DNA of 64,000 nt from Leucoraja erinacea (lineage: Eukaryota): positions 4,774,001 to 4,838,000 of the forward strand of contig NC_073399.1 in the NCBI RefSeq assembly GCF_028641065.1. The letters are read 5' to 3'. The first letter of the stretch is position 1. Each line of letters begins with the position of its first letter. Positions 1 through 64,000 of this stretch are shown piece by piece. The notes under the pieces were generated by a model. It made no database searches. It saw nothing but the letters and a program-made list of their open reading frames with translations, and had not been told where the DNA came from. A program made the translations under genes and the position numbers.

Positions 1-109
1 GGAATTCATCATACATCTGCGCCACCTGCTGGCTTAAGGACTTACCCCGAATCCCTCCAAACTCAACTTTTTCTAGTTTAAATATATCTTGGGCTGTCAC
101 CAAGAAATC
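1..109 (-). CDS. DNAH9: Axonemal dynein heavy chain (probably DNAH9), coding exon 7, truncated by window edge
   Basis: After tttaaAG acceptor reads DFLVTAQDIFKLEKVEFGGIRGKSLSQQVAQMYDEF; phase 0 continues exon 6; resembles the DHC N1 region. Confidence 0.85.
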
Positions 110-549
110 CTTTAAAAAAAAACAACAAAGGACAAACGCAGTTGAAATTGCCGCATCTGCTTTACAGTTAGTTGTGAAGGCTCAATATTAGAGCTGATTT
201 ATAATGATCACCTTGGTAAATGTCTCCAATGCACATATATAAAGAGAAGAAATCTTGCCAATTAAGAGAGAAGTGAACACATTTGTGTTTGGTGTATTAA
301 AACTGTGAGCTTTTAACAAAGATTAGGCTCTTACTGAATAAGCTACCCTGTCACCTTTGTCCCATATAATTTTGATCTGTTCATTGCAGGTACAATGTCC
401 CTGGTAAACTGAATGAAGGGTTCATGATCCATGCTGCATCAGAAGGCTAAAAGAAATGAGAGATAAAACATTTGTGATTTCACAGAAGATATGAAATATA
501 AAGAAAACAGGGGGACAGAGGTCTAAGAGATCAGAAATTAATCTTGAGT

Positions 550-686
550 CTTCTTCGTCTTGCGTATGGTGTGCACAGCCTAAGGTCGTAGACACCAAAA
601 CACGACATCTCTTTGTTTGTGCACGTCGGGGTGATTGCATTAGTCGAAACAGGGTGGACCACGTGAAGGTCGCAGTTTCCAACCCC
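550..686 (-). mobile_element. Short non-autonomous retroposon with 5' HDV-like ribozyme and GAA tail (copy 1)
   Basis: TSD aatcttgagt (540-549) / aatctcgagt (687-696); homologous to 7889-8037. Confidence 0.85.
633..686 (-). ncRNA. Minimal HDV/CPEB3-like self-cleaving ribozyme candidate (some mismatches)
   Basis: GGGGUUG GA AACUGCG ACC UUCACGU GGU CCACCCU GU UUCGA CUAA UGCAAUC; G1-U wobble at the 5' end. Confidence 0.65.
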
Positions 687-2534
687 AATCTCGAGTGACG
701 AAGGGAGTAAACTCTTGGGCGGAGCACATCCCCCGGATGAATGAAGTGCAACGACGCACATTTGGAGCAAGGGAATCCAAACATGTTGCTTCAAGCAAGT
801 GTTTCTGTTCAGGTTTACAGATCAAAATAAATTAACATCGATTTTACTGATACAAGATGAAAGTAAGCTTGTACTTCTTTTCTGAAAAGATATTGCCCTT
901 GAGAACAAGTTCCCAAGTTATCTGAAGGATTCCAGAACTTGATAATTCCTTGATATATCCAATTATTAAGGATAAAGTTGCTAATTAGCTGCTTTTTTAA
1001 TAATTGAAGTGCAACTGCAGGCTCCTGGACTTTATATCATTGCCCAAGGACATTCATGGAATTATAGACTAACAAGGGTACAGAGAGTACATTTATCCCG
1101 TCATGCTTACGCAGATCTTTGGAACTGTTTTGTATTTTTGCTCTTTACTTACTTACTCTTTCTTCAAAACCGTATACTTGTTTAAGTTTTTCACCAATTA
1201 GATTTTAGATCTTATCGTTGGACCTGCTATTATCAGCTTATTAAGAATTGTGCTCCTATTCACAACAATTCTATGTGCAAGAGAATGGTTTCTCATCTTA
1301 GATCTCAGAATAGGCAGCAGAAGAGTTGGGCTGAGATAGGAGGATTCATTGGAGAGAGGAGAGATTGTAGATCATTGGAGGCTTGGTGAATATATCACTG
1401 CAAGAGTGCATGAGATCAGGAACCCAGCAGTCGTGAGGAGAGTGGATGGGAAGACTGCATCAGGTAAGTTAGTACAACAGTGGGGAATAAGCAAAACAAG
1501 TGGACTGGATCCAGCAGAAAAATTAAAATGCATTTACCCTCACCAACAGTCTCACTTTTCTTCAGTCTATAACTTTACCCAAGCCCAGGCAATCAATCTT
1601 TTTTTTAAAAAATAGATTAGGAGCAGCAAATGTCATTTTTATTTTTATTTTCAGAAGACAACGTTAATTCCTGTTTATATGAGAAGCACATCCTTTGTCG
1701 TCTACCCCATAATTATAAATGTGTCTCACGACACAAGCTCAAGTGCAACTCTATTATTCAACCAAAGGAGCAAATGGAGCCCACCAATAATTGCAGAGTT
1801 ATATCTCTTCATAATGCCACTACAAAAGAATACAACAGAACTTCAGTAGCATTTCCTAATAAAAAGTGACCTCAAAGATGACTTCATCACAAATGGTGAA
1901 GCACCCAATGGAAAAGTGTGTTGATACAGTGTTTATATGGTTATATGGTTATACTGCAGGTGCCATCTAGGAGTTGGAATCATCCATATAATAAACATTA
2001 ATTTTCTGGATTTTAACTTAATTACTTTCAAGAATTTATAGGAACATTTACCAGAGCTCTCGAGATTACAAATAAATAACAAACCACTTAGCTCTGCAGA
2101 AAGAATGGGCTGATGCCAATGACCGTCAGCTTTCTGTACTTTATCTTCCAAGTATTTCATTACCTCCAATCACTGACTTCATTAAACAGTTCTACATCAT
2201 TGTCATTAATTTTCTTGCACCATGAACATTCTGAAATGCATGTTAGGAGCATCCACACAGCACAACTTTAACCACAGACTCTTAAAGCTTACTAGAAAAA
2301 TAAAAGTCCTCAATGCATTAATAAGATAAATGAGGGGAAAAAATAACAGTGGTTTTCTGCACAAGCTATCTGCATCGTTAACTAATGCCATTAACTCAAA
2401 TGCTCCGACAAGTTTGATTTAAAAAAATTACAAGAAACTCGATATCATTAACGTATTTTGCAAAGATGGTTCCTGAAAAGAAAACTAAGGATACGAGATT
2501 CATTATATGTTATTACCGAAAGTGATCATCTTAC

Positions 2535-2768
2535 CTCAATCTGCTCAAGTCTCTTGAGGTGACAGTTCATTCGGGCAAAGATGAGCAGCGAATTAAAGTC
2601 CCACTCTCGCACTGTCTCATCCTCCTTGTAATAGCTCCTCAAATTTTCACGCTTTTCTTCAAAAATTTGCTTGAAAAAACAGAGGATGCCGGCGGCTTCC
2701 CGCACCTTGCTCAAGTTTTCGTCCACCTCACCCTTCAGGATGTCCTCCGGGTTGACATAAACACGTGC
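2535..2768 (-). CDS. DNAH9: DNAH9-like coding exon 6 (234 bp)
   Basis: ttgcAG|GCA...GAG|GTaaga; ARVYVNPEDILKGEVDE...WDFNSLLIFARMNCHLKRLEQIE. Confidence 0.88.
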
Positions 2769-3702
2769 CTGCAACATGTGGGAACAGCGTAGATACAATG
2801 AAGAAGCAGGAGGCGTTCTCAAGCACAATGTTGCCTGATGCTGACTTTCACATGGAATGAATGTGGAAACAGTCCAAGCATGCACAATGCTCGTTCCTCA
2901 GCGAGCTCAATTACTCATCCCAGCTGAGTTCAATGAAGGCTGAATCACCTTCTTCAACAAAAGGGAAGGACACAATTAAAGGGAGTGCTACAATCAGACT
3001 CTACTGAGCTGGTGTTGTAGCAGTGATAGGATGCTAGATGGGATCATGGCTCAAGGGCATACTGGCCTGACTTGAAGAACAACATAATAACATGGAAGGG
3101 GAGAGTAATTGTAAATTATTCAATATCTTTTGTCATAGAATCATACCACACAGGAACAGGCACTTCAGTCTAACTTGACCAAGACGGCCCATTTCCGCTT
3201 GTCCCATATGATGACATTTAGCTCACATCCCTTTACACCTTGTGCAAATCTATTACAGTTCCTGCCTCAACTACTTTCTCTGGCAGCTCAACTCATAAAC
3301 CCACCCCCCTCTGTGAAAAAGTTGCTCCTCGGGTTCCTGTTAAATCTTCCCGGATCTAACAGGGCATAATCTGTCAGAATGGCAGATATTCCAGATCAAC
3401 TCAATACTCTTAAATCACTCTTTTATTATCTATGCAACGCAGTATTAAAATACATTTTCCAATTCATCAGCTATGTTGAAAAGGAACATGTCAACTGCAG
3501 TTGCATGGAGGTGAAAGGTAGCATGGGGTCAGGGCCCAAATATGTTAAATACATTGTAGGGATCAGGGCCACAGTGAGGGGAAAGTGAGAGCGGGAACTG
3601 GAGACCCAGCGAGTGGAAAGGCAGACGGGAACAGGGACTCCATAAGCAAAGAGGGAACTTGGGCACTGCGGACTCCACTGAGTGAAAAGGGAGAAAGAAT
3701 GT

Positions 3703-4006
3703 ACGGCGGTGCAGCGGTAGAGTTGATGCCTTTCAGCACCAGAGACCTGGGTTCAACCCTGACTACGGGTGCTATCTGTACCGAGTTTGTACGTTCTCCC
3801 TGTGACTGCATGGGTTTTCTCGGGGGCTCTGGTTTTCCTCCCACACGCCAATGACATACAGGTTCGTAGGTTAAATTGGCTTCGCGAAAAATGTATAAAT
3901 TCCCTGGTATTTATGATAGAACTAGTGTGTGGGGGTGATCGCTGGTCGGCACGGACTCGGTGGGCCGAAGGGCCTGTTTCCGCGCTGTATCTCTAAACTA
4001 AACTAA
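3703..4006 (+). mobile_element. HE1-like V-SINE, near full length
   Basis: tRNA-like head (GCAGCGGTAGAG...GGTTCAACCC), V-domain GGTTTTCCTCCCAC, CR1-type tail with (CTAAA)n. Confidence 0.85.
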
Positions 4007-4166
4007 GAATGTGGGTTCCAGTGAATGGACAGGGAGCTTGGGAACTGGGTGTCCAATCAGTCACCCCACTTGAGTCAGATACCAAACCATCTAGATTTCC
4101 AAATAGTCATGTAATATTTTATCGGCGTTTTGTCTGTAGTGACCAGATCACTGCCGTTGACGGTAC

Positions 4167-4378
4167 CTGCTGAATAAGAAGGTTGCAGGTCTCCTGCAAC
4201 AGGACAATGATACGAGCTGGGGTGTTGTAGTACTTAGATCTGGCCCAGACCAGGCACACCAGGTGCATGAAGCAGCTCAGCATTGGCTTCAGCTCATTGA
4301 AGTCCGCATTCTCAATATCCTCAAAATGGCACTGGAGTGGCTTCAAATGCAAAGTGACATCCCTTGCTTCAGTCAGAG
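4167..4378 (-). CDS. DNAH9: DNAH9-like coding exon 5 (212 bp)
   Basis: tgccAG|CT...CAG|GTaccg; ALTEARDVTLHLKPL...YYNTPARIIVLLQETCNLLIQQ. Confidence 0.9.
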
Positions 4379-5518
4379 CTGGCAGGAGACAGTGATAAAC
4401 ACAAATTAGATGATGTTAAGCCTCTCATGCAGACGCGGATGTATTGCAGTGAAAATGTAGCAATTTATTTTGAACTGCTCAGTCTTGTCCAGCTGACCAG
4501 TATTCAAGTATTTGGGAAATCAACTCATGACCTGCAGTGAATTCACCCTTCCAACTGAGGTGTAGATTTATTATTTGCTTATATATGCACACACCTGGCA
4601 AATTCCAACACTTACTTTGTATGTAGATAAACAAGAGAAAAGTATGCAGGTGAAAATAGCAATATAACTCCATTAAAGTATTGGGACATCATTTTAATAT
4701 AGATAATGCTGCAACTGTACAGTCCGACATTGTGCTCTATCTACTGATAAATCATTTGTACATCCCCTAGACATTGTATTGGTGGAATATCCAGAGGAAG
4801 GGGAGAGAAAGAGCAATGCACATATCAATGGTACATCCAATCAAACTTGCTACTTATAGCTTCTCTGGAGAGAAGGAATGGGTGACGTTTGTGGGTTGAC
4901 GTCCTACTTCAGACTTCTTCAGAGGCTGAAGATGCATCTCGACCCGAAACGTCACCCATTCCTTCTCTCCGGGGATGCTGCCTGTCCCACTGAGTTACTC
5001 CAGCATTTTGTGTCTATCTATGGTATATAGGCAGCATCTTCAGTTCCTTCCCACACATTGCTATTTATATCTATGTTAACACTTTTGACCAGAACCCAGG
5101 TCCATTAAGTAATATCAATGCCCTTAAACAAAAAAACAAAAAATACCATAAATAGTAATAAATAGACACTTCAAACACTCAACAGTAATTGTGGAGAGAG
5201 GGAAAAAAAGAGTTAATACTTCTGTGTGAGAGTTGAGCAGATGAGGAGTCATTAAATTGAAACATGAACTACATGTCTTTCTCCAGATATTGAGCCTTTC
5301 CATCATTCTGTATTAAACTCACTGAAATGGTTCTACAAAGTAATATCCACCCATCATATGATTCATATCTTGTCTCCATTAATGTGACCAGAAAAGTGAA
5401 ACTGACTGCATAAAATAATGGCTGTACAATATTGGAAATTAAAGAACAATTCACAGGGCGCTGACTTAATTGGAAAGATTTTGATTTCCCGATTCATCTT
5501 ACGAATTTGAGCTCCTAC

Positions 5519-5649
5519 CTGCAACAACGTCACTGAACATGGTTTTAAACACTGGGAAGTAGCTGCTCCCCATCCTCTCCAGTAACTCCACCATCTTCCT
5601 CACTTTTCTTGACCTCAGCTGATCGTAAATGCATTTCAAGTTACTGCAC
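5519..5649 (-). CDS. DNAH9: DNAH9-like coding exon 4 (131 bp)
   Basis: ccttAG|G...G|GTagga; CSNLKCIYDQLRSRKVRKMVELLERMGSSYFPVFK. Confidence 0.9.
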
Positions 5650-6039
5650 CTAAGGCAGGTTGAAATCAAAGTCAAAGAATTGTAATTAGTAAACACATCA
5701 ACACATTTACTAATACATCAACAATGCATCTGAATGACAGTGCTTTGAAGGCAATGCGAGAGGTTAAATAGTCTTAAAGAAACACAACTTCACTGCTCTC
5801 CAATTCAATGCAAGGGGTTTCAACAGTAGTAGCAATGTGCCTGAAGGGCCTGTCCCACTTGTGCGATTTTTTTCGGCGGCTTGCCGGCACCTGTCATAGT
5901 CGCAGCAGGTCACCGAAAATTTTCAACATGTTGAAAATCCAGCAGCGACCAGAAAAAGGTACGACTCTTTGAGTGACTACTCACGACCATACATGTCACG
6001 GGATGATCTGGTCACCACTGGATTTTCAACATGTTCTAC

Positions 6040-6415
6040 CGATCTATCCATCTCATGATTTTGTAGACCACTATAAGATCCCCCCCTCATCCTCCTGCGC
6101 TCCATGGAATAGAGACCCTGCCTACTCAACCTCTCTCTATAGCTCACACCCTCTAGTCCCGGCAACATCCTCATAAATCTTTTCTGAACCCTTTCAAGCT
6201 TGGCAATATCTTTCCCATAACATGGTGCCCAGAACTGAACACGATATTCGAAATGCGGTCTCACCAACGTCTTATACAACTGCAGCATGACCTCCCAACT
6301 TCCGTGCTCAATACTCTGACTGATGAAGGCCAAAATGCCAAAAGCCTTTTTGACCACCTTATCTACCTGCGACTCCACCTTCAAGGAACCATGCACCTGT
6401 AGTCCTAGATCCCCC
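6040..6415 (-). mobile_element. CR1 LINE ORF2 3' fragment
   Basis: LYKTLVRPHFEYRVQFWAP...LERVQKRFMRMLPGL. Confidence 0.85.
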
Positions 6416-6549
6416 TGCCTTAATGTGCGGGGATCACTGGTCAGTGAGGACTCGATCGGCCGAAGAGTCTGTTTCCGCGCTGTATCTCTAAATTAAACTA
6501 AACTAAACAAATGTCTGTCCAAATCCAGGTAGTTTTGAAGGAACGGTAC

Positions 6550-6708
6550 CTGTTTTTCCAGAACTCCTGTTCCACATTTGGGTTGGGATTGTAGCCAGCC
6601 AGCAAAGGTTCAGAAGAGTCTCTCTTCAGCACATCGTTGATCTGGTGGCTCCAGTCAATGATAACAGACTCCACTGCATGTGCCACCCCTTTATCTAGAC
6701 TGCTACCA
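6550..6708 (-). CDS. DNAH9: DNAH9-like coding exon 3 (159 bp)
   Basis: ttgcAG|T...AG|GTaccg; SLDKGVAHAVESVIIDWSHQINDVLKRDSSEPLLAGYNPNPNVEQEFWKN. Confidence 0.9.
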
Positions 6709-7556
6709 CTGCAAGGAGATCAGAGAAATGCATTAAACACATCCATTGTCCCAAACACTGTGTTGCAAATTCCGTCATATTGTGGTTGAGATCCCCAGGA
6801 AATATTCCATTCCCATTGGAATTTTTGTACAGGCTTCCAAGCACCATGCTCCATCATCCCTGCCTGGAACAAACATGTAATTTTTAGGACATCTTGAAAA
6901 TGTGTCTACATCCCGACCCATGTGCCAGCCACAATGTCATACTGTGCCTAGCATGACTGAAAGGTAGCCATAAATACATGACTTATTCCCATCAATCACT
7001 TCAGAAGCAGAAGTGATACATACACATTCTAACTGTGGCCATCACATCCCTTGGATTGTCCTGAACCTTGCAAATGGTGCCATAGAGTGTACACTCCATA
7101 CCCTCAGTGGCTCCGATCAGAGTTGTAAATTTTTCCTAGAACCCACGGTGCTGGACTAACTCAGCGACTCGGGAAACATCTCTGGAGAACATGGATAGGC
7201 AACGTTTCGGACAGGATATTTCTGCAGTCGGATGAAGGATCCCAAACCGAAATGCGGAGAAATGTCTTTAGTCAGAGGGTGATGAATCTGTGGAATGTGC
7301 CACAGAAGGCTGTGGATGCCAAGTCAGCGGATATTATTAAGGCAGAGATAGATAGATTCTTGATTAGTACGGGTGTCAGAGGTTATGAGGAGAAGGCAGG
7401 AGAATGGCATTGGGAGAGAGAGATAGATCAGCCATGATTGAATGGCGGAGGGGAATTGATGGGCCGAATGGCCTAATTCTAATCATGTTCGTTTTGACCT
7501 TATGACCTAAAAGCAAGTGGCCTTTTATTCAGAAAAACATTTGGATAGGCCCTTAC

Positions 7557-7744
7557 TTTTTGCGCAAACCAATAGCAGCTCTCTCTGCTCCGACGGGCAA
7601 AGGCAGCATCGTCTTGCCCTGCACTTGCCCCACAACTACAAAGACACTGCTCTTTAGGCTGTGGGCGTGACGTACGACATCTTGGGACACAACCTGCGGC
7701 CAATAGCCGTGATTCCTGCTGTTGGTCAAAACCGGCACCACTAC
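7557..7744 (-). CDS. DNAH9: DNAH9-like coding exon 2 (188 bp)
   Basis: ctccAG|GTA...AA|GTaagg; VVVPVLTNSRNHGYWPQVVSQDVVRHAHSLKSSVFVVVGQVQGKTMLPLP; RHAHSL segment favours DNAH9 over DNAH11/17. Confidence 0.88.
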
Positions 7745-7888
7745 CTGGAGAGAACAAGAGAGAGCGCTGGTTAATGTAGAGCTGAGCACATTATACACTA
7801 TCCTATATGTTATTGAAGATTCACATACATTTGCTCTCTTCAAACTTACAATAGAGTCATAGAATCGTACAGCATGGAAACAAGCCCT

Positions 7889-7942
7889 GGGGTGGGAGAT
7901 TGCAACCTTCACGTGGTCCGCCCCGTTTCGACGAATGTAATC
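7889..7942 (+). ncRNA. Minimal HDV/CPEB3-like self-cleaving ribozyme candidate (fully paired)
   Basis: P1 7889-95/7918-24, P2 7898-904/7936-42, P3 ACC/GGU, L3 UUCACGU, J4/2 CGAA with putative catalytic C7932. Confidence 0.8.
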
Positions 7943-8037
7943 AACCCGGCATGTACAATCAAATAAGATCAAAAAGACCAAGTTGGCCTACAACTTTAGG
8001 CTGTGCACGTCATACGCAAGAAGAAGAAGAAGAAGAA
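7889..8037 (+). mobile_element. Short non-autonomous retroposon with 5' HDV-like ribozyme and (GAA)n tail (copy 2)
   Basis: Perfect 12-bp TSD gaaacaagccct (7877-7888 / 8038-8049); ends CATACGC(AAG)n. Confidence 0.88.
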
Positions 8038-8098
8038 GAAACAAGCCCTATGGCCCAACTTCCCCACATCGACCCTAGTGAGGGCCCTGTACAGGGAT

Positions 8099-8676
8099 TG
8101 TACAGGGCCCTAGTGAGACCACACCTGGAGTATTGTGTGCAGTTTTGGTCTCCAAATTTGAGGAAGGACATTCTTGCCATTGAGAGAGTGCAGCGTAGTT
8201 TTACAAGGTTAATTCCCGGGATGGCGGGACTGTCATATGTTGATAGAATGGAACAGCTGGGCTTGTATACTCTGGAATTTAGAAGGATGAGAGAGGATCT
8301 TATAGAAACATATAAGATTATTAAGGGTTTGGACACGCTAGAGGCAGGAATCATGTTCCCGATGTTGAGGGAGTCCTGAACCAGGGGCCACAGTTTAAGA
8401 ATATGGGGTAAGCCACTTAGAACAGAGATGAGGAAGCATTTTTTCCACACAGAGAGTTGTGAGACTGTGGAATTCTCTGCCTCAGAGGACGGTGGAGGCT
8501 GGTTCTCTGGATACTTTCAAGAGAGTTAAATAGAGCTCTTAAAGATAGCGGAGTCAAGGGATATGGGGAGAAAGCAGGAACGGGGTACTGATTGTGGATG
8601 ATCAGCCATGATCACATTGAATGGCGGTGCTGGCTCGAAGGGCCGAATGGCCTACCCCTGCACCTATTGTCTATTG
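8099..8676 (+). mobile_element. CR1 LINE 3' end
   Basis: LYRALVRPHLEYCVQFWSP...; CR1 3' UTR and tail. Confidence 0.9.
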
Positions 8677-10039
8677 TCCTTCGCCCCTACCTCACCTGAC
8701 AGCTTGTTCCACACACCCACCCCCATTTGTGTGATAAAGTTACCCCTCAGGTTCTTATTAGATCTTTCCCTCCTTACCCTAAACCCATGTCCTCTGATCG
8801 TTGATTTTGAAATTATGCATAGCTCAGTTCCTGGCAGACTGCTGGTGCCTTGGTCTGCAAGATTCATAGCTGCACGGGATACCTCCAACGGATTTCTAGA
8901 CCCCCAACAGTCTGTCTGGCTTTTCATCTTTCTTTTTGTTATTTTTAGTGTGTTTTAAAAGTTTTAGTTAATGTTCTCTTGTTTGTTTTATGGTGGGGGG
9001 TGAGGGAGGGGGAAACTTTTTTTTGTTCTATTACCTTGCCGGAGCTACGCTTGTTTACCGGATCGTATCACCAGTCACTCCGCGGCCTAACATCATGGAG
9101 CTGGCGGCCTGGCTCGGAACTAACTTTGAGCCCCACCGTGGGGACGTGGACTTACCATCGGAGCCGACCCCTTGCCTAGGATGACAAATCATAACTTGTC
9201 TCTTGACCTGCTGCTTGAGTTTTGCACTCACTGGGTTCTAATCAGGAACCTTTTTCAGCGATATGATTGCAGCCAAATATCTCACGGCAATTATCACATT
9301 GCTGTCAATGAAGCAGCCTTTTTCAAAGCATTTGCTAAGCAACAGGAAACAAAGGTAACAACTCATTTTATGATTACAAACACACTGTCATATAAACTGT
9401 CTCTAAGCAGCTCATTCTGTACACAATGAGTAATGGCACCTGATATACAGTATAACTCTATCCAATCTTCCAACACTAACCAACACTAGGAATATCCTAA
9501 TACACAATTTACCAAGCAACAAGACACAAAAACAAACTGGCAGCTATCCAGTTCTTTTGAAGTTAGTCTGAAGAAGGGTTTCGGCCCGAAAAGTTGCCTA
9601 TTTCCTTCGCTCCATAGATGCTGCCGCACCCGCTGAGTTTCTCCAGCATTTTTGTCTACCCAGTTCTTTTGTTGGTTTTAAAATCTTCACATGGTAACAT
9701 GATGAGCAATTTTAAACCTGCTAATCCTGAAGCTTAAGGTGCTACATTTTATCTCCATTGATTAATTTTGCAGATTTCTACCTTCGACCCAATGCTATCA
9801 TGTTTTTCTAACAGAACAGATGCATAACTTCAAGCAGCCCTCCAGTGTAGTTGCTTTTGTTTCCAGGGTTGGATGTTATGTGTCACAAAGCAATTCAACT
9901 GTGGTAACATCACAAAGGCACGTCCCATCCGCATTTACATTTTTCCTTCTAAGACTTGTTGGATATTTGGTAACTCAGTGAGCCCAGTATGAATTCTATT
10001 CACATCCCTGCTCACTCAGTCCCGTCTGGGACATCCCTT

Positions 10040-11045
10040 GTGTGTCTGGTCATACCCAGCCACTGACACTCTCCTCTGCCTAGCGGAGCTGGTCCTTACC
10101 CTCAATAACTTCACGTTCGACTCCTCCCACTTTCCAAATACAAGGCGTAGCTATGGGCACACGCATGGGCCCCAGCTATGCCTGCCTATTTGTAGATTAC
10201 GTCGAGCAATCCTTGAACTACATACCAGTGACCTTATGCTGCTTCGACGACTGGTGGACCTCCTGGCCACTGACTGACTTCCCAGTTGAACTTCCATGCA
10301 GAAGGTACACCAGGTTTCCGACACTCCACATTCCTTGACCTCACTATCTCTATTGCAGGGGTAACCGATCAGTCCCTGGCTATCTGGAACACTTCTCCCA
10401 CTGCTTTCTGTAAGGACTTTCTACGCCGCATCTGCTGATGAGGCGTTCCACACCAGGACATCTGTCCTCACTATTCAGGGAACTGAGCTGTTCTTCCATA
10501 CCCCGCAACACTGCTCTCTCTCCCATCCCCGCACTCGCAACAAGGGCCGAGTCCCCCTAGTTCATTATCCTCCATCAGTTTGAAAGATGGATTCTTCCCT
10601 TCCCTCTCGGTCTACCCCCTCCCCGGTCACTTTCCCTTGCAACCGCAAGAGATGCAAAGACAAAACAGGCACAAAAGCTGTCATTGCAAATCCTCTCATC
10701 TATATATGATAGAAATTATTGCCAGTTTGCAGCTCAATTGATTTGATTTACTTGAATGAAGCGTTAAAGATCATCGTTTGCCCTCGGTCCGCAATAATCA
10801 GGGAGTCCCTGGCACTTCAACTCCCCCTATACCTCTCTTTGGGTCTCCTCCATGGGGAGCAAAATGAGGAGCATATGAGTCTGCACAGCAAAACCCAATT
10901 TTGTTAGTCTGTGAAGACTTCCCCTTCCTCGGCTGCTGTCTCCTTCAATGCACTCCTCCTTTTCCCTTTTGTGCCTCAAATCAGTCTGAAGAGGGTTTCG
11001 GCCCGAACGTTGCCTAACATAGATGCTGCTGACCCGGATAACATG
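10040..11045 (+). mobile_element. Degraded Penelope-like RT/EN fragments with hammerhead-type end
   Basis: LAELVLTLNNFTFDS, MGTRMGPSYACLFV; ctgaagagggtttcggcccgaac at about 10986. Confidence 0.75.
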
Positions 11046-11449
11046 TTGTAACTTCAGCTTCACTTTAATGAACTTATACAGAAATGTCCTTTCTTAGATT
11101 CAAAGAACTAGATAAAGTGTTATGCTTTACGGTCGAGGCCATTATCCAAGTTGAAATGCAGAAGGTGAACAGGTTTGCTCCACAGTTCTGTTGAAGGGTC
11201 ATCAGTCTGAAACACTAACTCTTTCAGTTTCTTCGATGCTGCCTGGCCCTGAGTGCTTCCAGCATTTTATTATTGAAAGATGGAAGAGACAAAACAGGCA
11301 CAAAGCTGTCATTGCAAATCCTCATCTATATATGATAGAAATTATTGCCAGTTTGCAGCTCAATTGATTTGATTTACTTGAATGAAGCGTTAAAGATCAT
11401 GCCCTGGTTATCAGGGAGTCTGGTTATATTTTGAAGGGAAAATATCCCT

Positions 11450-12005
11450 TGATTCCATTCAGCATTGTAAGAGCTAAATCTAGCTCTCCAATGGCTTTTT
11501 GAAACATACATCCATAGAAAATGAATTGGCCTCCACTGTTAGCCTTTCTGTGGCATTGGCCTCCACTGCCTTCCGTGGAGAATTCCAGAGATTCACTACT
11601 CTCTGGGTGAAAAGGTTTTTCTCATCTCAGTCCTAAATGGCTTACCTCTTATTCTTTAACTGTGACCCCTGCTTCTGGACTCCCCCAACATCTTGAACAT
11701 TTTGCCTGCATCAAGCCTGTCCAATCCTTTAAGTATTGCATATGTTTCTATAAGATATCCTCTCATCCTTCTAAATTCCAGTGAATACAAGCCCAGTCGA
11801 CCCATTCTTTCATCACAGGTCAGTTCCGCCATCCCGGGAATTAAATTGGTGAACCTATGCTGCACTCCCTCAATAGCAAGAATGTCCTTCCTTAAATTAG
11901 GAGAACTAAACTGCACTAGTTTAGTGAACTAGTCTCACCAAGGAGATACAACTGCAGTAGGATCTCCTTGCTCCTATACCCAAATCCTCTTGCTATGAAG
12001 GCCAA
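11450..12005 (-). mobile_element. CR1 LINE 3' fragment, partly garbled
   Basis: QFSSPNLRKDILAIEGVQHRFTNLIPGM. Confidence 0.85.
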
Positions 12006-14237
12006 CAAGCCAACATAATTTTAGGTCTGAAGAAGGGTCTCGACCTGAAATGTCACCCATTCCTTCTCTCCAGAGATGCTGCTTGTCGCACTGAGTTACT
12101 CCAGCATTTTGTGTCTAACTTTGACATAGTTTTAGACCTGACACAAATAATACAATATTAAAGAATCCTGGAATAACTAAATGCATAACATGCATGTAGT
12201 CGTGATATGTAACTAAAATGTCAAGAGTCCTATAGTGTGGTGCAGTAGCACCTGTGTCAAGTGTTCTCAATGATATTCTCAATCTTGTTCTCAATTATGT
12301 AAGATATGAAATGAAATGGGTTGGCCTCTATAAAAGCATTTCAATAAAAATGATTTAATTTTGCCTTAATTCTCAATCACGTTCTTGAGGAGATCGCAGC
12401 GTGTCATTGGAGCCCTCTTCTGCAAAAACATGCAAGAGATAAAGTATCTTAACAACAACTTTGAGAGTTTTAAAAACATTTTAGAGAAAAAGAGGCCCGA
12501 GGGTGAAATGGAAAAGAATGAGTTAACCAGACAACAATACAGTAAGCCTTGACTTAATATAGAGATATTTACAACACCCAAGTCACAACAAAATGAACAA
12601 ACATACAAAACTATGCAAGGCTACTGACTCAAAGGAAGTGCATCACAGCTTGAGGAGTGAGTCATATTACTTTTTTGTGCATTGAACTTCAGAAGATTAA
12701 CTGCAAATATATACAGGGACTCCCTAGGTTACTGAACACCTGACTTACAGAAACATGACTACGCAATTATCTGGTACATTGTTAAAGCATTTTTCAAGAT
12801 AGTAATATCTTGAATTATCTATTAATATTAATAATATGTTTAATGGTAGTTATTAATGAATGGATACAGTTATATATTACATTAGTTTAGTTAATGGTAT
12901 TATGGGGGGAGAATATTCAATGAAATGAGAGAGTGTATGCAGTGCAATATGATATGGGCAACTTTAGCTCTAGTTCAACTCTAGCGCTGCCTCAAAAAGG
13001 CTGGCAGTATCATCAAAGACCCATGCCATCCTGGCCACACACTCATCTCCCTGCTACCTTCAGGTAGAACGTACAGGAGCCTGAAGACTGCAACGACCAG
13101 GTTCAGGAATAGCTACTTCCCCACAGCCATCAGGCTATTAAACCTGGCTCGGCCAAAATTCTGAACATTAATAACCCATTATTTGTTATTTGCACTTTAT
13201 CAGTTTATTTATTCATGTGTTTTGTAGTCAATGCCTATTATGTTCTGTGTGCTGAAGCAAAGCAAGAATGTCATTGTTCTATCAGGGACACATGACAATA
13301 AACTTGAACTTGGTTCTCCTGAGGTGACTGATGTGGCCAATGTGGGAACCATAGATATTTGCCACAAATGGAGAATGTGATTGGTGAGGGGAAAGGTTCA
13401 ACTGTTGTTCATGCAGGACTGCAGGGTGATCCTGATATGTGTAAGAAAGAACTGCAGATGCTGGTAAAATCGAAGGTAGACACAAAACGCTGGAGTAACT
13501 CAGCAGGTGAGGCAGCATCTATAAAGAGAAGGAATGGGTGATGTTTCAGGGTCGAGACCCTTCTTCAGACCGAAGAAGTAGGGTCTCGACTCAAAACGTC
13601 GCCCATTCCTTCTCTCCGTAGATGCTGTCTCGCCCGCTGGGTGACTCCGATAGATGCCCCAAGGCTCTGAGTACCAGCCTGAATGCTTCTTCTCCTGATG
13701 GAGCGGTCATGAGCTAATGATTCCCAGGAGTTAGTGGGAATTTCTTCAAAGTGGCTTAAAACATATCCCCAAATCTTTTGTAGACAAAAATGCTGGAGAA
13801 ACTCAGCGGATGAGGTAGCATCGATGGAACTCAGTTACCTGGTCAAATCTTGCCATGACACAACTTTGGAATGGAATATCTCTTTCTGGACTATGGGTGC
13901 AGGACACGCAAGTGATGTGACCTGTTCAATAATATTAACTGAATGGAAGTATAGCCTCAATACTGGAGATGTTGGTAAGGCTTCAGGTGTTAACATTCTT
14001 CCAGTGCTTTCAGATGCCTGCTGTACATAATCCAGCATCAGAAGCATTCGAGATGGCCGGGATCAATGCTGTCCAATTGACCATGTGCTGTGGTTCAGAT
14101 ATTCTTTTCCACAATTGGCCAAAGATGCATTGAAGATGGTGGTGAATTTTATCATCAATGTCTGCATTTGCAGACACATGGCTTCCAAGATATGGGGTAT
14201 GGTTCTCATTTTCCAGGGTCTCATCATCTATCTTCTA

Positions 14238-14556
14238 TATAGAAACATAGAAACATAGAAAATAGGTGCAGGAGTAGGCCATTCGGCCCTTCGAACCTGC
14301 ACCGCCATTCAATATGATCATGGCTGACCATCCAACTCAGTATCCTGTACCTGCCTTCTCTCCATACCCCCTGATCCCTTTAGCCACAAGGGCCACATCT
14401 ACCTCCCTCTTAAATATAGCCAATGAACTGGCCTCAACTACCTTCTGTGGCAGAGAATTCCAGAGATTCACCACTCTCTGTGTGAAAAATGTTTTCCTCA
14501 TCTTGGTTCTAAAAGATTTCCCGCTTATCCTTAAACTGTGACCCCTTGTTCTGGAA
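14238..14556 (-). mobile_element. CR1 LINE 3' end
   Basis: (AGAAACAT)n tail; near identical to 34690-34980 reversed. Confidence 0.85.
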
Positions 14557-16235
14557 TATTATTACTAAAACTCTCATCTTGACCAATTCCTGGCTGCGTT
14601 GTAATAAAATTTGCACAAAAACAATCCCCCATAGCGCTACGATTTTTCGCCACCTTACTCACCATTCTCCTCTGCTGCAAGTCAAATAAGTTTTGTTCCG
14701 ATCCGTGAAATAGTACAAAAGTTATAAAGGTTTTGAAGGTTCCCCCGAAAAGAAAACTTCTGTAACACATGAAGCCTGGGTTTGTTTCTCCCTATCCAAG
14801 CAGAGGCTAAATGTTACAAACTTTACTGCTGAAATTAGTCAACTAGGGAGGGAGAAGGCATTGAACCCACAATATTCACCAGGTAACCTTGGGGATGATT
14901 GTAAATGTCTTTCTTTCCTGGCTTTTCAGTCTGAAGAAGGGTCTTGACCTGAAACGTCACCCATACCTTCTCTCCAGATATGCTGCGTCTCCCGCTGAGT
15001 TATTCCCGCCTTTGGTGTCTATTTACACTAGGAACACTGTGTAGGGATTAACAATCCTGATGGGGTGACCAGTCTGCATGTACGAGTTCCACTGCAGAAG
15101 GTGTCATAGGCAAGTTTAAACCTGCCTTCAACACTTCTGCTTTAAAAGCAGAACCACTGCATAGTAAATAAATGAACACTAAATTATTCATCACATCTGA
15201 CCCAAGGGCTGAAAAGGTCATAAATAAACAGAGATTCTTGCACTGGTTATTGTGCTGCATTTATCAGATGCAGTGGATATAAATACAAGGTATAAAACAC
15301 CTTTTTATTTGGTCCTTAACTCTGGCTGCAATGAACTTTGATTTAAAACCTTCCGTTAAATATATTACAAGTTTAGGTCAAAGACTGAGCGAAGTTAGAG
15401 TACAGCGTTACAGAAGCACAACATATGCACGGTTATACCACACTCGTCTCTATATTATCATTCCAAAGGAGGGTGGGGGGGAATTATTGAATGACATTCC
15501 CAGAACACTGGAATAATATCCAAATGTGAATAAAGGCAGAATTTAACAACGTTGATTACAAAAAAGACTACTTCTAATTCTGGTAACGAATAAAACAATA
15601 TAACGCTCCAAATGGCACACATGTTAATTAAAAACTAAATCTGAGCTATGATGCCATATTAAACCAGTGATACTGTGCAGAATAACACCTTCCAGGTGAT
15701 TTTAAACCACTTTTATCTCAGTAAATGTTATTAATTTTACTATGAATCAAGGGATTTGCATATTTGTAATTCTATTCCCAGCTACATAGCAATTAACTGA
15801 ATTAAAATTAGCATTATGAATCATGAGGTCATTAAAATCTGATCTTGAGTGAAGACATGTCAAGACACAGTATCAGACACCAATGTTACATCAATTATTT
15901 AGATTTTAAATGAATCAGATGGCAGTCAGTGTATTTAATGTACTGCAATGTGGATCTGAAGCTATCTCAACATGAAGTTGTACCTGTGAGACTTTGACCA
16001 AATTCTTTTGATCCGTACTTACGTAATTTACCGAAATAAAATCTGCCTGCAGATTGAGCTTATGTATATTACTGCAAACATTTAGAAGTCGATTTAAATT
16101 CCAGGCAGCAGAGATGAGTTGAAAGAAAATAATCAAATAGACAAAATTGGAAAATAGACAAAATTGGAAAAAGAGCAGGCCACTCAGCCCATCAAACCTG
16201 CTCCACCAGTAAACAGAGTCAAGACAGATCTCTAA

Positions 16236-16474
16236 AGGGCCTGTCCCACTTTCAAGACCTAATTCACAACCTCTGCCGAGTTTGCCCTTGACTCATACTT
16301 GCGGCATGGTTGTCACGAGGTCGTAGGTAGGTCGTAGGTAGATCATAGGTAGGTCGTGATGCTAGTCATAGGTACTCGTGGCATCAAGTAGGTCGGGCCA
16401 TTTTTCTAGCCTGATGAAAAATGTCCACGAGTAAAAAAGGTTGTGAATTAGGTCCTGAAAGTAGGACAGGCCCT
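16236..16474. mobile_element. MITE with about 37-bp TIRs (Harbinger-like)
   Basis: AGGGCCTGTCCCACTTTCAAGACCTAATTCACAACC ... GGTTGTGAATTAGGTCCTGAAAGTAGGACAGGCCCT; TAA/TTA flanks. Confidence 0.8.
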
Positions 16475-16589
16475 TTAATGCGAGTCAAAAATACTGCAGA
16501 TGCTGGAAATCTGAAATGAAATAGAAAATGCATAAAACACTAAACAGGTCAGGTCACATCTGCAGTAAGATTCTCCACACTGGCCCACA

Positions 16590-17180
16590 ACACTGGTTCC
16601 CCACAGAGCTATGTGTAGTCTCCAGCACTATTTACTGTACATTCATGTCTGTGTAACTAAGAACAACCAGAACTCAGTCTTCATTTTCGCAGATAATACC
16701 ACTATTGGCAGTCAAATCAACAACAATGTTGAGAAGAAGTACAGGAAAGAGACTTTGAACTTTGTCTCATGGTATCATGGCAACTGGGCCCTTGATGTCA
16801 GCAAGATGACATTTTTGTTTTTTGATCTATAGAAGCGAGAGGGTGAACACAACTTTGCCTTTGTCAATGGAACTGCAGTAGAGATTGTCAGGTTCTCAGG
16901 CGTCCAAATCACCAACAACCTTGGTGTCTGAAGAAGGGTCACAAATTCCTTCTCTCCAGAGATGTAGCCTGTCCCGCTGAGTTACTCCAGCATTTGGTGT
17001 CTATTTACACCAACAATCCAATCTGATCCATTCTATACTGACGCAGTGATGAAGAAAACACATCAATGTATTTACTTTCTTCCACATCTGGGAAGATTTT
17101 GGCATGTCCATGATGCATTACAGAATGGATTCTGATGGGATGCATCTTTGCCTGGTGTGGCAACTGCACTGCCCTCGTCC
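16590..17180 (+). mobile_element. Old Rex1-like RT fragment
   Basis: FIFADNTTIG..., ALDVSKMT; heavily degraded. Confidence 0.55.
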
Positions 17181-18448
17181 ACCTGAACCTGTAGATCCGC
17201 CCCGGGCCACTAAGTTTGAACCGGCCTGTTCGCGGAGCTCGGATTCGGCCACGGACTTACCATCACCCGACGGGGGACCCAACATCAAAAGCCTGGTTCG
17301 CCTCAACGCAGAGGGAGAACAAGGAAGGAAGAGACAAGGACTTTAAGACTTTTGCCTTCCATCACAGTGAGGAGGTGCCTGGCAGACTCACTGTGGTGGA
17401 TGTTAAACTGTGTTAATTGTGTGTTCTGTTATTTTTATTCTCTGTCATGACTGCAAGGTACATCATTTCGTTCAAACTAAAAGTTGGAATGCCAATAAAG
17501 GATACTTTGCTTTATTCTGCCAAACCTGTTGAGTGTTTCCAGTATTTTTTGTTTCTATGATGTGATTGATCATTTCAATCCAGTGACCTTTTACTCACTC
17601 AATTATCAACGATCGGGCAATTATCAATTATCAATATCAGGCAAAAGGTATAGAAGTATGAAAATGCACACCTCCAGATTCGGGGACAGTTTCTTACCAG
17701 CTGTTATCAAACAACTGATTCATCTTACCACAACCAGACAGCAGTGCTGAAATACTATCTAACTTTTTGATGACCTTTGGACTATCCTTGATCGGACTTT
17801 GCTGGCCTTACTTTGCACTAAACGTTATTCCCATATCATGAATATACCTACAGTAAAACTCTGTTAATTGGGCAGACATAGAATTGATGTTATTCGATTA
17901 ATACTCTGTCAGTGTTTTAATTCACTTTGTTATGGTACACATAATACACATCCTAGTGAAGCCTGTAACTATATAAAGGGCAAACAGGAAGCAGAACTGG
18001 CCTGGTTTCAAGGAAACGCTGTCTTGAAACACAAGCAGGTAAGTTTCAAAGGGAAGGTACACAAAATTCTGGAGAAACTCAGTGTCTATGGAGCAAAGGA
18101 GATAGGCAACTTTTTGGGCCGAAACCCTTCTTCAGACGGGATTCAAAGGGATGCAGGCACTGCACCCCAGTGAATAAAAGGAAGTACAGGAGTGAGTTTA
18201 GAGACAGAATGGGAATGGGAATGAGAACTCCATGTGTCAGCACTAAGTGACCCAGATGCCAGATCATTGAGATTACCAAATAGTTGAATAGCAGATTTTT
18301 GGGGGTATTTAATGGAAAAGTTCACAGACTGCACTTCCAAGCCTTTTTGGGGAGACAATCCCAAAGACTCACAACCCGCAGAAAAAATAATATCTCATCA
18401 GCTCTGCCTCCAATAGGTCATAGGTAATAGGAGCAGAATTAGGCCATT

Positions 18449-18740
18449 CATATAACCATATAACAATTACAGCACGGAAACAGGCCATCTCAGCCCTACA
18501 AGTCCATGCCGAACAAATTTTTTTCCCCTTAGTCCCACCTGCCTGCACTCGTACCATAACCCTCCATTCCCTTCTCATCCATATGCCTATCCAATTTATT
18601 TTTAAATGATACCAATGAACCTGCCTCCACCACTTCCACTGGGAGCTCATTCCACACCGCCACCACTCTCTGCGTAAAGAAGTTCCCCCTCATATTACCC
18701 CTAAACTTCTGTCCCTTAATTCTGAAGTCATGTCCTCTTT
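18449..18740 (-). mobile_element. CR1 3' end nested in another CR1 tail
   Basis: Same subfamily as 50194-50812 (TTATATGG tail). Confidence 0.8.
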
Positions 18741-18930
18741 CGGTCCATCAAGTCTACTCTGCCATTCAATCATGCCTGATCTATCTCTCACTCCTAACTC
18801 CATTCACCTGCCGTTTCCCCATAACCCCTAACACCTGTATTAATCAGGAATCTGGGAAATAGGATGTTTTGGACAGTGAGGGATCCCAAGTTGTAGATTG
18901 TCCCACAGAGGAGATGGTCTCTAACCTTAC

Positions 18931-19278
18931 CTCGTCCACCAGGGCTGAGAACTGCTCCAGGGGACAATAAGCCAGGTCGCCGAACACCAGGTTGCTCTTC
19001 ATGGAGTCGGCGCTGAGCTTCTCCCGGCGGCGCTTGGTGAAGAAGACGGCTTTGTTCTTGCCGAGGCTGGGGAAGTGTAGAGAGGGCAGGAGCAAGCCGG
19101 CGGCGCTGAGGGACACGACTAGTAGCGGCCGCTCGCCGCTGTCCAGGAACTCCTGGATACACAGGCGGTGCTCCTCGGTGCCAGCGCACTTGTGCCAGCG
19201 CTCAGCCTTCAGCTTCATGGTCTTCAGCACGTAGTCCTGCAGGAAATCCCAGCGCCTGTCCGAGATATTGTCCCCCAT
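18931..19278 (-). CDS. DNAH9: DNAH9-like first coding exon (348 bp)
   Basis: ATG in strong Kozak context (GCGACCATGG), GC/CpG-rich, MGDNISDRRWDFLQDYV...GDLAYCPLEQFSALVDE, ends GAG|GTaagg. Confidence 0.85.
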
Positions 19279-19355
19279 GGTCGCCCTCCACCTCCACCTC
19301 CACCTCCACTGCAGCCGAACTCTCCCCGTCTGGGAGCCCGAGAGATCAGCGTGTC

Positions 19356-19399
19356 GTGCCCATAGTAACCGGCTTGTTTGCGGTTTGTGTTCACACGTG
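19356..19399 (-). promoter_or_regulatory. Ciliary-gene promoter module: RFX X-box, forkhead site, E-box
   Basis: GTTACTATGGGCAC on minus strand (19356-19369), GCAAACA (19375-19381), CACGTG (19394-19399), about 80-120 bp upstream of the ATG. Confidence 0.65.
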
Positions 19400-19655
19400 G
19401 AGCTTGAGTGAGAGAGGAAGGGGGAGGGAGAACATGGTTGGAAACTGCAGCTCCAGCTCAATGCAAACTACGCCCCTCCACACTGGTCCCATTAACAAGT
19501 CAACTACAATACCCCCCTCGCCTGCTGCTAACTACAAACCTCCACTGCAGGTAATTCCCTTCTCTCCACTCTCATGGACTGCAATCCCCCAGAGTAAACA
19601 ATACCCCCTCTTCCCCAACATGGTCCTCCACTGATCCATCAACTGCAGCCAATTA

Positions 19656-20102
19656 TAAACATGACCAATTCTTAAGGACTTGGTCTCCTTTCCCGACCTT
19701 TTGGAATCATCAGGGTACCGCAGGATTGCTGATTTCAGAATGACGCGGATAGATCTACATCTCCGAATAAGATTTGGAAAAATTCTCAGCGAGGGCAGCA
19801 GCATTTCTATTTCCACTTTCTCTCTTCCGATTTTTATTTTTTCCATATACACACTGCGTTTTGCACTCTCCGCCATCTATTTTTCCAGTTTTCCCCTTTC
19901 TTTGGGTAATCCAACTGCACTTCCTTCCCATAAAACTAGAGGCTGTACATAGAATGGATTACGGTATTACATACCTGGCACCTAAAATTAGGTTCCACTG
20001 TACTGTTTTGTGCTGTGTTAACTTCTAATAAAATAAACAAAAACAAAAAAAAGAAAGCTAAAAAATAGCTTTGTCAATCAAAAAAAAAAAAAAAAAAAAA
20101 AA
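19656..20102 (+). mobile_element. 5'-truncated poly(A) retroinsertion, probably L1 3' end
   Basis: 15-bp TSD aactgcagccaatta (19641-19655 / 20103-20117), AATAAA and long poly(A); start reads DQFLRTWSPF. Confidence 0.75.
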
Positions 20103-20628
20103 AACTGCAGCCAATTACAATCCCCCCCCCAATACAGACACAACTCCCCTCCCCACGGCCCCATCGACTGTATGTATCCCCCAGTGTAGACAACTACCCA
20201 TCATCACTGGCCCATCAACTGCAACCAACTACAACCCCCTAGTACACACGACTCTACTCCCACCTCCCGTCCATCGAGGGGATCTATCACAGTCGCTGCC
20301 TCAAAAAGGCTGGCAGCATCATCAAGGACCCACACCATCCGGGCCACTCACTCATCTCCCCACTACCTTCATGTAGAAGGTACAGGAGCCTGAAGACTGC
20401 AACAACCAGGTTCAGGAATAGCTACTTCCCCACAGCCATCAGGCTATTAAACTCGGCTCGGCCAAAACTCTGAACATTAATAGCCAATAATCTGTTTATT
20501 TGCACTTTATCAGTTTTATTATTCATGTGTGTATATATTTATGCAATGGTATATGGACACACTGATCTGTTCAGTATTCATGCCTACTACATGACAATAA
20601 AACTCTTGAACCCTTGTCCTCCATCGCC

Positions 20629-20773
20629 NNNNNNNNNNNNNNNNNNNNNNNNNNNNNNNNNNNNNNNNNNNNNNNNNNNNNNNNNNNNNNNNNNNNNNNN
20701 NNNNNNNNNNNNNNNNNNNNNNNNNNNNNNNNNNNNNNNNNNNNNNNNNNNNNNNNNNNNNNNNNNNNNNNNN
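20629..20773. other. Assembly gap (145 N)
   Basis: Run of N. Confidence 1.
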
Positions 20774-21624
20774 TAATGCCAAGGTCACGGATCAGAAATA
20801 GATAGACTCTTGATTAGTACGGGGTGTCAGAGATTACAGGGAGAAGGCAGGAGAATGGGGTTAGGAGGGAGAGATAGATCAGCCATGATTGAATGGCGGA
20901 GTAGATTTGATGGGTCTAAAGGCCTAATTCTACTCTTGTTCCCTCTGACCTTATGACAGCCCAATCCCTCATTCCTCCACTTTCCCAGGAATTGAAACTA
21001 ATTTTCTAGCCTCGATTTTCCAGCATCTGCAGTTCCTTCTGAAACATGCATTCATTCTTCTTAGTTTACCCCTATCAGCAAGGTCCCTTGTTCCCTTGTC
21101 TCATGTGTCTAATTTACCCTAAGTATGAACATCTTAATCACCGCAACATCCTCTGTGGTAGCAAGTTCCACATTCTAACAACTCTCAGGCTAAGGATTTA
21201 CTGTTTGGATTTGCAGCTGGATGTGTATTATTTGCAACCTTATATACACATCTTTGTTGCTTTTCCCGTATGAAAACAATTTCTCTACAATTATTCATTC
21301 GTATCCTGACAATCTCTAACAGGTCACCTCTGGTAATGTCTGAAGAGGGTTTCGACCCAAAATGTCACCTATTCCTTTTCTCCAGAGATGCTGTCTGACC
21401 CGTTGAGTTACTCCAGCATCTTGTGTCTGTCTTCACCTCTAGTCATAACCTTTTATTAAGAATTTCAATTCAATGCTTCAAATTGTTCAGTTTTTCTGTA
21501 CAGTAGAACTTTAGTTCCAGCATTCTTTAATTCCTTTATAATGTGTACATCAGAATTGTCCCAGAAATACGAGATAACCAATGCCTCCATTTGCATTTAA
21601 TATTACTTTTTGTGCTTCTCAATT

Positions 21625-21982
21625 TTATAACAAGAGGAGTCGTGTATAAGAGCAAAGAGGTCCCAATGTTGGGGGAGTCCAGTGCCAGGGGCCACAGTTT
21701 AAGAATAAGGAATAAGCTATTTAGAATGGAGACGAGGAAACAATTTTTCTCAAAGAGAGTTGTGAGTCTGTGAAATTCTTGGCCTCAGAGGGAGGTGGAG
21801 GCCGGTTCTCTGGATACTTTCAAGAGAGAGCTAGATAGGGCTCTTAAAGATAGCGGAGTCAGGGAATGTGGGGAGAAGGGAGGAACGGGGTACTGATTGG
21901 GGATGATCAGCCATGATCACATTGAATGGCGGTGCTGGCTCGAAGGGCCGAATGGCCTACTCCTGAACCTATTGTCTATTGT
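21625..21982 (+). mobile_element. CR1 LINE 3' fragment with internal deletion
   Basis: RGHSLRI...FFSKRVVSL and CR1 UTR. Confidence 0.8.
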
Positions 21983-22815
21983 ATCCAATTGGTAATAAAT
22001 AAAGGCAGCACCTTATACAGTATTTGCTTTATGACCTTGTTAATCCGAACGCTATTCTGAATAACAAATACATTTGCACGCCTCCTTGCTCCTCTACCAC
22101 CTTTGGAAATGTATTTTAGGACATTGCCTCCTTCAATTGTTCTCTGCCCCATCAATTGTTTAATGTAACTAACAACACTCAAAAAGCAATTGAAGTGGCG
22201 TTAATGCCATGTTAAAGATACTGCACATAGAAATGTCAATGTGTTTCAATCAATGACCCAATTACAAATTAAAACAAATGCCCTTATACATTGATCATTT
22301 TTTATTACTACGTTAGAGAATGGAGTGGGGGGGGTGAATTGGGAGATTTTGGGGATGGGTGTGGAGAAGTCCATTTTATTATGAGATCACAATGTCCCCA
22401 CTCTTCACTGTTTTAGTGCTGGAAAGATTTGACAACATATTAAGGTTAAGATTGAAAAGTGAAATATTGATTAAAAACTAACATTTTGTAAATTCATGGC
22501 CCAATTTTTGTGGTCACAGTGAAGCAGCTACCGTTCTGCCCTCTAAATTCCTGCTTTATCATGTTACCAGAATTTCCTAAACCTCGCTGCCTGCAATGTC
22601 TGTGTGGCACCTAAGCTGCAACAGGCTTTTCCAAGCAGAATTCAATTCAAGCCCCTTTCACAAAACTGACGTTCGGAACCATTCAAAAATTATTACAAAT
22701 ACAAAAGAAAACTAAAAAGACTTAAGGAAAATCTGAAACACTTACAGAAATTTACATTTACTCAAAAGATACTAATACTAATTAATCTCTCATTCTACTG
22801 CAGCATAAACAGTAA

Positions 22816-23313
22816 TGCCCCTGTCCCACTTAGGAAACCACTTAGGGTCTTACCTTCCACTACCTGCAACCTCCGGCAACCACGTGCAACCTCCGGCAAC
22901 CACCTGCAACCTCCAGCAACCACCTGCAACCTCCGGCAACCACCTGCAACCTCCGGCAACCACGTGCAACCTCCGGCAACCACCTGCAACCTCCGGCACC
23001 ACACCTGCAACCTCCGGCAACCACCTGCAACCTCCGGCAACCACCTGCAACCTCCGGCAACCACCTTCAACTAGCATCGCAACCGGCTTCGACTAAAAAA
23101 TTACCGATTTTTAAAACGGCAACCTATTTTTAGTCGCGGCCGGTTTTTAATTTTTTGAAATAATCGCCGGAACATAGGAGCGGAAACCACTTTCGGCCAT
23201 TAGGGAGACTGATAAAAATCCTCCGGGAACCTCTGGGAACCGCACAGAAACCTTGGGTGGGGCACCAAGTCTCCAAAGGTTTCCGTTCAGGTTTCCTAAG
23301 TGGAACAGGGGCC
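22816..23313. mobile_element. MITE with internal 20-bp tandem repeat
   Basis: TIR GCCCCTGTCCCACTTAGGAAACC / GGTTTCCTAAGTGGAACAGGGGC; about 10 CACCTGCAACCTCCGGCAAC units at 22860-23063. Confidence 0.8.
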
Positions 23314-24257
23314 ATGTGATTAATATCCTCTCAAGGAACTTGAGAGGGAAGATGCAGAGCTCAGGCTTGGCCCGAAGTGCATTCAACTCAGGGTTCTTGA
23401 GTCAACATATCGCAACTAGCTAGCCTGAAAAATATGAGTTTATTCACCCAGAGATATAAATTCCTTGAAATGCACTGTACAAACGGGCCATGGAGGCGCA
23501 GTCATCAAATATATTCAAACAGATCAATAAGTTCGAAGCCCTTAAGACAATTAATGGATACAAGGTCATTACAAGGAAGTGCCAATGACATAAAATATAG
23601 TAAGATCTTTTACACAATGAAGCAGAGATGAACAGCCAAATGACCTAATCCCGTGTCTATTTCTTACATTCATGGTTAGCAGAAAAAAGAATATCTCTTC
23701 ATTACAGAATTTTATTTTCAGTTACATGCTATTCAATACTAAAGTAATAAACTTAAACTTGGAGCCTTTTTATTTATGAATCTAACTGAAAAAGATAAAT
23801 TACATTTTACAAAGAGGTACTGGTTATATTAAGATAGTAAATCACAAGCTTTGTATTTGTTAAATTATGATGACACTGGCATTGATATCTTAACCATTAA
23901 TAGAAATACAACCTTTTAAATACATCTTGACCTTATATGTGAGTGAAGTAATTTTGCTGAAACAGAAATGCTAACAATATCAGTTTTGTTAATTAAAACT
24001 CCATGCACATTTCATTTGTGTCTGTGGCATTATTGTAAACAGCAATGCAACAATAAATTGTTTAAAAAAATCAATACACTTGATAACGTCATCAAGCCCC
24101 CACCAGTACTGTTATTTCCCAGTCTTAATAGCTGGAATAAATATAACATTACTGAAGTTCCAATGGTCACTAATGTTAATCAAAGCAGGACTGTCGTAAC
24201 TATGTTATTTTCTTATGTCAAACAGAGCAGAAGAATTCAATTCAAGCACCTTTCACA

Positions 24258-24682
24258 AGGGGTTCCCCTCTCCCATCATAGATGAGGCCCTCACTCGTGT
24301 CTCCTCGATATCCCGCAGCTCCACCCTTGCTCCCCTCCCTGAGTAGCAACAGAGACAGTCCCCCTAGTCCTCACCTTTCACCCCATCAGCCGTCGCATAC
24401 AGCACATAATCCCCCGACATTTTTGCCACCTCCTAACGGAATCCCAACACTAGTCACATCTTCCCATCTCCACCCCTTCCACCTTCCAGTGAGACCATTC
24501 CCTCCGCACCTCCTTGGTTAAATCACCCCCTCCCCAGGTACCTCCCCATGCAACCGCTGAAGTTGCAACACCTGTCCCTATATCTCCTCCCTCGACTCTG
24601 TCCGGGGACCCGCAACAGTCCTTTCGGGTTAGGCAGCGATTCACTTGCACCTCCTCCAACCTCATCTACTTTATCCGTTGTT
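24258..24682 (+). mobile_element. Penelope-like fragment
   Basis: SFRVRQRFTCTSSNLIYFIRCS, homologous to the 36309 element; minus-strand fragments also near 30900-31400 and 45440-45690. Confidence 0.8.
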
Positions 24683-25039
24683 CATTACTCCACAATTTGA
24701 GATTTGTAATAGAAAAAAAAAAATCACATGTGGTTAAAGTGCACATTGTCAGATTTAGACATTTTGGTTTCACCATGTAGAAATGACAGCAATGTTTATA
24801 CATAGTCCCCCATTTAACTCGTAGTGCAGTGGAGTGGGGTTGCTATTTAGTTACAGGTAGTCGAGGGCAGCTGTATAAGAGTTTACATGAACTTTTTGAT
24901 TGGCTCATTGGAGTTTTCAGGACCAAGGAAAACCGACCCGTAAGAAATGTCCGCTAAACTTTATTAGACTTCTTTAAAATATCTCCACTCCCCCCCCCCC
25001 CCACCCACCCCCCCCACCCCCCTTCTCCCCCACTTCTAA

Positions 25040-26148
25040 GAGCACGGTGGCCTCTGTTATTCTTAAATGGAAGAACTTTGGAACCACCAGGACTCTTCAT
25101 GGAGCTGGCCGCCCGGCCAAACTGAGCAATCGGGGGAGAAAGGCCTTGGTCAGGGAGGTGACCAAGAACCCGATGGTCACTCTGACAGAGCTCCAGAGTT
25201 CCTCTGTGGAGATGGGAGAACCTTCCAGAAGGACAACTTTATCTGAAGCAGTCCACCAATCAGGCATTTATGGTAGAGTGGCCAGACGGAAGCCACTCCT
25301 CAGTAAAAGGCACATGACAGCCCGCTTGGAGTTTGCCAAAAGGCATGAGAAACAAGATTCTCTGCTGATGAAACTAAGATTGAATTATTTATCCTGAATG
25401 CCAAGCGTCACGTCTGGAGGAAACCAGGCACCGCTCATCACCTGGCCAATACCATACTTACGCTGAAGCATGATGGTGGCAGCATCGTGCTGTGGGGATG
25501 TTTTTCAGCGGCAGGAACTGGGAGACTAGTCAGGATCGACGGAAAGATGAACGGAGCAAAGTACAGAGAGATCCTTGATGAAAACCTGTTCCAGAGCGTT
25601 CTGGACCTCAGACTGGGGTGGAGGTTCACCTTCCAACAGGACAACGACTCTAAGCACACAGCCAAGACAACGCAGGAGTGGCTTTGTGAGAAAGTCTGTG
25701 AATGTCCTTGAGTGGCCCAGCCAGAGCCCGGTCTTGAACCCGATTGAACATATCTGGAGGGACCTGAAAATAGCTGTGCATCGACACTCCCCATCCAACC
25801 TGACAGAGCTTGAGGGTCTGCAGGGAAGAATGTGAGAAATCACCCAAATACAGGTGTGCCAAGCTTGTAGCGTCATACCCAAGAAGACTTGAGGCTGTAA
25901 TCGCTGCCAAAGGTGCCTCAACAAAGTACTGAGGTAAGGGTTTGTATACTTATGTAAATGTGATATTTCAGTTTCTTTTTAATTACTTTGCAAAAATTTC
26001 TAAACACCTGTTTTCGTTTCTTTATTCTGGGGTATTGTGTGTAGATTGATGATAAAAAAAAATGAATTTAATCCATTTTTAAATAAGTCTGTAACATAGC
26101 AAAGTGTGGGAAAAAGTGAAGGGGTCTGAATACATTCTGAATGCACTG
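25040..26148 (+). mobile_element. Tc1/mariner transposon, 5'-truncated, disrupted transposase with right TIR
   Basis: [65 protein letters not shown]; ends ...GAATGCACTG then TA. Confidence 0.92.
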
Positions 26149-26475
26149 TATTTTTGCATTTTGCTTTGAATTCAATGGCATATAAATTCACTCAACAACT
26201 ACAGCTGGCAATTATTTTTCAGGATCGCCCTTGACTGAAAATGTAATCTACCATTCCCACATCCTTTCACACAGATAGGTATCTCTTCAAATTCACTTCC
26301 CAGGCCCCTACCCTTGACCTGGCAAGTTGACCTCCACACTTGCTTTAGGACCAAAATATAATATGTTGGAGGAACCGATCCAGATGGCAAGGTGGCAAAT
26401 TGCTTACTGGGAACACTTTAGCTGGAAATTACTTTTAATTCATTTTTAATATAAATTTACCAAAGGTCATGGGGG

Positions 26476-27308
26476 AGATGTGTATATCACTGGATAATAG
26501 GTGTATATATCACTGGATAATAGATGTATATATCACTGGATAACAGATGTGTATATCACTGGATAACAGATGTATATATCACTGGATAACAGATGTGTAT
26601 ATCACTGGATAGCAGATGTGTATATCACTGGATAACAGGTGTATATATCACTGGATAACAGATGTGTATATCACTGGATAGCAGATGTGTATATCACTGG
26701 ATAATAGATGTATATATCACTGGATAGCAGATGTGTATATCACTGGATAACAGATGTGTATATCACTGGATAGCAGATGTGTATATCACTGGATAATAGA
26801 TGTATATATCACTGGATAACAGATGTGTATATCACTGGATAACAGATGTGTATATCACTGGATAACAGGTGTGTATATCACTGGATAATAGATGTATATA
26901 TCACTGGATAACAGATGTATATATCACTGGATAACAGATGTGTATATCACTGGATAACAGGTGTATATATCACTGGATAACAGATGTATATATCACTGGA
27001 TAACAGGTGTATATATATCACTGGATAACAGGTGTATATATCACTGGATAACAGGTGTATATCACTGGATAACAGGTGTGTATATCACTGGATAACAGAT
27101 GTGTATATCACTGGATAACAGATGTATATATCACTGGATAACAGATGTATATATCACTGGATAACAGGTGTATATATATCACTGGATAACAGGTGTATAT
27201 ATCACTGGATAACAGGTGTATATATCACTGGATAACAGATGTGTATATCACTGGATAACAGATGTATATATCACTGGATAACAGATGTGTATATCACTGG
27301 ATAACAGA
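26476..27308. repeat. 23-bp minisatellite, about 36 copies
   Basis: AGATGTGTATATCACTGGATAAC with minor variants. Confidence 0.95.
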
Positions 27309-27611
27309 GTTAGGAGATGAAACATAAAATGGTTTGGTATGGATTTTTAATTCATTTAACAGTTTTCACTGAAATTTGATCTCATAAACAAAAATCTTTC
27401 GTCATAGCATTTCAACAGATTTACTCAAGAATTGTATCAATTTTGGGAAGGTTTGCCATGGCAATGTTCTCGTCTAGCTAGTCTTTTTTTTGCATTTTTC
27501 ATAGGCGGTTTATGTCTGTGATGACTGCCAGAATTATTACTTTTTCGTCACAAGCTGCTGAACCCGAAAAATCCGCTGGCGATCCTGATTTTTGTACCTC
27601 TCCATGGAATC

Positions 27612-28020
27612 CTAGGAATGAGTGGGTTAACATATGATGAGCGTTTGATGGCACTGGGCCTGTACTTGCTGGAGTTTTGAAGGATGAGGGGGAAGCTCAT
27701 TGAAACTTACCGAATAGTGAAAGGCTTGGATAGTGTGGATGTGGAGCGGATATTTCCACTGGTGGGAGAGTCTAGGGCTGGAGGTCATAGCTTCAGAATT
27801 CAAGGATGTTCCTTTAAGAAGGAGATGAGGAGGAATTTCTTTAGTCAACCTGGGGAATCCTTTGCCACAGAAGGCTGAGGAGGCCAAGTCAATGGATATT
27901 TTTAAGGCGTTATGGGGAGAAGGCAGGAGAATGGGGTTGCGAGGGAGAGATAGCTCAGCCATGATTGAATGGCAAAATAGACTTGATGGGCTGAATGGCC
28001 TATTTCAGCTCCTATCACTT
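27612..28020 (+). mobile_element. CR1 LINE 3' fragment
   Basis: MRGKLIETYRIVKGLDSVDVERIFPL. Confidence 0.8.
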
Positions 28021-29729
28021 GCGACCTTCTGGCTCCCAATTTTCAATTAAAAAACCTTCCGCACAAGGTTCCACTTACAGCTTTAATTTACATTATTAAT
28101 GTATACATTTTTGGGTTCGTTCATATGATGTCATATCCACAGCGCAAAAGGCCATTACCTCAGTTCCCCCACATTCTCCAGTTCTTCAATGCATTAGAAG
28201 CAAACTCCTGTTAAAGATGGCACTCACCAGTTTAGTGAACACATTAAATCTAAACTTCTTGTACCAATGTGGTCATCGCAAGAGTGAAACACTGCCCTGT
28301 CAGGACTAGTTAGATATGAACAAAGATAAAATGTCAATTGAAATAAATCTTTTCAGCACTAAAATAAATATACCAGAATTTCAAATTTCCTTTCACATCC
28401 GTGCAAGAAATCCTGGCTGGGAAATAACTTTCACGGAAATGGGGATTCCAGGACAATATCCCGAGCATCAAGATGTATTATTCTAAACATTAAATTCTAA
28501 ATAAATTAGGTACACAGTACAATCATTAATCAAGGGAGAGTTGCTGCACATGTTCTTTCCGTGAAGTGTGTAGCAAGGAACTGCAGATGCTGGTTTAAGC
28601 TGAAGATAGATATAAAAACCTGGAGTAACTCAGCAGGGCAGACTCTGGAGAAAAGGAACACGTGACTTTTCGGGTCGAGTCCCTTCGCAGACCTTAACAT
28701 TTTAGGTCAAGGCCTTTCTTCAGACTGAAGAAGGGTCTCAACCCGAAATGTCACCTCTTCCTTCTATCCAGAGATGCTGTCTGACCCGTTGAGTTCCTCC
28801 TGCTTTTTGTGTCTATCTTCTTACTATGAAGATAGTTTATAGAGGCATTTACTCCCAGGACTGCCAAATAATGATTTCACTAACAGCAGCTTCTCAAGTC
28901 AGTTTTATTATTTTGCGGTCTGCATCTTAATCAGGTCCTTCATCCTGTTTCATTTTGTTGGCCATCTCACTGATTCTTGGAACTGATGGTGGTCTTCAGG
29001 TAACAACCTTTATTTTGAGTATGGAAATTGCTGAACACCATCTGAAGCAAGACATGGGAGTGCCATCTCCCCCATCAAAACACGGGAGTTCCTAATGTGA
29101 ACTGGATTAGTTGTTGAACATGGTTGAGGATTTCCAAGGGCTAGGATAGCAAAGTCATTCTGACTGTGTTGCAGGTTTCTAGGTGGGCTAAGCAATGGCA
29201 GAGGTGAGGGGCAAACCAAGAGGCGAGGGGCGGAGATGGCAACAGCTTTGGGTAACCCGTTTCAGGCATAAAACCAAATACCCGATTGAAAAACTGAAAG
29301 GTACCAGAAACCAAAAGACAGACTCCTATGGTGCATGTTTATCTCATAATATTCCTCTCAAATATTTAATTATTTGCCTTACACATTTAGAGCAACTGAA
29401 GAACGGATGTGCTCCTTCAGTCCGTATTTGCAGGAAGCAGAGATGCTGGAAAGACCATGCTGCAATATGAAGAAGGGTGGGAGTGGATGAAGATGTCTTA
29501 GCGTGTGGGTACTGAACAATGCACATGTGGACTGCAGAGTAATGTTCAAAATCAAAATAAAAATACAAATATAATCAGATCAAACTGCATATTTTCAGCC
29601 CGTTCACAATAATTCTGTACAATAATCTCATCTATGCAACAATGTAAAACTGGTTCAATATTTTCTCAAATGTAGAAGATTGGCTTTGCCAACAGCATGG
29701 CGTTCCAGGATTTCATCACCAGCAGTATC

Positions 29730-29996
29730 TCAAGTCAGTTTTACTCTTTTGTGGACTGCATCTTGATCAGAGCCCTCCAGCTCCCGTTTCATTTCATCAG
29801 CCGTCTCACTGATCCTCGGAACTGAAGACTGCCCCCGAGTCCCTGGTCCATTTGTGCTGAAAGAGCCGTGGACCTCCTTCAACTGTCGAAGCTCTCGCTT
29901 CTCACGCCGTTCCTCCATCTCTTCAATCTCATCCGCAAATAGGGTTTTCAGAGATGGAATGAGTTTAGGCACCACCTTGAAGTCACCAAACCGAAC
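29730..29996 (-). CDS. ELAC2: ELAC2 last coding exon (24)
   Basis: cccAG|[37 protein letters not shown]...AVHKRVKLT-stop; basic C-terminal KRVK resembles an NLS. Confidence 0.92.
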
Positions 29997-30485
29997 CTGG
30001 GTGGAAATGGTTTAGTTTTTTTTTACAGGAAGTAGTGTACTGTGTTGAAATCTCATTATTACAACAGTGTATCACTGCTTGGAACAGACGGCTGTACCAA
30101 ACAGATATTCAGTGCATGGAGTTCAAGTTCATTCCTTACGTTTAGTTCAGCTGATGGCAATGGAACCCAACAACAATGGCAAAAGAAAATTCTCGCAATC
30201 ACTCGCAACTAACATTGAAAGTCAAATCTACCTCACGTCTTGGTCAAACTACAAATGCCAGCTACACAAAGTGCTGGAGAAACTCAGCAGGTCAGGCTGC
30301 ATCTTTGGGTAACATGGATAGGTTAGATAGGTCACTCCCTCACTTATTGTAAGGGGGGGGGGAGGGGGGAGTTGGAAGGGGGGGGGGGGGATGGACTGGA
30401 CAAAACCAGGCAGGTAATAGGTTGGTACAAGTGAGGAGGGCTTCTTGATAGGCAAATGTAGATAGACAAAGGCCAGAGATGAGGT

Positions 30486-30878
30486 TAGAAGATTGAGGGG
30501 GGGATCTTATAGAAACTTACACAATTCTTAAGGGGTTGGACAGGCTAGATGCAGGACGATTGTTCCCAATGTTGGGGAAGTCCAGAACAAGGGGTCACAG
30601 TTTAAGGATAAGGAGGAAATCTTTTAGGACCGAGATGAGAAAAACATTTTTCACACACAGAGAGTGGTGAATCTCTGGAATTCTCTGCCACAGAAAGTAG
30701 TTGAGGCCACAGTTCATTGGCTATATTTAAGAGGGAGTTAGATGTGGCCCTTGTGGCTAAAGCGATCAGGGGGTATGGAGAGAAGGCAGGGATGGGATAC
30801 CGAGTTAGATGATCAGCCATCAGTGCAGGCTCGAAGGGCCAAATGACCTACTCCTGCATCTATTTTCTATGTTTCTAT
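30486..30878 (+). mobile_element. CR1 LINE 3' end
   Basis: Similarity to other CR1 copies in the window. Confidence 0.85.
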
Positions 30879-31602
30879 GAAAAGAGACAATATGCACGTC
30901 AAAAGAATTGAAGAGTGGCGAATTGTGAAGCTAGAGGAAAGTATGTAGATGAGAATGGAGGTGGGGCGGGGGGGTCAGTATGTGGGGGTAGAAAGGAGTA
31001 GAGGACGGTTATGTAGCTACCTACAATTGGAGGATTCAATGTCCATACCCAACTTACCCAAGCAAAATATGAGGCATTGTTCATTCAGTTTGCACATGAG
31101 GAAGCCCAGGATAGGAAGGTCAGTATGGGAATGGGAAGAGGAGTTAAAATGGTTAGCAACTGGAAGATCAAGCAGGCCTTGGCAGACCTAGCTCAAGTGT
31201 TTAGCAAAATGGTCGCCAGGTCTATCCCTGGTCTCGCCAAGGTATTGGAAGCCACATCAGGAGCGGCAGATCCTGTAGATGAGGTTACACGTGGGGGGGC
31301 ACATAAACCTCTGTCTCACCTGGAACAACCCAACCCAATAGTATCAACATTGAACCGCATGTAAACTGGAGGAACAGCACCTCATATTTCACTTGGGTAG
31401 CCTTCTTCAAATGTTTGGACAAAGGCCAAGTTATTAGGGAATGTTCACGGTCCAAGCAACTTTGTGGCTGTAAAGAAGTCAGACGTGGCTGGCAATATTG
31501 TGGATGCAAGCCAATCATCATCTGTCAAAGGTTTGCCCTGTGAATTATTTTTCTCTCTGTGTTTGTGAAGTGATTTCTCCTCAAATGGGAAACAGTACGT
31601 AC

Positions 31603-31747
31603 CCTCATATGGTCAAATGCTATTCCAACTTTTTCATTGAAGTCCGCACTGAACAGGGGGATCTTTGCATATCTCTGGCTGAAATGGTTTAACATTATGA
31701 ATTCTGCATTCATCTTCATGCCCACATCAATGGCTTGAGAGGTTGTG
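31603..31747 (-). CDS. ELAC2: ELAC2 exon 23 (145 bp)
   Basis: [31 protein letters not shown]...AFDHMR; RNase Z motif V; AG/GT boundaries. Confidence 0.95.
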
Positions 31748-33398
31748 CTGTTGCAAAGAGACATCAAACAAAATTGTTTAAATACAACTTTAACAAGTGA
31801 TTTTGGAAAGTCTTGTACAAATACTGACAGAGCATCACAAGAAGATGTGGGCAAAGGTAGCGCAAAATTCTCGGTGAATAAGTGCTCGAGAAATTTTCAA
31901 TACTCTATAGTGAAAATGGTGTGGGGGAGGGTTCCCCATGGCAGGGCTTAATCATTACAATTGAAACAGAAAACAGTGAGCATACTCATCATGGCAAGTG
32001 GCATCTGTGACAAGAGAAACAAAGTTAACATTTCACAATCAAGAGCTCAAAACCCTTTACATTCATTGTGTCTGTCCAGCAAAGTTTCTTCAACCTGAAA
32101 TATTAAGACCAAGAAAACAATTGCAAAACTCAGAAGATAACCAATTTACAATTACTGGTGTAGCAGTTCCCCCTCTCTCACTACAGATGCTACTTGATCT
32201 ACTGAGTATTTCTGGTAGTGCGCTAAGAATTGATTGGACCCATTTCAATGCAGATGTGCAGCCTGGGTTTTGGAGGTCCAGAATCTTTGCTAAAGTTCGA
32301 TAATCGAGCTTGATTGAAAGTATCATTTCTCAGCTTGCTGGATGGGAAGTTAAAGGCTGGCCCTTTAAGTGTCACTCGAGAAGGCCGCTGCCCCTTTGGT
32401 AAAGGCCCACACCATTCGTAAGTAGAATATTCCCAAGACAAAACTCCACAAAAGGCATCAACAAAATGTTCCAGGCCAACTGTCACGGCTGCACACACCC
32501 AGCGATCTCACGCGCGTGTGTCTGGAGCACAAAGATAAGTGTTTTCCTCAGCTTGCTTGATGCACGCAACAGACACAATCAGATCTAGCAGATGAGCTAG
32601 ACAGTTCTTTTAATCACTCCGACTTATAGGCCTGCAGCCTCCTGTGAGGTCCAATGCAACCTTGAGCATGCCACATCATCTTCTAACTGGGCACATTGTA
32701 GCCTTCTGGACTTCAAGCCCTGTCCCAAGTTGAGAGTTCTTTCAAGTGCTCTCCCGAGTTTAAAAAAAATCAAACAAGCGCGGAGAATGAACGTAGCGGG
32801 TACGTCGGAGCTCGGGGACGTCTCTTGCCGGCTGGTACCACTAATGGCAGGTACTCGGGAAAACTCGTTAACGGCAGGTAAGACTCGTGAAGATTTTTCA
32901 ACACATTGAAAAATGTCCACGAGAGCCCCGAGTACCGACGAGTGGCCATTACCGTAAATCTCCGAGTTCGAATCAGGGCAAACTCGGGAGAACGCTTGGA
33001 ATGAACTCGCTCCGTGGGACAGGGCTATTAATATCGAATACCACAACTTCCGTCAATTTGCTTCAGTTAGACTTCCGCTAAATCTAACTCTCTCTTGTAT
33101 ACATCCAGTGAATTGGTCTCCACTGCGTCCTATGGCAGAGAATTCCACAGATTCACAACTCGCTGAGTGAAAACGTTTTTCCTTGTCTCATAAATGGCCT
33201 ACCCCTTATTCTCAAACTGTGACCCCTGGTTCTGGACTCCCCGAACATCGGGAACATGTTTCCTGCATCTAGCCTGTCCAATCCCTTAAAGTGGTAATAG
33301 TTCCTCCGGGATGAAATGGATAGGTTCAGAAATCTAGTGATCGTTTTTGAGGATTTTATAGGTTAAAAGGTAATGTAGCATCAGAGTTTGGCCATTAC

Positions 33399-33477
33399 CT
33401 GTGTGTTTTCTCAATAGCTTCTTCCTCAAGTCCATCTTCCAGTGTAGCCTCGTGAATCAGCAGGTTGGCATTCTGCC
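33399..33477 (-). CDS. ELAC2: ELAC2 exon 22 (79 bp)
   Basis: GQNANLLIHEATLEDGLEEEAIEKTH (HEAT and HST motifs). Confidence 0.95.
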
Positions 33478-34399
33478 CTGTTCAGTAAAAAGACAGTTCA
33501 AGTGGGAAACTGCACTGCCCTTTAAATCTAAAGATATATTTGTATTCCATTTGTTAGTGTAAATAAATGCAGTTCAATATTTGACAGTAGTTTGCCAAAA
33601 TTCCAGACATTCGAAATGCCTCATTGAGCAGATTTATCAGCTGCTGAGAGTGAAGATTGGAGCACAACCGCCAGCAACTGCCCACCATCCCGGCCACTTG
33701 GACTGAGCCACATGTTGCCAAGACCCTCACTGGAGGCTGGTTCCTGGACAAAGTACAAATTTTGCATCTATACCAACCTAATTAACTTACAAACCCGTAC
33801 ATCCTTGATGTAACATCTCGGAGAAAACCCACGCGGTCACGGGGAGGATATACAAACTCCGGACAAACAGCACCCGTGGCTGGGATCGAACCCGGGTCTC
33901 TAAGCTTATTTGGAGGCTATAATGTTTAATAGTCTGTTGGTTCTCGGGAAGAAGCTGCTCCTTAACTTGGACATTACAATGTTCGGGTTCCTATACCTCA
34001 TTCCCGATGGTAAGAGTGAAATGAGAGTGTGGCCAGGGTTTTGTGGGTCTTTGATGATGCTGGCTGCCCTTTTCGAGGCGGCGACTCCAGCAGATTTCTT
34101 TGATGGTGGGGATGTCAGGACCCTTAGTCAGTCCTTCAAGAATACCCCCTTTTTCTTAGGCAGTCCTGCGGGATCAAGAATGACTTGCTTGACTCAGGAT
34201 TTTCGTTTTGGTGGTTATTAATGAAGCCGATGCAGAAAGCACAGACACTTCCACAGATGTGGTGAGAGGTTGCTGACAAGGTGGATGGGTGGGTGGGTAG
34301 CTTTAGAGGTGGTTAGGCTTAGGATTGGTTTCCAAAATGCATCCCCCAAGCTAATGATACTAATGTGATCTAACCAGTCCATCTACAGGGTCTTGGTGA

Positions 34400-34980
34400 G
34401 TACAGGGTCTTGGTGAGACCACATCTGGAGTATTGCGTACAGTTTTGGTCTCCTAATCTGAGGAAAGACATTCTTGCCATAGAGGGAGTACAGAGAAGGC
34501 TCACCAGACTGATTCCTGGGATGTCAGGACTTTCATATGAAGAAAGGCAAGATAGACTCGGTTTGTACTCGCTAGAATTTAGAAGATTGAGGGGGGATCC
34601 CTCAATCTTGAATTACAAAATTCTTAAGGGGTTGGACAGGCTAGATGCAGGAAGATTGTTCCCGATGTTGGGGAAGTCCAGAACAAGGGGTCACAGTTTA
34701 AGGATAAGGGGGAAGTCTTTTAGGACCGAGATGAGGAAAACATTTTTCACACAGAGAGTGGTGAATCTCTGGAATTCTCTGCCATAGAAGGTAGTTGAGG
34801 CCAGTTCATTGGCTATATTTAAGAGGGAGTTAGATGTGGCCCTTGTGGCTAAAGGGATCAGGGGGTATGGAGAGAAGGCAGGTACAGGATACTGAGTTGG
34901 ATGATCAGCCATGATCATATTGAATGGCGGTGCAGGCTCGAAGGGCCGAATGGCCTACTCCTGCACCTATTTTCTATGTA
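34400..34980 (+). mobile_element. CR1 LINE 3' end
   Basis: VRPHLEYCVQFWSPNLRKDILAIEGVQRR...TQRVVNLWNSLP. Confidence 0.9.
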
Positions 34981-35672
34981 TAGTCCTTGGATTGTCCTTG
35001 TTATCCATGCTTTCAAATTATTAACATATTCTAAAGCAGTGACGTTGACATTTATTTTTCAAGCAATCCACTTTCATTCATGATTCACCCAAATAGCCCG
35101 ATTGAATTAAGTAATTCTCTGATCTTTGATCTTAGACCAATTTCAAACATCCCATGACTCGTTTGAAATCAATGTTCCAAAGAACACTTACAGGCTATGT
35201 TATTCCTGGTGTCTGCAGCTAAATGATACATTTGGAGTTGGTTTCCATGTTTTACTGGCTTGTAACCATGTCATTGAAATTACCACAAGAGTCCAACAAA
35301 TGGACCTCACTTGTAGGATTTGTTGACAATCCAACAAGAGATTCAACAATCTCTTGACCATCTTAGACAGATACAATCTCAGATAGATGCAAGAATAACA
35401 TGGATAACGTTCAATGTTGGTGAGTTAAGGGTGCTGTTGTGGTCCCCGGAGTGACAGGAAAAGAGCGTGAATAGCCAACTCCTGTTCCTTCTAACTATAG
35501 AGAATTTAGAACAGAGACTCAAGAGACTGCAGATGCAGGATCCCTGATTAAAACAAGAGTGCCGGTGGAACCCAGCGGGCCAGGCAGCATCTGTAAAGGG
35601 GAATGGACAGATGACACCTCGTTCAGATTCGATGTTCTAATCCAATTTCATTGCATTCTCAAATTCACTGAC

Positions 35673-35793
35673 CTGTCTGAATGAGGTTTGTACAAGGCAT
35701 GGTATCTCCCGAGTACACAATTTTCCAGCCTGAATTGTGCTGTAGGATGCAGCCGAAGGCATTCCTGCAGTGTCGCACCACGCAGGTCTGAAA
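35673..35793 (-). CDS. ELAC2: ELAC2 exon 21 (121 bp)
   Basis: [34 protein letters not shown] (motifs III/IV). Confidence 0.95.
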
Positions 35794-36308
35794 CTGACAG
35801 ACACAAGCAGATAGAAGAAAATAGCACAATGTTAGTGTCCAGAACGCACTGTAGCGGATGCCAACGATCCAAACTAAAAACTCATCCAATTTCACCAACT
35901 TTATTTACAGTTTGACACAACACATCTGTAAACTGAATTCTTTATACAGAATTCAGCAGCCAAATGAGACAATAGATCTTAGCCCAAGATATTACCCACC
36001 GTTAAGAGATGGCTACAAGCATCAGATATTCTCAGTTGCAGATTCTAAAACCCACAACTTAATGAAGCACCAAATACTTTGATCAGATTAGAAAGTTACA
36101 AGTAATTCTTTCACTAAACTCAGTTTTCTTTGCACAGATGACGTTAGAGGGAATTAATGGGGACAATTGCCTTGCATTATTGTTATTGACCACTCATTCT
36201 GCTTGGATTAAATTAGCCTGAGCAACAACACAGAATCCCAAACAATTTTCTTTTGAATTACGGGATTTGAAGAGAAAATTGTGTGGACACCAAAACAAGA
36301 TGCCAATT

Positions 36309-36920
36309 TTGCAACCGCAAGAAATGCAACACCTGTCCCTTCACCTCCCCCTCGACTCTATTCAAGGACCCAAGCAGTCGTTCCAGGTGCGACAAAGGTT
36401 CACCTGTATCTCCTCCAACCTCATCTACTGCATCCGCTGCTCTAGATGCCAGCTGATTTACATCGGTGAGACTAAGCGGAGGTTGGGTGATCGTTTCGCC
36501 GAACACCTCCGCTCAGTCCGCAAGAACCAACCTGAACTCCCGGTGGCTCAGCATTTCAACTCCCCCTCCCATTCCCAATCCGACCTCTCTGTCCAGGGTC
36601 TCCTCCATTGCCAGAGTGAGCAACACCGGAAATTGGAGGAACAGCACCTCATATTCCGCCTGGGTAGCCTGCGGCCGGCGGGCATGAACATTGAATTCTC
36701 CCAATTTTGCTAGCCCTTGCTGTCTCCTCCCCTTCCTTAACCCTCGAGCTGTCTCCTCCCATCCCCCCGCCCTCGGGCTCCTCCTCCTCCCCTTTTTCCT
36801 TCCTTCTCCCCCCCACCCCCTATCAGTCTGAAGAAGGGTTTCTGCCCGAAACGTCACCTATTTCCTTCGCTCCATAGATACTGCTGCACCCGCTGAGTTT
36901 CTCCAGCATTTTTGTGTACC
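36309..36920 (+). mobile_element. Penelope-like element 3' end: GIY-YIG endonuclease plus hammerhead-bearing terminal repeat
   Basis: NLIYCIRCSRCQLIYIGETKRRLGDRFAEH...GMNIEF; TSD tgccaatt (36301-08 / 36921-28). Confidence 0.92.
36825..36858 (+). ncRNA. Minimal hammerhead ribozyme motif
   Basis: CUGAAGA-A-GGGU(UUCU)GCCC-GAAA-CGUC. Confidence 0.7.
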
Positions 36921-37135
36921 TGCCAATTCACTGTTGTCCATTTTGAGCTAACGAAGACCATTTTAACCCCCAGGAATGTTTCCTGTTTCAGCACATCTCA
37001 GTAGAAATACAACAGGAGAACAGTCAAACAGAGTCTGTACCCCGCAGGCTACTCCAATTCTCTTTAGTTAAAAAAAAAAAAAAAAAATAGTACCTAAGGC
37101 AGTCAACAGATTGACATGCCAAAATGTTCCTTTAC

Positions 37136-37235
37136 CTTTTCCAGTTCAAGCTTCTTTAACAAAGAGTGGATCAAGTCTTGAGTGTTGAACTTGGTAACTT
37201 TGCTACCTTCCACAAGATGCCATGCAGGAATGAGA
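37136..37235 (-). CDS. ELAC2: ELAC2 exon 20 (100 bp)
   Basis: ttcAG|T LIPAWHLVEGSKVTKFNTQDLIHSLLKKLELEK|GTaaag; phase consistent. Confidence 0.9.
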
Positions 37236-37579
37236 CTGAAAACACAAAGGTTCACCTGATGGTCAAGCACAGTCTAGTGACAGAACAAGACCCCTCACAA
37301 GACCCCTCACAAGACCCCTCCAGATCCAATGTCACACCCACCAGGCTCAGACTTCGTGAGCCCGCTAATCATGCCATTGTTCCTCATTACCCCACTTCCC
37401 ATTACGCACCATCAACATTCTTACCATGCAGAAATGAAGTCACCTCAACCGTGAACATTTCATTAAACTCTGTGTCGACAGACTTTTGTGGAGAGAAACT
37501 GAAGATTTAATTTACTCTTCCAAGAATGAAGTGCAGAGTCTTTGAATGGCCTGCAGCGGATGTGAGTATTTTAATGGGC

Positions 37580-37873
37580 TTAGTTCAGTTTAGTTTAGAG
37601 ATACAGCGTGGAAACAGCCCCTTTGGCCCACCGAACCCGCACCGACCAGCGATCCCCGCATATTAACACTATCCCACACACACTCGGGACAATTTACACT
37701 TATACCAAGCCAATTAATCTACAAACCCGTACGTCTTTGTAGTGTGGGAGGAAACCGAAGATCTCTGAGAAAATCCACGCGGTCATGGGGAGAATGTACA
37801 AACTCCCTACAGACAGCACCCGTAGTCGGGATCGAACCCGGGTCTCCACCGCTGCAAGCAGCAACTCTACCGT
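37580..37873 (-). mobile_element. HE1-like V-SINE
   Basis: Reverse complement of the same head, core and tail as 3703-4006. Confidence 0.85.
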
Positions 37874-37995
37874 GCCTGGAAGCTGTTCCACGGACTTCCC
37901 ATGGACTTAAAATTCCAGGGCCATTACTGCTTTCAACTTGTACAAATAAAAAACAAAGCTCAGTAAAGAAAGCAATCCTCCAAGTGCAGACTCAC

Positions 37996-38105
37996 TTGAT
38001 ATGTCGCAGAATCTTCTGGCAATGACTGTGGTACTGATTCAACCAGTTCATGATCTGTGCTGGGCCCACAAGTGTAACCGGGCTGAAGGATTCACCCAGG
38101 GCAAC
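37996..38105 (-). CDS. ELAC2: ELAC2 exon 19 (110 bp)
   Basis: VALGESFSPVTLVGPAQIMNWLNQYHSHCQKILRHI; donor GTgagt; acceptor duplicated upstream (see findings). Confidence 0.9.
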
Positions 38106-38114
38106 CTGGAAATA

Positions 38115-38222
38115 GAACATGTGTTTAAGAAGGAACTGCAGATGCTGGAAAATCGAAGGTACACAAAAATGCTGGAGAAACTCAGCTGCACCCGCTGAGT
38201 TTCTCCAGCATTTTTGTGTACA
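38115..38222. mobile_element. Penelope-derived foldback insertion at the ELAC2 exon 19 acceptor
   Basis: TSD ctggaaata (38106-14 / 38223-31); perfect 28-bp stem 38159-86 / 38194-221. Confidence 0.9.
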
Positions 38223-39602
38223 CTGGAAATAATTCCTGTCAACAGGGGTCAAAACAAAACAGCAATGTACAGATGTAAGCGGACAATGTTTTTAAAGGTT
38301 GGCAGCAACATCATGGAACAAGGGACAGAAAGCAGGGTAGAGATACAAGGAACTGTAGATGCTGGAATCATCTGCACTTCCTTGAGCCTAGTTGTCAATA
38401 GCTATTCTTGGAATGAGATGATAGATACAGCAGCTCAGTTCTGGGACCATTGCTCATTCCAGGCATAATAGTAACACAAACTTGGTAATACAGAGAGAAT
38501 ACTTTCACAGTTTACTGATGTAAAGCTTGGCTACCTAACCCAAGCCTACCTACACATGCTATGTTTGGGTTGTGTTGGTTTTGGTTCAGGTTGGCTAAGA
38601 TGAGTGTTTTCCCCAGGTCCTTAGGTCCCCAGCTCCGCAAATAGCTGAGCATCTTGGACAACACAGCTCACCCACATCATGACACACTGGTCAACCTGAG
38701 GAGTACCTTCAGCCACAGACTGGTTCCACCAAGATGCAGTCTTCCCTGTGGCTATCAAATTGTACAACTCCTCCCCCTTCTGTCGTGGGGTAGACTGAGA
38801 CTGATGCTCGTCCCACTCCCCAATCTTTGCACACCCCCCAATCCTTTCCACTCGTCACTTTAATTTCATGTACCTTGTGTTGTTTTAGGACCGTTTGCAG
38901 ATCAATTTCTCTCCTGGGATAAGTAAAGTTCTGTTGTATTGTTTCGTATCACACTGTAGGTCAGGGCAATTGCCCAGATGCTATGTGTGCCATCCATGCC
39001 TCGAGAAACACACCTGCTTCTCCTTAAACGGCTTATGGTTAAGACTGATACAGTTATCGCAGGAATCAGATCAGTTATGGAAACAAAGTACTTTCAGTCT
39101 GAAGAAGGGTCTCGCCCTGAAACATCACCCATTTGCTTCTCTCCAGAGATGCTGCCTGTCCCGCTGAGTTACTCCAGCATTTTGTGTCCATCTATAAATA
39201 CTTGTGCTCGAGTTAGGTGTTAACTTTGCATCCGCACAGAACTCAATACTGAATAGACACCAACAGCAAATAGGCCCGAAAGGTCAACCATTCTTTCTCT
39301 CCAGAGATGCTGCATGGCCCGCTATGTTACTCTAGCTTTTTGTGTCTATCTTCGATTTAAACCAGCTACACTCTGAATCAAATATACTAGAGCAAGACTC
39401 TGAATCCTAAAGCCAATTTTATTTTTTGCTTTTCACTGTTCTGTTGGAATGTGTTAAACCAAAGACATTTACTGTTTTTCTCTCTGCAAATGCTGCCTGT
39501 TCTTCAGAGTGATCCAAACATTTGTTTAATGCAATCTTTAATTGTGCACATGTGTGTTGGATAATAAAAAAATTAAATAATCGAAAATAGGGTTTAACTT
39601 AC

Positions 39603-39641
39603 CAAAGCCTTTTCTCGTTCCAACAATATATTTATCAGGCC
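39603..39641 (-). CDS. ELAC2: ELAC2 exon 18 (39 bp)
   Basis: ttgcAG|GLINILLEREKAL|GTaagt. Confidence 0.9.
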
Positions 39642-39954
39642 CTGCAACATAACAAGATGTTACTATGGAAACAGTAAATTGTAACAATGCACTGTCTCCT
39701 CGCTCTCTCCTTGGGCAGGAGGTACCATGTAAAATCCCCTCAGCTCCCACCCAATCTAGGCAGGAATTTAAAGCAGCACATCAGAGGAGTTTACTGGAAG
39801 TTACACACAAGAGACGGCAGATGCTTGAATCCTCAGCAAAAAATAAACTCCTGGAGGAACACAGCAAGTCAGTGGAGGGAAATGCACAGATAGTAGGGAT
39901 CTGAAAATGATCTTCTTCAGAATAGGATTTACTATCATTTGGAAGAGACTGGTA

Positions 39955-40441
39955 TAACAAAAATTGTCAATTCTTAAGTGGCCAAGTCAATCACCCGATC
40001 TGAAGTCAATTGAGCATGCCTTTTATATATGCTGATGGAAAAACTGATGGGGACTATCCCCCAAAACAAGCATAAGCTAAAGATGGCTGCAACACAGGCC
40101 TGGCAGAGCATCACCAGAGAAGACACCCAGCAACTGGTGATGTCCATGAATCGCAGACTTCAAGCAGTCACTGAACGCAAAGGATATGCAACAAAATACT
40201 AAACATGACTACTTTCATCTACATTACATTGCTGTGTCCTAAACATTATGGTGCCCTGAAATGGGGGGGACTAGGTATAAACACTGCTGTAATTTCTACA
40301 TGGTGAAACCAAAATGTGTAAAAATGGCCTTTATTAAAATCTGACAATGAGCACTTTAGCCACATGTGATTTTTTTTTTCGAATACAAATCTCAAATTGT
40401 GGAGTACAGAGGCAAATAAATAAATGATAGGTCTTTGTCCC
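39955..40441 (+). mobile_element. Second Tc1 family: transposase C-terminus and right TIR
   Basis: WPSQSPDLKSIEHAF...RRLQAVTERKGYATKY-stop followed by long TIR. Confidence 0.85.
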
Positions 40442-40741
40442 CATCTTCAGATAATAGGCAACGTTTCGGGCCAAAACCCTTCTTCGAAACCCTTCTTCAC
40501 AGCAGTCTGAAGAAGGGTTTCAGCCCGAAACGTTGCCTATTTCCTTCGCTCCATAGATGCTGCTGCACCGTTGAGTTTCTCCAGCACCTTCGTCTACCAT
40601 GAGAGATCTATAGACAAACAATTTACCAAAGCCACCCTTCCTCATCTCTAGTGCAATAAATCCAGAAAAGGCCAAGTTAGTTATATTATTGAAGCAGAGC
40701 TTGAACATGAAACAGGCAGAAATAATACTGCTAATACTCAC

Positions 40742-40880
40742 TGTGTGATGATCAGCATGCATGTGGGACACAAAGATGGCTGACAAATTACAGAGGACCC
40801 TGTCCACATCATTACCATAGTGGCGACAGAGTTGTCCAAAGGTGCCTTCACCGCAGTCCAATAATATTGATCGTGTGGAG
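40742..40880 (-). CDS. ELAC2: ELAC2 exon 17 (139 bp), metal-binding motif II
   Basis: [19 protein letters not shown]...[12 protein letters not shown] (HxHxDH). Confidence 0.97.
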
Positions 40881-41211
40881 CTAATACAGTGCAAAACACA
40901 AATCACGGAGATGATACTTGTAATATTACCGCAACTGTTTTTATCCCCATCTTACTCTCTTCAAGAGAAATTTCCTAATCTCATTCCTTTTCTTCAGATC
41001 ATCAGCAAAACAAATCACAAATTCTAGCGCACTTTTTGGGTCACAGATAAGAGAAATTTCACTGAGCTCAAATTCAGGCAGAGTCCTTACCAGGGGCAAA
41101 ACTAACACAAATTTTATTTTATAAAAATAGGTGCATTCATGCATTTAAATAACCACTTTAACATCATAAAAACAGCCATAGTCACCTTACACATGAATCA
41201 TAAGGAACATC

Positions 41212-41608
41212 AAGAGGATGAGGGGCGATGTTATAGAAACATATACAATTATAAAAGGACTGGACAAGCCAGATGCAGGAAAAATGTTCCCAATGTTGGG
41301 CGAGTCCAGAACCAGGGGCCGCAGTCTTAGAATAAAGGGGAGGTCATTTAAGACTGAGGTGAGAAAAAACTTTTTCACCCAGAGAGTTGTGAATTTATGG
41401 AATTCCCTGCCACAGAGGGCAGTGGAGCCCAAGTCACTGGATGGATTTAAGAGAGAGTTAGATAGAGCTCTAGGGGCTGGTGGGATCAAGGGATATGGGG
41501 AGAAGGCAGGCACGGGTTATTGATAGGGGACGATCAGCCATGATCAATATGAATGGCGGTGCTGGCTCGAAGGGCCGAATGGCCTCCTCCTGCGCCTATT
41601 TTCTATGA
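41212..41608 (+). mobile_element. CR1 LINE 3' end; inverted relative at about 42421-42700 on the other side of ELAC2 exon 16
   Basis: MRGDVIETYTIIKGLDK...; reverse-complement similarity. Confidence 0.85.
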
Positions 41609-41746
41609 CCAAAGCTTGCTTGAAAATTAAAATAAAGAATATAAAACATAAATAAGATTCTTGTCAATTGACAACAGAATGCTTTCTTCTCAACTTACAG
41701 CCCTTCTATTGATTAAAGCTGCCATGATCAATTGAAACAGACTTAC

Positions 41747-41843
41747 TCTATGTTTAGAATGATGGAGCTAACATTTCGGATCTTCATGGGGATCGCAGAG
41801 CCCGTTCCAAGGAAAACGACCTCTGGATATTTGTCAACATTAT
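41747..41843 (-). CDS. ELAC2: ELAC2 exon 16 (97 bp)
   Basis: [28 protein letters not shown] (PxKxRN loop). Confidence 0.96.
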
Positions 41844-43169
41844 CTGGTAATACAAGTCAAAGATAAATTAACTCCCAATATCAATGACTAGTAAATCTGA
41901 ACAGTTGAAAAACACATGGACATTTGTATTTAAATGTACATAAAAGGAAGATTACATTGCAAACCATAGTACAAAAGTACATCTAATGCAAATGAAGTTT
42001 CCAAGATTCCAAATACCTGGCATTTAAATTAATTCCATATATCCTGAAAACCTATTCAGTCCATTAGATCTGTGTTAGCTCAGTCATCCCATTCCCCTAT
42101 AAATGGTCATGTAATGTAATCTCCCCACATCCACATTAATTATACAGCACCAACACGGCGGCTGGGTCAATTTACCGTGGCTAATTAATGTACCAACTCA
42201 CGTCTTTGCGGTGTGGGAGGAAGGTTTATGTTGAAGTACAGAGAAAAAGCGTTGTTTTGCATGCTATCCAAACAGATCAGATATACCATACATATATACA
42301 ATCAAGACAAACTCAAGTACAATAAATAGAGCAAAGGGGAAGATACAGGGTGCAGAATGTAATTCTCAGCACATTATAGCGCATCAGTTCCATAGACAAA
42401 GTCCGATGTCAACAATAGGGAAACATAGAAACATAGGTGCAGGAGGAGGCCATTCGTCCCTTCGAGCCAGCACCGCCATTCATTGTGATCATGGCTGATC
42501 CTCCCCCTATCAATAACCCATGCCTGCCTTCCACCCATATCCCTTGACTCCACTAGCCCCTAGAGCTCTCTCTTAAATCCATCCAGTGATTTGGCCTCCA
42601 CTGCCCTCTGTGGCAGGGAATTCCATAAATTCACAGCTCTCTGGGAGAAAACGTTTTTTCTCACCTCAGTCTTAAATGACCTCCCCTTTATTCTAAGGCT
42701 GTGGGACGAGATGAATCGAACAGTATCCTGGTAGGACTGTTCAGAAGCCCAATAATAGAGGGGAAGAAGCTGTTCCTGAGTCTGGTTGTGAGCACTTTCA
42801 AGCGTCAGAATCTTCTGCTGAACGAGAACAGGGAGAAGAAGGAACGGCCGAGGTGGAACAAGTTTTTGATTATATTGACCACTTTCCCCAGAGAGAAACC
42901 CATAGTGTCACAGAGAGATTGTGCAAACTTCTCACAGACAGGAGATCAGGACTCAAGCCTACAGCTGTACCACCCTTATCTTAAATAAAAACAGAAAAAG
43001 CTCAGCAGTGGGTGCACGATCTGGGAACATCTTTGGAGAAAGTTCATGTTTCAGTTGCATGACACTTCATCAAAATGGGAAAAAGTCAAAAAGGTAACGA
43101 GGATTAGCAGGCACTGCATTTGGGATAGAGGAGGGAAGAACGTCAGAGATGAGGTGGAAAACAAAAGGT

Positions 43170-43533
43170 CATATAAGATTATTAAGGGTTTGGACACACT
43201 GGAGGCAGGAAACATATTCCCGATGTTGGGGGCGTCCAGAACCAGGGACCACAGTTTAAGAACAAGGGGTAAGCCATTTAGAACGGAGACGAGGAAACAC
43301 TTTTTCTTACAGAGAGTTGTGGCTGTGTGGAATTCTCTGCCTCAGAGGGCAGTGGAGGCAGGTTCTCTGGATGCTTTCAAGAGAGAGCTAGATAGGGCTC
43401 TTATAAATAGCGGAGTCAGGGAATATGGGGAAAAGGCAGGAACGGGGTACTGATTGGGAATGATCAGCCATGATCACAATGAATGGCGGTGCTGGCTCGA
43501 AGGGCCGAATGGACTACTCCTACACCTATTGTC
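43170..43533 (+). mobile_element. CR1 LINE 3' end
   Basis: YKIIKGLDTLEAGNIFPMLG...WNSLPQRAVEA. Confidence 0.85.
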
Positions 43534-44019
43534 ATGAAAGGAGAAAAGGGCAGTGATGCAAGGCAATGAATATGGTGAAATGCATTGACCCAGAGCATGA
43601 CGCAGAGGCAATAAGACTGATTAACGGACTTTGTCCCCCTCCCAAAATATCGCTCACCAACACATCCAACCCCGCCCATACTTTGACAGTTAGGCACCTG
43701 TCAAAGTAAAGCCACTGTAAAGCCACTGTCGATCAGAATGTCTGTTTTTATCATATTGTTAATTTTAGGCCTACTTTCTGTTGTAAACACGGTAATTTTA
43801 ATTTGTTTTTAAAGCTCTATGTATTTATCCTTTTTTTATTTATACACTGAATGGAAACTGATCAAGCAGCGTTTTTTCGTTTCCTCTGTGTATGCGAGTA
43901 CTCAGTGAAAATGATATTAAAGAAATACTGGACTCAGCTGGTTCAGTATTTTTTAATGAATATATGTAAAGACTAATTATTAGCCCATCTGCTTTAGTTG
44001 TTTAATATTTGATTTTTTT

Positions 44020-44255
44020 TTAGTTCACAGCTCGGGAACAGGCCCTTCAGCCCACCGAATCCGCATCGACCAGTGACACTACCTATACACATTAGGGACA
44101 ATTTTGCACTTATACCAAGCCAATTTACCTACAAACCTGCGCGTCTTTGGAGCGTGCGAGATCACGGGGAGAACGTGCAAACTCCGTAAAGACAGCACCC
44201 GTGGTCGGGATGGAAGCCAGGTGTCTGGAGCTGTAAGGCAGCAACTCTACCATTG
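44020..44255 (-). mobile_element. HE1-like V-SINE, degraded
   Basis: Similarity to other copies in the window. Confidence 0.7.
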
Positions 44256-44749
44256 TGTCACATTGTATAGCGGTGTTACAGCATCGATGCAAACTGGTTA
44301 ACAGAAATGCCAGAATAAAGTGCGCTCACTGCCGGTGTTTAAATAATAGCCTTCTCCTGCCTAAACATACAAGTTCCCCGAGGAACAACTTACTATTGAA
44401 CGATGAAGGAACCAGACCACAGTACTTCCCAGACAGGAGTTCCCAAAGCACCTGGGAAATCTCTGCTCACTCTTGTGAAAGTGGCGCTCGGTGATATTGT
44501 TTAATGACTGCATTTGCCATCCCAGAAGATCAGGAATAAACAGACTAGCCACAAAGCAAGTTAATGTAATCTGAAGGTGGGGAACCACTGGAGCAGTTAA
44601 GGTAGCCATGCATTTAATTATTTCAACCCAGTCCAGGTACACCCCAGGGGAAAAAAACCAGCACGGCAGATTAATAGAACCAGGGAGGAATGTTTCTAAA
44701 CAGAGACTTCCTTTTCAAATTTAATAATCCAACATTTGCAATGATTTAC

Positions 44750-44871
44750 CTGATGGAAGAGCAGGGTTTGCAGCTAATACTCGCTTGCACTCTTCAACCT
44801 GTGCCATGAAGCCTGGGATTTCCATTGCCTCATTAATAAATTCCTTTGTGTCAACTTCAACCACAGCATCC
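44750..44871 (-). CDS. ELAC2: ELAC2 exon 15 (122 bp)
   Basis: DAVVEVDTKEFINEAMEIPGFMAQVEECKRVLAANPALPS; AG/GT, phase consistent. Confidence 0.9.
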
Positions 44872-46168
44872 CTGCTTGAACAAAGTGGAGAAAATGCAGC
44901 TGAAAATCAGTCATGCAGGAGGGGAAATATTTGTTTAACTAGTCAGCCATTTCCTTGTTCCCCATTATAAATGCACCTGTTTCTAACTGTAAGGGACCTA
45001 CATTTGTCTTCACTAATCCTTTCCTCCTAATCTTTTCCTCTTCACATATCCATAGAAGCTTTTACAGTCAATTTCCTGTTAATATTCCCCGCTATTTATG
45101 CCCCTTGAATTTTACATACTGATCCACCACCGATTTTCCAGTAACTGGTGGTTTACCACCTCTTTTAATCTGGACAGAATTACAGGAGCGCACTTGAACC
45201 CTCCCTCCACTTATCTTCCCCATTCATGGCAGCCACTTAAATGGAGGCACACATTCCCCCAGTCTCACCCGTGGCTATCGATGATGCAACTATCTCGACC
45301 AATAGTCCCACAATTACTTCCCTTGCTTTCCACGATGTTCGAGGATACACTTGATCAGGTCCCAAGTATTATTTACCTTTATGTGTTTTAAGAACTCCAG
45401 CATCTCTTCTTCAGTCATGTGGACTCTCTTCAAGGGAAAGAGGGTTTTGTAATGACCTAAAGTTGGTGGTCAATGTTCATTGCAATGGGTCCTAAGCTAC
45501 TCAAGGGGAATGAATGGGAGGTTCAATTTGTGTGTGGCCTCATTCTGGCAATGGAGGAGGCCCAGGACAAAATGGTCAGTACGGGAATGGGAAATGGAAT
45601 TAAAAAGGTTAGCGACGGGGAGATCCAGCAGGCCTTGGCGGAGAGCGAGCGCAAGTGTTGGTGAAATGGTCGGCTAGTCTACACGTGGATGAGTAAACTG
45701 TTTATCTGTTACTCCACTGTTCTCTGCTACTCCAAAATGACAAACATACAATGAACAGCACAACAACAGGCCATTTAAGGCAACTAGTCATGACTGGTGG
45801 CAATGCTTGTACAGCCCCTATACTCGTTCATTAACTCACTTGATCTCAGCTACTTTGACCTGAAATAGGGGATGGAGGCAGCTAAGACCACCCGAGGCAG
45901 CAAGTCCCACATTTCAGCTGCTCCTTAATTATATTATTCTATTGCAATTGTCCTTTGCAAATTATTCATTTCGCCATTTGCCTTCTAGATTTGGTTCAGG
46001 TTCTAATCAGAAGTTTCTGAATGAAAACACCATTGAAGGATGAGTCACAAGTTCCCAAACAAATGTATAAATGGGAAGTGCTCAGCTCCCTTGGTTTCAC
46101 AGACTGTTTATATGCCATCAGTTCTGGTGAACAACCACAGTAAATATATCTAACTTACATGAACTGAC

Positions 46169-46254
46169 CTTTGCCATTCAAATTTGGGCCGTAGTTGATA
46201 CTTTAGCAGACAGTGTCCTCGAACTATTGGCACAGAGAGGGAGGCAGGCTCGTC
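46169..46254 (-). CDS. ELAC2: ELAC2 exon 14 (86 bp)
   Basis: DEPASLSVPIVRGHCLLKYQLRPKFEWQ. Confidence 0.93.
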
Positions 46255-46729
46255 CTGTAATCAAAAGGAAGTTTGCCACACACGTGCATTATTCTTTACA
46301 ATCTGCTTAACGATTATGAACTAGAATGGTACTAGAAATTTACAAAGACCACATGCAAAAATAAATGTGAACAGTTAATACAACCATGAATTAATAATTA
46401 GCCCCTAATAACCCAAGCTGGAAGAACAATATAATCGCAGTTACACTTCTGTAATTTGATTCCATTAAACTTTACAAAACCAAATGTCCAGGAGTAAGAT
46501 TGGACAACACTGGACGGAGGACACCGGTCCAATGTTAACTTTGTAATCATTCCAGTGACTTGCCTACATTATGGTGGAGAGAGGCCAACACAGCAGCTCA
46601 GTGGAGGGCAAGCAGCAAACATGACAACTATAAACATGGAGCTCTCAAAGTTGCAGTCAGCTCCATGGACCAGGTTGGCAAGAGCCGAATTACTAATGCA
46701 AAACCCAAACCTTTGAATCATGTACCTAC

Positions 46730-46868
46730 CTTGGTCTGAAAGGTTTTCAATAGCGGGAAGATGTCCGAATGAATAAGGTTGAGTTGCGTCTGGATTTTAT
46801 GGCTACGCAGATTGTGAACGGTTTGATTATTTTCATTGAGGATTAGGTGTTCTGTGGTCGGCCCAAAC
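46730..46868 (-). CDS. ELAC2: ELAC2 exon 13 (139 bp)
   Basis: [40 protein letters not shown]. Confidence 0.95.
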
Positions 46869-47951
46869 CTGTGGTGAGGTTAAAAAACATGATGCTGAAA
46901 TGAACAAAGAAATGAAACATGCACACTCACAATTAAAACTTCAATAGGGATGAGGTCATGTAGGTATACATCAAGTTCCAGAAACAATTTCAAACTGCAT
47001 TCCTGATTTTTGAACAAAGAGTCTCAAGTTCCATAGAATAACATAGCACATTTAAAATAAGGTCAAGTTAAACCAATCTCCTCTGCATGCGTGTGATCTA
47101 TTTACCTCCATTCCCTGCATAGCCATGTGTCCTTCTAAAAGCCGCTAAAATACCACTATCATATCTGCTTCCACTACCACCCCTAGTAGCGCGTTGAAGT
47201 GTCTTGGCCACATTTCTCCTCTAAAGTTTTCCCCTTTGACCATAAAGCTATACGCACTATCTTTGACATTTCCGCCGTAGAGAAAAGTTTCTGACCATCT
47301 ATCCTATCATAACTGTTTCTGCTTCCATCAGGTCTCCGCTCAGCTCCATTGAAAACGATCAGTTTGACCAGCCTCTCCTTTTTGCCAACATGCAGGCAGC
47401 ATCCTCAGAAGCCTCTTCTGCACTCTTTCTAAATCTAAAACAACCCCTTTAAAACATAGTGCACTGTTCACTGAGCCAAGCTGACAATACAACCCCTTTG
47501 AGCATTTCAGGAGTAAACTCCCAAGCCCACCAGACTGCTTCATGGACACATCACAGCAGGAACGTTTCAGAAACAATTGCAAGAGTGCACACTTGAATTA
47601 TTTTAAAATTTAAAATACTTACAACGCTGAACAGAAGATTTCACAAACACAAAATATAAACTGAGCTCTGTATTACGGGACCCAGAACAGTAACACAGAG
47701 TACAATATGGACAATAAATTTCAAGGAATTATTGACTCATTGCAGTTCCAGATTTCCAAACATCGATTAATGGGAAGAATATAACGAGGAATGGAGTAAA
47801 TAAATAACTCAGTGTTGCAAGTAACCCCAAGGCAACTTTTGCGTTGATATTTATTTCTTGGTTGAGTAATGACTAGTCCCTTAACCCCATACAGCAACTC
47901 GATGGCACTGTAAGTGTGTACGTACAGCAGGCTTCACAAAAATGTAATCAC

Positions 47952-48050
47952 CTTGCCATCCACGACTTATACACATTGTCTGCCAAAACCGCCTCAGGCA
48001 CCATGTGGACCACTAATGCAGTGGGGCCTTCACTCCCACCAGCCAGATAC
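47952..48050 (-). CDS. ELAC2: ELAC2 exon 12 (99 bp)
   Basis: YLAGGSEGPTALVVHMVPEAVLADNVYKSWMA. Confidence 0.92.
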
Positions 48051-50024
48051 CTGGAATAAATAAATTGTAATAAGATCAATGGAGGGAAGAGAAAAGAATG
48101 TTGTTTTACTAAATTATAAGTCCTTTGCCCAAGCAGTGCACAGTTGGAGTAAAACCGCATACCATTTTGAAGACACATCAAGTGGTACTTTCCAAATGCC
48201 AGCCAATTCTTACAAGGGAGGTGATCAAGCCGTCAAGCAAACCCCATGGCAAAACTTGGTACAACTTTTCTAATCTCCATTGATTGAGGAAGGAAGCACC
48301 CCAGGCCAAACACCAGAAAAATAATGCATTTGTCCATGATGGATGTATTCTACAGTAGGAGAGATCAGTTACAAACTAGTCTGTGATGGATAGTGACTAT
48401 TAGCACAGAGAGTGGTGGGTTTCTGGAATGTGCTGCCATGGGGGGGGGGGGGGTGGTGGTAGAGGCAGGTTTGATAGTGGTATTTAAGAGGCTTTTGGAT
48501 AAGCATTTGTATATGCAGGGATTGGAGGGATTATGGATCAAATGCAGGCAGAGATGAGTTTAACATGGCATCATGTTTAGCACGGACATAGTGGGCTGAA
48601 GGGCCTGTTCCTGTGTTGGAAGGAACTGCGGATACTGGTTGAAACGCAAGATAGACACAAAAAGCTGGAGTAACTCAGTGGTTCAGACAGCATCCCTGAA
48701 GAAAAGGAATAGGTGACGTTTCGGGTTAAGACCCTTCTTCAGTCTAAGGGGAAAGGGAAACGAGAGATATAGATGGTGATATAGGGAGATATAGCAGAAA
48801 TGTGAATGAATGATATGCAAAAAAGTAATGATGATGAAGGAAATAGGCCATTGTAAGCCGTGGGCCCAGTTACATACAACCTGCTCCTGTACTGTCCTGT
48901 TCAATAACGTTTGTAAGCCATGCAAGTTGGTAAGCCATGTTTTGGAATCAATATTTCAGCAACATAGATACAATGGAAGAAACAGGATTTATTGCATTCT
49001 TTTAGTTCTCTTTGCATGTGGCTCACATGCTTGAGAAATAGAAGTTTGCTGATATTTATTCACACTAAAGAAAGAGGGCGACATTAAAGAGCAAATTACA
49101 GGGATAAAACACTTGGAAAGGCGTGGGATAATCAATGTCAGCCAGAATGGATTTCTTACAACCAACTAACTTCACTGAATTGGTAAATCACAGGGAGAAC
49201 TGATCAAAGTAGCACAATAAATTATATATCTATGGACTTTTGGAAGCCATTTGAATAATTGACATGAAGGAGACTTTAAGAAAGTGGAAGGCCATGGGAT
49301 TAGGGAAAATAACAGTATTGTGTGAAATAACCCCTTTTAAATTATTAAAATACTAAAACTGATTAAAAAATTCTATACGTTTTTACAATATTTTTGTGCT
49401 CTATTTACGCAGTTTAATAGAAATTCAGTTGCTAACTGTGATGAGGTTCTGTGCATGCACACATCCATACATTATGGAATTATGACATGAACACGTCCCG
49501 TGGCATGTGTAGTTACATTCATGTGCTTAGCATGATTGTCACTAGCTATGTGATTTCCAATTGTTCCTACATGATTATAAACGGTGTACATCATTAATCA
49601 TAGAAGAAAGACTTAATCAGACTGTCAAGCCATGGAACTGGCCCATTCATGCTTGAATGATGAAGAGTCTGAGCCCTTCTTCTTTAAAGCCAGTTTCCGT
49701 TTCCTCAAAATCTTTTATAGTCGGTCAACGAACTGCCGTCAGGAATTAATGTCCCTTATTTTGACTTTTTGTCCCTTATTTGGGAGTGAGAAAGTTGGCA
49801 ACCCTACCTGAGACTGAACACGAATGTTCTTTCAGGGCCATGAGATGCACATGGATTCAATGGCCTCCTAGTCGCAAGTCTGTCTAACGGCATTTACTGA
49901 GTGTGGAGTTTAACAACCTCAACGCTTTCATCAGAGAACATCCAACAAGTAATGCATCAGTTCTATATTCTCCACCGAGCAAGCTATTTATTGACAAATG
50001 TTTAGAAGATAATGAGTAACTAAC

Positions 50025-50137
50025 TTTTGGAGCTGTTCGTTCTCACACACGGGTTGGATAAACTCCCGACTGGGACATTCCAATACAAGGAAAGTGGGCC
50101 CCGGATCAGCAGGCGTGCACACTTCTTCCGGTCTGAT
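50025..50137 (-). CDS. ELAC2: ELAC2 exon 11 (113 bp)
   Basis: IRPEEVCTPADPGPTFLVLECPSREFIQPVCENEQLQ. Confidence 0.94.
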
Positions 50138-50193
50138 CTGCAAAACATATGGATAGCTCAGGTGTGCAAGCAACGGCATTACCTTGCATCTAC

Positions 50194-50812
50194 TCAGCAT
50201 TGAATATAGAAGCTGGGATGTAATGTTAAAATTGTACAAGGCATTGGCGAGACCAATTCTGGAGTATGGTGTACCATTTTGGTCGTCCAATTATAGGAAG
50301 GATATCAACAAAATAGAGAGAGTACAGAGGAGATTTGCTAGAATGTTGCCTGGGTTTCAACAACTAAGTTACAGAGAAAGGTTGAATAAGTTAGGTCTTT
50401 ATTCTCTGGAGCGCAGAAGGTTAAGGGGGGACTTGATGGAGGTCTTTAAAATGATGAGGGGATAGACAGAGTTGATGTGAACAAGCTTTACCCTTTGAGA
50501 ATAGGGAAGATTCAAACAAGAGGACATGACTTCAGAATTAAGGGACAGAAGTTTAGGGGTAACATGAGGGGGAACTTCTTTACTCAAGAGAGTGGTAGCA
50601 GTGTGGAATGAGCTTCCAGTGGAAGTGGTGGAGGCAGGTTTGTTGGTGTCATTTAAAAATAAATTGGATAGGCATATGGATGAGAGGGGAATGGAGGGTT
50701 ATGGTATGAGTGCAGGCAGGTGGGACTAAGGGAAAAAAGTTGTTCGGCACAGACTTGTAGGGCCGAGATGGCCTGTTTCCGTGCTGTAATTGTTATATGG
50801 TTATATGTTATA
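50194..50812 (+). mobile_element. CR1 LINE 3' end
   Basis: LKLYKALARPILEYGVPFWS...RRRLRGDLMEVFK. Confidence 0.9.
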
Positions 50813-52931
50813 TGCAACAGCTCCAATGACTATTCACCACATCCCAATGAAGTAGGATCGGAAAAGGGTCAAGTGAAGGCCGACCAAGAGTTTAAATGTG
50901 CATTGATCCCAGCTTTGCCAAGCGACAGAACACAGCTGTGAAAGATTTTTATTTGGATAACATGCAAAAAAATGGGGATGTTCTCAGGAACAATAACCAG
51001 GGAATAATCAGGGAGCGTGGTGAATCTGTGGAATTCTTTGCCACAGAAGGCTGTGGGGGCCAAGTCAGTGGATATTTTTTAAGGCAGAGATAGATAGAAT
51101 CTTGATTAGTGCGGGTGTGAGGGGTTATGGGGAGAAGGCAGGAGAATGGGGTTGAGGGGGAGAGTTAGATCAGCCATGATTGAATGGCAGAGTAAACTTG
51201 ATGGGACAGATGGCCTAATTCTGCTCCTATTATCACTTATGAACATTTGAAAAGGCTCCGTGAGATGTTAATGAAACACTATCATCATAGATTTTTGGTT
51301 AAACACAATTTGACAAACAGTTGAACTTTTTGACGAGGTAGCAAAGAAGGTTTGTGAAGGGAATGCAGGTTGGGTGTGGATTTTCAGAAGGCATTTGACA
51401 AAATTCTCACATGAAAGGCCAGCTAGCACATTGAATGTCCATGCTAAGGTCAGTTCTGAGAATAAGTTGAATTTCCATTCAGAAAGCAGAGAATTTAGTG
51501 AGTCATAGCTTTCCAGACCGCAGGATGAAGTGTTCTTTGAGGCATCTGTTCAAAGCAGTGGTTTTGATATAGATTCGTGAAATGGATTTGCACTTGCAAA
51601 AAAAACAACTCAATGGATGAAAAAAGCAGTGGGGAAGAAAACAATAGATTGGAAGAAAACAGTCTGAAAAAATAACAGCCAAGTGACATGACACTGACAT
51701 AGGCAAGAGATATTAGGCGTTAAATGAGCGTTTGAGTTGACCCACGAGGTACCCCGAGTTTAAAACAAATTTAACTCGTGGTAACTGCGTACAATTAACG
51801 TGGCGGGAACGTCGGAACTCGTGAACGCAACTTAGCGACTCGTGGCGCTAACGGCAGGTACCCGTGAAACTTTAAGATACCAGAAACATAAAATGACGTG
51901 GAGTCTACTGACTGGAAAAGGCGAGAGTTTGGGCTCGAAAGATTTTTGGAAAAAAGGAAGTCACCTTAAGGAGGAAGGACCCACTTGGCAGAAAGAATGA
52001 AGGAAGAAAATATATGCTAAATTGCAAGAGTGTGTATGGGCATTAATGTTTGTAAATGGCAGGAAATGGTCAGAGTATATGGCAAAGAACATGTTTAATA
52101 AAAGAGGGTGGTTATTTTAACATTTTTAAAGAAACTATTGGCTACAATACAACTGCAGTATTCCCACACACTGTGCTTGAAATTCAAAGAAATTTCTTCA
52201 TCAAAACAAAATTGAATTAATTTTACCGACTTGTAGGGCGAGGGAGATTTGATGAAGTGCTTTAGATGGGTAACATCAGCACACCACCCCTTCCTACACC
52301 CACCACACCTCCAAAACTGGCAGCTTGCCATCCACCCTCCCCAAGAGACAGATCCATCCAAAACATGTTTGAACCTCCAGCTTCTGCCAAGTTTAACAAA
52401 GAACCCGAGGGGGCTGCTAATTTGTACTCACATCTACTTATGGATTAAAAATGAATGATGCCAACACCTCAGACCCCAAGCAAACTAATTCCAATGAATT
52501 AATTGAACCATTCAACTTGCTCCCAGACTCTCCCTTAGCACAAAGTTCAACATAATCGAAAAACAAGTCATTTGCAATTTAAGTGGTTTTGCTGGTGCAG
52601 TAATAGTAAACATAGTCCAAAGCAATGCTTATCAGAAGCAGCACAATTCTTCCATGTTGCTGGCCTCGTGTCTGTTCTTAAACTTGCCGAACTGTTGAAC
52701 AGCGCTGTCCCCTGTACAAGCAAATAATCTTCACTAGTACCATTAAATTTGGTAGAGATTCAATAGTTCAATTTCAAGTGAGTTTATTGTCATGTGTCCC
52801 TGATAGGACAATGAAATTCTTGCTTTGCTTCAGCACAACAGAACATAGTGGGCATTTTCTACAAAACAGATCAGTGTGTCCATATACCATTGTATACATT
52901 TTAAGTTCATTAAGGAATAATATTGACAAAC

Positions 52932-53004
52932 CTCCTTCCCCTCAAACACAACACTCTTTCCTGCCTTCAAGGCAGCAACAATGGGACCAATGGCCGAGGT
53001 GCCT
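52932..53004 (-). CDS. ELAC2: ELAC2 exon 10 (73 bp)
   Basis: GTSAIGPIVAALKAGKSVVFEGKE (flexible arm/exosite). Confidence 0.93.
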
Positions 53005-53136
53005 CTGAAACATGAAAAGTGCAAACATTGCTGTCAAATAAATGAGTCCATAAAATGGTAAATAAACAAGGAAATAAAACCAGAATTTTAAATCAAAGGT
53101 GGTCACATTAGAGCATTGAATGCGACAAGGTACATA

Positions 53137-53405
53137 CAGTGCCCTCCACAATGTTTGTGATAAAGACCCATCATTTATTTATTTGCCTCTGTACTCTACA
53201 ATTTGAGATTTGTAATAGAAAAAAATGACATGTGGTTAAAGTGCACATTGTCAGATTTTATTAAAGGGTATTTTTTATACATTTTGCTTTCACCATGTAG
53301 AAATTACAGCTGTGTTTATACATAATCCCCCCATTTCAGGGCACCACAATGTTTGGGACACATGTGTTTGTAATTGCTCAGGTGTGTTTTAAATGTCTCC
53401 TTAAT
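53137..53405 (+). mobile_element. Left TIR of the second Tc1 family
   Basis: TA|CAGTGCCCTCCA...; reverse complement of 40230-40441; another piece at 24687-24815. Confidence 0.85.
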
Positions 53406-53579
53406 GTGTTTTTTTGGTATGACTGTCTGACAAATCGAGTTCTTTGGAAGTATTTACATACTTGGGTAATTAATTAATTACAATTACAATTTAATATTGT
53501 TATGAATACAAATTTGTGCTGTCGGCATTTCAGAGGTGAAAGAATTAAAGGTACAAAAGATGAAATCCTTACTACTTAC

Positions 53580-53638
53580 ACTGGAAGACCAAGCTCCTTT
53601 GCCTTCATAACAAGGAAATTTCCTTTCTTAGGGTGAAG
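53580..53638 (-). CDS. ELAC2: ELAC2 exon 9 (59 bp)
   Basis: LHPKKGNFLVMKAKELGLP. Confidence 0.94.
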
Positions 53639-54199
53639 CTGCAAATGAACAGAGTATCAAGACTGAGTAAAGTTCATAAGCTCATAAGTGATAGGAGTAG
53701 AAGTAGGCCATCAAGTCTCCTCTGACATTCAATCATGGCTGATCTATCTCTCCCTCCTAAGCCCATTCACCTGCCTTCTCCCCAAAACCTCTGACACCTG
53801 TAATAATCAAAGGCCCTTTCTGTTCCCTATGATCGGAGCCCTAAATCGGTGCACTCAGAATCAGTGAATGGTTCAGTAGATTTGACCCACTTTGTCAGTG
53901 CTGGCTCTGTGAAAGAGACATCCAATAATGTTATTCCTCTCCTCCTACCCCACAGCTCTGGCTGATTGAAAGCATGAAGCTCATCAAGTCCACGCCAACT
54001 GTTGATCACTCCTTCACACTAATTGAATGAATGAATGAATGCACGAATGAATAAGTTTATTGGCCAAGTATTCACATACAAGGAATTTGCCTTGGTGCTC
54101 CGCCTGCAAGTGGCAATGACATACAGTGAGTTAGGAATTCTATGCTATCCCACTTTCTCAGCCACTCCCTACACATTTAGGACAAATTACAGCAGTCAT

Positions 54200-54492
54200 T
54201 TTAAGGTTAAGAGGGGAGTCTTTTAGGACCGAGATGAGAAAATCATTTTTTACACAGAGAGTGGTGAATCTGTGGAATTCTCTGCCACAGAAGGTAGTTG
54301 AGGCCAGTTCATTGGCTATATTTAAGAGGGAGTTAGATGTGGCCCTTGTGGCTAAAGGGATCGGGGGGTATGGAGAGAAGGCAGGGATGGGATACCGAGT
54401 TGGATGATCAGCCATGATCATATTGAATGGCGGTGCAGGCTTGAAGGGCCGAATGGCCTACTCCTGCACCTATTTTCTATGTTTCTCTGTTT
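54200..54492 (+). mobile_element. CR1 LINE 3' end
   Basis: Similarity to other CR1 copies. Confidence 0.85.
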
Positions 54493-55080
54493 CTAACCTC
54501 CTAGCCTGGAATGTAGAAGCAAGGAACTGCAGATGCTGGTTTACAAATGAAGTGCTGGAGTATCTCAGCGGGTCAGGAGGCATCTCAGAACAAAGATAGC
54601 AATGTTTTGGGTTGGGACCCTTCTTCAGATACCTTCAGATGTGAAGTCTGAAGAAGGGTCCCAATCTGACATGTCACCTATCGATATTCTCCTGACATGC
54701 CACCTGACCCGGTGAGGTACTGCAGCACTCTGTGTCCTCCAACACATAAACCCACGTCTTAGGATATGGGAGAAATCTGGAAGAAACCCACACGGTCGCA
54801 GGAAGAACGTGCACACTCCGCAAATACAGCACCCGAGGTCAGGATCGAACCCAGGTCTCTAGCGCCATGACACAGCCGCTCTACCAACTGTGCCGCTGGT
54901 AATTATTCCTTTTTCCAGTTTCAATTCACTTCCCTTTTGAAAGTGACACTGAATATGCTTCCACAAATTCGTTCAGATGGCATGCTGCAGATAGCACCAA
55001 ATGGCTACACATGTATACGTTAAAAAGAATCACTACATCTTTGCCTCTGTTATATTGGAAGAAGTCTTAAATCTCTGTTG

Positions 55081-55387
55081 GTACACAAAAATGCTGGAGA
55101 AACTCAGCGGGTGCAGCAGCATCTATGGAGCGAAGGAAATAGGCAACGTTTCAGGCCGAAACCCTTCCGGGTTTCGGCCCGAAACGTTGCCTATTTCCCG
55201 GGTTTCGGCCCGAAACGTTGCCTATTTCCTTCCGGGTTTCGGCCCGAAACGTTGCCTATTTCCTTCCGGGTTTCGGCCTGAAACGTTGCCTATTTCCTTC
55301 GCTCCAATAGATGCTGCTGCACCCGCTGAGTTTTCTCCAGCATTTTTGTGTACCTTCGATTTTCCAGCATCTGCAGCTCCTTCTTAT
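55081..55387. mobile_element. Penelope-derived foldback element with internal tandem amplification
   Basis: Flanked by atctctgttg repeats; four tandem gggtttcggcccgaaacgttgcctatttcc units. Confidence 0.85.
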
Positions 55388-55563
55388 ATCTCTGTTGCCT
55401 GATTACAAACTCCTTTGCCAGATCTGCATCATCAACTTCCTCCACTAAATCGGTGCACTCAGAATCAGTGAATGATTCAATAGTCCACCAGAAGTCCACC
55501 AAAACCACTCCAGTGACTTCAAATGATATTATCCCTGGTTCAAACCAAGGAGAAAACACCTAC

Positions 55564-55619
55564 CTTGCAAACAAAAGCCACTACCAGGGAAGGATCTCTT
55601 GATTTTTTTGGGCTTCTTT
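55564..55619 (-). CDS. ELAC2: ELAC2 exon 8 (56 bp)
   Basis: RSPKKSRDPSLVVAFVCK|GTaggt. Confidence 0.92.
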
Positions 55620-55717
55620 CTAGAAGAAAATAGACACACTAAACGTAAACATTTCAGAATGAAATCTAGGTCATTACATCTCCTTCCCAAACAACTGCTT
55701 CTCAGTGCTGTTGTCCG

Positions 55718-56252
55718 ATAGAGTTGCTGCCTTACAGCGCTTGCAACACCGCACACCCGGGTTCGATCCCGACTGCACGGAGTTTGTACGTTCTCCCCGT
55801 GACCGTGTGGGGTTTCCCCGAGATCTTCCTTTCCTCCCACACTCTAAAGATATTTTTTTCACACACAGAGAGTGGTGAATCTCTGGAACTCTCTGCCACA
55901 GAGGGTAGTTGAGGCCAGTTCATTGGCTATATTTAAGAGGGAGTTAGATGTGGCCCTTGTGGCTAAAGGGATCAGGGGGTATGGAGAGAAGGCAGGTACG
56001 GGATACTGAGTTGGATGATCAGCCATGATCATATTGAATGGCGGTGCAGGCTCGAAGGGCCGAATGGCCTACTCCTGCACCTAATTTCTATGTTTCTATT
56101 ACCTACAAACCTCCATAGGTTAGTAGGTAAATTGGCTTGGTAAATGTAAACATTGTCCCTGGCGTGTGTAGGATAATGTTAATATGCAGGGATCGCTGGT
56201 CGGCGCGGACTCGGTGGGCCAAAGGGCCTGTTTCCACGCTGTATCTGTATCT
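55718..56252 (+). mobile_element. HE1-like V-SINE interrupted by a CR1 3' end (about 55853-56098)
   Basis: SINE head/core 55718-55850, SINE tail 56115-56252, CR1 UTR between. Confidence 0.75.
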
Positions 56253-56905
56253 CTGAACGAAACAAGGTGGATTCGAGATAAATTGGGCTCATGGCTTGCT
56301 GCCACATTTTCTCTGCAAAAGGACCTTCTCTGTTCCACTGCCTCACTCTGATCTATTCCCAACCCACTTTCTAACAGTAATTGGTCTCTCATTCCTGGGT
56401 CCACCAATGTAGCTGGTGACCATGACGGATAACTTGTCACCAGATCTAGATTGAGATCTAGATCCAGATCTAGGTTCATTTGGAACTTGTTATTGCAACG
56501 CAGAGACACAAAGACCCTCAGAAGTCATCATTTTCTGCGTAGGTTCATTTACTAGCTAAGAAAAAGCAGCTCTGGAAAAACAAAATATCAATTGTTTTTA
56601 AGAAGATTAAAAAAAAAAAAAAAAAAAGCTAAATTTACAGATTCTAAACTAAAATAAAGAAGGAAGTTGCTCAGCAGGTCGGGCAGCATCTGGAGTGGAA
56701 AATAGCATCTATCATTTGGGCAAATGTTATCACAAATGACTAGTTACATGGTAATTCTAAGAGCACTTTGCCTAAAGGACCACACAAATCATCCACACAA
56801 TTAATTACTCCGTTCCCAATCTTATCAAAGATGCTTTAGAAAAAAAAAAAAACACACAATTCTGTGGAGAGTTTGATGCATGCACAGATTGTATGCAAGT
56901 TGTAC

Positions 56906-57025
56906 CTGGATTGTCATTTTGCTTTTCCGGCAGGTGATCCCCAGAATCTTTCCGTTGCCGCTTTGTAGATTTCGGTGAACTTGATTGTCCAGGGGACCCT
57001 GGGGATTTCTTGAAGTCCAGTTTGG
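56906..57025 (-). CDS. ELAC2: ELAC2 exon 7 (120 bp), low-complexity linker
   Basis: ttgcAG|KLDFKKSPGSPGQSSSPKSTKRQRKDSGDHLPEKQNDNP|GTacaa; phase 1-1 fits neighbours. Confidence 0.8.
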
Positions 57026-59179
57026 CTGCAATTAAAGAATAGATGTTGTCCACACTTTGAGCATTTGTTGGCTGCTAAGTGGACATAATAAACTACAGCA
57101 CCCACGCTAAGGATCATCATCGGTGCCCCGCTCCCTGCCATGGATGCCCTCCACCGAAAACGGTGTTTGAGACGGGCCTCGGAAGATCATCAAAGACCCC
57201 ACACACCCCAACCATGGACTGTTTGCCCTCCTCCCATCAGGGAGGCGGTACAGGAGCCTCAGGTCACGTACTAGTAGGATGAGGAAAAGCTTCTACAACA
57301 ACACAATCACACTGCTGAACTCGGAGTCCCAACGATAGATTTCTCTGGTCCCTCCGTCCCCTTTGTTTAATCATTCTGTATTTCCTGATTATTCTGTATC
57401 TTCCCTCTTTCTATCTTTTTTGTTTTTCTTTATGTACAACTACTACGGACTGACGCAAAACTGCATTTCGTTGTACTGACACTTGTATTTGTGCGATGAC
57501 ATTAAAGTTGAATTGAATTGAATTGAATTGAAAAGGATCAAACCCGGGTCCCTACAGCTCTGAGGCAGCGACACTATAGTCTGCTCAACGATGTGGTCTT
57601 CCCTGTCCTCCTTCACCCCTCTATTGAACGTCCATGAATGCAGAATATACAAACCATACGGGCAGGTTGGACCAACAGGTAGAAATTGCATTGAACACAT
57701 TCACAACAAACAAGTCATTGCAATCATACAACTCTTTATGTTTTCCATATTGACAAAGGTGTCAATACTTTACATAATAAAAAATCTGCAGCTAAGACAT
57801 CACAAATTAATTCACCACAAACATGAGTCAAATGCAGTTTCTATACAAATAAACGTTACGATTACTCAAATGATGGCTTTGCAATAACATTGCAGAATCC
57901 ATCACTGCCAGCTTTGCCACAATGGAAAATGTGTTGCGTTCCATTTGAAATGTCCCACCTGTTGTATCCATGTTCCTATCCAAATGTCCTTTAAATATCG
58001 TGATGGCATTTGCCTAAATCACTTGTGTAAGAAGGAACTACAGATGCTGGTTTAAACCTAAGAGAGACACAAATTGCTGGAGTAACTCAGCGGGACAGGC
58101 GGCAACTCTGGAGAGAAGGAACGGGTGACGTTTCGGGTCGAGACCCTTCTTCTCTCCAGAGATGCTGCCTGTCCCACTGAGTTACTCAAACACTTTGCCT
58201 CCATCTTGCTTAAACTGTTTCTTCCAGTAGCTCCTTCCACACCCTCTGTGTGAAAAGATTGCCCCTCCGGTTCCTATTAAATCTTTCCCCCTCATCTTAA
58301 ACCTATGTCCTCTAGGTCTCGTAGATAGACACAAAGAGCTGGAGTAACTCAGCGGGACAGGCAGCATCTCTGGAGAGAGGGAATGGGTGACGTTTCGGGT
58401 CGTGACCTTTAGCGAAATCTCCTCGCTGTCGATTCCCCAACCCTGGATAACTGAGCTGTGTGCATTCACTTAGATATCGCTTTTGTAGTTTGGTCATTTA
58501 ACACAAAACAAAAGGTAACATTGTAAACATTCATTGCAATCAATAAAAGGTCATTTCTAGAGATTTTGGTACTGTATTCTTGGAGTGTATTGCTAAATTA
58601 ATCAGACAGCTTGACGTGGAGTCTACCAGTATAATTTTCTCCGAAGCATTCTTGTTTTGAGTTTAGGGAACAGAATTTCAGGAAGACATTTGTGAAACAT
58701 TTTCTGGAGATCAAGACTCAATCAGCTGCTGTGTTTCTAATGTCCAGTCTGTATCTCATCCACAGCCAAATAAATTGATCAGGGTTTAAAATTAATGTTA
58801 GCAGCAAGTCACGCCTCGATGCTGTTGAGGTGAGAAAACCTTCAAATTGAACATTTAAATAGGTGAAAAGGTGGGAAAAATATTTAATATGCAGGCACCC
58901 TTAATTTCTTTTTTAAAAGCACATGCTATGAATTAAACCCACAGACCTTGAAATGAAAGGTGCATAGAATCTCAATTATGATCGAGTACAGAGAACGCTA
59001 TTCAATTTGCCCTGAGGGGCAACAATTGAAGCTGTTCTCGGCTGGCTTAATCTAGATTAACCAGTGGCCAACTGGCTGAGTTTGGCCATCGCTACTAGTA
59101 ACCATCTCTTCTTATTCAAAAGAGGCCAAGTTAAGCAACACAAGATACAGCTGGAAGTGGAACAGGAGAAATAGCTTAC

Positions 59180-59248
59180 CAAATATGGGCACCTGATACA
59201 CAGCCATAGTATCATCAACATAGTGTGGCTCTGTGTAAGGGCGTACAG
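59180..59248 (-). CDS. ELAC2: ELAC2 exon 6 (69 bp)
   Basis: VRPYTEPHYVDDTMAVYQVPIF. Confidence 0.93.
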
Positions 59249-59333
59249 CTGAAGTGACAGAGAGAGAATGTGTTAAGTACTTGAATATTCATACAGGCAG
59301 CAGTACTGCAATCATTATATCCATGCGTCCTAC

Positions 59334-59391
59334 CTAAATCTATTCCTTGTAGCGAGCCAGAGAATGTTCTTATCGCTGCCAAGTATTGCTC
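59334..59391 (-). CDS. ELAC2: ELAC2 exon 5 (58 bp)
   Basis: EQYLAAIRTFSGSLQGIDL. Confidence 0.92.
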
Positions 59392-59599
59392 CTTTCCAGG
59401 GGAAATAAAGGGAAAATGGTATTAATTGATTTACAGTTATTAGTTTTAACTTAGCTAATGTAGAACATAGAGTTACATTGTGGAAACAGGCCCTTCGGCC
59501 CAACTTGACTACACCAGCCAACATCTCCCCTCTACACTAGTCTCACCTGCCTGTGTTAGGCCCAAATCCCTCTAAACATGCCCTATCCATGTACCTGTT

Positions 59600-59929
59600 T
59601 GAGAAGGAACTCCAGATGCTGGAAAATCGAAGGTAGACAAAAATGCTGAAGAATCTCAACGGGCGCAGCAGCATCTATGGAGCGAAGGAAATAGGCAACG
59701 TTTCGGCACGAAACGTTGCCTATTTCCTTCGCTCCATAGATGCTGCTGCACCCGCTGAGTCTCTCCAGCATTTTTGTCTACTTTCGATTTTCTAGCATCT
59801 GCAGTTTTTTCTTAAACATAAATAAATGCAGTTTTATTTGGTCTGAAAGTCGTCCAACGAAACGTTGCCTATTTCCTTCGCTCCATAGATGCTGCTGCAC
59901 CCGCTGAGTCTCTCCAGCATTTTTGTGTA
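59600..59929. mobile_element. Penelope-derived three-armed foldback insertion inside a CR1 tail
   Basis: Flanked by ctatccatgYacctgt repeats; long inverted arms. Confidence 0.8.
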
Positions 59930-60029
59930 CTATCCATGCACCTGTCTAAATGTGTCTTAAACATTGTGATAATACCTGCCTCAACTACCTCCTCCGGCAG
60001 GTCGTTCCACACACCCGGAAAGCCGGAAA

Positions 60030-61050
60030 TATCCAGGATCTCAAGCTCTGTGCCGAACAACTGACACCAGTCTACACAGACATATTCAACCAGTCCCTGC
60101 AAACCTGCACTGTCCCTGCTTGCTTCAAAGTCTCCACTATTGTTCCCTTACCCAAAAAGACAAGGATTACTGGTCTTAATGATTACAGACCTGTCACACT
60201 GACCTCTGTAGTCATGACGACTCTTGAAAGGCTTGTGCTGGCCCACCTGAAAAATATCACAAACCCCCTGCTGGACCCCCAACAATTTGCATATTGGGCC
60301 ATTAGATCAGTGGATTTCATTCCATCCTCCAGCACCTAGCCCGCTAGGGGATCTATGCAAGGATTGTTTGTGGATTTTAGCTCTGCATTCAACACCGTTG
60401 TGCCAGAGCTACTACACTCCAAACTTTCCCAGTTGACTGTGCCTGAACCCCTCTGTCAGTGGATCATCAACTTCCTGACCGACAGGAAGAAGCATGTGAG
60501 GCTGGGAAAGCACATCTTGGACACGTTGACCCTCAGCATAGGAGCACCACAAGGCTGTGTACTCTCCCCTCCCCTTTACTCTCTCTACACCAACGACTCA
60601 GACCTCCGTCAAGCTTCTCAAGTTTGCGGACGACACATCCCTGATTGGGCTGATCAAGGATGGGGAGGAATCTGCCTACAGACAGGAAGTGACTCAGCTG
60701 GCATCCTGCTGCCATCGCAACAACCTGGTGCTCAATGCTCTTAAGACAGTGGAATTGACTGTAGACTTTAGTAGAGCTCCCCTCCCCTCCCCTCCCCCCA
60801 CTCACCATCAACAACGCCAGTCACATCTGTGGAGTAATTTAAGTTCCTTGGAACCATCATCTCCAAGGACCTTAAATGGGAGGCCACCATCGACTCCACA
60901 GCCAAAAAGTCCCAACAGAGGATGTACTTCCTGCGGCAGCTGAGAAAAAACAATCTGCCACAGGCAATGATGGTCCAGTTTTACACTCCCATTCTAGAGT
61001 CTATCCTCACTTTCTCCATCATGGTCTGGTTTGGCTCAGCCACCAACATT
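60030..61050 (+). mobile_element. Rex1/Babar-type non-LTR retrotransposon reverse transcriptase, frameshifted
   Basis: [41 protein letters not shown] spread over several frames. Confidence 0.88.
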
Positions 61051-61053
61051 TAC

Positions 61054-61090
61054 AGGGTCTGAGGAAGGGTTTCGGCCCGAAACGTCGCCT
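61054..61090 (+). ncRNA. Minimal hammerhead ribozyme motif in short Penelope-derived insertion
   Basis: GGGU CUGAGGA A GGGU(UUCG)GCCC GAAA CGUC GCCU; insertion flanked by caacattta repeats. Confidence 0.7.
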
Positions 61091-61557
61091 ATTTCCTTCG
61101 CTCCATAGATGCTGCTGCACCCGCTGAGTTTCTCCAGCAATTTTGTGTACCATCAACATTTAATGTTTTATTTTTAATTGGCTACTACTGTATATGGTGT
61201 TGTTACTTGTGAGCAAAGCACCAAGGCAAATTCCTTGTATGTATACATAACTTGGCTAATAAAATGTATCCAATTCAATTCAATCAATAACACCATATGC
61301 CAAGTCTGTTCAGCCTTCAGAACAAGAAGCAACTAGTAAAGCCTATAGTCAGTTAAGATACCAAAGAGTAACCATATCCAACACCACCTTGAATAATTCC
61401 AAGTCTTCAATTGAAGAGCAGATTAACATGTTAAATGGCCAACAACCCATGTTTGTATCCTCTCTGATACGACTGCCAGCTAAAAATGAAGTGCATACTG
61501 GGGCTAATGTCCCACTGCCTAATTTGCTCACAACCCAATAATCCACTTGCTACTCAC

Positions 61558-61622
61558 AAATTGTGGTGGTCCGGAAAAGACACATTTGGGAACCCCGGTG
61601 TCCTTCAATGTCAAAATCAAAC
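61558..61622 (-). CDS. ELAC2: ELAC2 exon 4 (65 bp)
   Basis: GLILTLKDTGVPKCVFSGPPQF. Confidence 0.95.
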
Positions 61623-61794
61623 CTGGAGAAAACATGTTTAAAAAGACGGCATTAGTCCTTGCGGTAGTTGAAGCGAAGGATGCCAACTGATTTTGTCTGT
61701 TCCCTGATCCACACCAACTTAAGAAGCCAAGCAAATTACTTAGTTGCAATCAATCCCACTCAGGCCAACTCAGAATGGCTTTTTTAAAGTTTTT

Positions 61795-62057
61795 TTTTTA
61801 GAGATACAGCACGGAAATAGGCCCATCGGCCCACCGAGTCCGCGCCAACACGAGGAATAATTTTACATTTACAGCAAGTCAATTAACCTACAAACCTGCA
61901 CGTCTTTGTAGTGTGGGCGAAAACCGAAGATCTTGGAAAAAACCCACGCAGGTCACGGGGAGAACGTACAAACTCCATACAGACAAGCACCCATAGTCAG
62001 GATCAAGCCCAGGTCTCCGGCGCTGTAAGGCGACAGGTAGCTCTACCGCTGCACCAT
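61795..62057 (-). mobile_element. HE1-like V-SINE followed by CR1 tail (62058-62182)
   Basis: Similarity to other copies; (AGAAACAT)n CR1 tail adjacent. Confidence 0.8.
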
Positions 62058-62633
62058 CATAGAAACATAGAAACATAGAAAATAGGTGCAGGAGTAGGCC
62101 ATTCGGCCCTTCGAGCCTGCACCGCCATTCAATATGATCATGGCTGATCATCCAACTCAGTATCCTGTACCTGCTTTCTCTCCTAATCATGGGTATAAAA
62201 ATGATACACACAAGTAACGAACAAGACACTGAAGTCCCCACCCACACAGCCATCTGACCCCACTGTTTCAGCACAGGAGACTCATGGCTAATGGAATCAA
62301 GGGATTATGTGGAGAGCAGGGTACTGATTTTGGATGATCAGTCATGATCACATTGAATGGCAGTGCTGGCTCAAAGGGCCTACTCCCGCAGTTATTTTCT
62401 ATGTTTCTATACATTTCCATTGTACTCCTCTGGATCGGCACACAAGAGGGCCTGACCCTGAAGTAATTTAGCACAAACAATTCAGCTCTCTGAAACATTT
62501 CCTCAATCCTCGTGTCAAAGTCATCCAGGCACAGTTGCTAGAAATCAAAATTCGTAAATCCCTTCCCTTCCAAAAAAAATAAACTTGCCACTCAAATTCA
62601 AAATGAATCCTTACAGAACATCCAAGTTCCTAC

Positions 62634-62704
62634 CAGATAATCCTCCAACATTGTTCCAACTCATCCTGGTCACAAACACGTTGTCGAGACGAGAAATCTT
62701 TAGC
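62634..62704 (-). CDS. ELAC2: ELAC2 exon 3 (71 bp)
   Basis: [23 protein letters not shown]. Confidence 0.95.
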
Positions 62705-62809
62705 CTGTAAGAGAGAACAAAATTATTTTGTAAATAGTTTGTCACCCATTCTCAAATATGGAGTGATGTTTGAGCCAAGCGTTTGATCAGACCGAGAGAG
62801 AATCCTTAC

Positions 62810-62860
62810 TTGTGTTCCTGCATCAGTCTCTGTGTCCCTTCACCACAGTTGAAGAGATAT
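62810..62860 (-). CDS. ELAC2: ELAC2 exon 2 (51 bp); exon 1 lies outside the window
   Basis: YLFNCGEGTQRLMQEH. Confidence 0.95.
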
Positions 62861-63227
62861 CTGCAATACAAGCACAGATCAAAATGGCCATTGGGCCCAA
62901 AGTTGTCTTGATACAACTCGCTAATTATTGATCAGAACTCTCCATCAGTAAAACTAAATTGGCGGCATAAAAGCGTTCAATGGCCCCAAATAAAAAGAAA
63001 ATTGCTTTCCCGGAAAACACCAGCATATAATCAAGTCACAGTCTCCTTTATGCTACAATAACTTTGAAGTAAAAAACCGTCACCATGTTTTGCACTAGTT
63101 TGTGCAAACTTTAACAAAAAGTATTGGTAAGTACACTACTGCCATCCAGTGGCAGTCTAGCTGCATGCATCCATTCTTCATGCAGAATTCACAGTGTAGC
63201 TTTTGTCTCCAGCATGCTGATAATGCA

Positions 63228-63413
63228 GGTTACACAAAAAAGCTGGAGAAACTCAGCGGGTGCAGCAGCATCTATGGAGCGAAGGAAATAGGCAACGTTT
63301 CGGCCCGAAACGTTGCCTATTTCCTTCGCTCCATAGATGCTGCTGCACCCGCTGAGTTTCTCCAGCTTTTTTGTGTAACCTTCGATTCTCTAGCATCTGC
63401 AGTTCCCTCTTAA
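63228..63413. mobile_element. Penelope-derived perfect palindrome insertion
   Basis: 14-bp TSD atgctgataatgca (63214-27 / 63414-27); about 76-bp arms centred on 63304. Confidence 0.9.
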
Positions 63414-63524
63414 ATGCTGATAATGCATCTTCTTTCTCAGTTATCTTGGCATAAATTTGTAATGAGCCTTTGAAATGGGTTGCAGCCTCACCAGTTTATA
63501 AATGCTGGATCAGCAAGATGTAGC

Positions 63525-64000
63525 AACAGTATGGTATGGCAACTGCTCTGTCTCCGACCGGAAAGCACTGCAGAGGGTGGTGAAAACTGCCCAACGCATC
63601 ACAGGTTCCTCACTCCCCTCCATTGAGTCCAAAGCAAGCGTTGTCTGCGAAGGGCGCGCAGCATCGTCAAGGACTGCTCTCACCCCAGCCACAGACTGTT
63701 TACCCTCCTTCCATCCGGGAGGCGCTACAGGTCTCTCCGTTGCCGGACCAGCAGGTTCAGGAACAGCTTCTTCCCTGCGGCTGGCGGTTGTTCCACTACT
63801 TAACTCTGCACCTGGGTGATTGCCAGTCACCTCCCCCCCAGACACTCCTTCCCCCAGAAAATATTGCACTACTACAACTGTTGTACATATATATATATAT
63901 ATTTTACTGCTCATTATTCAATGTTCGCTCTTCTGGGTGAGATGCTAACTGCATTCCGTTGTCTCTGTACTGTACACCGCACAATAACAATAAAGATTGA
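63525..64000 (+). mobile_element. Rex1/Babar-type 3' end
   Basis: TVWYGNCSVSDRKALQRVVKTAQRITG; ends caataaaga; related 3' ends near 12985-13310, 20290-20610, 57170-57530. Confidence 0.8.

What the first reader, a model, noticed from the sequence alone, without database searches (positions are those of the whole stretch)
550..686. Second ribozyme retroposon copy, sense within a DNAH9 intron, with structure-compatible divergence
Seen: an independent insertion (10-bp TSD, one mismatch) that also begins exactly at G1. P3, L3 and GUUUCGAC are identical to the other copy while the middle of the element has diverged strongly. Several differences keep the fold: G1-U wobble instead of G-C, U-A instead of U-G in P1, G-C instead of G-U in P2, and J4/2 CUAA (as in antigenomic HDV) instead of CGAA. 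One P1 pair and two P2 pairs are broken. It lies sense in intron 6 of the dynein pre-mRNA. Inference: residual activity could cut the nascent transcript, similar to the intronic CPEB3 ribozyme.
Basis: partly seen in the sequence, partly recalled or inferred. Interest (0 to 1): 0.7.

Follow-up and report, generated by a model that had tools for sequence, protein, structure and literature searches.

The report
Worn ribozyme retroposon in dynein intron
This 137-base insert in an intron of a cilia-motor gene is one worn copy of an abundant jumping element whose first 54 bases are predicted to fold into a self-cutting RNA, but this copy's own mutations break three pairs of that predicted fold, so it likely no longer cuts the gene's transcript.

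Summary
The insert is real: 550-686 (minus strand), a 10-bp target duplication with one mismatch, sense in intron 6 of a DNAH9-like gene. It is the first 96 bases of a Vingi-like LINE fused to that LINE's last ~40 bases. The head fits a minimal 54-nt HDV/CPEB3-type fold, supported by compensatory changes between sister LINE heads. The 'structure-compatible divergence' does not hold. Two of the four cited differences are private mutations of the other copy, and two are fixed subfamily differences. This copy's own four head mutations all hit stems: three break pairs and one weakens a pair, and a misfold is predicted. The cut site lies only 576 nt before the 3' splice site, against 9,931 nt to the next exon in CPEB3. 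Verdict: a neutrally decaying, likely dead or very slow copy; cleavage was not assayed. The interest lies in the family: sister LINEs carry heads scoring up to 64.9 bits on the mammalian CPEB3 model. The scan reported this family and the CPEB3 link before, at other places in this genome.

The parts
550..686 (-). 137-bp non-autonomous retroposon (subfamily A): LINE 5' end fused to LINE 3' tail
633..686 (-). 54-nt HDV/CPEB3-type head (predicted ribozyme; predicted cut between 687 and 686). P1 686-680/657-651, P2 677-671/639-633, P3 670-668/660-658, L3 667-661, G37 at 650, P4 reduced to 5 nt (648-644), catalytic-position C44 at 643
671..681 (-). the four private head mutations: G6U (681, breaks P1 6-31), G10A (677, breaks P2 10-54), U12C (675, breaks P2 12-52), A16G (671, A-U to G-U)
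591..686 (-). part derived from the 5' end of the Vingi-like LINE (85 of 96 identical to LINE copy L152)
550..591 (-). part derived from the LINE's 3' end (last codons, short 3' UTR, GAA-repeat tail; 31 of 35 identical to LINE copy L093); one base of microhomology at the fusion point
687..696 (-). upstream copy of the 10-bp target-site duplication
540..549 (-). downstream copy of the 10-bp target-site duplication (one mismatch)
110..2534 (-). intron 6 of the DNAH9-like gene (GT at 2534, AG at 110)
2535..2768 (-). exon 6 of the DNAH9-like gene (matches human DNAH9 residues 372-449)
1..109 (-). exon 7 (continues beyond the window start)
7889..8039 (+). the other copy (subfamily B), antisense in intron 1 of the same gene, all 17 stem pairs kept, 12-bp target duplication

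Best explanation
This is an old, neutrally decaying copy of an internally deleted Vingi-like LINE whose inherited 54-nt head is predicted to be a minimal HDV-type self-cleaving ribozyme, and in this copy the ribozyme is likely dead or too slow to affect DNAH9. How it works. (1) Shown: a ~2.8-3.2 kb LINE in this genome (endonuclease + reverse transcriptase + C-terminal zinc finger) begins with the same 96 bases and ends with the same tail. (2) Inferred: a deletion fused the two ends into a 137-nt template. (3) Inferred: in master copies the head cuts just before G1, freeing the RNA from a host read-through transcript. (4) Inferred from the target duplication and GAA tail: the LINE protein recognises the tail and inserts the copy by target-primed reverse transcription. 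(5) Shown: after insertion this copy gained 11 substitutions, 4 in stems, none compensated, like its siblings. Selection on the fold acts on masters at the time of jumping, not on inserted copies.
For: LINE copies L152, L134, L148, L145 start with the head and continue into an endonuclease frame; 152 places carry the tail behind a zinc-finger frame, control 0; L134 is full length with its own target duplication. Between this family's majority head and sister LINE heads, 8 of 17 pairs (L068) and 10 of 17 pairs (L067) change on both sides and stay paired (read). In copies sampled by a motif outside the ribozyme, non-CpG stem sites change at 0.046 vs body 0.050 (A, 26 copies) and 0.043 vs 0.042 (B, 58 copies); pair-keeping changes 13 of 39 (10.4 expected) and 24 of 78 (25.0 expected); both-sided compensation 0 of 442 and 0 of 986. 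This copy: 3 broken pairs; P1 duplex -11.7 to -6.4, P2 -7.4 to -3.4 kcal/mol; MFE is an alternative hairpin that removes P3 (probability 0.08); only 10 of 74 ungapped sampled copies have weaker helices. No other place in the genome shares all three of the changes at 10, 12 and 16 (6 matches at up to 1 mismatch). Deep mutagenesis papers: CPEB3 P1 is mutation-sensitive, two mismatches in one helix are worse than additive (PMC9901934). Slow intronic ribozymes do not affect splicing; CPEB3 has 9,931 nt to the next exon (PMC10919898) against 576 nt here.
Against: Cleavage was not measured for master or copy. All nine core bases (U20, U21, C22, C24, G25, G37, C44, A46, A47) and P3 are intact in this copy, so slow residual cleavage is possible. 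ViennaRNA cannot fold pseudoknots or count tertiary and Mg2+ contacts. The copy scores far below Rfam cut-offs (11.9 bits vs 44; an intact B copy 20.9 vs 35), so the ribozyme call rests on a manual descriptor and covariation. Core positions change slightly less than the body (0.028-0.029 vs 0.042-0.050, not significant as tested). The insertion is retained in both other organisms laid, with 0 differences in 55 head bases (A) and at most 1 in 48 (B); about 0.8 and 1.6 are expected from the flank, so this neither shows nor excludes constraint. The Vingi label was not tested by a tree.
Confidence: 0.82

Rival explanations
1. The copy keeps slow self-cleavage that clips some nascent or excised intron-6 RNA but has no effect on DNAH9 output.
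For: Catalytic C44, the U20/G25 pair, P3 and G1-U are intact; P2 is less mutation-sensitive than P1 in CPEB3 (PMC9901934).
Against: Three broken pairs in two helices, a predicted competing hairpin 7.4 kcal/mol below the native P1+P3 sub-fold, and pairing with the upstream flank; activity falls quickly with added mutations in CPEB3 (PMC8233481; bioRxiv 2022.05.31.494017).
Confidence: 0.13
2. One reading: the copy is a CPEB3-like intronic regulator that cuts DNAH9 pre-mRNA and has been kept foldable by selection.
For: Sense orientation in an intron; L3 and core match the CPEB3 consensus; insertion shared by organisms A and B.
Against: None of its own head mutations is compensated, 3 of 4 break pairs; the cited compatible differences belong to the other copy or to subfamily history; 576 nt to the 3' splice site is about 8-13 s at mammalian elongation rates; the more intact copy in this gene lies antisense.
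Confidence: 0.03
3. The head's main job in masters is an internal Pol II promoter that starts at +1 (as Pr77 does in L1Tc), and exact G1 starts come from initiation, with the fold vestigial in this P4-less branch.
For: Pr77 is both promoter and ribozyme in the sister Ingi/L1Tc clade (PMC3383444); P4 is reduced to 5 nt, and bases 37-44 could form a competing UUCG hairpin that holds C44 (sequence); starts at G1 do not tell cleavage from initiation.
Against: All 17 stem pairs and the core are perfect in both subfamily majorities, and sister heads covary at 8-10 of 17 pairs; minimal HDV-like ribozymes lacking P4 are active (PMC10879173; PMC6326823). The two roles are not exclusive.
Confidence: 0.1

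Closest known systems
NARTc / RIME (non-autonomous derivatives of L1Tc / ingi) with the L1TcRz HDV-like ribozyme (PMC3383444, passages)
   Same: 5' end and 3' tail of a LINE joined, no ORF, HDV-like head whose cut site is the element's +1
   Different: vertebrate host; 137 nt vs 263 nt; 54-nt head without a real P4 vs 77 nt; partner LINE shows no RNase H; activity untested here
Bipartite non-autonomous LINEs of RTE, Ingi, Vingi and R2 clades (Kojima 2018, PMC5786205, passages)
   Same: internal-deletion structure keeping the LINE's extreme 5' and 3' ends
   Different: [quoted passage not shown]
Mammalian CPEB3 ribozyme (Rfam RF00622; PMC10919898, PMC8233481)
   Same: L3 sequence, G37-U38, 7-bp P1 with G1-U, same numbering of core; sense in an intron
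   Different: P4 hairpin missing; different stem sequences; this copy has 3 broken pairs and no sign of constraint; 576 nt vs 9,931 nt to the next exon; one of thousands of mobile copies rather than one conserved locus
Minimal HDV-like / theta ribozymes (PMC10879173, passages)
   Same: P4 essentially absent, C at the first J4/2 position
   Different: those are in phages and metagenomes, beside tRNAs; this one heads a vertebrate retroposon

Membership tests
HDV-like ribozyme (this copy) | 7-bp P1 starting at G1 with G1-Y | tested here: not met
   6 of 7 pairs; U6-C31 mismatch. Subfamily majority has 7 of 7
HDV-like ribozyme (this copy) | P2 pseudoknot helix | tested here: not met
   5 of 7 pairs, one of them weakened to G-U. 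Majority has 7 of 7
HDV-like ribozyme (this copy) | 3-bp P3 and L3 with U20, C24, G25 | tested here: met
   identical to majority; feature list from PMC6326823. Predicted P3 probability drops to 0.08 through a competing hairpin
HDV-like ribozyme (this copy) | P1.1 pairing (C22-G37, plus U-U as in CPEB3) | tested here: met
   C22, G37, U21, U38 present; U-U pair in CPEB3 described in PMC9901934
HDV-like ribozyme (this copy) | catalytic C first in J4/2 | tested here: met
   C44 present; CUAA departs from the CRRA descriptor but aligns to the same letters in the RF02682 consensus
HDV-like ribozyme (this copy) | self-cleavage 5' of G1 | not testable with these tools
   needs an in vitro assay or end-specific RNA sequencing
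HDV-like ribozyme (family master) | covariation of stems between independent lineages | tested here: met
   8 of 17 and 10 of 17 pairs changed on both sides, none broken, majority A vs L068 and L067; lineages are related, so these count as few independent events
Rfam RF00622 CPEB3 ribozyme | score of 35 bits or more, P4 hairpin | tested here: not met
   this copy: no RF00622 match at E<=10; intact B copy 20.9 bits. Sister LINE heads do pass, 51-65 bits
Bipartite non-autonomous LINE derivative | extreme 5' end of a LINE in the same genome | tested here: met
   85 of 96 identical to L152; majority 92 of 96
Bipartite non-autonomous LINE derivative | 3' tail shared with the same LINE, microsatellite end, target duplication | tested here: met
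   31 of 35 identical to L093; GAA tail; 10-bp duplication
Bipartite non-autonomous LINE derivative | amplified as a unit | tested here: met
   41 exact matches to the subfamily-A fusion point (control 8), 3,363 to the B-type one (control 0)
Vingi clade (partner LINE) | single compact ORF with AP endonuclease and reverse transcriptase | tested here: met
   frames in L152/L134/L091; intact relatives of 1,000-1,039 aa carry PF03372/PF14529 + PF00078
Vingi clade (partner LINE) | no RNase H domain | tested here: met
   no RNase H Pfam hit in the two L091 frames from RT to stop, nor in 3 of 3 relatives scanned; feature from PMC13708176
Vingi clade (partner LINE) | groups with Vingi in an RT tree | not tested
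   no named Vingi protein was returned by any tool; the label comes from domain layout and earlier scan notes

The most novel reading that the evidence does not exclude
Vingi-like LINEs of vertebrates carry HDV-type ribozyme heads; this element is a 54-nt, P4-less branch of them, and the mammalian CPEB3 ribozyme is a domesticated head of a sister LINE. Sister heads in this genome score 51-65 bits on the CPEB3 model, one matches 36 of the first 39 consensus bases, and they sit on endonuclease frames or zinc-finger tails. About a quarter of sampled full-length copies (19 of 84) keep a perfect head, so the genome would hold hundreds to thousands of ready-made intronic cutters: a natural test bed for how a CPEB3-like intronic ribozyme is purged, silenced or adopted. 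This particular copy would be a silenced example (chance that it regulates DNAH9 about 0.03).
Probability: 0.55. Interest if true: 0.72.

Novelty: new member of a known kind. Interest (0 to 1): 0.36.

Why it matters
For this copy: little. It shows how comparing two copies without a subfamily majority makes ordinary decay look like structural conservation. For the family: it would add Vingi to the LINE clades with 5' ribozymes, give a vertebrate minimal HDV-type ribozyme in thousands of natural variants, and point to a mobile-element origin for the mammalian CPEB3 ribozyme. I found no paper reporting this in 8 literature searches, but Repbase and Dfam could not be searched and two key papers were not held.

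Tried and rejected
RTE partner: my first guess from the GAA tail (PMC6007223 abstract only); dropped when the partner LINE showed a C-terminal zinc finger and an Ingi/Vingi-like layout. A sub-lineage sharing this copy's mutations: best other copy is 90% identical, and no other place has all three changes at 10, 12, 16. Upstream flank 687-830 as another repeat: single match in the genome (that search skips very common words). Rfam over the whole window: no ribozyme match at E<=1. MAFFT alignment of heads misaligned the P4 region and was not used; pairs were read with a fixed descriptor, where L082 failed to parse and L072 and L081 were mis-anchored. RNA: no RNA holder listed; two raw RNA runs (6% and 25% read) gave no read on exon 7 or on unique intron sequence, only partial reads of other family copies, so they say nothing on ends at 686/687. 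L127's head turned out to be a separate short copy, not the LINE's 5' end. Genome-wide orientation bias in introns: not run, no gene annotation on hand; no further copy was found in 50 kb of the same gene (L061-L065). Paralog check on the second beta-dynein of C23 failed on a stop codon; the C2 paralog scores lower to DNAH9 than this gene (65 vs 80 bits). Ruminski 2011 and Kojima 2011 were not held.

Full report
Observation. On the minus strand the element runs from G1 at 686 to the end of a GAA tail at 550. A 10-bp duplication with one mismatch flanks it at 687-696 and 540-549, ending exactly at G1. Its only relative in the window is 7889-8030 on the plus strand, 75% identical. The host gene is a beta-type axonemal dynein on the minus strand: DHC_N1 matches exon by exon. 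Exons 2, 5 and 6 match human DNAH9 better than DNAH17 (55 vs 43, 80 vs 66, 67 vs 25 bits); exon 1 matches DNAH17 better (69 vs 48). The paralog on C2 scores 65 bits to DNAH9 on the exon where this gene scores 80. DNAH11 did not appear among the PDB hits, so 'DNAH9' is the best label, not a tree result. Counting coding exons (about 19280-18910, 7768-7560, 6710-6550, 5651-5520, 4382-4155, 2768-2535), the element is sense in intron 6 (2534-110), 1,848 nt after the donor and 576 nt before the acceptor. The other copy is antisense in intron 1. That the host is a cartilaginous fish is recalled from its repeat types and from earlier scan notes; I did not test it.

Family. The own genome (2.19 Gb) gave 2,494 and 2,150 candidates for the two copies, 40 scored each. 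The best hits form two subfamilies. A, this copy's, is small: 41 exact matches to a 16-base fusion-point motif, control 8; 13 of the 29 A copies hold that motif exactly, so about 90 copies. The B type has 3,363 exact matches to a 21-base motif, control 0, a lower bound. In samples picked by these motifs, which lie outside the head, 26 of 35 A and 58 of 69 B copies reach G1. I fetched 39 of the 41 A places and the first 70 of 3,363 B places in genome order, and dropped 4 and 1 near-duplicates. A complete 5' end is expected for so short a template, so this fixes where the RNA began, not how that end was made.

Origin. A pattern joining the tail to a zinc-finger motif found 152 places, control 0. 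They end a frame with reverse transcriptase and a C-terminal zinc finger. Two walks upstream reached copies L152, L134, L148 and L145 that begin with the same head and run into an AP-endonuclease frame. L134 is full length, about 2.8 kb, with its own target duplication. This copy is 85 of 96 identical to the L152 head and 31 of 35 to the L093 tail; the A majority gives 92 and 33. So subfamily A is an exact internal deletion of this LINE, with one base of microhomology. Intact relatives are 1,000-1,039 aa proteins with endonuclease and RT and no RNase H hit (14 hits among 367 candidates; 3 scanned). That fits Vingi as described in PMC13708176 (passages). The name came to me from earlier scan notes and was not tested by a tree.

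The head. Both majorities fit a 54-nt HDV-type descriptor with all 17 stem pairs: P1 7 bp with G1-U, J1/2 2 nt, P2 7 bp, P3 3 bp, a 7-nt L3, G37-U38, 5 nt in place of P4, and C44 opening J4/2. Rfam gives only weak support: 11.9 bits to RF02682 for this copy, 17.2 for the other copy, 20.9 to RF00622 for an intact B copy, all below cut-off. The stronger support is comparative. RF00622 finds 55 places in this genome among 59 scored, 48 at or over the cut-off. Of the 20 fetched, most are heads of a sister LINE or its truncations. Against the A majority, L068 changes 8 of 17 pairs on both sides and L067 10 of 17, with none broken (read). Core positions follow PMC6326823 (passages); P4-less HDV-like ribozymes are active (PMC10879173, passages). 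Cleavage is inferred, not shown.

Test of 'structure-compatible divergence'. Against the majorities, U36 and C50 are the normal state in both subfamilies; C36 and U50 are private to the 7889 copy. A32/G32, CUAA/CGAA and the different middle are subfamily differences, so they describe two masters, not this copy. This copy has 11 private substitutions (8%). The four in the head are G6U, G10A, U12C (each breaks a pair) and A16G (A-U to G-U). Stems are 34 of 54 positions, so 4 of 4 in stems is not itself unusual (p 0.16); there is simply no sparing of stems. No other place in the genome has all three changes at 10, 12, 16 (6 matches at up to 1 mismatch, itself included). Family-wide, non-CpG stem sites change at 0.046 (A) and 0.043 (B) against 0.050 and 0.042 in the body (stem+core vs body, Fisher p 0.48 and 0.88). 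Pair-keeping changes are 13 of 39 (10.4 expected) and 24 of 78 (25.0 expected). Both-sided compensation occurs in 0 of 442 and 0 of 986 pairs. Perfect heads remain in 5 of 26 and 14 of 58 copies; three or more broken pairs occur in 4 of 26 and 7 of 58. Against my reading: core positions change a little less (0.028, 0.029), on few events.

Predicted effect. P1 duplex energy goes from -11.7 to -6.4 and P2 from -7.4 to -3.4 kcal/mol. U12C and A16G create a hairpin (12-16 with 24-28) that takes G25 and removes P3; it is the MFE at -13.6 against -6.2 for native P1+P3. With 60 nt of upstream flank, P3 probability is 0.00 and the J4/2 region pairs with the flank. Of 74 ungapped sampled copies, 10 have weaker helices and 12 an equal or larger gap to their MFE. 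These are pseudoknot-free models. In CPEB3 mutagenesis, P1 is more sensitive than P2 and two mismatches in one helix are worse than additive (PMC9901934, passages); activity falls fast with added mutations (PMC8233481; bioRxiv 2022.05.31.494017; passages).

Could it matter to DNAH9? In Cpeb3 the ribozyme half-life (2-3 min) matches 9,931 nt of transcription to the next exon, and slow intronic ribozymes have no effect on splicing (PMC10919898, passages). Here the distance is 576-744 nt, 8-13 s at the same rates; a cold-blooded host would be slower on both counts, and splicing may lag. Contigs of two other organisms or strains run from the unique flank into the element, with no empty-site joint (about 1.4% and 3.5% different). 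Organism A has 0 differences over 632-686; organism B has at most 1 over 639-686, as 7 of its 8 differences are placed in the flank. So at least three of the four damaging changes are older than the split from B and were not reverted. The numbers are too small to test constraint. The RNA runs laid gave no DNAH9 reads and are uninformative.

Comparison and novelty. The element works like NARTc/RIME (PMC3383444, passages) and belongs to the bipartite non-autonomous LINE derivatives (PMC5786205, passages). That paper lists ribozyme heads for six clades, not Vingi. 'Vingi' with 'ribozyme' returned 3 papers; I saw passages of two and the listing of the third, and none reported one. A 2026 preprint on ribozyme discovery has no occurrence of Vingi, shark or skate in its main text; its supplements are closed, and I read no supplements of other papers. 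Human DNA holds a Vingi relic, X12_LINE (PMC5753468, passages). Sister heads score 51-65 bits on the CPEB3 model, and L082 matches 36 of the first 39 consensus bases (by eye) and is followed by a zinc-finger tail like that of the partner LINE. This supports, but does not prove, a LINE origin of CPEB3. The scan noted this family and the CPEB3 link before, elsewhere in this genome (177 notes fit, 8 shown); none was near this place.

Verdict. Observation partly confirmed; the regulatory interpretation is not supported; new member of a known kind. Interest 0.36, carried by the family rather than by this copy.

Noticed in passing
window 550-760: CpG-rich patch: 15 CpG in 211 bp (o/e 1.03; window 0.42; 26 of 2,115 sliding windows reach 15). 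This copy gained 4 CpGs and lost 1 of 6, and 7 of 10 substitutions go A/T to G/C against 31% in subfamily A (p 0.012, post hoc); none of 84 sampled copies gained 4. Could reflect an unmethylated intronic element or GC-biased gene conversion.
   Followed up: partly
L107/L091, L117, L118, L139, L143, L153, L137 (LINE copies): Several 5'-truncated LINE copies carry the head (positions about 5-80) inverted and joined at the truncation point, which looks like twin-priming inversion favouring the ribozyme head.
   Followed up: partly
L067-L086: At least three sister LINE families with CPEB3-like heads of 64-74 nt, scoring 50.6-64.9 bits on RF00622; L082 matches 36 of the first 39 consensus bases.
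   Followed up: partly
window 550-686, RNA runs X12 and X15: Reads from other family copies lie mostly with the first mate on the element's strand (51 vs 9.5 and 37 vs 19 depth), which in a usual stranded library means transcripts antisense to the ribozyme; many run past G1 into varied flanks. A weak hint of sense depletion; strandedness unverified, few loci.
   Followed up: no
window 7889-8039: The other copy keeps all 17 stem pairs and the core but lies antisense to DNAH9 in intron 1, so it cannot cut that pre-mRNA.
   Followed up: yes
P0002: A protein named from the eel Synaphobranchus kaupii is 64% identical to the partner LINE's C-terminal 200 aa; close relatives in distant fishes could reflect horizontal transfer.
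   Followed up: no
sampled copies: The base just before G1 is T in 36 of 73 copies that start exactly at G1, and target duplications are mostly 10-13 bp: an insertion-site preference.
   Followed up: no
L101, L077, L067, L082: Further internally deleted forms with different breakpoints (head joined to longer 3' parts), showing that these LINEs spawn bipartite derivatives repeatedly.
   Followed up: partly
window 55139-55196, 59656-59758, 63247-63362: Long perfect hairpins formed by head-to-head copies of an abundant repeat give spurious miRNA-family matches below cut-off.
   Followed up: no
window 786-799: A short palindrome in the unique flank resembles an RFX X-box (motif recalled, not tested), next to the CpG-rich patch in a ciliary gene intron.
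   Followed up: no
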